Below are positions 1 through 64,000 of a DNA stretch of 64,000 nt, in pieces. Numbering within the stretch: the first letter of the stretch is position 1; each line of letters begins with the position of its first letter. This stretch comes from Paraspadella gotoi (Eukaryota > Animalia > Chaetognatha). The DNA is taken from the NCBI GenBank assembly GCA_051294375.1, contig JBJCIZ010000239.1, forward strand, positions 2,369,476 to 2,433,475, read 5' to 3'. The position numbers and the translations under genes are program-made. Below the pieces are notes generated by a model. That model searched no databases. It saw only the letters and a program-made list of their open reading frames with translations, and was not told the origin of the DNA.

Positions 1-348
1 TTAAATAAAAATTTTACCAAAATGGAATAATTCACTTGACCATGATCGTATCATATTAAAATAACCAAATAAAATGTAAAGAACAATTTTGAGAGCTTTT
101 CAGACATATAGCTATCAGATTCCTGAATTCTAAGTTTATTGTAAAATCACAACATACTTTAAATGCGTTTATATTGTATTGAAGTTTACGTCTATTTATG
201 AGCGGAATTTTTCCCAGGGGCGTTTACATTGTTTGGTAGTCAGATTTTAACGAAAATCTCCATTGAAAAAATCTTCCTCGATTTCTAAGAACGACGTCGG
301 TTCCTATGTCTATTCATTCCGTCTTTTGTTTTTTTTTCTTCTGTCAAG

Positions 349-1650
349 ATCATCTCGATCGTCAGTGCGGATCGTACAGCGGCGGCAATAAGCGGAAACT
401 TAGCGTCGCCATTGCTCTCATTGGATTGCCATCTGTCGTCTTGCTCGATGAACCATCTACCGGTCGGTGAAAGGGATTGCCAATTGAAAAAAATTCGGGA
501 GATAAATTTTTTGTTAATCTTTAGTGTTAGTTTTCTCCCGTCTTCTCTACATATTTTTGTTCGTTTCTATTTCTGCCATTTTTTTTTTCTTCTTTTTATT
601 TTAATTCTTCCTTCCATCCCACCATCTTTTCCACTCGCCCTAACTCCTCGAAAAAAAAAAAAAAGGCGTCGACCCCATTGCCCGTCGCAAGTTATGGGAG
701 GCGCTGCTCGACTTGCGCGACAACGGGGATCAGCGGATCATCTTGACGTCGCACGTGATGCAGGCGCGGACCGGGCTTATCGTCCACGGGAACGGCCCCC
801 TTCGAACAACCCCTTTTCTTAACGTTTCGTTTTCCAGGAATGCGAAGTATTGTGCTCTAGATTGTGCATCATGGTGCGAGGAAAGATAAAATGCATCGGA
901 TCACCTCAGCATTTAAAGTCGAAATTCGCTCAAGGTGGTGTTCTTCTTTGTCTTTTGTCGCCTCTCGTATTTATTCATGATTAGGAGAAAAAATATACTT
1001 TATATACTTAATCAAAAATATAGAAGCATATACTTTATATATATACTTTATCAAAATATACTTTGTATTGTGCGTATTATACTTTGTATTTGTGGCGAGT
1101 CCGCGGCGGGATCTTGCCTTAAAAGAGCTCCACAACTCTTCATGTTATTGATTCTCCAGTAAATTGAATCGACCCTTTCTTCAGGCTTCACAGTCGTGGT
1201 GGAGTTTCCCGACTCGTCCGTCGCCGATGCCAAGTGCGAGGCCTTCCTCGCCAAGATGCTTTCCGTCTTTCCGGACGCGAGGTTAAAGGAGAAGAATCAT
1301 CTCGGAACGACTTACTCGTATGTGGTGAGTTATCGAACTAGAGTCGTCTGAATACGACCATACAAGTTACAATAGTTCGAGCGAAGTTGATCATTAGCCT
1401 TGCCGCTAGAACGACAACCGAAGGAACCACTAAAGCCCAAACAAAAGCTGAAACATTGGCTGCGCCGGCTGCCCCTTTTTTTCATTTATAGATCCCTACC
1501 ATACCCGGCCGCACTTGGGGCAAAGTCTTCGAGTTTTTCGAGTCCACGAAGACCGAGTTCGAGTTGACGGACTACTCGGTGACGCAGACCACGCTGGAGG
1601 AGGTCTTCATGCATCTCACCCTCAAGGCGGGAACGCTTGACGACGACTGA
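349..1650 (+). CDS. ABCA-subfamily ABC transporter, C-terminal exons (5' part outside window)
   Basis: Exons 349-462, 666-763, 838-934, 1185-1324, 1492-1650 give [65 protein letters not shown], the NBD2 and C-terminal motifs of ABCA proteins. Confidence 0.92.
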
Positions 1651-2163
1651 AGATTTATTGTTTAGAAATATTATAATTGAGTGACTTAATAAATTAACTG
1701 GCTTATCGTGACGCTTAATTACCACTTTTGTCTTGGAAGGTTGTTTAGAGTTAGGGATATTTATTATTTAGTATTTGACAGCTGAGAAGTTATAGATTTA
1801 AAGTTAGAATTGTAATGTTCCTGCGGCCCGTATAATAAACTATTCGAGTATGACCAAGGGACTAGTCATTTTTAAAACCATTTTCATATTTATCCCAAAT
1901 TTTGACTTAAATTAAAATGAAATTAATAAGTTGATGCTTAATTTTAATTTTATCACAGCCATACCGTGGGGAAAAAAGCCTGCAATGAAAGGATCGAGAT
2001 ATTGTAACATACACTAATAGTACAAACACAAACCTTTAGGCGATAAATCTCTTCGTTAGCCTGTTTGATTTTTATTCATTATTCTGTTCCTGATGACTGT
2101 TTTATCTTTTTGATTTCATTTCAACTTCTTTTTCCTAATTTCGTTTTTTTTTCCCGCCAAACT

Positions 2164-3846
2164 ATGAGTTCTTACTCGGTAGATTTGGCGGCTATTTTTT
2201 CCTCCGCTTACGAGCCGATTGATGGAGACACGGAGCCAGGAAGTGAGAACGGAGGCTTTAATGTATCTTCAACTGGAGATCCGACGCTGGCGGCTGCTGC
2301 GGAGGCGGCGCCGTCGCAGCTGTCTTCGGTCGGAAGTTCTGGTGCTGTGTGCGAGTGTTCGGGCAGCAGCGTCAGTGGTAAAAATATGAAATTACGAGTT
2401 TATCCCTAATTTTAAAGATTCTATATCAATAACACGAAATAAACATAAACAGCAAACAAGTAATAGTCGCGTCAACAATGATATACCCCTGATTTCAACA
2501 TGGTGGAGCCTAAACTTAACTCGGGATTTTTCTCTCCATTCCTACTCCAGGTCCGACACCTTCTATTTGTAACGAGACATCCTTCTCCCGCCAACAACAG
2601 CCGGCGCAACCCTCGCCGCGCATCAACCTCACCGTCAATCCTCTTAACTCTATGGCCAACTCGATCGTCGAAGCCTTCAAACGCACCTCTCCCGGATCGA
2701 GTCCGCCCGGGGCGTTCACCACCTTTGCGGCCACGTCATCCAGTGGTGAAACCACGACGCTCAAATATACGCCGCTGATTTTCGACGACGACGAGCAGCT
2801 TCCGATTTGCGCCCACAATCTTAACGCCAACAATAACAACAGCAACATCATAAGGAATAACAACCACTCTCCCAGCGCGTCGTTGACGACGGCTTATGGA
2901 GCGGCTGACGAGGCCGACGGTTGGCCGGCCGGCGGTCGACGCCGGGGCGTCTTCCGTGATCGAGTCTCCGTCAGAGGTCCTTTCTCCATGACTGGAGTCT
3001 GCATTGCGTTTCTCGTCTTTTTCATCGGCGTCATCTCTTTCGCCAGCATTGTGCATTCCAGGTTTTTTTTTTTAGATAAATATTCAAGCGGTGGTGATAA
3101 TAGCCATTATTATAATTAGAGTTGCTGTTTAAATTCTTTTTTTTTTTTTAATTAGACTATTAGTCCCTTTTTTTTAGTCGTTTGGCGGTTCGACTTATTT
3201 AATTGGCAACATCTAAACTCAAATCTTGAATTTAACCTTCAGTCAAAGAAAGCCGAAGCTCGATTCAGTTCCTCTTCATCATCATGCTCATCGTCATCAT
3301 AAACATCATCCCCGCGCCAAGTCCGCGGCGAAGGCATCGATCGAGACGCATCCGCCGCCGAAGCCTTCGTTCGTCCGTCGAGCGGACACCCTCCTCGACG
3401 CCTCTGAGAAAATCGCCGCCGCCGAGCGTTTGCTCGGCAACCTTTCCGAATCGGATGAGCTCCTGGTGCTGACCAGGCTGCGGCTTTTTTACGAAAGGAA
3501 GTTAGAGGAGGTCGAGACGCGACTGTCGAAAATGTTGAGAGAGAGAAATGGGCACGGGGATGAAAGTGGAGTGTCTCAGAAGTCCGACCGAAGCGCGGGC
3601 CCGGCCCCAGAATCGGATCATCATGACGATAAGCATGAAAAGACGGCGGCCAAGTCTCATGCAGACCAGGTTACGGTCCACGTGGAAAATAAATCGAGGA
3701 GCGGAAGTCCTTCCGGAACGCATCCAAGGGAAAAAACCGGCGCGTTGTCCGGATCCGGCGTCGTCGCAGCGGCGAAGGACGAGTCGGCGGTGCCGAAGCC
3801 TTTGTACGTGCAAACACGGACGCCGTTGGCGCGTCGAACTTATTGA
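2164..3846 (+). CDS. Orphan single-pass membrane protein
   Basis: Phase-compatible exons 2164-2377, 2551-3061, 3243-3846; one hydrophobic segment (GVCIAFLVFFIGVISFASIV) followed by His-rich and helical segments; GC-rich coding texture. Confidence 0.6.
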
Positions 3847-4357
3847 AGAGGGAAAGTATGAGGCTTCCCGGCCGTGAACTTGAAAGCGTGAAAACATCTC
3901 AAGTGTTTGTTGAACCATTAAGTGTTAAACAATTTTCTTCTATTAAATCATTTGGTAAATGTTCGTTAAAATCTTTATTTAAAAAAAAAAAAAAGAAGAA
4001 AAAAATCTGTTTGAGAGAAAATAAGGAAAACTGGCAGTTTCAATTCGGTTTCCGAACATTGTCTTCGGGTATAAAATAAATAAAATGAAGAAAAAACAGC
4101 TATAGCAGAAAAAAGGATGAAAGTATTACCGTAGAAAACTCGAGGCCTATACCGACCTTTCGTTGCCACCATATCCGATATAGTCTGAAGAATTTACTTT
4201 TAAAAAAATTAAACTTTAATTTCTGTCTTTTTCGTCTTCTGTTTCTTCTACCGCTTTTCTCGGTTTTTATTCTCGTCGCTCAGATAGAGATAGAGACGGA
4301 TAATAAGTTATTTTATTATTAAACTATTTTATTATTAAACTATTTTCAAGTTAGAAA

Positions 4358-5848
4358 ATGCTGCTTCCGCGCATCCTGGTGACCGACGTCTCCGGCGCCA
4401 CATACGAAGTAGAGGCGTTAGAGTCGCGACGTCAGGGCGAAGGCGACGTCGATGACGACGTCGCCGCTTTGGGCGCTGCCATCAGTGACGGCCTCGTTTT
4501 CGAGGAAGCGTCGGCCGATGACGGAGGCGGCGAAATAGAGGGCGCAGTAGGCGGACTGAGCGTGGACGACTTGGAAAGGCCCAAGATGAAAGCTTGGCTC
4601 CCAAATTCTGAAGGAGAGTCTGGTAAAAATAACATGCTTAGGCGCTTCCCGCTTACAGCTTAGCCTCAAGAAATTGTAACTAATTTAGATCACGCTATCT
4701 GTCTTTTGTTGTTCCTGACTACAATCGAGACTCTCAACTTTAGTTTCTCGTCTTTTATCATTTATAAAATGATATCATCGGTTAACTGTGCTCGCTTTAA
4801 GCGTTTGTGGAGGCGGGCGGCGACGTGGGCGCCCCTCGCGGCCTCTCCGCGAATCATCCAGTCGTAGAAAGACTTAAAAGATGCGCCGTCTTCGAAAAAG
4901 CCCGACCACCGTTGGAGGACAATTTCGAGACGTTTCTCAAGGTGTTGGGAGGAGGGAGAGGATAGGGTTTTAAGGGACCCTCGTCACTAAGAATTAAGTC
5001 GTTGATTTAATTTAATTAATTTCATATTAACTAATTGAAAAGGCAATAACAAAGACAAACGAGATTCTTCGTTTCAACCACGTATTACGAATATTCAAAA
5101 CAATAAAAAAAACGGCGATATACGAAGAAGAAGAAGAAGAAGAAGAAGAAGAAGAAGAAGAAGAGATAAAAGTGACAAGAGGTCAATTCGAGCCCCCAGG
5201 AGTTTGACCACCGTCCCCTTTTATTAGCGAATGCCAACTGATACGGAGATGGAGACCTGCGTTATTCAACGTTCGGCCTTGGACCAAAATGAAGATGAAT
5301 TCGGCGACGATGACAGAATCAAAGATGACGCAAATCAAAGTGATGAGGAAAGAACGGTCCAAGTTTGCTCCGACGGAGATTCATTGCCTACGACTGAGGC
5401 GAGAATTCGGGTTGGTTGGTGGCGAGGTTGTTTTGTTACAGGATTGCTCCTTTCTGTTGTTAATTTGTCCTCTGTCCGGTTGATTTTTTTTTTTGGTGGT
5501 GGGAAAGTAACGCATAAGTCGTTACGCAGTTAAATTTACTATATTGAAAAAACACACGAGAAAACAATTTAATTCTGTACAGACATAACACGAATCAATT
5601 CAATAAGAATAAAATTTGATCTTATGTCTATTATCTACGTACGTAGTTTTTGTGCTTTAAAACCAAAGCTATATTATGAAGCTAATAATTTAACATGTAT
5701 TATAGGTTCCTTTTAATTTCGCTGAAATTACATTTTGGCTTATTAATAAGTTTTTATTCAGGGTCGTAGTCGAAATCTGGTTCAGTCCATCATCTCCCGG
5801 GCGAAAGAAACTCTATATCACGAAAATATTCTACAGGGTGGAAACTGA
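4358..5848 (+). CDS. Orphan acidic protein with PxIxIT-like and AKAP-helix-like motifs
   Basis: Phase-compatible exons 4358-4622, 4802-4941, 5228-5410, 5762-5848; begins MLLPRILVTD, ends GRSRNLVQSIISRAKETLYHENILQGGN*. Confidence 0.55.
5124..5163 (+). repeat. (GAA)n microsatellite, intronic
   Basis: About 13 perfect GAA units. Confidence 0.95.
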
Positions 5849-6280
5849 AAACCTTCTATTTATAAATAACTTACCCATTTATTTTTTTATGATAATTTAC
5901 TGATTATATTTAAGTCGTTGACTTTTATAACTCATTAAATTCAATAGGAATGACGAAAGAGCTAATTTAAAAGCTAGTTTTTTGAAAGTCAAAGTTGGAA
6001 GTGATGACAGATTTTGCAGAATTTTAGAGATTACGATTTATACCAAAAAAAAAGCACTATCATAAAAAAAAAATTGTGATAAAAAAGTATAATATACGAA
6101 TCTCGACTTTTTGCATTGTTTCCTCGATTGGTCTCGTCAACTTTTATCGCAATATTCCTTAAATGAATAAAAATATCACTTCATCGGCGAGAGGAAAGGA
6201 CACGTATGTTTTTTTTTTTTTAAATGAGACCGGTTCTATTTAGTTATTGAAACAAATCAAAAGCGCCCATTTTGATCGAG

Positions 6281-9915
<3,635 letters not shown>

Positions 9916-10302
9916 CGGGATAAAAAAAACGAAAAAATAGTAAAAGAAAAATAAATAAGTAAAACTACTGATACGACGTCTACGTAAAGGGTATATTTTT
10001 CGTGTGAAAAAACAGGGTAGACTGAGAGGGGAAGAGAAAAGGCAGTATAAGAACAATCAAATCTTATAATTGCATTATCTAATCGGAAGAGATTCGGAAA
10101 TTTAAGTATAGGAACTAATAAGAAAAGCAAGAGATAATTAACTCTTCTTTTCTCATTACTAAAAGTAACGAAACGACAAAGAATCTAATTTATGCAGAAG
10201 CTGGATATATCATAATTAATAGGGTTTTCCTATTTGTAAGAAATCAAAATGATCAACAGGTATTTTAAGAAACTTTGAAAGAAATCAAGGATACTGACTT
10301 AC

Positions 10303-10568
10303 TGTGGCGGTATATTCACACTGCCTCATATCCACCGTCGTTCACCCAATCCCCTCGACTCCGAGGGGGCACGTACCATCCCAAGCGTTACGTTCCATCC
10401 ACAGTCCTAACGACTTCCCTCTGTGTTGACAAAGCGAGACCGTCCTAGGGTAACCACGCCAGTGACACGAGGCGTCACCGAGGGTCGATAGCCCCTAAAG
10501 CAAACAGTGAGATGCCCCATCCCAATGGGCATCACAGGCAAACCGGCTTTTGCGGTATTACTACCACA
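10303..10568. other. GC-rich structured element with TG...CA inverted termini (solo LTR, MITE or ncRNA)
   Basis: TGTGGCGGTA...TACTACCACA termini; several internal hairpins; sharp GC contrast with flanks; no target-site duplication seen. Confidence 0.4.
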
Positions 10569-12382
10569 AAATGTTGCCTCTCGTAAACGAAACAGTTAAG
10601 AAACTTCGTTTCTTTTGGAAGAATCAAATCAGTAAAAATCGCGGAAAAATATATATCCAGTGGTTACATTATCCACTCTAAGCCTTTTATTCAATTTTCG
10701 GTAATTAACTATAAAAATCTATTGAGCTTAATCTTCGTCCAAGAACAGCACTTTTTTTGCTTCGAAATGGATGCGCGGGTCTTTCTAATTCTTCTAAATA
10801 TTTTTTCTTAATTTGTCAGATTCTGGATCTGACATCAAATTAACTATTCATTATCTTTCTTTACCGACGAAAATTTTTCAAATAATTGGATGGATGCTTT
10901 TGCTCTCCGTCGTCCTTCATTGCGCCGTTTCATCGCTGTACGGCTTGTTCGTGATTCAGAGAAATCGGCGTCTGTATTCGAGGTTGACCGGACGCCGGTG
11001 GCGATTTGTTCTTCTGGTGTTTTTTTATCTCATTGGACTGGGATCAATTCCCGTCGCTGTTGATTTATTTCTTGACAAACGAAGTCTTAAGTGCGGAGAA
11101 ACGATAGCGTTGAAGGAAAATTTCGATCTGATGATGAATCTGATTCATGCGATTTTTGAATCGTTTCCACAGTTGCTCATACAGACGGCCACTGTGGTTA
11201 TTTCATTAACGAGTGGAACTTCAAAGCTGTGCTTAAATATTCGTAGTTTGATACGAGATGAATTATATTCTGGAAAAATTTATCAAGTGGAAGAAAATGG
11301 AAACTTAGCGCGTACAAATTATACCTGTTTATGTTTTATGGTTGAGAATAAATCAAATGCTAGAGGTTTTTACTGTAAATGGACTTTTGAAGAACATTTT
11401 CTTATTCTCTCTTTGGCTTTGTCCACGGTTAGTTTGGCAAAGTCAGCGGCTTTAAACCGTGCTCGTGCAATGGGTTTTCAAAATACAGAATTATCCGGGC
11501 AGAAAATTATATACGACTTGGCCGATATTATTCAAGGTAGTCTTGGTATCTCGATTAGCCTGTATCTTATTTCAATTACTTGTACAGTAACCACCATGTA
11601 TGCGCTGATATTTGCACCATGCTTGTTACTTCGAATTTTTACAATTAAAGAGCTGAAAGAAATATGTTTTAAACTAATAAATTTTAGCATCCAAAACACA
11701 TTTTATCAAACCATAAATCTTGGCAATCTTTTATTTCCCTTGTACAGTTTTTTAATATTTTCTACTCGGTTAAACGTGGAAAAACAAATCAGTCTCAATT
11801 CTTATAGATACGAAGAACTATTTAGCAACACCGAATTATATTGGGGCCTTTCTTATTTAACAAGTTTGAGCAAACAATGTCGGATCTGCCTACATAATTA
11901 ATTAAATTAATTATTAATTAATTAATAGATTAATTAATTAATTAATAGTTAATTAATTAATTAATAAATAGATTAATTATAATTTATGTTCAGCTTGTCA
12001 TCATCGATGTCCTTAAAATTGAGTCAGGACAGTTATTAAATGTTTTGTTTACATTTTATCAAAAACAAACAAATATCCTCTATTATCGAGCCAGGCGGGC
12101 AAAGCCCGTCCTGTCTAGATTTTTTTTCGGTTTAGCTTTCGGTCTCGCTTTTTTGCAATCATGGCTTCTGAAAGTGTGATATCATAGGGAGTTGAAATTT
12201 TCATATATGGCTTCTAATCATCAATATCTTTAAAATTCTCATGTTTCATATCAAATTGGTATTTGTTTATGTTTTATTTACAAAACAAAAACGTTTTAAT
12301 TATATGTCGCTCTCTCTCTCTCTCTCTTTTCTCCGTCACTGCTTCTTCTAAAAACGAGTTCCGGCTCTGCAGCGTCTGTCCA

Positions 12383-12440
<58 letters not shown>

Positions 12441-12480
12441 TACAAAAAATTTTTTAGATATAATGTGGGTTCACTAATGT

Positions 12481-12568
12481 AAAAATCGATGCCGCGAACA
12501 GGGCGCGAACCCGCGGGTCCTTTGGGTAGAGAATAGCTCACGCTACGTGCGGCGCCATAAGTACTGCT
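12481..12568 (-). pseudogene. tRNA-like fragment or SINE head
   Basis: Minus-strand T-arm GCGGG-TTCGCGC-CCTGT with B-box, followed by a T5 run; no proper acceptor stem. Confidence 0.4.
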
Positions 12569-12963
12569 GATTCTTTAACGAGTAAAGGGGCTGTAGAGCT
12601 TCTCTCTCTCTCTCTCTTTTAATTATTATATATCGCTCTTTCTCTTTCTCTTTTTCTCTTGCAGCGGCTGTCTCTCTCTCTCTCTCCTCTCTCTTTTTCT
12701 CTCTCTCTCTCTGTCTCTCTGTCTCTCTGTGTGTGTCTGTCCCTATCTGTCCGATCTTTGCGTGATCGTTTGTTTTTGGAAAAATTCTGATTATTTTTTT
12801 CCTTCTAAAACTTTTTATTATTGCCATTTATTCCGCGCTTTTTTTCAATACAAATCCCATATTTTCATCCGAGATTTTCGTGGATTTATTCTCTTCTTTC
12901 TCTCTCTCTCTCTCTCTCTCCTCTCTCTTTCTCTCTCTCTCTCTTCTTTCTCTCTCTCTCTTT

Positions 12964-12999
<36 letters not shown>

Positions 13000-13036
13000 C
13001 TCTTTCACTCATACACGCATTTGTTGTTTTATTGAC

Positions 13037-13240
13037 TATCATCGCATCAATGAATGACAATCATCGCATCAATGAATGACAATCATCGCATCACTGAATG
13101 ACTATCATCACAGCAGTGAATGACTATCATCGCATCAATAATTGATTATCATCGAATCAATAATCAATTCCTATTACATCAATAAATTACTATTACATCA
13201 ATCAATTAGTATTACCTCAATCAATTACTAGTACATCAAC
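13037..13240 (+). repeat. Decaying 21-22 bp tandem repeat
   Basis: Units like atcatcgcatcaatgaatgac, progressively degenerate. Confidence 0.8.
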
Positions 13241-13412
13241 AATTCGTTATCGCATGATCTATTCGTTTTTTCCCGGTTTTTTTTCATTAATTTTCTATGA
13301 TAGTGGGCTCTGGCTCGATCTTGAGTCTTTTAAGATTTTTTATTTTATGTCTCCTTCTCTCTCTCTCTCTCTCACTCTCTCTCTTTCTCTCTCACTCTCT
13401 CTTCTCCTCTCT

Positions 13413-13443
<31 letters not shown>

Positions 13444-16400
13444 TTTATGCAATAGCGACGATCCTTATGCTTTAAGATTTTTTTAACTTGCATCATTTTT
13501 TCAACTTGCATAATTTTTTCAACTTGCATTCGTCAAACCTTTATATCTAGCTTCTTCACTCACTTTCCTACCGGCTCACAAAATTTCATCTCAATCTATC
13601 ATGGGTTAAAATAAATAAAAAGATTCAAGTAAATGTGACTCATATTTTTTTCATTTAAACTCATTTCCACTGGTACGTTTCCACTGAAACTTTATATCAA
13701 GCTTCGTCATACGTTTTCCTACCCACACACAAAATTTCAACTCAATCTATCCATCCAATTATGATTAATTGGAGTATTTATTGGTTAAAATAAGTAAAAG
13801 ATTTTAGTAAATTCGACTTATGTTTTTTCCATTTAAACTAATTTCCACTCACACGATTCCATCGAAATTTTATATCCAGCTTTATCACACACTTTCCTAC
13901 CACACCACAAATTTAATTCCAATCCAACCAGCCAATCACGAGTTATTGGAGCTTTTTGCTAAGATGGGACGGATGGACGGATTGATTGACTAATTAATTA
14001 ATTATGATTAATTTATTTACTAATTGATTAATTAACTGATTAATTATTTGATTTATTAATACATCCTGCAGATACATTTAATATAAAAGGAAAAAAGAAG
14101 CATAATCAATTAGTAAAACAGGTTTTTTGTTTTTTTTCCATTTAAACTCATTTCCACTCAAACTATTCCATCGAAAACTTTATTTCCTGTTCAATCACAC
14201 ACTTTCCTACCCACATACAAAATTCCAGGTCAATCAGCCCATCCACTCATGAGCAATTGGTATTCAAATAGTGAAATATATTTTTTTGTTTTTCCATTTA
14301 AACTCATTTCCACTCGGACGATCCATCGAAACTTCATATCCAGCTCAATCACACACTTACCTATCCTCACACAAAAATTTCATTTAAATCCATCCATCCA
14401 ATCACGAGTAATTGGTGTTTTTTGCTAAGGTGGGACGACGGACGGACGGACGGACGGACGACGGACGGACGGACGGACGGACGGACGGACGGACGGACAG
14501 ACAGACAGACGGACGGACGGACATCATTTTTTTGCATAATTTATCATAATTCGATGTTCTGACATGATATAAGTGTGTGCCCGACAATATTGAGAGGGGC
14601 GGACCGACGGACCGAAAAAGTGAGTTATAAAAAGTGAGTTATAGAGTTCGGATCTGCTGATAAGCAGATCCGACTAAAAATGACAAACTAAAAAATATCA
14701 ACCTTAAAACTGCAGAAATATTATATGAGAATTGCCCAATTAAAAAAAAAAATATTGAACACTTTGACCATAAGGGGGATAACCCTTTCGACTATAGTAA
14801 AAGACAAACGCCTTCGAAATCTATTAACCTTGGAAATTATGTTTTGTTCTATCCCGATATTAAATATATAAATGTGATAGTTTCAATGGACTTGATAGCA
14901 GGTTCAATATTTTTTTCCCTACACTTATCAAAAAAACGAATGCTTCAGATATATTTTTTGCCTTCAATGCCGTTATTCGCCTCGATTTGTATTAATTTAC
15001 TAAACATTCAATATTTTATGCTCATGAATGAAAAAAATTTTGATAGGGAAGAGAAGTTTAAATCACGGATGTACATGATTTCTAAGCTCGTTTCGGGATT
15101 TTTACCTACCATGTTGGCGACATTACTGGCTATACTATTCCAAAAGGTTGTCGCAGCGCTTTACCGATTTAAAATATTTGTTTTAATGTTCATAATACTT
15201 TCTACATATTTGCCATTCATGGTTTTCGGATGGAATCAAAATAATTTCTCGAGTGGATTTTTAAAAAGTTTAAATATTTTCTGTACGAGCCCCATTAACA
15301 TTACCGAGACAAAGTCAACAGCCCTTTGGAAAAAGTTGACCAGGGACCTTTTTTTATTTTTATTTCTTGAAGAAAATTTTTTTTGCTTCTGCAGCATTTC
15401 ATTTTTCCCACTTCTCGGTACAATTACATTCATTCTAAAAAAGCTAAGAAAGACTAATTTTACTAAAATTATCTCGATTACAGTAGTAGTAGCTTTTTTT
15501 TTCTCTATCTACATATTAGTTGACGTGATACCGCGTATTACTGCAAAGATAGGAAATATACCACGTTACAACCGAATGCTGACTGGGGACGGTGTAGTGA
15601 TGGTGCGTACGTTTATGCCACACTTGGATCTCGCAGAACATAAAACAATTTACGGAGCCACCTTTCTTATTCACAGATGCAGAATTTCTTTTATGGGGCC
15701 CATTGAAAAACGAAATCACTTTGCATTTACTTCTAATGGATATTATAAAATGACTCTTTCGGCTATAAGAATCTTTATCGCCCTTATGAAAAAGGCATTT
15801 AAAGATGAAGCAAATTTTCTCTCTCTTTGTTACCTAATAATACCCGCCTCACTCCTGATATTATGCCTCAATTAAAAGGACAACCAGTTTTTTTTCCATC
15901 TCACTTTAAAAACATTTTATATTATTGCACATTTCTTTGGCCTATAAAGTGCCAAAAAACGTTTTACCACCAAAAAAGATAATATAATATATTCATTCAG
16001 TTATAATTGATAAAATAATTGTTTTTAATTTATCTTTAATACCCAACTTGAGGTTTCAGCAGGGGCATTTTGTTATGTTTTTAAGTTATTTTTAATAACC
16101 AGAAAGAAATATTTTTTTTTCAATGTATTTGTCGGTTTATTCACCAAATAAAAATTATATACATGAACGATTCATGAAACGTTTAACTTTGACGAAAAAT
16201 AAAGTTTTGTCTTATTTCTATAAAAATATAGAAATGATCTCGTAGCTTAGTTTTCCTTCACGTTAACGTCTCAATTCTGTTTTTATTTGGTTTACATTGT
16301 ATCTGATGTATGCTACTGTATATGATATTGCTATTGATATGAAATAAAATCCTCATAAAAAACTAATTTTTTTAAGTTAGTGGTTTAACCAGGTTTATTA

Positions 16401-17029
16401 TCACCGGCAACTGTCTACTGTTGTAATAGTTAAGAATATCATACATTGATTATCGGGTACTGCGGTTTTTAATTTTAACAGAAAGAAAGTTTTTTGTTGA
16501 GACGACAAATCCTTAAAATTACTAAGAAATTAATTTAAAAATTAACAAAAGTTTACTTTCATTTACTCGCTTATTAAGGTTTAGTTGAAGAAAACACTTG
16601 CATTATTTTTAACCGTCAAGAATGTGATCCACTGATAAGAGTGTAATAAGCTTAATCAAATGAGTTATCAAATCTTTTATTGAAAGGATGATGAGATAAG
16701 AATACAATCAATAAAAGATACAATTCTAATGCAGTGTCGAACCCTCATAGCCATAGGCACTGCTACTGCGTAACTTAGTACGGCAGTAAAAATAAAAAAA
16801 GTAAAAGTAAAAGTAACAGCGGCGCAATACATTAGAATTATCGTTCTTGTTTTTTCAAAAATCAGGTAAAATAAAAGAATATAGCTAACCAGGGTAAAGT
16901 AAAAGTTTGGAATCAAATTTAACAGTTATATCTAAAAAACTATCATATTAGTGAATATTAATCTATAATTATTTTTTTTATGAATATAGTATTAGTAACC
17001 CATTCAGCTTAATTTGGAATATCAAAATT

Positions 17030-17370
17030 TATAATATCAAGATTTCAAAATGTTTTTTTTTTAAATTCTGAGAACAGATTCAGATTCCCCGTAAAATGTT
17101 TATATAATAAAATATAAATCTTTTTTTTAAATTATATTATTAAATAGCTTAGAATTATACAAAACTATTTTTAAGCAGGAAATTAAAAATCAGTGTCTTA
17201 AATATAGTGTATCAAGATGTTTACACTTAAATATAGTTTTTTATATTTTTGACCAACTTAATAAATTTTTTTTAAAAAAGAATTATACTTTCTTATATCA
17301 ACTTTTTTCAACGAATCCAAATCTGACAACAACAACCAATATTAAAAATTTATGATATCTCGAATTACGA
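17030..17370. mobile_element. Degenerate copy of the MITE family at 27064
   Basis: Shares tttgaccaacttaat...tatatcaactttt...acgaatccaaatctg with 27318-27395 and has fold-back symmetry. Confidence 0.6.
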
Positions 17371-18339
17371 ATAACCTTGCTCTTTATTTTTCCATAGCCT
17401 ATAATATATATAGGCTATATATATGGCTTAGGCCTCTGGACTCTGGAGTCTTGAGCGTTTTGATCTCCAGGAATGTCCTGAGTAAAGGTTTTTGTTCATT
17501 TTTAATAACTAAAATTATGTATTAAAACTTATTTAGATAGAATCTTCGCCCCGGTGCTGGATGCTCCTTTGTTTTTCCAATTTCCTGTTTCTCACGTCCG
17601 TCGAGCCAAGCAACATGGACGACTTTCTGTTTAAAATAAATATATTTATTTTTATTATTGTCTAATTATAATTTTCCTATAATAAAGACTTCATCCTTGA
17701 CATTGATTCTTCATTTACCCATAAACAGTGTTCTCAGTTTGACAATTGTTCTACTCTCTAATTCTCGCGAATATATTAAAATTAAATTGTTGTCTTTTCT
17801 TTCTCTTTCCAGAAAAAAAAAAAAAGAATTTTTTAATATTTTTTCTATTAGTTACTTTTATATTATATTTTGATTGTTGATGCCGCTTTGGACGACCGTC
17901 GTTGTCTTTTTTTTTTACCAGAAAAGAAATATTTATTTTGTTCTACAGTTCTCATTCGACACTTCCAAGTCTGAATTACATTTTAAATTTGACAATACAA
18001 TCGTTTTACTTTCCCTATCGTTTTTATTCGATCATCTTTTTCTTTGACAACTGCCAATGACTCGGGCTTTCTTGGAGTTGAATACGTTCTGGAGCCTTAT
18101 GGGAAAATGAAGAGCAAGATTTTTTTAATAAATTAACGGAAAACGAAGAGGAACGGACAGAGGATAATTTCTCGGAAAGAAAATTAATTATTAATTATTA
18201 TTATTATTAATATTATTATTATATTAATATTTAAATAATGATTACGTTATAGTTAAGTAAGTTAAGGTTATGGCAAATCAAGGTTAAGAATAAATTAAGA
18301 TTAAATGTAAGTTAAGAAAAAGGGTAAGTTAAAATTAAA

Positions 18340-18476
18340 ATAGGATAAGGGTAAGTTAAGGGTAAGGTTAGGGATAAACTAGGGTTATGGATAAGTTAGG
18401 GTTATGGATAAGTTAGGGTTATGGATAAGTTAGGGTTATGGATAAGTTATGGTTATGGATAAGTTAGGGTTATGTA
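18340..18476 (+). repeat. 17-bp TTAGGG-containing tandem array
   Basis: Unit GGATAAGTTAGGGTTAT, about 5-6 copies plus degenerate edge. Confidence 0.9.
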
Positions 18477-18710
18477 AAGTCCAGACGAATATCTACAACT
18501 CAGATGCCTTTATATAGGAGATACTCGACGTTTGTCTCTTTCTCTCTTTTGCGGTCATTCCAGATTCTGCTCTGAAACGGGACTCTTCTCTAAAATAATA
18601 AACATTTGTGGATGCTTATGGACGCTTAGTGGATTCTTTATGGAGTTGTTTATTATTTACTATTGCTTCTTTGATTAATTAAGTTTAGTATTTCATTGAT
18701 TTGTATTGTA

Positions 18711-19407
18711 TGAATATCTATATGCTTTGATTATTTTATTAAGGGTACCATTAAATATCAAGACTCCAAGTGGATAAGAAACTTTATTATAAACTTTACG
18801 GCGCCATTTTCATCTATGTAAGCGATACACAAATTGTTTTAGTCCCGCGTGGCACAGAGCATTATTCTACTGAATACCATGAAAGTGACTCTCGATCAGT
18901 GATTGAAAAACAAAATAGGCGAAATAAAAGGTTAATGACGGAACAATGTTCAGCCGTCCCAGCAGGGTCAGTGGCGTATCCTGAGGACAGGATCACGGTG
19001 GGTGCGGGAGGAGCTGTAAAGTCCTGACGACCACTTATTATTCAATACGGCCCGTTCGGTCAGTGGGGCCCATCGTCTGCTGTCCGTCGGCTGCGGAAAG
19101 AAGCTGCATGTAAACAAATGACTTTAATATTGTATAAAGAGTGTAAACATTTCTCATTCACGTTTTGGAATGGATATAAGAAAGAGCGATTAGTACTTTG
19201 TGATCTATTGCGTCTTATTACTTTTCCTTTGCGAATAATTGGTGATTAATATTGATTATTTTACTGTTGAATATTCATATAGATATTACAATTGTTCGCC
19301 GGTAAGAACAGCTGAATATCTATATGCTTTGATTATTTTATTAAGGTACCATTAAATATCAAGACTCCAAGTGGATAAGAAACTTTATTATAAACTTTAC
19401 GGCGCCA
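18711..19407 (+). repeat. About 95-bp near-identical direct repeat pair (18711-18806 and 19313-19407)
   Basis: tgaatatctatatgc...aaactttacggcgcca present twice, differing by one G. Confidence 0.9.
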
Positions 19408-19483
19408 GCGGTCCCGGTTTTCAGTCCAGTTTCTCTCCCGACGTCCTTCTCCCTCTCCGCTAGGTCGAGGAGGGGGTTCTTTC

Positions 19484-19730
19484 AGTTATGGATAAGTTAG
19501 GGTTATGGATAAGTAGGGTTATGGATAAGTAGGGTTATGGATAAGTTAGGTTATGGATAATTAGGGTTATGGATAAGTTAGGGTTATGGATAAGTTAGGG
19601 TTATGGATAAGTTAGGGTTATGGATAAGTAGGGTTAGGGAATGGTTAGGGATAAGTTAGGGTTAGGGATAAGTTAGGGTGAGGGATAAGTTAGGGTGAGG
19701 GTTAAGGGTAAGTTAGGGCTAAGTTAGGTT
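19484..19730 (+). repeat. 17-bp TTAGGG-containing tandem array
   Basis: Same unit, more than 10 copies drifting toward GGGTTA-like variants. Confidence 0.9.
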
Positions 19731-20243
19731 TAAAGCTCAATTAAGATTAACTCTGTTTAAAACTAAATTTCAGCTTAAATAGGAAAATAGGAAAAAATTT
19801 TAATAATAAAAAATTTAAAAATTATCTTATTCGATAAATTCAGCCTATTTTTAGATCATTATAGTCACGGTTTTAATTTTTCTTTTCCGTAAAAAAACGA
19901 ACTTTTTTTTATCTTCTTATTCTTCCTCATTTTCCCATAATTCTCCCATTACTCTGGGATCGCCATGACTCGAATATTTCCTTTTCATGTTGTTTTTCTA
20001 TTTTTCCTTTCAGAAAAAAAAATTTAAATTCATCAAAATGTGTAAAATTGTTGTCTTTTTTCCTCTATATTTTTTTTTTTTTTTTTTTTAGTTAAATTAG
20101 TTTTTAATTGCTTAATAATCGTGCGTTCATCGGTTTCATTGAGGCAATGCCAATTTCAAAATGAAATTAATTCCTGGTTTTACTTTTGTTTATTCAGTCA
20201 AGCCTGTATCTGGACTAATGTATTTCACGCGTAAAATCTAAAA

Positions 20244-21754
<1,511 letters not shown>

Positions 21755-22116
21755 GAGTAATTTGTGTATAATATATAATATATATTTTTACAAACATTTT
21801 GAATCCAATGCCAGGTGCTCAATGTACACAAATTACCTATTGTCTGGCGGCAGAACAAAAAAGGAAACTTTAGCTTACCATCAGCTCAACTTTATTGTTA
21901 TTATATATTTTTTTCACAACAATTTTTACTTTCGATTTTTGAAATTATCTATTTTTAGTAATTATTTATTTGCATTCTTCACAGTTTACCGTTAGTAATT
22001 TTTTTTTAAAAATGGATTTAGTGCGTTTGTATTATGGTATTAATTTTTACAGGAATATTGTAAAAATGACAGAGGATGAATTTTTTCGAAAAGGAAATTC
22101 CTGATTAAAAAAAAAA

Positions 22117-25100
22117 ATGGGTGGAAACGCCTCCTCACCCAGCTCGACAGTGTATTCGGGTATTTTAATTTAATTTTGAAATATTTTGTTGTCTTAGACT
22201 TTTAACCGTTTTGAAACATAAAGAATAATATTTCTCTGCTATTTAGTAAGTTAAAAGGGTTTTTTTTTATTATAAAGGAGCTCATCTCCATTGGATGCCG
22301 GGTGAAGATGAAATGAGAACGAGCACCTCGTCGAATGACGATAGGACTTCGTCGGTGGTGAGAATCGTCCCAGAAAGATCATAACGCATTTTATGAAAAT
22401 GAAACTTAACATTTCATTATCCAACAGTACCCACACCACCATCAGGGCTTTTTCGCTACATCCAAGTCTGTTAGTGGCATGGAACCGGTATCGTCTATGA
22501 ATGTTACGATGGCTCCGACTTCCATGACCTCGACTTCTTCGCGATCCAAAATATTTGGCCTTGCTACTTTGAGACGAAAGTTTTTGGCCATCCCATCAAA
22601 AATGAGAAAAGCTGCAGGTCTTAAAATATAATCCCGAAAATATTCATTATGTAGAGATTAGAATATTTTGATTTATCGGCAGTCTATTTTAGTGATGCGT
22701 ATGTTTGTTATTTATCTCTTAAATTAATGAAATGATTAATTAATGACTTGATTGAATGTGAAATCCAATTAATTAAAATTTTTATTGAAATTTTAAAATT
22801 AAAATGTGTGTTTTTTTTGTTTGTTTTTTTCAGGTGGATTGGGGCGTAATCAGTCTAAGGAGCATGCCAGGACAATCAGAACATTGTTGTCCAATTGGAG
22901 TGTACATGAAATTCACGCATTGGTTGAAGAATATGAAACATTGATGACAATCAGAGATTTGACAATTGAAGCAGAAATTGCTAGGTATGTATTTGAAATT
23001 TATCATTAGGCATTAGGAGGAATTTTTAAAATTTTAATAAATTTGTAAAAGTTATTCTGCTGCTGAGTCTCAAGAGCTCGATTACTTGTTTTTAGACACG
23101 AGGCACCTTCGGTTGCAGTGGACTTGCTTCATTTATTCGAAAATAAAACCTTGACAGACGCAGAAATCGTGTTTAAAAAGGTTACGTTTCCGATTCATCG
23201 TTGCATTCTCGCATCCAGGTATGAAGACGCGCTGGAGAAATTCAATAAAATTTCCGTGTTGTTATTAGTCGGCCTAAAATTCAATTTAACGAATTTGCGA
23301 AAAAGAGAATCACGTCATTACTTGTTGTTATTTTTTTTAAATACCTGCAGATGCCGTTTTTTCCGTGGGCTTTTCGCTTCGCAAACGGAGTCTCCCTACA
23401 GGGTCAATCTGCCCCACGCTCCGGAAATGAGCGCCTCTCTCTTCGCCGTCCTCCTTCGCTTTCTCTACTCGGGCGAACTCACCGCTGACGAACTGAGCGG
23501 CGAGGAGGTTGAAATCTTGGCGAGGCTCACCGAGGAATTCGGGACGCCCAATCCTATTCGAGTCGATTTGCAATCGATGTTATCTAACGGGTAAACGCAT
23601 CATTGGGACACGCTGTAGTCTTTCAATGCTTGACATTATTTATCTATCGCATTGACAGATCGAGTTGCGACACTGTGTTGGTCTTCACCGCGTCCGGCCA
23701 TCCCATCGCCAAGTCTCCCGACGGAATTTCAACTTGGGAAAACGCGGGTCAGACCGAGAAAGTGACGCCTCACTCGACACTGACTCCGCAATCAACGCCG
23801 ACTCTTCCCAAATTCTTTCTTAATCTAAATTCACCCGCTGTTTCGCCGACGACGAGCCACGCGCAGGCCTCTTCTGCGGATACTCCTACCCAACCCGGGA
23901 TTCCTCACCCTCTACCTCAAGTCCAGCCAGTCGCGCTTCTTTGCCATCGCGCCGTTTTGAGCGCGCGATCCCCTTTTTTCGATTCGATGATCAAGAGGAG
24001 ATTGAAGAACCTAAGTGAGTTTATTTATTTATTTTTTTTTTAAACGAGAAAAGAATAGTAACATAACTGTGGAAGACGATTCCATCTGCTTTGAAAGAAA
24101 GGAAGGCTGGACCCAAAAGAAAGACGTCATGTTTGCTTTTTCTTTTTTCCATGCTCAGACGATTCCAACGAAAACGGCAACGTCCTTCAAATTCTAATCG
24201 ACGAGAAGGTCATTCCGAGAAAGTACGCCGTTGTTATCATGGAAGCCATTTACACGGACAAAGTAGATCTGTCGAAGATATCCGCCGGGTCATCGACCAG
24301 CGGATGCAGTCAAGTGCCGACGTTGGTCTATCCCAACAACGGCGGTCTTGGTAGTCCCTCCTCTGGAAGCATCATGAGCAACAGTTTGAAAGAAGCTGCT
24401 GCTATCAGCACCGGTAAAGGACAACATTCTCTTCTCGACGACGCGATGGAATTGTACCAAATTGGCCAGTTTATTGCTTTGGAAATTCTTTCTCAGCAGG
24501 TAAAAGCTGACTATTGATTAAACCGTAATAACTACCAAAATATAGTATTATAATAAGTAATTTTTTTAAAAAAAGCAATATTTATATAATTGATAATATA
24601 GATTAAATAGTAAAGCCTTTATTAAGTATAAAAAATTGAAAATATTGAAACTAGTATTTTGTCAAATTTTCATATATTATGCAATTGTTGATAAATAAAT
24701 ATGCCATTGTTTTTACAGAGCGAAGACATCATCGTTTCTCATCTCTCGTTGGACAATCTACCCAAGATTCTGTCTTGGAGCTCAGAATCTCACGGTTCCA
24801 CATGGGTCAAGCGTCAGTGTTTACGTTTTCTTCGCGAGGAGTTCACCGCCGTCGTTAACTCTACCTCAACTCTACTGGAACTCACGGAAGCGGACATGAT
24901 CTCTCTCCTGGAGAGCGATTTCTTGCAAGCGTCGGAACAGGACATTTTAGCCGCCGTTCTCAAATGGTCCGAACACCAACTGATTCGTCGCGCGGAAGAG
25001 CGAGAACCCAACATAGTTTCCGGTACCACGCATTCCATCACGCGCCGCGGTCTGCGCAGGCGCGACGTCAACGACTCTGACTTGCGAGACATCGCGTCGC

Positions 25101-28100
25101 CGTTGATGGCGCTGGTCAGACTTCCGCACGTGCTTCCTCCGAACAGCGAGACGTTGCAGTTCGCCCAACAACGAGGTCTTCTGTCGACTCCGCCGGCGCA
25201 TTTACTCGGGCCTAATTTTCAACCTAGTCAGTTCATTTTGACTCCAGCATTGTCGTCCGTTCATCCGCCGGTCGGAATATACACCGGAGCCTATCACTGT
25301 GTACCGGACTGCGCCGTAGGCGGTAACGGTACCGAAACTGGAGGCGCCGCTCGTATGCATACGACCCTTGGTAACATTTTGGGACCGCGTTGCTACGTCG
25401 GAGGCGGTCGTCACACTACTCACGCGAAAACGACCCCGCCGCCCCGGCCAAACAATTCCGACGCTGGGAACACGCTCTTGTTGTCGTCGTCTTCTTCGGC
25501 GGCGTGGTTGTCTCGGTTCCCGAGATCGATGACGGGCGCCGGACGATTGGCGATGGGAGGACCGACCGTCGATCGTCCCTCGTCGACGCTGAAGCCTCGA
25601 TTGTTTTTTCCTTATTTTGAAGAAGCCAAGTTAGTGCTGCAGGAACAATTGGCGGATTTGCAAGAGGATCTGGAGGTGGTGCGGTTGCGGATGTTGCGAT
25701 GCTGCATGTCGCATCATTTTCCAGACACGCTTTATATGGTCAGTCCGGTGGGTCACGACGCCGCTAACTCTACCGATTCAAATAATTTAAGTCGAATGGA
25801 CCCCTGCGAACCAGGTAAGCACTACTAAGCACCCAAGGGAAAAAATGTTATAAATCAATGTTAATAAGTCTGTTAATAATTCACGTTTTGCTATGTTTTA
25901 TTAATCTATTGTTATCATCGTTATCATATTCATAATGCAATGATCATTTTTTTTAACATTCCTTACATTAGTCTATTCCTGAAGGGGCGATTGTTTTGAA
26001 GACAGATAAATGTGATAAGCAGAATTTGATTTTTGTGAAGATTTATTAATTATTTTTTAGGTGTTGTCGCCAACTCCGAGCTCTTCATCCCTGACGTGTC
26101 GGTGATGATGAAGCTGCTCTCTCGGATGACGTCTCTTATCTTGCATCCACTAACTCAACGAGCCCTTTCTATGATATCTGGGACCAGACCAATGGAGCCT
26201 TCCGTTTCAGCGACGAGGAGAGAAAACGCTACCGAGCGAAACGCCGTTTTTTCTTTGCTGCAATTGAGGTCGATACGAGAGTTGGGTCTGCCCGATCAGG
26301 TAAATTAAAATTACTTGAATATTTTTAAAAAAATATTACTTGCCTAAGGGCTTAACAACCTTTAAATTTACAGGTCATTCACGTCCTAAAAACTCCCGCA
26401 CTCTTTTACCCCGATGATACGGATGTCCTGGACGCCACTAAAAAACTCAACTCGCTCATGATGACGCCGATTCGAAGAAGTGGTCCTCCCATTTGGGGTC
26501 CGATCGTTGGCCAACACCCACAGGTGTTTTTTTTTCTTTTAAATTTTAACTTTTTAAAATTTTCTCACAAATACGTATTTCGCTTTTCCTCCAGGAACCC
26601 GTCGCGCGGGTGGCTTCGGACGGTCGACAGCCCCAACAAGAGTTCCGTCCTCCGAAAGCGACTCCCATGAATTTCGTGGACGTCGCCCACGCGTCTCTGT
26701 CGCCTTCGGCTTCGATCGTCGACTGCGCGGATTTTCCATCATCCATTCTCGATCCGTGGGAGACCGCCAACGTCTCGTCGGGACATTTACGGCCCAACCA
26801 ACCGCCTTGTGCGGAGTCGTTGAGGATTGAGGATGACAATGTTGAAAATGAGGGCGCCGTTGGTGAGGAGTGTTTAAAAGTGTTTTGTGTAGAATACTCG
26901 ATAGATCGTTTGATGTTTGTTTATGATTAGGTGGTGACTGATTCTTGCTTAGTAGAGCGTAGTGAAAGTTACGTACGAAAATTCTAAAAGTTAATTATGA
27001 ACAACATACCATCAATGAACATTAATTTATAAAAAAAAATATTTTATGTTTTTTTAATTTTTGCAGTAGGCTATATTTATATATAGTACTATCCTTATAA
27101 AATCGAAAAATTTCAAAATAGGCTTTTCTTAATTTTTTTAATTTTGATTGCAGATTTGAATTCCTCGTCAAAAGTTGATAGAAGAAAATATAAATATAAA
27201 TAATAGAAAATATAAATCATTTTAAAAAATTCTTTCATTAAGTGAGTTAAAAATAAAAAAACTATATTTAACATATAAAATTTTAATTTTCAGCTTAAAA
27301 TATAGGTTTTTCTGATATTTGACCAACTTAATGAAAGAATTTTTAAAAAAGAGTTGTTTCTTTATATCAACTTTTCATCACGAATCCAAATCTGCAACAA
27401 AAAAAATCTTAAAAAAAAATATTTTGAAATTTTAACATTTATTGGATTAGTATCTGTATAAATATGGCCTACTGCGTAAATTGAATTTTAATTTAAGTTA
27501 AGTTTAGAATTTTTACTACTAGTGTATCACAGATTTGGGTGTTAAAAGTTTAGGTTTTAGAAAGTTAGGTTTGCAAGGGTGAAAAAGCTCGGTGAAAGTT
27601 TACACGAAAGAGTGATAAGTGATTCGGAGATATCTTTTGACGAATACCTCGTCCTATTTTTTCAAGGTGGAATCGATCAAGTCATGCGAGGCGTTGGGCC
27701 GGATTTGACCATCGGGACGTCCAACTCTCGATCGCTTTCAGCGGAATGCGTCTCCACGGCGGCATCCTCTTCTCCTGAAACGAGTTCTTCTGTTTTAACG
27801 CGGCAAGAGGCACGCCCTAATTTACCAAGGTATTCGGTTACTTCATTTAAAATTTGATATTCATTGTAATACGATATTGAATTATATTTTTCTTCTTTTA
27901 GCCATGGAAGTTTGAATAGGTTTCATATAACTCATTACGGTGGACTTATTCAAACGGGAAACAATCCGGAAAGTTGTTCAGCTGAATCGAACGACTCCTC
28001 CACAATAGACGTGAAAAGAAACAATCAATTTGAATATTCCGTGAATTCTATGGATTCAGAACGGTTATCGAGGTATTTATCTTGTAAACTCTAAAAAAAA

Positions 28101-28711
28101 AAATAATTAGCGGTGACTCACGAAATAATATTTTGTGGTTCAGGTCCGAAGCTTCTTCCCACTTACGATCATCGCGAAGTTTACAGGCTCCGTCCGGCCC
28201 TTCCGTTTCACCGCATCATCATTTTCATCATCACCTTCACACCTGCAATCACCACGCCCACCCGAATCTGCTGATTCCCAGCAGCAATTGTCTCTCCAAG
28301 TTAAACCGCGTCGACGCCGCCCCGGCGGACGCCAATCCCGCTATTCTGAGTTTTCCGGACATCGCCTCTCCACCGTCCTCCGCGCCACGCCCCTTGCCGC
28401 TTTCCCCGTTTTCGCCGCCATCTTCTCTCGATATTTTGTCGAGTCCGCCGCCGCCTGGCGTCCTCGACGGGAATTCTACGACTCGAGACTTTTCCCCTCG
28501 CTCGTCCGCGGAACCCGGGCGAATTTCTCAAAGACGTCCGACCCTTTCGGAGGATTCGACGGCTGGCTTCGAAGTCCTCGAACATCCGCCTCAAAGGAGG
28601 GGAGACGGCGTCCACCGATTCGGTCAAACTCCGGTTACTCTAATGCGGAGATCACAGACGCAGCCGGATCACGGAGAAGAAAAAATTGATGACGAGGGTC
28701 TCTTCGTATGA
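22117..28711 (+). CDS. BTBD7: BTB/POZ domain-containing protein 7
   Basis: MGGNASS N-terminus; GLATLRRKF; LLSNWSVHEIHALVEEYE; two BTB domains (HRCILASR, HRAVLSARSPFF); BACK-like SDFLQASEQDILAAVLKW; REPNIVSGTTHSI; multi-exon. Confidence 0.9.
27064..27474. mobile_element. MITE with long terminal inverted repeats in BTBD7 intron
   Basis: cagtaggctatatttata / tataaatatggcctactg termini; internal gcagatttgaattc / gaatccaaatctgc symmetry. Confidence 0.75.
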
Positions 28712-30345
28712 AACTTTAACGCGAGGGGAAAAAAAATAAATATCGTTTTTAATTTTATTTAATATTGTTCTTGTTAAATTTGTTTCTAAATCATATTATT
28801 ACTGTTAATAATGGTGAGTCGGTTACTGAAACAAAAAAAAAGTTATTTACAGCGCTTTCAAGTTAAAGGTTAGCTCGATAGTGTTTATTTTGAATATGAA
28901 AGAGAATTCCCTGAGAGATAAACGCGTAAGTGATGACAAGACGGGATAATCCTGTTACTCGTTACGTTCGGGTAAGAAGGACAGATTTCACAAATTCCAG
29001 TTAAGACATTTGTTTACCCTCGATTGCCTCCCGCCGCTAAAATTCTAGTTACTCATACATTTTTCCCCTCAAATACTAAACACTTTTAACAATTATCATT
29101 GACTGAAATAGGCGATAAAACCTATAAAAAGCAAACGCAATTCATTTAACAATCTTACTTGTCAAAGTCCTTGACAAAGGAGTTATTAAATAATTTTATG
29201 ATTTTGATAGTGGCAAAATTTCCTTTTCAGGTATTTTTAGCGGTGGATACTAATGCATTAAAATTGTATTTATTTTTTCATCATATGAAAAATTTGTATC
29301 GATTCTCACAATTACTAAACTCTTGTACACAATATAGAAGTCACACGATGTAATATTGTCTCTACATAAAACCTATTCTAGTCTAGTTGTATCCTCATGT
29401 AGGATTCACCTGTGTACTTAAATTTTCTATTACAATTTGAGATGTATTGTTATGATTCGAGGATTTGAAAAATCATGGAATGCTAGACGATAAGGCTTTT
29501 TACGCAATGAATCTTACTTTTTGATAGCTACCACTTATTCGTATTTACAGCCTCGTCTTGCAAATCAATGTTCGTGATCACTCCTATCGTGTTCACAACC
29601 ATCGTCCCGATGTTTTGGTCATCATTGTTGCCACCACAATTTTTTTGCATTTCTCTGGATTTTTCATTTTTGATGTCTTAATTTTCATATCATTGTCATT
29701 CCTACCATCCCATTCCTCCCATCAAATATTTTATTATTCCCATCAGAAGATAACATGAGCTATTGTGTTTAATGAAGGAGTAATTGTTAAATGTTTATAT
29801 TTAACCGTGCGACATTCTTACGATTTACTATCGAAAAGTGCATTGACGTTTCGTTCTTAACGACTGCATTATGCAATATTCATTCTGTGCGCTGCCGATG
29901 TCAATCTCTTATCATCAGATACTCGGATCGATAAAACGTTACGTAATTTGTTTTTAGATAACGATAAATGCGATGGGCAATCGATGAAAGAATTTTAACT
30001 CGTAATGTACCCGGACGTAGAGCTCCATCCCAATGTTTTCGGGATTAGAGGAACGTCCCATAAACCAAGCGTCATTGAAATTTCTCAATTTCCCGCCGCT
30101 TCGATTTTAAATCGCGCCATGATTCTCAACCTCTTCGAATCTCTCGAGACGTTCCGTCCCTCAGAATCCTGCCGTTGGAAACACGAGCAACCCTCGAACG
30201 ATAATTGGTTCCAAACTGTGGCCTGAAAAGAATCCAAACATCCGATTTACCTCTTCTCTCGCTGCTCATATACTTTTGTTGCTATCGTATTGGCGTTAAT
30301 AAGGACATCGTTGATACGGGGAGCTTTTTCTTGTACTTTCTTAGC

Positions 30346-33014
30346 ATGTTGGTAACGGAAGAACCTTGTGGATCTTCGAAGACTAACGAACCGGGAAATC
30401 CAGGTACATCATTACATGTATTTCTATTTTAAAATTCTTTTGATTTTCCTCTTCTAGTTTTAACAAATAATTCCAGTTTCCCTATTTTAAACAAAAAATA
30501 TTTATTTTTACGTCGTCAGTTTGTGTCATTAAAAACTTTTTTCTTTTGTCGACAGAACAACTTGCCGTTCGTCCGCCGAAGTCACAAATCACGGTCATCA
30601 TCGAGGATGGATCCAACGAAATCCGCTCAGTTCTCGATACATCGGGGGAGATTTCCGCCAACACCCCCGTCGGTCATAAATGCGAACGTAAGCGGAATTC
30701 GTCCTCGGGCTCTGACGTCTCCAGCAGCACATCCACCGGTCCATTGCCGACGCCACCCGACGGTGGATGGGGCTGGGTGGTCGTTGCCGCATCTTTTGTC
30801 GCCCACTGTATCGCCGACGGTTGCGCCTTCAGCTTTGGCATCTTCTACATGACCCTCAAAGACGCCTTCAACGAATCCGATGCGAAAACTTCCCTCGTGG
30901 GCTCCATATTCGCCGGTGTACCCCTAATGGCCGGACCCATAGCCTCCGCCATAACCAACAAATACGGTTGCAGATCCTCCACCATCATGGGAACGTTTTT
31001 GGCGATGACGGGCTTTTGCGTTTCTTACTTCGCCACGAGCCTCAACTTTCTCATCGTTTCTCTCGGCCTCGTGTCAGGTCTTGGGTTTTCGCTCATCTAC
31101 ATGTCGGCCATCGTCATCGTGGCATTTTATTTCGAGAAGAAGCGTGCCCTAGCGACCGGCATCGCCGTTTCCGGCACCGGAATCGGCACCATGATCTTCG
31201 CTCCCATGTGCGAGTTGCTCATCGAAGAGTTCGGTTGGCGAGGAACCTTTTTGTTGATCGGCGGCATTGTCGCCAACACCTTCGTCTGCGGCGCCGTGTT
31301 TCGCCCCAACGAATTCGGTATCGTGGGAGAAGAAGATTGCTCGGATTCGGCGTCGTCCGATTCGTCGTCTCCGTTGTCGTGTTCCGCTAAATCCCAGTCT
31401 TCACTTGACAAGTGCGGCGGCGAGTTCACTGTCAATGAGCTCGAAGCTAGTAATAACAAAGGCCACACGTTTCCCAAGTACAAAGCTTCGGCCTTGTCGC
31501 CGAATATCGCTTCGCCGGTGGAAGCGGGAGCCGAGGGTGGACGCTTGATTCAAACGAGTGGTGGTTTGAATTTGGTGGCCTCTCGCGAGGGCGGGAGTCT
31601 GCCGTCTTCTATCTCCCTCGTGGATATTCCTACTCATCTTCGTTCACCCGCCAATGTCTCCGGGGAAACGTCGCGGAATTTGGTGAAAAACGATCGGCCC
31701 GTTCCTGAATCGACCTTGATTTACCAATGCAGGTCGCCCAAAATTTGTGTTTACATGCCGCAGCCCGAAGTGGAATTAAATGGGGACTTTGAAAGCGCTC
31801 GACCGTCCCCTTTTGCGGAAATGTCGTTACCCATCGATATCGCCATGGGCCAGGACTCTGGTAAAGACGTGATGAGTTATCTGGATCCATTGACCTATCG
31901 GCCCTACGACTCAACCTTAGGAAAGTGCAACAAAAATCGACCCAAAGTTCGGCTAATCGACCAAAGAAGACGCGGGATGCCCGGCGGTGGAGGTCTTAAT
32001 TTAAAGAAGGACACTTTCTATCGCGGCTCTCTTTTTCACGACCGCGCTAAAATCGGATCGACTCGAAGTTGCCCCGACATAGCTCACGGCTTGTTGAATC
32101 CGAAAAGCGAGTTTCAAAAAGTGCCAGGCGGCGTTTCACAGCCGAGAAAGATAAGTCGGGAAGATAATGCGATTGGTGGAAAATGCTGCGCGTCTTTTTG
32201 CAACGTATTGATTCAATCCATATGTTGTACCTGTTGCAATTTCTGTATGGAGAAGTTGCCGCAAGAGTTTCGCAACGTCGTATACGAAATGCTCGATATC
32301 TCGTTGTTTCTGAAAATTGGATTTTTGTGGTTTTGTATGAGTAACTTGTTGTTGTACGCGGCCTACGATATTCCTTATTATTATGTTCCCGAATACGCAG
32401 TCGAGGTTCTCGGAATTGAGGAAACCAAAGCCTCGTTTTTGATTTCTATTATTGGTATAGTTTCTACGCTGGGACAAGTGGCCTTCGGATGGTTCGGAGA
32501 TTTACCCGGATTAGACGTTCTCAGTTTTTACTCTATTTCACTCTCAGTTTGTGGTACCTTCACCATATTTATCCCGTTTTTTAATAGCTACACATTACTA
32601 GTCGTCTATTGTTCTGCATTTGGATTTTTTATAAGCGCCAATTACGCGTTATCCACCATTATTTTAGTCGATATCGTTACTTTGGATAGATTGACCAATG
32701 CCTATGGATTGCTCATGTTCGCACAGGGCTTGGCAAACATGCTAGGCCCACCGTTTGCCGGATTTTTGTCTGACACGTCTGGATCTCACATCCTCTCATT
32801 TTACGTAGCTGGCTCGAGTATTTTACTTTCAGGGTTAATGCTTTTTCTTCTTCGACCATTAGAAAAATTGAAGGAATTGTGGGCGAGAACGTATTGTTGC
32901 CAAAGCTGTAATAATGGCTTTAAAAAAGCTATTGCTAGAGCCATTTGTTGTGGAAATCCTGATTCAAATCACAACGCTAACAAATCACCACTCTCTATTC
33001 AGGCACAACTGTGA
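30346..33014 (+). CDS. Monocarboxylate transporter (SLC16 family, MFS)
   Basis: PPDGGWGWVVV signature, YFEKKRALATGIA, two TM bundles with a large loop; exon 30346-30403 joins 30556; possible extra 5' exon 30005-30207. Confidence 0.93.
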
Positions 33015-33767
33015 TCTTTTTAATGAAGCATCCAAAAAATTTTCTCGCTTCTTTAAATAGGTCGGCTTTCAAATTTGTTGTTTCTAGCGAGGTATGCCTT
33101 TTTTTTTTTACAAATTTTGCAAAATCCAATGATTATAGTTTTGAAATACGTTATTTATTTTCATTTAATTCATCTTGCATACACAAGTTTGAGTTTGCAT
33201 ATTCCATGACTTCATAATTCATGTATTATACAACGAGCGTTTTGAACCTTAATCCTTCGGAGATTTTACAGGAAGATATCGAAAGATTTTTTTTTAGACA
33301 GTATTGTTTGAACACTCTTGTGTTCAACGCTTTCAATAGAACCCAACTTAAGGATGCATGAGTTTTAATTGATCAATAAGATTTTTCTTTAGCTCTAGTA
33401 TTACATGTATTATCGAGCATTAAGAAGTTGACCAGTAATATAATCTTTAATCTTTATTATTTATTATTCTAGCGGTACTAATTTGTTTAATCACTTACGA
33501 TTATTCTGTCTCTGTACAGTTTGATCTTTGTGTGAATATACTATTTGGTTTTTATTAATTTTAATATCGTTTACTTTGCAGATTCATTCATTTCAAATGC
33601 AATCGTCTTTCTTTAATATAAAGCCCGCTAATACATACGTTATGATTAATCAAGCTTTTACAAAATAATATTTATTAAAGTTAAAATCATCATCTTATCT
33701 ACCTCGGGTCAGATATTATTCATTAAATATCTTTTGTTCGTCCACAATACATCATATTTTAAAATCT

Positions 33768-34473
33768 ATGATGGCCAAGGACGCCGCTACGAACGAAGCC
33801 GTTCTAAACTACTTGAACGCTCAAAATCGACCATATAGTGCCATAGACATTTTCAACAACCTACACAAAGCCCACGGACAAACGGCGATTAAAAAGTCCC
33901 TGCAAAGTTTAACAAGCGATGGAAAGATTATCGAAAAGACGTATGGAAAGCAGAGCATATATTACATAAATCAGAGTCAATTTCCCCTGACGAACGATGA
34001 AGAACTAAAGAATATGGACAAAAAAATATCAGATTTGACGCAGTCGTCGGGAGCTTTGCAGAAGGAGCTCACATCGATGGACTATGAGTTAACACGCCTT
34101 TCAAACTCGCTGACTTTGGAAGGAGCCAGGGCGCGGCTGGATGAAATTACGAATAAAGTCTCAGCCGGTAGTTTTAATTTTAATGGAATTAATAAATCGA
34201 ATTACCATTTTTAACATTGTCCGGCCTCCATCTTTAGGGCAAAAAAGCCTGGACTCGATAAAAGATCGATCCGATTCCATTGACTCGAAAGAGAAAGACC
34301 ATATTTTCGCTTCTCGTCAGAAATACATCGGCGAATGGCGAAAGAGGAAGCGAATGGCAACGGACGTCTTGGATACCATCTTGGAAAATTATCCCAAATC
34401 TAAAAAAGACTTCATGGAAGAAGTTGGTTGCGAAACCGACGAAGATTACGGCGTCGCAATTCCTCGACCTTGA
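33768..34473 (+). CDS. PSMC3IP: Homologous-pairing protein 2 (HOP2/TBPIP)
   Basis: YLNAQNRPYSAIDIFNNL, EKTYGKQSIY, EWRKRKRMA, EEVGCETDED; intron about 34158-34237. Confidence 0.93.
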
Positions 34474-34588
34474 AAATTTTTTCTCATCTTTTCTGTTTTT
34501 CTGATTTAATTTAAATGGAATTCGTTATTGTTTATTTACGTTTTGTCAGATACTTAATTAGTTAATAAACCATCTGGACGGGAACGCG

Positions 34589-34786
34589 ATGAAACCCGGA
34601 GCGGTGGCCGCGGACGAGATGTTTCCCGACGGCGGCGGCGGCGCCGCCTCCTCTATGGACATTGATCTCGACGACTCGGGCGGCGTGGGCGGTATGTTGA
34701 TGGACCTCGCCTCCAACGAAAAGGCCGTCCATGGGGATTTCTTCAACGACTTTGACGACATTTTTGACGACGAGGATCTCTCGTGA
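34589..34786 (+). CDS. COPS9: COP9 signalosome subunit 9 (MYEOV2)
   Basis: MKP...DEMFPDGGG...[28 protein letters not shown]; intronless. Confidence 0.93.
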
Positions 34787-36172
34787 GGTGGCCCGCCAGC
34801 CTCGAGTCGTTTCAAGGATTTGCCGTCGTTTTTTTTTATCCTTTTGATTCGCTACTTTCGCGTTTTCTCTTTTTCGTCCTCCATATCCCGAAAACTATCT
34901 CATTCAAACTCATCATCCGTGCTCTTCAATTCGAAGTTCAGCCATCACAATTTTACCCAGTTTAAGTAGGAACGTACGCGCCCATCATTGAGATCTTTGA
35001 TAGCTTCATCTCCTCGGAGGGCGAATCAATGTCGTCGATCCAGTAATGGCTACGTTTATAAACCCCTTTAGTCCTAGCCACAGGGTAAAAGTTGAGAGAT
35101 AAATTGGTTTATAAATAGTGCGGACTGGAATATTCTTCATTCAAAATTCATTCTTTTAATGTGATTATAAGTTATTATCTTTAATATTGTTATTTTTCTT
35201 ATTGATTATCATCCCGAGATGTAAGCAATATCTGGCGCTTTACCAGTTCTGTGATTATTTTTTTGGTGGGCCGTCTTTTTACTGTTATTCTGGGGATAGT
35301 TTTTTGTTTTTAACTTAAATTATCGTTATCATTAACGGTGATCTTTTTTTCGTTAAAATGGCAATACCTTTTATGGCGCAAATTGAATTGGCATTATCAT
35401 TTTTAAATCCCGAATCATGATACGTTTGTTCTTTTGGATGAAGTCGGAATGCTTCCTCGGCTTCCGCCAGAGTTTTCCCCTTTCGTCTCAACTGCCTCTG
35501 ATTCTGACTCTTAGTCTGACAGACGACGACGACGACGAAATGAGCGAAGCGTGATTCCTCTTCCTCGCTCCAAGAATAACAACCAACCAAAGCGTTTAGC
35601 GTTACTACTCCCGAATGAGAAAGAGAGCTTCTCGCTTCATTCATATTTTCGATTCAACTTCCTGGAGGATGACATTTTCCTTTACTTTTTTAAGGGTTTT
35701 TATTTATTTGTTTTTCACTATTTTAAAACTTTTCGCTTCTGCAGTTACTGTATCGAAAACAGTGTTTTTGGTAGTTTTTATATAAACGGCAAATGTGTTA
35801 CAATTTAAAGACAACTTTAAACCTAATCTGAAAGACTTTCTAAACATAAATGGGCTTAATTTTACATTCGCCGGTTAGGCAGTAATTATTGATTAATTAG
35901 GTTGGGGGGGGTTTGAGGTTCAGGTAGTTTGGTAACAGTTTTCATCATTTTTTATAGTAAAAATTTATATACATAAGTACTCATAAGTTAGCGAATGTAA
36001 AATTTTAACTTTAGCGTGAAAAACCTTTGTTTTGCCTTTTTTCTTATATATAATAATAATATTTTGTCATTTTATTTTTAATATTATTTTAATTATATGC
36101 ATTTTGATCCGTCTATTTGTTTATATTGACTATCCTACAGAAATTTATTTAAATATAAACACCGACTTTGCA

Positions 36173-37807
36173 ATGTCACTAAGGAGCAGCGTTCGAAGAT
36201 CAAGGTAGGCAGTCGAAATGACAGCCACCGCTTTTATTTCATGTTCTTTTAAACTTATCGTTAATTTTATTAACTTAATTATTGTCGCCTTTTTCAGGTC
36301 GCGTTCTCGCTCGCCCGTCCAGAAGAGAGACTCCTACACCCAAATTTGCTACAAATGTAACAAAAAGGGTCACATCTCCAAGGAATGCGGGGAAGCATCG
36401 GTGTGCTACACCTGCGGACAACAGGGGCATATTGCGAGAGAATGTAGAGAAGGAGGAGGGTCCACATGTTATCATTGTCATAAAAGGGGACACTTCGCAA
36501 GAGAGTGTCCGGAGGCCGGAGGTAGGAGGGCGAGGAAGCCGTTAAGTATAACTCTGTCGCGCGTGGTGGGAGGAGAGAGCTAGACCTTGAGGGATGAAAG
36601 GAGCGGACACCAGTAGTAGCGGATGGTAATGGGGGAGCGCGCAAGAGAGAGAGAGAGAGAGGAGCTTAGGAGCGGGGGGAGTGTGGATTGGATGAGGGGG
36701 AGGTGGTTTCGTAGTGTTGAAGAACACGATTCGGAGTCAGAAGTCTCAGGTAAAACGTTCAAAATAAATTTTGATGATTTTTTTGGTTTTTTTCAAGTAA
36801 GGCACCTTGTAGGGTTTGAATAGATTCGCCGTTGTAATTTTGAAATGAGACATTTCTCCAGGTGCCCGAAATTGTTGTAACGGAGTAACTCGTCACGAAA
36901 AAAAAAATAGAATTAATCACTAAACTGTTAACATTTCGGGATTTTATCATTATAGGTGGGCCTCGTTATTCTGGATCTCGCGGACCGCCTTCTTATAGTC
37001 GGGACAGTTACTCCAGCGTCGGTGGCTCAAGGAGCGGACTTCAGTGTCACAAATGTCAAGGCTTCGGACACATGGCCAGGGATTGTCCTACCGTCGCCGA
37101 AACAAGATGTTTCAAATGTCAGGTAATTTACCATCTTGGAAAATGAATAAGTCGGTAACTTTTGTAGCTTTTTAATTTAAAGATCGAAAAAAAATAATGA
37201 ATATGAAATTTATATAAAAATGAGCTTTTTCTGATTCAAATGAGCCTATTTTGTGCGTAATATGATTGGAAATAAAAGAGAAGAATAAAAAAATGATTCA
37301 TATATCAAAACCCCCAATGGTTATATTAAGTATATATCCAAAGAAATATTACCATTATGTGATTAATGATTGTTTTTAAAAAATAGTTATAGAAATTGAG
37401 AAGGTCAGATTTTTTTTAACGTCTTTTTTTTATTTGAATCTTACACCTGTATTTTTAATCGCATTTTATCGAATTATTTTTTACCTCCTATTCGCGAATA
37501 AAATATTGCATTTTTTAGGGGATCGGCCACATGGCTCGAGAGTGTCCATCGCGAGTTCTGGTCGGAAGTGATGGCAAAAATGTTAAATGCTACAAGTGTG
37601 GAAAAATGGGTAAGAGCATACCACTTTTGAAAAAAAATGTTCGGATTACAATTCATCATTAAATTTTATAAATTTTTTTCAATTAAACGTAGTGATACCA
37701 AATTATAGTATTTTGAAAGAGATATATGGAGAAGTCGTCAGTCATTCATTTTAAACTATTTCTTCTTCACACTAGGTCATATGGCACGTGATTGTAAATT
37801 GGATTAA
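36173..37807 (+). CDS. CNBP-like CCHC zinc-knuckle protein, paralog 1 (RS-rich N-terminus)
   Basis: Five exons (36173-36204, 36298-36521, 36956-37122, two short 3' exons); six CX2CX4HX4C knuckles; RSRSRSRSP N-terminus. Confidence 0.88.
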
Positions 37808-38018
37808 AACGGTTTCAAATCTCCGTTAAAAAACTTCCCTCACTTCATATACTTAGAATCTTTTCCAAAAGACGACTAACTCAATTTATTATCTCCATTC
37901 ACCAATTATAAATATTCTTGTGTTACCTTATGATAACTTGTATATTTTGATGTATTCTTTTTTTTTGGACGAATCTTAGTTAATCTTTAATTTAAGACGT
38001 CTTCTTAAAACTATCAAA

Positions 38019-39382
38019 ATGTCTGACGATCGCTTGTGTTACAAATGTAGCAAGAAGGTAAGTTTGGCTTTTTTGCAATTTTCCTTGGTTTTAATTACAA
38101 TTGCTCTCCTTCTTCGATACTTTCCCATCAGGGACACATTAGTCGCGACTGTCCCGACGGGACAATGTGTTATAATTGTGGAAAAACTGGACACATTGCT
38201 CGCGAATGCCCCGAATCCGGTGGAAAAGTTGACGAGGATCGCCAAAAGTGTTACAATTGTCATAAAAAGGGGCATTTCGCTCGTGATTGCACTGAGTTCG
38301 GAGGTATGACCACACAACCATCTTGTGCAGGACGGACGCAGCGCATCGTTCGGCTGTGTGGAGAGGGAGGACAGGAAGTTTTGGGCGGGAGAGATGAGGG
38401 GTGATGATGGGATGTAGTAGTTCGAGATTGAGAGTGAGAGAGGGAGTGGTGAGATTTGTTTAGTAGATAGTGGGCAATCGGTTTCTGCCCCATTCGCCCG
38501 AATCGGTGAGGTGAGTCTGGAAACCCGTTCTACCTTTTAAAAATATCTCAAAAGCGAAAAAAAAAAAAATAAAAAGGGTGGACTTTTTAATCTAGGAGGC
38601 GGTCGCGGTGGTCGTGGATTCGGACGGGGCGGAGGCAGAGGAGGATTCAACATGGGAATGGGTCGTCAACAATGCCACCGGTGTCAAGGGTTTGGTCATT
38701 TTTCGAGAGATTGCCCCTCGGAGCACAGATGCTATAAATGTCAGGTTCGTTTCGCAAGTCTTGATGGTGATGAGAGAGTAAAAATCTAAAATTGAACGTT
38801 CGAGCCTGCTGATGGCGAATTATGGTGGTTATGGGCGTGAAACTGTGACCTTTCATTGCGCAAAGTCCAAAGGTTGTGACTTACGGGCCCGTAAGTCGTG
38901 TGGCGAGCATGGAAAGCTGTAGACGGCGTCGATCTTCCTTTAAAGTACTGAGACGCTATTCACAAGGACGTTTATAAATGTTTGCTTTGTTATAATTTAA
39001 GCCGTTTAAAAAAAAGAATGCACTTGACTCAAACCGATTAATTCTTCTTCTTTAGAGTTGGCACGGTTACATATTTTATATGGCTGATATATTTCTAACG
39101 ATTGATTACTATTTAGATTTTTACTAAAAACCCCTTCTCTAACTGGATGAATAATCCACTATTAAATTTATACTGTTATATACATTGCGCAGGGATACGG
39201 CCACGTTCAAAAAGATTGTCCCTCTCAAAATCACGTGGGTCAAGATGGACGAAGTGTTAAATGTTTTAAATGCGGGAAAATAGGTATTTTGTTTTATTGA
39301 ACGCCTTGTAAGTTAAACGAACATAATTTTAATTTATTTATTTCTAGGTCACATGGCGCGGGAATGTAAAGTCGACGAATAA
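38019..39382 (+). CDS. CNBP-like CCHC zinc-knuckle protein, paralog 2 (RGG box)
   Basis: Five exons (38019-38057, 38132-38303, 38596-38744, two short 3' exons); six knuckles; GGRGGRGFGRGGGRGG; last three intron positions shared with paralog 1. Confidence 0.88.
38758..38954 (+). ncRNA. Candidate intronic box C/D sno/scaRNA
   Basis: C box GTGATGA 38767, CTGA 38809, terminal CTGA 38948, flanking gtc/gac, 20-bp palindrome 38878-38897, GC-richer than the rest of the intron. Confidence 0.5.
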
Positions 39383-40121
39383 ATAAAAAAATAAACACTC
39401 CACAGTTCAGCAAATGGACGTTGCTTGTTGCGAATAAGTTATCCTCATCATTGGTGCATCTTCGCACTTAATTAAATGTTTCTGGTTTCATTATTTTCTC
39501 CTACTTTTGTAGGATTGGTTTTACCGGTTTAATTTTTTTTATTCTCGAGCATACACGCGATTTCTTTAATCTTTGGGACGGCGCTGTTGTGCCAAGCGTT
39601 TTAACAATCTTAACATTTTAATATTAGTCGTGATTATTTTAAATTTATAAAATTTGTTATACCTCAGGTGTGTGCTAAAAAACTCCACTCCTTTTCCTTT
39701 TATTCAATAATTATAAAATAAATTATTTTAGTAGTAAAATGAAAATGATTCAATTATAGTTTATCAACAATATACTTCTATTTTTTTTTTCAGTTTTCAA
39801 ATGTATTGAGTGGATAGTTTTATGCATAGCAGAGTAGATAGAATGTTTTGTCCTTTTTTTCCTTACAATATAGTAAATTTCTGGTACATCCGACGCTGTC
39901 TCAAAGTCTTGATTCTTGTTTACTTATAGCTATTTTTATTCAAACATTTGTACAATGTGTTCTGCGGTTTTAGCTCTAACTTTTACGGGGTAAAGTTTGA
40001 CTTCTCCGTTCATTTATAAAAATGTTTCGTTTTGGTAATCAGCTTCGTTAGAAAATGAATTTTATTTCTCTGTAATTAAAATTGCTTAATTATTAGCTTT
40101 TTCATCTTAGTTATTCTCAAA

Positions 40122-41280
40122 ATGGCCGACTATGCAAATGTCAAAACGGGAAAATTAAAGTTAAAAGGCGAAAAATCCAAAAAGAAAAGAAGGAAAAGAA
40201 CTCACGACGAAGAGGCAGGAAAGTAAGTAAAAAGCATGTTTACTTTTTTAATATGTAAAATAGAATTCATGAGTTTTACCCTGAAATGAAGGTCGACTTC
40301 TACAGAAAAAACTTCCTCGTTAAAAAAGGACGACAGCCTAAAATACGGTGGGTGGTGGGCTATCACTTCCGTCACTCAAGCTATCAATAACATTTCTATT
40401 GAAATTATGCCCCGGAGTTTTGTCTTCGCATTGGAGTCTGGATATTTTAAGGTTATTTTTAGATGAATTTCATCTTTGAGATTCTAAAGTAGTCGATGGT
40501 CAATAGTTTTTTTATAATTATGATGCGCTTAACTAATTTCTTTTTATGTTTCAGGTTGGTGACGTTCACGAAAAAGGAGAGGGACCAGCTCCCGAGGAGA
40601 TTTACACGGCGACTCGAGTTACGGACACTCATCTTGCGATTAAATCTGGATATGGAAAATACTTGGGCGTTAACAAAGAAGGCGTTGTCACTGGAACCTC
40701 GGATGCGATTGGTAATAAAAGCGACCTTGAATTACTTTTTATCAATTGCTATCATTATATATTTAATATATTTAATTTTCCATTTTCGTTAATCGAAAAC
40801 TAAAGGTCATCGCGAGCAATGGGAGCCAGTTTTTCAAGATAACGAATTAGCCTTGTTGGGCGCCAACAATTGCTTCCTTTCTGTCGACGAAGAATCGCGC
40901 ATCGTTTGTCGAAGCAAAACTGCAGGTGGGGATCGATGAGCCGCCTCATTTTCGAATCGCCGGTTTAGTAGTGTTTAATTATTTATTAATTATTTACAAT
41001 TCTATTATTATTTCGTCTCTCAGGCGACGACGAAAAGATCCGAATCCGCTCCAATGCGGAGGTGAACCGCTTCGTCGACGATCGACCCGAGGAAGAACGC
41101 GGATCTTTGAAAGACGCCGAAATCAAATACGCCAAAAAATTCCAGAGTTTTGAGGATCGAAAATGGAAGATCAACGACGGTCACGTCGACGTTTTGAAAA
41201 AAGCGCGACTCGAGGGAAATCTCCACGAAGAACTCTTAGACCGACGGGAAAAAATGAAGTCGGATAAGTTTTGCAAATAG
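40122..41280 (+). CDS. FRG1: FRG1 protein
   Basis: [39 protein letters not shown], terminal [21 protein letters not shown]; five exons. Confidence 0.95.
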
Positions 41281-41411
41281 GGATTCGTAACCCCCCATCC
41301 CCCGTCCCGTCCCCCCCCTTTCGGACATCGACATCTCGTATTTGTTATTACTTACATTTTTTCTATCGCATTTTATTCTATGTTCAGCGGTTAAAAATAT
41401 TAATAAAAAAA

Positions 41412-44400
41412 ATGAGTTGGAAACCTTTCGGCAAGAGCGCCGCTTCTTCTCGCCGCTCCAACGTTTTCATCCAGGGCCTCGATCGAGATATCGATCGCGA
41501 GCACAAAAAGTTGGAACAATTGGACGAAACCACGAAAAAGTTGATGAAAGACTTGAAAAAGTCAAACTATTCCACGAACGGTTTCGCTCAGGCTAACCTC
41601 AAGGTAATGGCCAACCTGAAGACGAGCGCCTTTTACTCGAACGACGAGGTCTTTGCCCTTAACGTCGACGAGTGTTTCCAAGCGGCCAAGGAGCTCGAGA
41701 ACGCCTCGCAGTCCGTCATCTCCGTCACCAACAAGACTGCGGTAAAGGACGTTGATCTTTACTCTGATCATTTGTTTGTTTTTTTTTTGCTTGGTTCGTC
41801 GATATTGTTCTTCAATTGTTGTTTAATTTGTTAGTTTTCATAAATGTTATGTTCTGTTATATTCGCCATATTTAGGGGTTCACATTTTCAACCCTTTATT
41901 ATATTTAGTATTTACAAGCTATTTTTTTATTACAGTTGCGGCAAAAATTTTTTTATTACTTTATCAAAAATGAAAAACGTTATAGTAGTTCATTAAGTAC
42001 TATGTCTCTTGACTCAATAATGACACAACTATGAGTGAGACTCGATCGTCCCGCTCTGCTGGACGAGGTCACGGACGGACCACTTCTCGTTATCTCGATC
42101 CCACATCATCCTTTCGCTTGGAGGACATTTCCTCGGCCATAGAAAACGCCAACGAAAATCTAAAAGGCATCGACGACCTTGTCCAAAATTATTCGCAAGT
42201 CACCTCCCTTCAATCCGAAACTATTAAGAGGCTAAAGTCGGATCTACGAAAGAGCCAGTCCGGGACCGCCGATTTCGATGATGACCGGAACGTCGCTCGT
42301 CCAGAAGCGCGCACTTTTTATTATCCTCATTCTACTTACCAAGAAAACTGTTCATCCTTGCCAAACTATTCTTATACTTGCTCTCAAAACTATACTCGGC
42401 CATTGAGTTATTCCGAGCGCGTTGAAGCCCCTCTCGGGAAATTGGAGATGGAAGACTCTCTAGATCGACGCGGTCATGAGAAAGAAAAATGGAGAACCAT
42501 GAATAGGTTTATGGAGAAAGTCAAGGAAGGAAACAACGATACTCGAAACGATCTTAAGGAAGTTCTGGATCGACGACTCGGCGACATGGAGAAAACGCTT
42601 CAAGATTCCAAGGGATTGTCCCTAAAGGCTTCTAACAATATCAGTGATCGTCTTGGATTAGCCCGAGCTCGCCCAAATCCGACCCTTTTTTCGTTCCCGA
42701 GAGGTGAAAAGGATATTGGGGCGAGCGCCGTGTTGGACAACGTTTCCGCGGAGCTCAAGAAAGCTTTGAAGGAGGAAGAAGAGAGGCGCGTGGAGGATGA
42801 GGAGTCATTTTTCGCCGACATCGTTACTCCGAGAAAGACCGACGAAAAGGGACACTCTAACTGGCTAAAAATGAAGAAGGACGAGAACAAGATTCTGCGC
42901 GAGAATTTAGAAGGATTGAAAAGGGAGATGAATCAAGTGAAGGGCGGGGAAGGATTCTTTTTGACGCGAATCGAAGAACTGGAGAGACAAACGGAGGATT
43001 ATCAGCGGGAAAAAGAGAAAGCTTCTCTGATGGTGGAATCCTTGAAATCGAGACAGGACGAACGTTTAGCCGTTGAAAAGAGGAACAGAATTTTGGCGGA
43101 TAACGAGAATTGCGAGTTGAGAAAGGAAAACTCGAGGTTGATGCGTCAAATTAACGATGCCAAAGAAGAGGCGAGGGATTACAAACGTAGTTCTAAGGAT
43201 TTTAATGAAATTGATGTGAAAGGATTGCGAGATGAATTAAGTAAGAAGGACGCCTTAATAAAAGAGCTTTCTGTTAAGATTAGAGAGATGCAAGGTTCGG
43301 AATCCAATACCAAAGAAGAAACTCAGGAGGCGATTCGTTCGGCGGACGAAATGCGGCAGAGTTTAACCAAATTAGAAGAGGAAAAAGATTCTCTATGCGA
43401 CGAAATTCGGGAGTGTCGGGAGCGAATTTTGGCTCAGAAAGATAAATACGAAGAAATGACGAGCAAAGCTCACGATGCGATAAGACAGTGGAAATTAAAG
43501 GTGAAAAAGCTGGAAGGCGAAAATAAATCGTCGGAAGAATCGTTTCAGGAATTGAGAACCACCAACGGCGATCTCGTTCGCGAATTGGAGAAGCACAAGT
43601 CCGACTCTATCAAGAACGGAGAGCGAGGAGAAAAATTACTCGGCCAAGTGGAAGAATTGGGAGAAGCCAACTCGCGTCTTGAAGAACAACTTCGCATCAT
43701 GGAAATTCAGAACGAGGAGATGAAATCGGAACTACTGGAGAAAAATTCCGTGGTAAAGGATCTACGAAACGGACGCGAAGTTATCGAAGCCGAGGCGATC
43801 GAACTGCGAGCGAAAGTGAAAGAAGGGAGAGAGGAGAGATCCTCGCTCGTTGACAAACTTAAAGAATCGAACGGCGAATTGAATAGATTACAAAGAAATC
43901 TTGAGTCGGTCGAAAATTGGCGAGAAAATCGACTGGAAAACGATGATCAAAAAGAGAAAGTTATCGATGAGCTCAGGACCAAAATAGATGAACTTACTCG
44001 AGCGAAGCGTCGACTAGAAGCCGAGAACGATGAACTGAGAACGACATCAAATCAAGAAAATAAACGATCAGAAAATAAAGTTGCGAATTTAGAGACGAAA
44101 TTAGCAGAAGCGAAAGAGCGCGAGAGTGAAATCTTGCAAGAGTCATCGAACCAGCGGATTCTTACTGAAGCAGAAATGCAGCGTTTGACGATCGAGCTGG
44201 AAGAAAAAAGTGGTACTTTTGAAGAGTCTAATCTCGTCACTATTCGAACTTTGGAAGACAACTTGACGAAATTAGAGCGAGACCACGAATTCTTGACCCA
44301 AAAAAACCATGACAATCAAATGAAATATATTAAGATGAAAGAAAGATTAGAAGAACACGATCAGGTCATGCGGGAGTACAACAGCCGTTTAGTTGGCATG

Positions 44401-46114
44401 AACGCCAAATACGACGATCTCAAAGAGACCCTTCATCGAAAAGAACGGGAATTGCTCGAGCTCTTCCGCGCCATCGATTCGGATTTAGACGAACTCGTTA
44501 TTCTCGCATCTCGTTGTTCGACGCTCGAGTTTTCATCCAAAGCCCTCATTACGGTGACGCCCTCTACCGCCGACGGCGACTCGTTGTTTAAAGCTTTAAG
44601 GCCCAAAGTCAAATGGGTCTGCGAAGCGATGGCCAATCTCGGAGGCGAATTGAACGACGTCAAATCCAGCCTGGTCGCCCTCAATCACGAAAACGAAACT
44701 CTTCGCCAAAAAGTCGAGGACGAAAAAGTCAAACGACACCAACAAGATGCCGATCACGACGCCCAAGTAAACGACATTCATCCAATTTGGGCTCACTTTC
44801 TTCGTTCGCCGAAACTCACGCGGCGCGGGACATTCGTCGCTTACAGTCGCTATCCAGCTCGGATCCCCTCACTCCGACGGAAGTCTTCCAGATTTCTCCT
44901 CGATCCAAAGGGGAGATCGAGAAGCGATACCGCAACTACAAATCCTCCGTGGATAATCTTCAGCGGGACTTGATCGAAGTGACTAACGCCACACCGAGAG
45001 TCGTTTATGCGCCGACTCCGCCAAACGTATTCCGTGGGCCTCAGTTGACGTCGACGCCGAACGGATCTTCGTTTCGGCCGTTGCAGAAATCGCCCTAACT
45101 GCTCGTGTTTAAAATTGGAATGCTTGTTTTTACATACTACTGACTTATTACTCTAATACTATTAAAATTGCCATAGAGTTTTAAGAAGTACCTTTTTGTT
45201 ATCTTCCCTTCTCCATAAATTTTTTTTATAGATTTTTGCTAGTCACACTATTGTTACTGTTAGTGACTGTTAATGGTTGTTTTCTTCATTTTCATATATA
45301 TATATTTTTTTTTTTTGACGCGGTGCAATCAAGCGTGAATCAAACATTTTTTTTGACACAAAATAGTACATAATATCTTAAACTGCATCAGATTAGTGTG
45401 TCTTTGTTAACAATTTGGTTCCTTATTTTTGAAGTTGCATTTGTAAGGTTTTGAAATATTAGATTGTTGTTTTATTATTAATATTTAGTTTTATGTCTGT
45501 TTTTAGCCATTGTATTAATCCTTTCAGTCTGTCTGTTTTAAAAAGTTATTTTTTAAATATTTTTTTTTATTCAAATGGCAAAATTATTTAAAAACATGAT
45601 CTCAAAAATTTACCTTTAGAAAACTTATTACTATTTTTTTTATCATTATTACTCAGGTGGAGCCGGTTAAAAAAATATCCACCGTGTTCCCGGCCGCCCA
45701 ATCGGAACTAAAGAGGCGCAAAGAGAAAGCGGACGAGATGGAAAAGCTGCAGGTCAAAGCGGAGAAGATCCGCGAGAAAGATCGAACTGGTCCCAATATC
45801 GTCAAACTGGACGCGGCGGAAAAAAGTTTAGATCAGGCCAGGCGCGACTTTGATATCGTCAACGAGGCTCTACTCAGGGATCTCGTGGAATTTGATCAGA
45901 GGCGTGCCGAGTATTTCCAACCTTTGGTCGAATCTTTAGCGTGCGCTGAAGCCCTTTCTGCAAAGAATCGACTCGAGCCTGCGAGAAGGCTTTAGTGAAC
46001 ATGAAAGTCAGAAACGAACAAGGAACCGTCGTTTGCGCGAGTCTGGATGCGAGCAAAAAATCTGTTCAGGAAAAGTTGAACGAAATAAAAAATTTGTCTA
46101 TTGTTTCGAGGTGA
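41412..46114 (+). CDS. BIN3: Bridging integrator 3 (BAR domain); two exons, apparent 1-nt deletion near 45956
   Basis: MSWKPF, KKLEQLDETTKKLMKDLKK, VEPVKKISTVFP, EKDRTGPNIVKL, YFQPLVESL, KLNEIKNLSIV; intron 41742-45656. Confidence 0.85.
42031..45098 (+). CDS. CEP128: Centrosomal protein of 128 kDa-like coiled-coil protein nested in BIN3 intron
   Basis: N-terminal LEDISSAIENANENLKGIDDLVQNY..QSETIKRLK and AIRQWKLKVKKLE match recalled CEP128 motifs; exons 42031-44766, 44847-45098. Confidence 0.75.
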
Positions 46115-46663
46115 CAGCGCTTTGAACTCTAGTATGGTACACATGTGGGTTTTCCTGTCCCACAGTCGTTTCAGTATCGGGGGCTTCGGACTTTTATTTT
46201 TTCGTTAACTATCATGGACGCACTAAAACCGACTAGGTCATGCTTGCAAGCTTTCCATGAACCTAACACGGAACCCCGGACTAACAGTTTGTTATCGCCG
46301 ATGTTTTCAACTTTTCATTAACGTTGAGTGAAAAGATTGAATTAATTCTAATTAATTCATATTCAGAGTTACTCTATAGTCATATTTGTTTAGTCGTTAT
46401 CGCATCATGAGGTAGCTCCTATACAAAAATACATGTATTTTCTATATTTATTAAGGGCAAATGGTTGTTTTTTTTGTGATATTGGCTTTATAGGAATATT
46501 CATTTTGAAAACCCCTGTTCATTTTTTGCATCGTTGTCATTTTAAATATTATTTATGTTTTATTTATAGAATTTATGAATGAACGTTTTGTCGGGGGATG
46601 ATCCAGTTTTGACACTTGCTCAATCTCAAATTCTATCCCCCGCCCCTGGTTTTTTCCAAGAGC

Positions 46664-47401
46664 ATGATTTTGTCTTACTTTGTGATGGGCCTCAGAAACT
46701 TCGTCCTTTTCGCGGCAAAAATTTGGAGTTTTTTGCGCTACTTGTTCAAGAGGCAGGTCCGGTCCTTGATCCAGCACCAGACTATTCGTTACGAGAACTT
46801 CGCCCTCTCCCCCATTTCCCGCCAACGACTGTCGATGGTGAAACGCAAAGTCCTCGTTCTCGATCTGGACGAGACGCTGATTCATTCGCATCACGACGGC
46901 GTGATTCGACAAACCGTGAAACCGGGAACGCCGCCCGACTTTGTTCTCAAGGTGGTGATCGACAAGCATCCGGTCCGCTTCTTCGTCTACAAGCGACCGC
47001 ACCTTGACTATTTCCTCGACATGGTGAGCCAGTGGTACGACCTCGTCATCTTCACCGCCAGCATGGAGATCTACGGCGCCGCCGTGGCCGACAAGCTGGA
47101 CAACAATCGGGGCATCCTCACCCGACGCTACTACCGACAACATTGCACGCTCGACTTTGGCAGCTATACCAAAGACCTTTCGGCCGTCCACGCTGACCTC
47201 TCCTCCATCTTCATTCTAGACAACTCGCCGGGAGCCTACCGATCCTACCCCGACAACGCGATTCCCATCAAGTCTTGGTTTTCCGATCCCAGCGATACGG
47301 CACTTTTGAACCTTCTACCCATGTTCGACTCTTTACGTTTTTGTGCCGACCTTAGGAGCGTTTTGAGTAGGAATCTTCAGTTGCACAGACTTTGGCAGTG
47401 A
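46664..47401 (+). CDS. CTDNEP1: CTD nuclear envelope phosphatase 1 (Dullard)
   Basis: [45 protein letters not shown]; intronless. Confidence 0.96.
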
Positions 47402-47857
47402 TTTAAACAAATCGTTACGACGTTTAAACTTTTTTTTTCTAATACGAGCACCTCTTTCCTCCATTAATTTGGTTGTCGCTTCTATATCATTGTAAAATTT
47501 GTTCATATATACATTTAATTCACATTGTCACTGTCCAAGATTATGGGGTTCTAAAATTTTCGGAATTCTGCAATCTGAAGTTACAGGAAATTTTGTGTTT
47601 TTTCACCTTGAGATGATCGAAACGTGTCTCATAAAACTTCTTTTTGAAGAAATCCTGATTGCCTAAAATCTCATGGTTATTCACCTGCTCATTTTCTACT
47701 ATCTTAACGAGAGGTAATTAGTTCTCCATTAGTAAATAAACAATTTATTTAAATTGTCGTTCTTTTACACTTGAATGGTTTTGCAGGTTTACTCAATTCG
47801 AAAAACAATTCATATCATTGTTTTCCATTCATATTTCAGAAAATTCGATGTCTAGCT

Positions 47858-49570
47858 ATGGTAAAAGTAGCTTTTCTTCATCCAGACTTAGGAATAGGAG
47901 GCGCGGAGAGACTTGTCGTCGACGCAGCTGTCGCTTTGCAGGTATCTAAATTTATTATTATTTATTTTTTCCAAATCTAATGTAAACTTTACAAAATCTC
48001 TCAAAGATTAAGGGACATGGGGTTCGGATGTTCACCGCTCACCACGACGAAACTCACTGCTTTAAAGAAACCAAAAACGGAACGTTAAACGTGACCACGG
48101 TCGGCGACTGGCTGCCGCGCAGCGTCTTGGGTCGATGCTACGCTCTCTGCGCTTATGTTCGCATGATCTACGCTGCCTTTTATCTCGCGCTGTTTTCCGG
48201 CTTCGATTTTGACGTTGTTTTCTGTGATCAGGTCGAGCGGGCATGCAGTTTATGGTGTTTAAAATTGTGATAATACTGGTCTTAATAATCTGTTTCCTTC
48301 CAGATCTCGGCTTGCATTCCTTTATTACGACTTTTATCGAGAGCGAAAATCTTGTTTTATTGTCATTTTCCGGATCAACTTTTAACGAAACGCGAAAGCC
48401 TTCTCAAGTATTTATATCGCCTTCCGATCGACTGGTTGGAGGAGACGTCCACGGGTTTAGCACACGTCGTCGTTGTTAACAGCAAATATACGTCATCTGT
48501 GTTTAAACAGGTAGTACTATAAAAAACGTCATATCACGTCATAGATAAGCAAGTCCTCTCGAATTTACTGAACTGATTGAAAGCTTTCAAAGTGAAATTA
48601 CTCACCACAGCCTGTCCAGTCTGGAGCGATGGATACATTTCGGTTGTAACAATTTTATCAATCTCTTTTAGATTGTCATTTAATTTTTGTTTTTTGTTTG
48701 CTTCTCCCAGACGTTTCGAAGATTAACCTCCGTCAAGCCGGAAGTTCTCCATCCGTCTTTGGTCTTCGACAATTTCGACTCTCCCCCCGAGCCTCCGATC
48801 TCCGACCTCTTGCCCCCTTGCCAGTTTCTCTTTCTCTCCATCAACAGATTCGAGAGAAAAAAGAATCTCAATTTGGCTCTGGAATCCGTAGCTTATCTCA
48901 AGACCCAATTGTCCTCTGATCGATTCGCCGAGGTCCACGTAGTTTTGGCCGGCGGTTACGATAACGCCAACACGGAGAACAAGGAACACTATCTGGAACT
49001 GTTACGGCTCGTGGGCGAATTGGGTCTGGAAGACAAAGTTACGTTTTTGAGATCGTTCTCAGATTCTGATAAAGGTATGCAATTGATTCTGGTCATTTGA
49101 TATTCATACTACACGGCGAGCTTCGTCCTTATCAAAAAAATTTTGTCGAAATTCCTTTAATTCCTTCAATAGTTCATCTTCTTCGTTCTTGTACCTGCTT
49201 GTTGTACACTCCGACAAACGAGCATTTCGGTATTGTTCCCGTGGAAGCCATGTACATGCGTCGACCGGTAATTGCTGGTAAGAATCAATGTTGCAACTAT
49301 TTATCTTTGACGTTCCATCGCCGTTTAAATTGTTCATCCACCTCAGTGAATAGCGGTGGTCCAACCGAGACGATTGTCCCCGACCGGACGGGCTTTTTGT
49401 GCGAATCAAAGCCGGAGGAGTTTTCCAAAGCTTTGAACAAGTTCATCGCGGATCCCAAACTGCGCGATCGGATGGGCGAACAAGGACGAGAAAGAGTCCA
49501 GAAATACTTCTCCTTTTCCGCCTTTTCTGATAAGCTCGAAGCCATCATTGCAGACATGTACGAAAATTGA
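47858..49570 (+). CDS. ALG2: Alpha-1,3/1,6-mannosyltransferase ALG2
   Basis: [58 protein letters not shown]; multi-exon. Confidence 0.96.
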
Positions 49571-49796
49571 TTACACTTCGGATGACCCCTTTTTAAAAAA
49601 AAGACGGCTGGTCCGAAAAGATAAATAGTCAAAGACAACCAACTTTCATGTAGTTTTTTTCTTTAAAACTTTTTTTCGTTACGAATTTTCAACTCTCGTT
49701 TATATTTTTTAAATTTAGAGAATTTTCCATTAAAAAACTTTCACACTAAGGCGTGTATAGTAAATTTTCGTACTTTATGGAGAAAATAAGAAATAA

Positions 49797-51784
49797 ATGC
49801 CTACCTCAAGCAGCGATGACGATTTGCCGGACGTTCCGCTCAGCGAGCGGATTGCCGCTTCTTCCATCCGCTCTTTTTCAAAGGCGAACAACGGGAAACA
49901 TCCCGAAAAACGTCCGTTAGAGATTTCCTCATCCGAAGACGAGGAACCTCCGTTACGGACAATCTCGAAACCCCAAATTGACTGCGGACGAAAGAGAAAA
50001 AAAGAGGAAATGCTGGAGAAAAAATTAGAAAAAGAGAAAAAAGCCGCCGGTAAAAAATTAGAGGCTCAGAGAATTAAAGCGTTAAAGCCTGGGGAATCTC
50101 CGAAGACTATCGTCGTAGATATTGACTCATCTTTGCTCGAGACCGATTTTGGCGGCCTCCTCTTACAAGAGATTCAACAGCTCGGGGTGAGGTCGATTTA
50201 TTTTTTTTGTGAATTGGTCGTCAAATAGATATTTAGTCTCACGCTTGGTTTTCGAAGGCCAAATCTCAGATCGAGACCCATCCGCCGGGTCTTAATGACA
50301 CCATCTTTTTCTGGCGGACCGAGTTGACCGAAGACGATTCGGAAAGTCGGCAATTCGAACGATTCTGTGTCGTTTACTTGAAAGCCAAGGACTACGTTTC
50401 AATGGTTGCAAACAGTGTGAACAGAAATGCGGGAGTTTCTTCCGTTGACACAGGCGTCACTCTGACAGAATTTTCCAAGGCGAAAAAGACGCTAATAAAA
50501 GGGATGAATCTTACCTTCGTCGTGATGGGCGTAGAAAAACACTTTAGAAACGTGAAAACCCAACAACAGAGGGATTATCGTCAGGTGTGCTGTTTTGAAA
50601 ACCCAGAAGCAATGCATCAGATGTAATCTTTAATGCGTTTCCAAATTTAAACCAGAGGGTTCGTGGAATGGAACGGACGCCCGCAAAGATTTGGTCGGAC
50701 GTAACCCGATTTGATGTGGAAGAAAGTAAAATAGAGTTGCAACTCTTTCAGAACGTTCATGTTATTCAAGGTTTTTGTTTTTATTTTCAATTAAGTCGTT
50801 TTTAGTTGCGCTGCGAGTACTCGCGAAGCAACTCTAAAGTCACTTGTCGGTCGGTCGGTCTGTTGGTCGGTATGTCTGTCCGTCGGTCTGTCCCATATGC
50901 GTTAAAAATATTCATAACTTGCATAGTTGGTTGCTCATTTGTTAAGCCAGGAAAAAATCCTAAATCTAAGAGACTGCTTGCCCAGCCTTTAGGAAATCCT
51001 AAAACTAAAAAAAGACGGAATTTCGATGCAGTGCATGTCATAAATACAAGGTTTAAGAAAGTTTTTTAGTCATGTCTATTGTCTAAGTCTAAGGGAATTG
51101 CAGTGGAAAATAAAGTCACTGCGGCGCAACACATTGGAATCACCGTTCTTGTTATGAGTTAAAAAAGGTTTCGTTGTCGTTCACCAATCAGTTGAAACGA
51201 AGGAGGAGATGGCGGCGGCGGTCGGGCGATTCGTCAAATCGGTCGCCGAACGGCCTCACAAGATGAGCATGCGATCCCAGACGGGCAACTTGTTTTCCTT
51301 TTGTGCCGATGATAACGTCGCTTGCGTTAAACCGAATTCTCTCGGAGAAGGATTGATTAAAGGTTAACTGAAATTTGGTGAAATCGTTAATTAGAAATTC
51401 AATTAAAGATTTATTCCTGATAAATGCACATAGCTTGGAAGACACAGCTGTCTCAATTCACGTTGGTTTCTGACGATGTGGCGGCGACGATCGTGTCGGC
51501 ATATCCATCTCCGCAGCGATTACGAGCGGCTTTTCGAGATAGTCCTGCGCCGCATGTGAGTTAATGTTTTAAAAAGAAAAGTGTGATGAGCGGGGTTTTC
51601 CTGGCTTTACATTCCTGTTTACTTCTAACTAGCTTAATCTTTGCAGCTTTTGCTAAAAGACTTGGTTATTCGTCGTGGCGTGGGTCCTTTGGAAGGACAT
51701 CGAAAAGTTGGAGCTGAACTGTCAAAGCGCATACATACGTTTTTTACTTCCGTCGATGGCGACCTAATGCTAAGCCTGTCATAA
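49797..51784 (+). CDS. EME1: Crossover junction endonuclease subunit EME1
   Basis: Acidic/basic N-terminus, KPGESPKTIVVDID, KSVAERP, VAATIVSAYPSPQRL, LLKDLVIRRG..RKVGAELSKRI. Confidence 0.85.
50799..51153 (+). mobile_element. Short HINE/DINE-like element in EME1 intron
   Basis: TTTTTAG start, palindrome gcgagtactcgc, GTCG/GTCT/GTCC tract, subterminal IR gttgcgctgc/gcggcgcaac, ends CTTGTT. Confidence 0.75.
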
Positions 51785-51919
51785 TTTGTCGTTCTTTTTT
51801 CTACATTTAGAATTTTTTCGGGTCATAAATAAATAAATAAATAAACCGCATATCCGATTGCCTAAAACTTGCCGAAAAACATTGCATGGATTTGGAGCGT
51901 TCAGTAAAATTTCGAAACT

Positions 51920-53638
<1,719 letters not shown>

Positions 53639-53954
53639 CTGGTTAAGATGCAAATGGTGTTCATTTTAAAATCTCAACAAAAGTAAAAATGTTTATAATA
53701 AGTTCTTATCTAATTCACAAACATACTTTTGGCTTCTTTTAATCGTAAATGTAATTTTACTTTCTTTTGGTTGCCAAGCTAGTCTCGATATATTTTCCCC
53801 CAGTTCATTATGATTTGAGGGTTTTTCGACAGCGGGACTGTCACTACGATGTTTTCGAAAAATTCCTAATTACTTAGCTTTTTAATTTCGTTTACCTTTC
53901 CGTTAGAATTAACCTATTTTAATGACTCGCTACGTCTCATTATGACTTCGAACC

Positions 53955-56531
53955 ATGAATTCCAATCGGCCACACACGTCCGATATAGAAACGTCTCTGT
54001 TCCGGCGCTTCGCCATTTTCGGCCGAACCGCCTGGAAGGTTTTCCTCGTCGGCGGAACGGTCTACGCAGTCGGCTTGTGGCACATCACCGGCCGATTGAG
54101 CCGGAAACTCGATGACATTTATTCCAAGTCTTCTCCTCACACCTTGGAGCGATACAATCATTTGTATTTGATCAAAGGCGCTAAGTCCGGGTACGAAGAC
54201 GAAGAGGAAGAAGATCACGATCTCAAGTGCTATCCGCAAGAACAGCCTTGGCTGAACAAGTTCCAATTTTGGAAAAGCGAGTGGTGGCTCAACGTTTTCT
54301 GGCCGGAAAACGACGGTGATGGCCAAAATATGGTCTCTCGATTTGCCGGGGAAACTACTTCGCTTTTTCCCTTTTTTAAAATACACAAGGACGATCCGTC
54401 CTTTTTGATTAAGATGGTTCGATCCAAAAACAACATTATATGGAAATACGGAATCGATGCGCTAATGACACTCGTAAGTCTGTGAAACCACTTAATCTCC
54501 AAGGGTTTATTTTTATTTTCGTTTTTCTTTTGCGTCTTGAGGCAGTCCCACGCCGGTTGGAGGGATGAAGACTATTGGCGCGTGGCTCAGTCTCTCGATC
54601 CCAAATCGATCATCGCCATAAGTCAGTACGACAATGTAGACCCTCGCTTTTTCCTTCCCACCAAAAAGACCTTTTCCAAGAAGAAAGGGGAAGTTTTCAC
54701 CAAGTTAAGGACTCTCTTGTCTAACCTCCCGCTCGAAAGCGCCGATTTGGCCACCAAATTTTTCACGGAACAGGCTTTGAAGCTCGCCGACGATAATTTA
54801 GATGACGAGGAAGATCTCGACGAACTTTTCGAAGGTTTTCCTTTTCGACTCGGAATTGTCTTCCTTCACCTTAAAAAAGATACGTAGGGTTTTTTCTCAA
54901 TTAATTCGCAGAATCTTTTCTCGGCGGCGATCACCTCGAATACAAAGAGGCCGTGCGCCACATTTCCATGACGCCGCAAGAAAAGCAAGAATTTATTTGC
55001 CTCGAGGCCCTGGCTTGTCATTCCAAAAACAAAGAAAATTGCTCCAAGATATTAAAAATGCCGGTTTTACCGCTGCTGCTTAATTTGGTCTACGTCCAAA
55101 GCGCCGGAGAGTACGACCTCATGATCGCCGAGATCATCGGCAATATTGCCTGTTGCCAGGAATCGCTCGAGTCGATCGCTCTGGCCGGTTGGGTCGGCCT
55201 CCTCGTCCAGTGGCGCCAATCCTTGGAGTCTTCCTTCACTCTCAAGCTGGCGGCGTCTCGTGCTTTGATCAACTTGTTCCTCAACGTGACTCGTGGCGGT
55301 CGTGATTCTCAGGTTCTGAAGGATGGCGTTTATCCCTATCATCCCGCTCGCTCGTTTTTCTCCTCCGATTTTCAAGCGGATCTCGTTTTTATCCATGGCC
55401 TTTTAGGTTGGTTTTCATTTTTTCTTCCATAAATGTCTTTTTAATTACTTTAGATTTTTTTCGATTGTGACCGAGAAATTTCGATTCAATAGGCGGTGCC
55501 TCATTCACTTGGCGGCAATCTCTCGCCGGTGACGAGGATATAAAGACTAAATCCTCTCCCTCCATCGCCTCCCTTTCCTATTGTTGGCCAAAGGATTGGC
55601 TCTCCGAAGACATAAGCCAAGTCAGAATGATCGGGGTCGAGTATTACACCCAATTATCCGAGTGGGAATCCCCTCATCACTTTGAAACCAAAGAAGATCG
55701 AACGGTCGTTGCGCGCGCGAACCAGTTATTGGCCCGACTCGAAGCCGCGGGAATCGGGAATCGCCCGATCGTGTGGATAACTCATTCGATGGGCGGATTG
55801 TTGGTCAAAGAAATGTTGAGAATCGCCGCCGCGAGGGACTCCAACGACGATATTCTCGCCAATACTTGCGGTGAGCCGTCGGACCCGTGGCCCGATTCGC
55901 ACCTTTTTTTATCGTGCGTGAAGCAATTTGATCTTATATATTTTTAGGGGTTATTTTCTATGCGGTTCCTCACAAAGGAAGTCCATTAGCCGACCTCGGA
56001 ACCAATTTATTTTACATCGCTTTTCCCACCATCGAAGTTCAAGAACTCGGTTCCAGTAATAAGCCATTCCTGGATAATTTAAACGATTTCTTTTCCAAGT
56101 TGGCTGATAAGGGCATTTCTTGCCTCTCTTTTGCGGAGTTAAAGGTAGTGATCAGTGTTTTTTTCGGCGTTTGGAATTCCCCCTCGTATATTTTCGACGA
56201 CGCGCCCCATTTTTTTTTTTTTTTTTTTTTTTAGCCAACTTTGCTCGGAGAATACGTGAGTGACCGGCTAAGCGTTCACATAGTGCCTCCCGACTCGGCA
56301 GATCCCGGTTACGGACAGTTCATCCCGGTCGACGCAGATCACATGAACATTTGCAAGCCGACGAGTCGCGATTCGTATTTGTACACGATGACCGTCAACT
56401 TCGTCAAGGACTGTCTCGAGAAGCGACGAATCGAAAATGCCCTGAAGGTTGCGACGAGCGCGATCGCCGCCGACATGGAAATCGGCGACTCCGACACCGA
56501 TTCCTTCCACCTTAATTATTTCTGGGAATGA
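53955..56531 (+). CDS. SERAC1: Serine active site-containing protein 1
   Basis: N-terminal hydrophobic segment, helical repeat region, VFIHGLLG, CWPKDWL, THSMGGL, AVPHKGS, DHMNICKP. Confidence 0.88.
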
Positions 56532-56622
56532 AAAAAATACATCCTTTCAAGCCATTTCGTTTTAACGCCAACTTGTTTTTTTTTTTCTGTTTTAGCGATT
56601 GACTAGAGGTAAAAAAAAAAAA

Positions 56623-57696
56623 ATGGCCGCCAGCGCGTTCAAGAATTCCTTCAAATACTATAAAGCGAGACAGCCGCCACCGGACCTTTCCAAAGTCATC
56701 GATTTTCGAAACGTTGACGCTTTTTCTTCGTCTTCTATCATCCAACACCCGGCTTTCGAGCCAGATTCTAACTTGGAGAAGCCATTCGGGATTCGTTCTT
56801 CCGACGAATTGCGACTATGCAGTCTCTCTCATCTCCCCGGTTTTCTCATCGTGCCCAACGCGTTGACGGAACTCGGTCAACACTACTGGCTTCTTCGAAG
56901 CTTAAAACAACTCCCGAATCTTCCTCACAAATGCAACCTTGATCTTCACTTGACCGTTCCTCGGACGTTAGACGATAGTCTTTACGAAGAAAGCGAGAAA
57001 CTTTTCGGAAATAGTCTGAAGACTCGTTCCGAGTTCGTCTCGTTGCCCATTTATAAACTACGTTGGGCCACGGTCGGCTACAACTATCATTGGGACACGA
57101 AGGCGTATCGCGACGAAGACGTTTCCCCGTTTCCTTCGGACTTGGGGTCCCTCGCCCGTTATCTCGCCTCCGTCATCGGTTACGGCGACGAATTTCGATC
57201 GGAAGCGGCGATCATTAACTATTACCATCCAGATTCTAAATTGTCCGGACACACGGATCACTCGGAGGAAGACCTCGACGCTCCTATCGTCTCCGTCTCC
57301 TTGGGCCTCGACGCCATCTTCCTGCTCGGGGGCGAGACGCTCGACGAAGAACCCACGCCGATATTTTTAAAGAGTGGGGACGTGATGGTTCTGTGGAAGG
57401 AGGCTCGTCTCGCCTATCACGGCGTCCCTCGAATATTTGAGAGATCCGCACTGGCTCCTCTCGAGGAATGTGCCGTCGACTCTTTGGACGAGATGCCCGA
57501 TCTATTGCGGCAGGAGCTAGCCAAGTGCCCTCGGAGGCCTGTGGGACCGAGAAAACTTGCTAAAGACTCTGTCACCCCGGAGCACTTGCGTTACGAAATT
57601 GGACAAACCTTTTACCAACATTACCTGAAATATGCTCGAATCAATATTAACGTTCGGCAAGTTAAATTACAAGATTTAGACCCTGAAACGCACTAA
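56623..57696 (+). CDS. ALKBH1: AlkB homolog 1 dioxygenase
   Basis: FKYYKARQPPPDLSKVIDF, KLRWATVGYNYHW, EAAIINYY, HTD...H iron ligands, RININVR; intronless. Confidence 0.94.
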   Translation: MAASAFKNSFKYYKARQPPPDLSKVIDFRNVDAFSSSSIIQHPAFEPDSNLEKPFGIRSSDELRLCSLSHLPGFLIVPNALTELGQHYWLLRSLKQLPNLPHKCNLDLHLTVPRTLDDSLYEESEKLFGNSLKTRSEFVSLPIYKLRWATVGYNYHWDTKAYRDEDVSPFPSDLGSLARYLASVIGYGDEFRSEAAIINYYHPDSKLSGHTDHSEEDLDAPIVSVSLGLDAIFLLGGETLDEEPTPIFLKSGDVMVLWKEARLAYHGVPRIFERSALAPLEECAVDSLDEMPDLLRQELAKCPRRPVGPRKLAKDSVTPEHLRYEIGQTFYQHYLKYARININVRQVKLQDLDPETH

Positions 57697-57897
57697 TCCT
57701 AAATTATAAAATATAGATTTAGAAAAAATCATCAGAAAACCTGGCTGTTTTAAAATTTATATTTATATTTGTCCTTGTATTTCTTCCTTCGAGACATTAA
57801 ACTGGGAAGAAGTTTTCCAAAAGTGACCTTAATTCGGTTTTTCGGTTTGTTTTTTTTAGAAGTCATTAATACTTTGGAAAAAAAAAATTCCTGAAAA

Positions 57898-59956
57898 ATG
57901 GGGATGATAATGAGCTTGGGAAGCTGCGCGGCATCCCTCGCATGCTGCTTCACGTCAACCGCCGTGAGTTGCTGCTGCAACAACGGACCCGGCTGCAAAA
58001 ATTCCACATCCGCGCGTATCATGTACGGAATCTTTCTTCTGCTCGGCACCATCATAGCGGCGATAATGCTGTCGCCAGGTCTCAAGGACAAATTGGACGG
58101 AATAAAAGGATTGTGTGATGTAAGAAGTTGCAAAGTTAACCCCTGGAGAGCCTCACGCATCTTACGATTAATCGCCTTTTCATTCAGCCCATACCCGGTC
58201 AAAACGAGGCTTTGATCAACTGCTCCGCTGTCGTCGGCTATTTGGCCGTGTATCGCATTTGCTTTGCCCTCGCCGGGTTCTTCTTCCTCATGATGATTTT
58301 GATGATCAACGTGAAGTCATCTCAGGATCCACGGTCGGGAGTTCAAAACGGCTTTTGGGGCATCAAGTTTCTAGTGGTAGTAGGAATCGCCGTCGGCGCT
58401 TTTTTCATGCCGCAAGAGTTTTCCCAGCCTTGGATGGTCATCGGTGAGTAGGCCATTATTTATTTTTCAATATCGTTCCACTTCCTTTACAAAGTATTTT
58501 TTTTCACCAAATATAAATGTTAATGAAGGCAATAGCGGGGATCGCCTGTAATACCCGGGCTCACTGACTTAAGGGCTGCGTAACCTCAGTGACCGCCACA
58601 CGAGCCTAAATAAAATCAAGATGTATTACTTAATACTTTTAATCATTCTTATTAATCCAGGAATGATCGGCGGATTTCTCTTCATTCTGATTCAACTGGT
58701 TCTCATCATCGATTTCGGCCATTCGCTTAACGAAATGTGGGTCCATAATTATGAAGAAACGGAGAACAAGTGTTACTACGCTCTTCTCATCGGCACGACC
58801 TTTCTTTGCTACGGAATTTCTATCGCTGGTGAGGATTGGCAATTTGTGGTTTTTTTTTTAATTTCTCACGTCTTTTATTAACTTTTTTGTCGCAGCCGTT
58901 GTGTTGTACTACGTTTACTACACTACTCCGGACGATTGTACCACGCACAAAGCCTTCATATCCATCAATCTGATTCTCTGCGTCATTTTCACGGTTATCT
59001 CTATCTTACCCAAGGTATGAGCAGATTATTATTAGATCCTTGTTTCATTCTTGAGTAACGTTGGCCCCCCCCTTGATCCTTGTAGATTCAAGACGCAAAT
59101 CCCAACTCCGGACTTCTTCAATCTTCTATCATAACATTGTACACAATGTATCTGACCTGGTCGGCCATGTCGAACAACCCCGATAAAACGTGCAACCCCG
59201 ATTGGATGAAACTGGTCAATTCTACTAGCGGGGCGACTCAGAAGCCGGACGAAGTCAGTCATCCAACGTTGGACACTCAGTCGATCGTGGGACTTATCAT
59301 TTGGTTTATTTGCGTCTTGTACTCCACGATTCGCAATTCCAGTCACACTTCCGTGGGCAGGTTAATATTTATAGTATTATAACTGGTGCGACTCTTTTTT
59401 TTTTAATCCACACTCTCGACTATACTGTAATCCTTTTTTTATTGCCATGTATATTTTTGAATCTTTTCTCTTTATTCTTAGTTATTTTATTTTTCTCACC
59501 GTTTTTCCTTTTGCCCTGTTTCATTGTTTTCAGAATGACGATTTCCTCCTCGGAGAAAGCTTTGACCGACCCCGAAGCACCGGCGCCTCTGCCCGACGGC
59601 GACGCCAAGGTGTGGGACGACGAGACGGAGGGCGTGGCCTACAGCTACACCTTCTTCCACTTCATGTTTCTCTTGGCTTCGCTCTACATTATGATGACGC
59701 TGACCAACTGGTTCTCACCATCGAACGATCTTCAAACCCTCAACGCGAATACGGTTCGTCTTGGCCACGTCTTTCATAGTTATTATTACTTGGAGATTTT
59801 TACCTACTATTTATATTCGTTTACATTTTTCGATGAATTAAAATTTAAATTCAGGCGGCCATGTGGGTGAAGATCTCGTCGTCTTGGATGTGCGTTGTTC
59901 TTTATGTTTGGACCCTAATCGCGCCTGCTGCGTTGCCAGACCGCGATTTCGCTTGA
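57898..59956 (+). CDS. Serine incorporator (SERINC/TDE family)
   Basis: Cys-rich N-terminus, [61 protein letters not shown]. Confidence 0.95.
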
Positions 59957-61090
59957 TTTCTTTTCGATCGCGATTATGCGAAAATATTGATTTGCTTTTT
60001 TGTTTTTTTGTTAAGGGAATGCTTCTTTTTGACTAATTGCAAGAAATATTATAAAATAAGCTTCAGTTTTATGTCTAATAATCAGTATTTTTGTCCGATG
60101 GCTTATTTGAATATAAAGTTTTCTTTTTCCCCCAATGCGTGTTAAGATATCTCACAATACTTAATTTCGAACCTCGCAATAGTGTTTTTTTTAGCTATTT
60201 TATGCACGTACGTGGTAACATATGTAATACTAATAATACCTTACGGCTTACACGATTTGTCATATAATCCTGGTGATAACTTTTTTTTAAATACCCATAT
60301 TAAAATTATTCTGCGTAAAATATTGCAGTTGTCAAAATTGTTTTAGGACGTATGAAGAAAATATTCGGTGATATTTTTGATATCATCATCAATATCATCA
60401 ATATGCTTTAAAAACGTACCGAACTGGTATAAAATAATTTCATTCCACCGGTCAGCGCTTGTAAATGGTATTCCCTGTGTTTGCAACTAAATGACCTTAT
60501 GATTTTTTATGCTTATGCAATGTTTAGACCACCTAGTCAATTGATTTCCTTGTCTCTACCAATGTCATAAGTACAAATTGTATGTTTTAATTTTTTTTAA
60601 AAAGTGTTTGTGAAAAAGTTGGTATCTTTTTTTTTTGGGATTCTCGTATCTTACTTTAAAAGATGCATACTTCACATCGTATACCACCGATAGCAATTAG
60701 ATATGTATGCACTTGTGAATTTCTCTTACTCCTACTGCGTACTATCTTTTTTTTACCATTTCAGCGTAGAAAAATGCTTATTTTTTAGGTTATTATAAAT
60801 AAATAGTATTCTTATTCGCCAATTCGGCGTGAGTTAAATATAAAAAAAAACCCGACTTTGTTAAATATCGATACCTAACTTCTGTTTATCCTAAAATGAG
60901 GTCCTATTTAATTAAAAGCACCTCACCGATCAGTTAGGGATTGCAAACGCTTCTCATTGTGCAAGTCGAGAATCGAGATCCTTTGTGGCAGTAAAAAAAA
61001 ACCTCTTTTAATTTATTCAATTGTAGCAGATATATATAATACATGAAGAATTTTACCGGACTTCGTCTAGAATAGGCCAAGGACTGAATC

Positions 61091-62083
61091 ATGCCGTTAG
61101 TTATCATGTGCGGTCAGCCTTCGAGCGGAAAGACTCGTCGAGTGGGCGAACTCATTGCCTTTTTATCTCAGGTGATGCGGATTACAAAATGTTTCCGTCT
61201 CAAATAAAATTTCTTATATATATTAACTAACATTTACGTTTACATTATTAGCATTTTCCCGATCGCCACGTGTCCGTCGTTTCGGAAGACAGCGAAAACG
61301 TATTCGGTCAGAAGGAGAAGAGCGAAATATACAACGACTCTAAAGCGGAGAAAGAGGTTCGATCGGCGCTCAAGTCGGCGGTTATGCGCCTTTTGTCCCG
61401 CGACGGCGTCGTTATCCTCGATTCTCTCAATTATATCAAGGGTAAAAAAAAAAAGTTCCTAATTTTTTTGAAATGAATAACAATTTTAAATTAGTTGGAA
61501 ATATTTAGGATTTCGATACGAACTCTATTGTGCCTCAAAATCCGCTCAAACTACCCACTGCGTTATTTTCTGTGATACTTCTCTCGACATGGTCCGCCAA
61601 TGGAACGGGTTACGCAGCGACACTGAGCGATACGACGCCGAAGTGTTGGAAGCTCTTTGCGTCCGCTTCGAACTTCCGGTGGGCACCAACCGCTGGGACG
61701 CTCCGCTCTTTCGCCTTCAAGTGGAGGACGCCCTCCCGACGGCTCACATCGCCGCCGCCATGTTCGAGCGGAAACCGCCGCCGCCCAACGTTTCCACTTT
61801 GACTCAGTCGCTCGAATCGCCCGACTTTCTCTTCGATTTGGACCAAAAGACTCAAGAGGTCGTCAAGGAGATTTTTCGGGCGCAGCACGGAGCGAGTCAA
61901 GGCGACGCCTTGCGCATCTCGGGGTCCTCGGAAAATTTCATCGTTAAGAATCGAATGCTGCAAATGCCGGAGCTGCGCAAATGGCGCCAGCAATTCCTCT
62001 CTTATTCGAAGAGCCATCCGCCGGATGACGCCGCGAAAATTCCAACCTTGTTCGTCGATTATTTGAATAACGCTGTGCGGTAA
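61091..62083 (+). CDS. KTI12: KTI12 Elongator-associated P-loop protein
   Basis: MPLVIMCGQPSSGKT, VILDSLNYIKGFRYELYC, NRWDAPLF, LFVDYLN; two introns. Confidence 0.94.
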
Positions 62084-62589
62084 AAGGGGGGGTAGTTAAG
62101 TCTTTACTCATCGTTTACTTTAACTTATTCTCGTTACGAACTGATAAATTATGTTTCAGTGAAGGTTTTCTTTTTTAACTCTTTGCTTTCTTCCTCGAGA
62201 AAAAGTGTTATTACTTATTTCGCTTTGGGAAGAATGTCTCCCGGTTTTATATTCAATGAAAAACATTAGGTAGTGATTAAAATCAAAGAATAAGAATTTA
62301 ATTCCATATTTGTCAGTCAGGTTTTAGTTACTGCTTGCACAGGAAATACAAATGTTTGAAATGATCCGATCGGCCTTGATCCAGTGATTGAGTGTCATAT
62401 CGCTCGTGTTTTGTTATGAGGGCCTTAAGGCGTTGTCGTTTTTTTGTCCAGGGAGTTCGACAATTTCTAGTAATTATTTTTGGAAGGGAATATTTTTTTT
62501 CATGCCCACAAAACTAATATGTTATTATTTTTGCGTTTTAGACATAATGGAAGGAAATATAACTAATTGAATATAGTGCGGGGAAAAAA

Positions 62590-63954
62590 ATGACGCTTTC
62601 ATGTGAACAGTCGTCGGAAGAAAGCGGTCTTTTGAGCGTTATCTCACTCTTACGCCAAGTTCGAAAGGAACTGAATTGTATTTTAACAAAGGCTTTGGAT
62701 AACGAAGTCTTCGCGGAACATTTGTCAGCGGTTGAATCTTCGGTCTCTGTGCTTTTGGAAACTGTAACCACTTTGCTGCACACACAAGTAATATTTATTA
62801 TATAAATATCTCTCAATTTCAATTTAATAAAGTACCTAATTCGGTAATATTTTCGTTTTTTATTCCAGATAAAGAAGGAAACTGATGAATCGTCGTTTGA
62901 TTCTCAAATCGACATTACACTTTCAACCTGTCCTTGCCCGGAATCGCTCGATGCGACTTTGGTCGACGATTCCCAATATTCGGATACCGCGCGTCCGAAG
63001 TCCCAACGGAAAAAAGATGGTCTGATCCGTGATGTCGTGTCTGTCGGGCGCCAATCTAATCCGGATTCTGCATCCGGGGAAGGAAAAAAAATAATTCCTT
63101 GTTTGGAGCCAACGAAGAAATCCACGACTAAACTGAGTTCTCTAAATCCACCGAAAGAACGTGGGGAAAATTTGGTGCCCGTACATGACAAGTTTCACTG
63201 TCCGCTGTGCGGAAAATCTTTGAAAAACAAAGGCTGCTTTGAATCACACCTCAAGAGGATCCACGGAGAAAAGAAGTTCCAATGCTCCGTTTGCGGACAA
63301 AAGTACGGACTTCAGTCCCAACTCAACACTCACGTGGCCAGAGACCACGAAGGTCGCATTTATCCTTGTGACTCCTGCGGGAAAACCTACAAAACCAAAA
63401 GCGCCATGATCTCTCACTTCTCTTCCTTTCACGAAAGAATTAAACATCTCTGCAGCGCGTGCGGCAAAGAGTTTTCCCGAGAGGAGTCTCTTTTATCTCA
63501 TAAACTATACGTGCACGAAAATCGCGGGAGCGTGTGCAAGATTTGCGATCGCAAGTTCAAGAGACCCGAGTCTATGCACAAACACGTCAGCCGGGTGCAC
63601 AAAGGGAAGACTTTTCCCTGTTCCGTTTGCGGAAAGGAGTTGGCCACGCCGAAATCGCTGAAGGATCACGAGCAGAACTTTCACGCCGAGGAAAAGAACG
63701 TTTTCGCTTGCAAACTGTGCGGGAAAGTGAAGCACACGCAACGGGGTTTAAAACTGCACGTCGCTTCGGTTCACGAGGGGAAAAAGTTTTTGTGTCCTTC
63801 GTGTCCGATGGAGTTTAGTTGGCACAGTCTAAGGCGGAACCACATAAGGATTGTTCATGAAGGCGTCAAATTTCATTGTCAGCTATGCGGAAAAAACTTT
63901 TCTCAAGGCTCCGCTTTAAAAACGCATACCGATTCAGTGCATGGAAAAAACTAG
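62590..63954 (+). CDS. C2H2 zinc-finger protein (about nine fingers)
   Basis: Exons 62590-62787 and 62869-63954; fingers mostly HX4H type with HEG-like linkers. Confidence 0.88.
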
Positions 63955-64000
63955 TTTTATATAGATATGAACTTTTACGACTGTTAAATTTATGACCAAA

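What the first reader, a model, noticed from the sequence alone, without database searches (positions are those of the whole stretch)
41742..45656. Complete CEP128-like gene nested on the same strand within the single BIN3 intron
Seen: the BAR domain is split (KTA|VEP) by a 3.9-kb intron, versus typical introns of 50-200 nt, holding a roughly 1000-codon gene with its own unpaired acceptor (ttttattacag, 41935), intron and stop. Same-strand nesting sets BIN3 cis-splicing against CEP128 trans-splicing and 3' cleavage. Possible solutions are a mutually exclusive processing switch, mRNA matured from the excised intron, or BIN3 exons joined across a cleaved precursor.
Basis: partly seen in the sequence, partly recalled or inferred. 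Interest (0 to 1): 0.78.

Follow-up and report, generated by a model that had tools for sequence, protein, structure and literature searches.

The report
Operon cistron nested inside BIN3 intron
In what is likely an arrow worm, a whole centriole-protein (CEP128-like) gene lies on the same strand inside the intron that splits a BAR-protein (likely BIN3) gene, and RNA assemblies show the spliced host message, a leader-capped nested message and a cut-short host message that end exactly at splice sites, so each precursor likely yields one gene's message or the other.

Summary
Real, not misassembly. A BAR-only gene (likely BIN3) is split by a 3,915-nt intron, spliced out in 3 of 7 runs. The intron holds an intronless ~1,021-codon CEP128-like gene (profile 117 bits, shuffles at most -33); its supposed intron is an assembly indel. 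RNA-like contigs show a chaetognath-type leader at 41936, poly(A) on the G at 41935 (cut-short BIN3 exon-1 RNA, 2 runs) and poly(A) at 45656, the host's own 3' splice site (1 run), with no AAUAAA. Neighbours carry leaders too, so this is a gap-free operon. Best reading (0.68): per precursor, cis-splicing gives BIN3 mRNA, or trans-splicing at 41936 severs the donor and a second trans-splice at 45657 ends the CEP128 mRNA. A leader on exon 2 is only inferred from contig breakpoints. Rivals: mRNA salvaged from the excised intron (0.13), intronic promoter (0.07), exons joined across a cut precursor (0.05). Closest: Ciona gap-free operons and the C. elegans tin-9.2/exos-4.1 'alternative operon' (recalled; paper unreadable). 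RNA ends rest on one study; no second species tested. The scan had not noted this elsewhere.

The parts
41388..41741 (+). BAR gene (likely BIN3) exon 1; leader acceptor AG at 41386-41387, ATG 41412, 110 codons ending KTA
   Evidence: Leader followed by the letters of 41388 onward in X8 and X6; aligns to P0002
41742..45656 (+). 3,915-nt GT..AG intron of the BAR gene
   Evidence: Joint 41740/45656 (cut +1) in X7, X8, X6; absent from DNA-like X1 and X2
41742..41935 (+). 5' part of the intron; kept as the last part of a cut-short BIN3 RNA (stop TAG 41832-41834, 140-aa product with a hydrophobic tail) and serves as branch/pyrimidine region for the nested acceptor
   Evidence: Contig 41714-41935 plus poly(A) in X8 and X6; translation
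41934..41935 (+). AG used as trans-splice acceptor of the nested gene and as poly(A) site of the cut-short host RNA; zero gap
   Evidence: Leader before 41936 (X6); poly(A) behind 41935 (X8, X6)
41936..45656 (+). CEP128-like mRNA, single exon, leader-capped and polyadenylated
   Evidence: X6 contig of 3,763 nt spans 41936-45655 with leader at its 5' end; poly(A) behind 45656 in X8
42031..45098 (+). CEP128-like ORF, ~1,021 aa coiled coil, intronless once window indels at 44220-44224 (-3) and 44779-44794 (net +1) are allowed for
45655..45656 (+). AG used as cis 3' splice site of BIN3 and as poly(A) site of the nested mRNA; likely also a trans-splice acceptor
   Evidence: Joint and poly(A) shown; leader on 45657 only inferred from two X6 contigs that start exactly at 45657
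45657..46114 (+). BAR gene exon 2, coding part (window lacks one T at 45954); protein ~262 aa
   Evidence: Pfam BAR E=1.9e-6, just under the cut-off; indel in 6 of 6 covering runs
40111..41387 (+). FRG1-like upstream cistron, four short introns, leader at 40111; poly(A) of the preceding zinc-knuckle gene's RNA at 40110
46570..47713 (+). CTDNEP1-like (NIF phosphatase) downstream cistron, leader at 46570

Best explanation
A CEP128-like cistron sits inside the BIN3-like intron of a leader-resolved operon, and each precursor is likely processed one of two ways: cis-splicing 41741 to 45657 gives BIN3 mRNA, or leader trans-splicing at 41936 likely cuts the RNA there and a second, inferred trans-splice at 45657 likely ends the CEP128 mRNA. 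Shown: the spliced BIN3 joint; the leader at 41936; poly(A) on the G at 41935 of an exon-1-linked RNA; poly(A) at 45656; leaders on the neighbouring genes; no AWTAAA near either end. Inferred: one upstream promoter; that trans-splicing itself makes the 3' ends (debranch, then adenylate); that loss of the donor leaves the exon-2 acceptor unpaired so that it takes a leader; that the excised lariat is discarded; that the two proteins therefore trade off against each other per transcript.
For: Leader at 41936 directly abuts poly(A) at 41935, the gap-free pattern described for Ciona operons (PMC1488885 section 14). The same pattern holds at 40110/40111. The co-product of trans-splicing carries exon 1: contig 41714-41935 overlaps the exon-1 contig and depths add up, X8 420.1 + 129.1 = 549.2 against 550.3, X6 68.8 + 40.4 = 109.2 against 117.2, so trans-splicing at 41936 happens on RNA not yet cis-spliced. 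Genomic letters after 41935 and 45656 are not A-runs, so the tails are not mispriming. In X6 two allele contigs start at 45657, not at the G (45656) shared by exon 1 and the intron, which needs a further predecessor not ending in G; the leader ends in A. No joint from 41741 to 41936 in 0 of 7 runs. In X6 the nested contig stops one base short (45655), like the 3' micro-heterogeneity reported in Ciona.
Against: No leader on exon 2 was displayed: 4 loose-end rows were hidden, and in X8 the exon-2 contig is not broken at 45657. The leader at 41936 and the tail at 45656 are each seen in 1 run, and all leader and tail rows come from one study (P2). None of the runs is on record as RNA; I infer it from spliced joints, leaders and tails. 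Only contigs were available, so no single molecule links a 5' end to a 3' end and depth cannot be read as expression. An uncapped intron fragment from a lariat route would be unstable, so additivity does not exclude that route. The X8 contig that starts exactly at 41936 has no leader letters, unexplained. The BIN3 donor (GTAAAG) is off-consensus, but so are 3 of the 4 FRG1 donors, so donor weakness does not explain the choice. No second species could be tested.
Confidence: 0.68

Rival explanations
1. Both mRNAs come from one precursor: BIN3 cis-splicing releases the intron, whose 3' end is the AG at 45656, and the intron is leader-spliced at 41936, debranched and polyadenylated into CEP128 mRNA.
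For: The nested mRNA ends exactly at the cis 3' splice site (X8). No leader on exon 2 was displayed, and the X8 exon-2 contig runs unbroken from exon 1.
Against: A cut-short RNA carrying exon 1 shows that trans-splicing at 41936 occurs before cis-splicing. Intron 5' depth shows no excess over exon 1 minus spliced. X6 breakpoints at 45657 point to a non-G predecessor.
Confidence: 0.13
2. CEP128 has its own promoter in the 194 nt of intron before 41936, and the cut-short BIN3 RNA is a separate by-product.
For: Two-promoter models are held open for Ciona and flatworm sites that share cis- and trans-splicing (PMC11155486; PMC12582326; passages). Transcription starts could not be mapped here.
Against: Poly(A) at 41935 on exon-1-linked RNA abuts the leader site; the 41742-41935 depth is fully accounted for by exon-1-bearing RNA; BIN3 itself is a downstream cistron with a leader at 41388.
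Confidence: 0.07
3. After trans-splicing cuts the precursor at 41936, the BIN3 donor stays tethered and is spliced to exon 2 across the break, which frees the CEP128 mRNA at 45656.
For: It gives the same ends as those seen.
Against: The exon-1 fragment is found polyadenylated and unjoined; nothing points specifically to joining across a break.
Confidence: 0.05
4. The 3' ends are made by an ordinary cleavage/polyadenylation complex that happens to cut at or next to the acceptor AGs and competes with splicing, so a precursor cut at 41935 yields no CEP128 mRNA.
For: Satou et al. raise this exclusivity for Ciona (PMC1488885 section 17). The X6 nested contig ends at CA (45655), a usual cleavage dinucleotide (recalled).
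Against: Tails fall on the G of an AG at 3 of 3 displayed sites (40110, 41935, 45656), and 2 of the 3 have no AWTAAA within 80 nt.
Confidence: 0.05
5. Misassembly placed the CEP128-like gene inside BIN3.
For: The window has many small indel errors here, and no single contig spans the whole stretch.
Against: DNA-like runs X1 and X2 cross both boundaries unspliced (X1 41318-42269 and 45324-46000; X2 41311-43188 and 45598-46380) and tile the interior; an X6 contig bridges the repeat at 45280-45323 that the tool skips.
Confidence: 0.02

Closest known systems
Gap-free (intercistron-less) operons of Ciona intestinalis and SL1-type operons of C. elegans (PMC1488885; sections 14 and 17 and passages read)
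   Same: Leader acceptor AG and upstream poly(A) site coincide; AAUAAA mostly absent; one general leader pool.
   Different: There the cistrons are whole genes in tandem. Here one cistron lies inside a coding intron of another, so both of its ends are acceptors inside the host gene and one is also the host's cis 3' splice site.
C. elegans 'alternative operon' tin-9.2/exos-4.1 (recalled from Morton and Blumenthal 2011; seen only as a reference-list entry; text not held)
   Same: As recalled: a gene inside a same-strand host intron, one precursor either cis-spliced to the host mRNA or resolved into a truncated host RNA plus a leader-capped nested mRNA.
   Different: As recalled it uses ordinary 3' cleavage about 100 nt upstream and the operon-specific SL2; here the gap is zero and chaetognath leaders are not operon-specific (PMC12460157 passage). 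Independent origin in another phylum.
Chaetognath operons, RPS14-PCNA in Spadella cephaloptera (PMC2481426 section 13) and the P. gotoi operon set (PMC12460157 passages)
   Same: Leader family (Table 3 SL2/SL4 3' end), near-zero gaps, housekeeping neighbours.
   Different: 'Nested' does not occur in the PMC12460157 main text; its operon table (xlsx supplement) could not be read.
Cholinergic locus (VAChT inside ChAT intron 1; recalled, lead from earlier notes)
   Same: Same-strand nested gene sharing upstream transcription with its host.
   Different: There the nested gene is cis-spliced to a shared non-coding leader exon; here the host exon is coding, no 41741-41936 joint was seen in 7 runs, and the nested mRNA takes a trans-spliced leader.
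Parallel nested intronic genes in the ctenophore Hormiphora californensis (PMC8527503 passages)
   Same: Same-strand nested genes in a trans-splicing animal; the authors note that they need a complex processing system.
   Different: The passages read do not map the processing; here the ends are mapped to the base.

Membership tests
Gap-free leader-resolved operon (Ciona/SL1-type) | Same-strand adjacent cistrons, downstream ones with a spliced leader | tested here: met
   Leader before 40111, 41388, 41936, 46570; its 15-nt 3' part is absent from the window
Gap-free leader-resolved operon (Ciona/SL1-type) | Upstream poly(A) added on the G of the downstream acceptor AG | tested here: met
   Both halves seen at 40110/40111 and 41935/41936
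Gap-free leader-resolved operon (Ciona/SL1-type) | No AAUAAA upstream of the cistron end | tested here: met
   AWTAAA within 80 nt at 1 of 6 acceptors examined (40110), none at 41935 or 45656
Gap-free leader-resolved operon (Ciona/SL1-type) | Unresolved polycistronic precursor on single molecules | tested here: inconclusive
   X7 and X9 contigs cross 41935 unspliced, but contigs are not molecules and may hold DNA
Alternative operon, tin-9.2/exos-4.1 type (features recalled) | Nested gene in host intron, host spliced mRNA, truncated host RNA and leader-capped nested mRNA all present | tested here: met
Alternative operon, tin-9.2/exos-4.1 type (features recalled) | Leader on the host's downstream exon | tested here: inconclusive
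   Not displayed; implied by X6 contigs starting at 45657
Alternative operon, tin-9.2/exos-4.1 type (features recalled) | Single promoter for both products | not testable with these tools
   No start-site data
Alternative operon, tin-9.2/exos-4.1 type (features recalled) | Intercistronic gap with separate cleavage and an operon-specific leader | tested here: not met
   Zero gap. It works like this class but is not filed as a member
Cholinergic-locus type nesting | Nested gene cis-spliced to the host's first exon | tested here: not met
   No joint ending at 41936 in 7 runs; contigs drop rare variants
CEP128 (PF28367) | Colinear profile match to named CEP128 proteins, N-terminal block and C-terminus included | tested here: met
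   HMM of 13 of the 28 PF28367 proteins: 117.2 bits, reversed sequence -47.6, 200 heptad-block shuffles at most -33; Atlas first hit CEP128 at 0.94, weak on its own
CEP128 (PF28367) | Subdistal-appendage location (recalled) | not testable with these tools
   Needs microscopy
BIN3 | BAR domain only, about 255-260 aa | tested here: met
   P0002 BAR E=2e-13 over 22-224 of 255 aa; 61% identity to the joined window protein
BIN3 | Orthology to named BIN3 proteins | tested here: inconclusive
   No named relative was returned; the name rests on recalled motifs

The most novel reading that the evidence does not exclude
A full protein-coding mRNA is matured from an excised spliceosomal intron: the BIN3 cis-spliceosome cuts the CEP128 mRNA's 3' end, a leader supplies its cap, and debranching plus adenylation finish it, so one precursor yields two proteins; the cut-short exon-1 RNA may in addition encode a tail-anchored half-BAR protein.
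Probability: 0.15. Interest if true: 0.87.

Novelty: new variant of a known kind. Interest (0 to 1): 0.63.

Why it matters
[quoted passage not shown] This locus makes it testable, because one AG (45656) is at once a cis 3' splice site and an mRNA 3' end, and another (41935) lies 194 nt below a working donor yet takes a leader and is skipped by cis-splicing. That breaks the classic rule that paired acceptors are cis-spliced (PMC1488885 introduction; already softened for first acceptors by PMC11155486). It would also couple the supply of a centriole protein and a membrane-curvature protein through one splice choice, in a phylum that gained trans-splicing independently of nematodes. Operon callers that look only at adjacent gene models (under 250 bp apart) would miss such cases.

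Tried and rejected
No whole genome was held, so the frequency of such nesting and paralogues could not be counted. X5 and X7 give nearly identical depths and may be one data set; I do not count them as two. X9 shows no joints and may be DNA or unspliced RNA. Word-indexed search with the nested protein: 0 hits among 7,990 candidates; the HMMER scan gave 7 hits, one of them (P0006) a low-complexity false hit. Pfam copy: no CEP128 family hit. PDB sequence search with P0002: 0 hits. Two metagenome scans for a relative's locus: 0 of 178 and 0 of 597 candidates confirmed, so conservation of the nesting is untested. Depth arithmetic for a leader-exon 2 contig in X6 left 2,380 depth-positions unassigned in bin 45539-45695, but X8 has unassigned depth there too, so I did not use it. 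Depth ratios of CEP128-like to spliced BIN3 differ between runs, but contig depth cannot rank genes, so regulation is not claimed. Hydrophobic tail of the 140-aa form: 5.8% of 20,000 shuffles and 8 of 748 AT-rich GT starts score as high; suggestive only. The sigma-70 scan does not apply to an animal and was ignored. Literature: 10 searches found no description of a nested leader-resolved cistron in chaetognaths and no readable text on tin-9.2/exos-4.1; three papers were not held; three PDF supplements of PMC12460157 have no CEP128/BIN3 hit and its spreadsheet was unreadable.
Full report
Setting. The window is from a compact animal genome with many same-strand genes packed head to tail. No whole genome was held. 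Eleven public runs were listed, none on record as RNA; I laid 7 of them, X8 twice. X8, X6 and X7 behave as RNA: they show GT..AG joints, and X8 and X6 also show leaders and poly(A). X1 and X2 behave as DNA. The leader found on the RNA contigs ends in the same 15 bases as the chaetognath SL2 forms in Table 3 of PMC2481426 (passages) and is not in the window, so the animal is likely an arrow worm; the species was not determined.

The host gene. Exon 1 (ATG 41412 to 41741) and exon 2 (from 45657) are separated by a 3,915-nt GT..AG intron. The joint is in X7, X8 and X6, from two studies; X5 does not cover the exons, and X9, X1 and X2 run unspliced. The joined protein is about 262 aa once a one-base window error at 45954 is allowed for (seen in 6 of 6 covering runs), and is 61% identical over its length to P0002, an unsplit 255-aa BAR-only protein. 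No named relative came back, so the name BIN3 rests on architecture and recalled motifs. The FRG1 introns next door are 69-103 nt, so the intron is an outlier because of what it holds.

The nested gene. One ORF runs from 42031 to the stop at 45098. The second frame matches the C-terminus of relative P0003 (46%). HMMER found 7 relatives; one, P0009, retrieved 28 proteins that all carry PF28367, most named CEP128. A profile of 13 of these scores the nested protein at 117 bits, colinear from the N-terminal block to the C-terminus, against -47.6 reversed and at most -33 for 200 heptad-block shuffles. It is a CEP128 relative of about 1,021 aa. It is intronless; P0004 matches only residues 524-622 between unrelated flanks, which hints at an exon of an intron-bearing relative. 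Retroposition into the intron is possible but weakly supported, since the CTDNEP1-like neighbour is also unbroken.

Misassembly. X1 and X2 cross both intron boundaries in unspliced contigs and tile the interior with overlaps; a short repeat that the tool skips is bridged by the X6 contig. No one contig spans everything.

RNA ends. X6 shows a 25-nt leader joined before 41936. X8 and X6 show poly(A) directly behind 41935, the G of the same AG, on a contig starting at 41714 in exon 1. X8 shows poly(A) directly behind 45656, the G of the BIN3 3' splice site; the X6 nested contig ends at 45655 with 19 further letters whose row was hidden. Leaders also precede 40111, 41388 and 46570, and poly(A) follows 40110. 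No AWTAAA lies within 80 nt of 41935 or 45656; 1 of 6 acceptors examined has one. Exon-1 contig depth splits into the spliced and cut-short branches (X8 550.3 against 549.2; X6 117.2 against 109.2), and the bin arithmetic shows no further contigs there. I use this as a check on the graph, not as an expression level. No joint from 41741 to 41936 appeared in any of the 7 runs, although that acceptor is only 194 nt below the donor.

Mechanism. Ciona operons lack intercistronic DNA, add poly(A) on the G of the acceptor AG and mostly lack AAUAAA; the authors suggest that trans-splicing itself makes the 3' end (PMC1488885 sections 14 and 17). Spadella RPS14-PCNA has a 3-base gap. Applied here: a precursor is either cis-spliced to BIN3 mRNA, or trans-spliced at 41936, which releases an exon-1 RNA that is adenylated at 41935 and leaves the exon-2 acceptor without a donor. 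A second trans-splice at 45657 would then end the CEP128 mRNA at 45656. The second step is inferred: in X6 two allele contigs begin at 45657 rather than at the G shared by exon 1 and the intron, which needs a predecessor ending in another letter, and the leader ends in A; but the row was not displayed and X8 shows no break there. Sharing of acceptors between cis- and trans-splicing is common in flatworms (PMC12582326 passages), which makes it plausible. The by-products would be a 140-aa half-BAR with a hydrophobic tail (chance 1-6%) and a leader-exon 2 RNA whose first ATG (45738) is in the BAR frame. I put this model at 0.68, salvage from the excised intron at 0.13, an intronic promoter at 0.07, joining across a cut precursor at 0.05, separate cleavage at the AG at 0.05 and misassembly at 0.02.

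Limits. All leader and tail rows come from one study; the leader at 41936 and the tail at 45656 from one run each. Contigs are not molecules. Two metagenome scans found no relative's locus. No functional link between BIN3 and CEP128 is shown; their roles in membrane curvature and centriole appendages are recalled.

What is known. Same-strand nesting is known, and noted as a processing puzzle in a trans-splicing ctenophore (PMC8527503 passages). From memory, C. elegans tin-9.2/exos-4.1 is processed in the same either-or way, but the paper could not be read and passages citing it do not describe the case. Ten searches found no such case for chaetognaths or for gap-free operons; the operon spreadsheet of PMC12460157 could not be read and may bear on this. 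What is new is the combination: a cistron whose two ends are both splice acceptors inside a coding intron, one of them the host's cis 3' splice site. Verdict: real; new variant of a known kind; interest 0.63.

Noticed in passing
window 47714-47839: Contigs of X7, X5 and X8 leave the window at 47713 and go on with the letters of 47840: a cis joint from a donor in the CTDNEP1-like 3' UTR to the acceptor of the next (glycosyltransferase, ALG2-like) gene, giving a two-gene RNA.
   Followed up: partly
window 36170-62083: A long same-strand run (zinc-knuckle gene, FRG1, BIN3 with CEP128, CTDNEP1, ALG2-like, then EME1-, SERAC1-, ALKBH1-, SERINC- and KTI12-like by my reading) may be one operon longer than the nine-gene record in PMC12460157. 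Only the first five were checked by Pfam or leaders.
   Followed up: no
window 45566-45634: Loose ends of 47-255+ letters in X1, X2, X5 and X7 just above the BIN3 3' splice site suggest a second haplotype with an insertion, or a repeat shared with another locus.
   Followed up: no
window 44353: The same long loose end in X1, X2, X5 and X7 inside the CEP128-like ORF: another locus shares a short stretch here.
   Followed up: no
window 41936-42033: The CEP128-like 5' UTR has three upstream ATGs with 4-10 codon frames, one ending at the main ATG; possible translational damping.
   Followed up: no
window 36170-39380: Zinc-knuckle (CNBP-like) gene built of several repeated knuckle modules with a long 3' UTR polyadenylated at 40110, the FRG1 acceptor.
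   Followed up: partly
window 41310-46637: Many one-base errors of the window against all runs (44220-44224, 44779-44794, 45535, 45954, 46637): frameshifts elsewhere in this assembly should be distrusted.
   Followed up: yes
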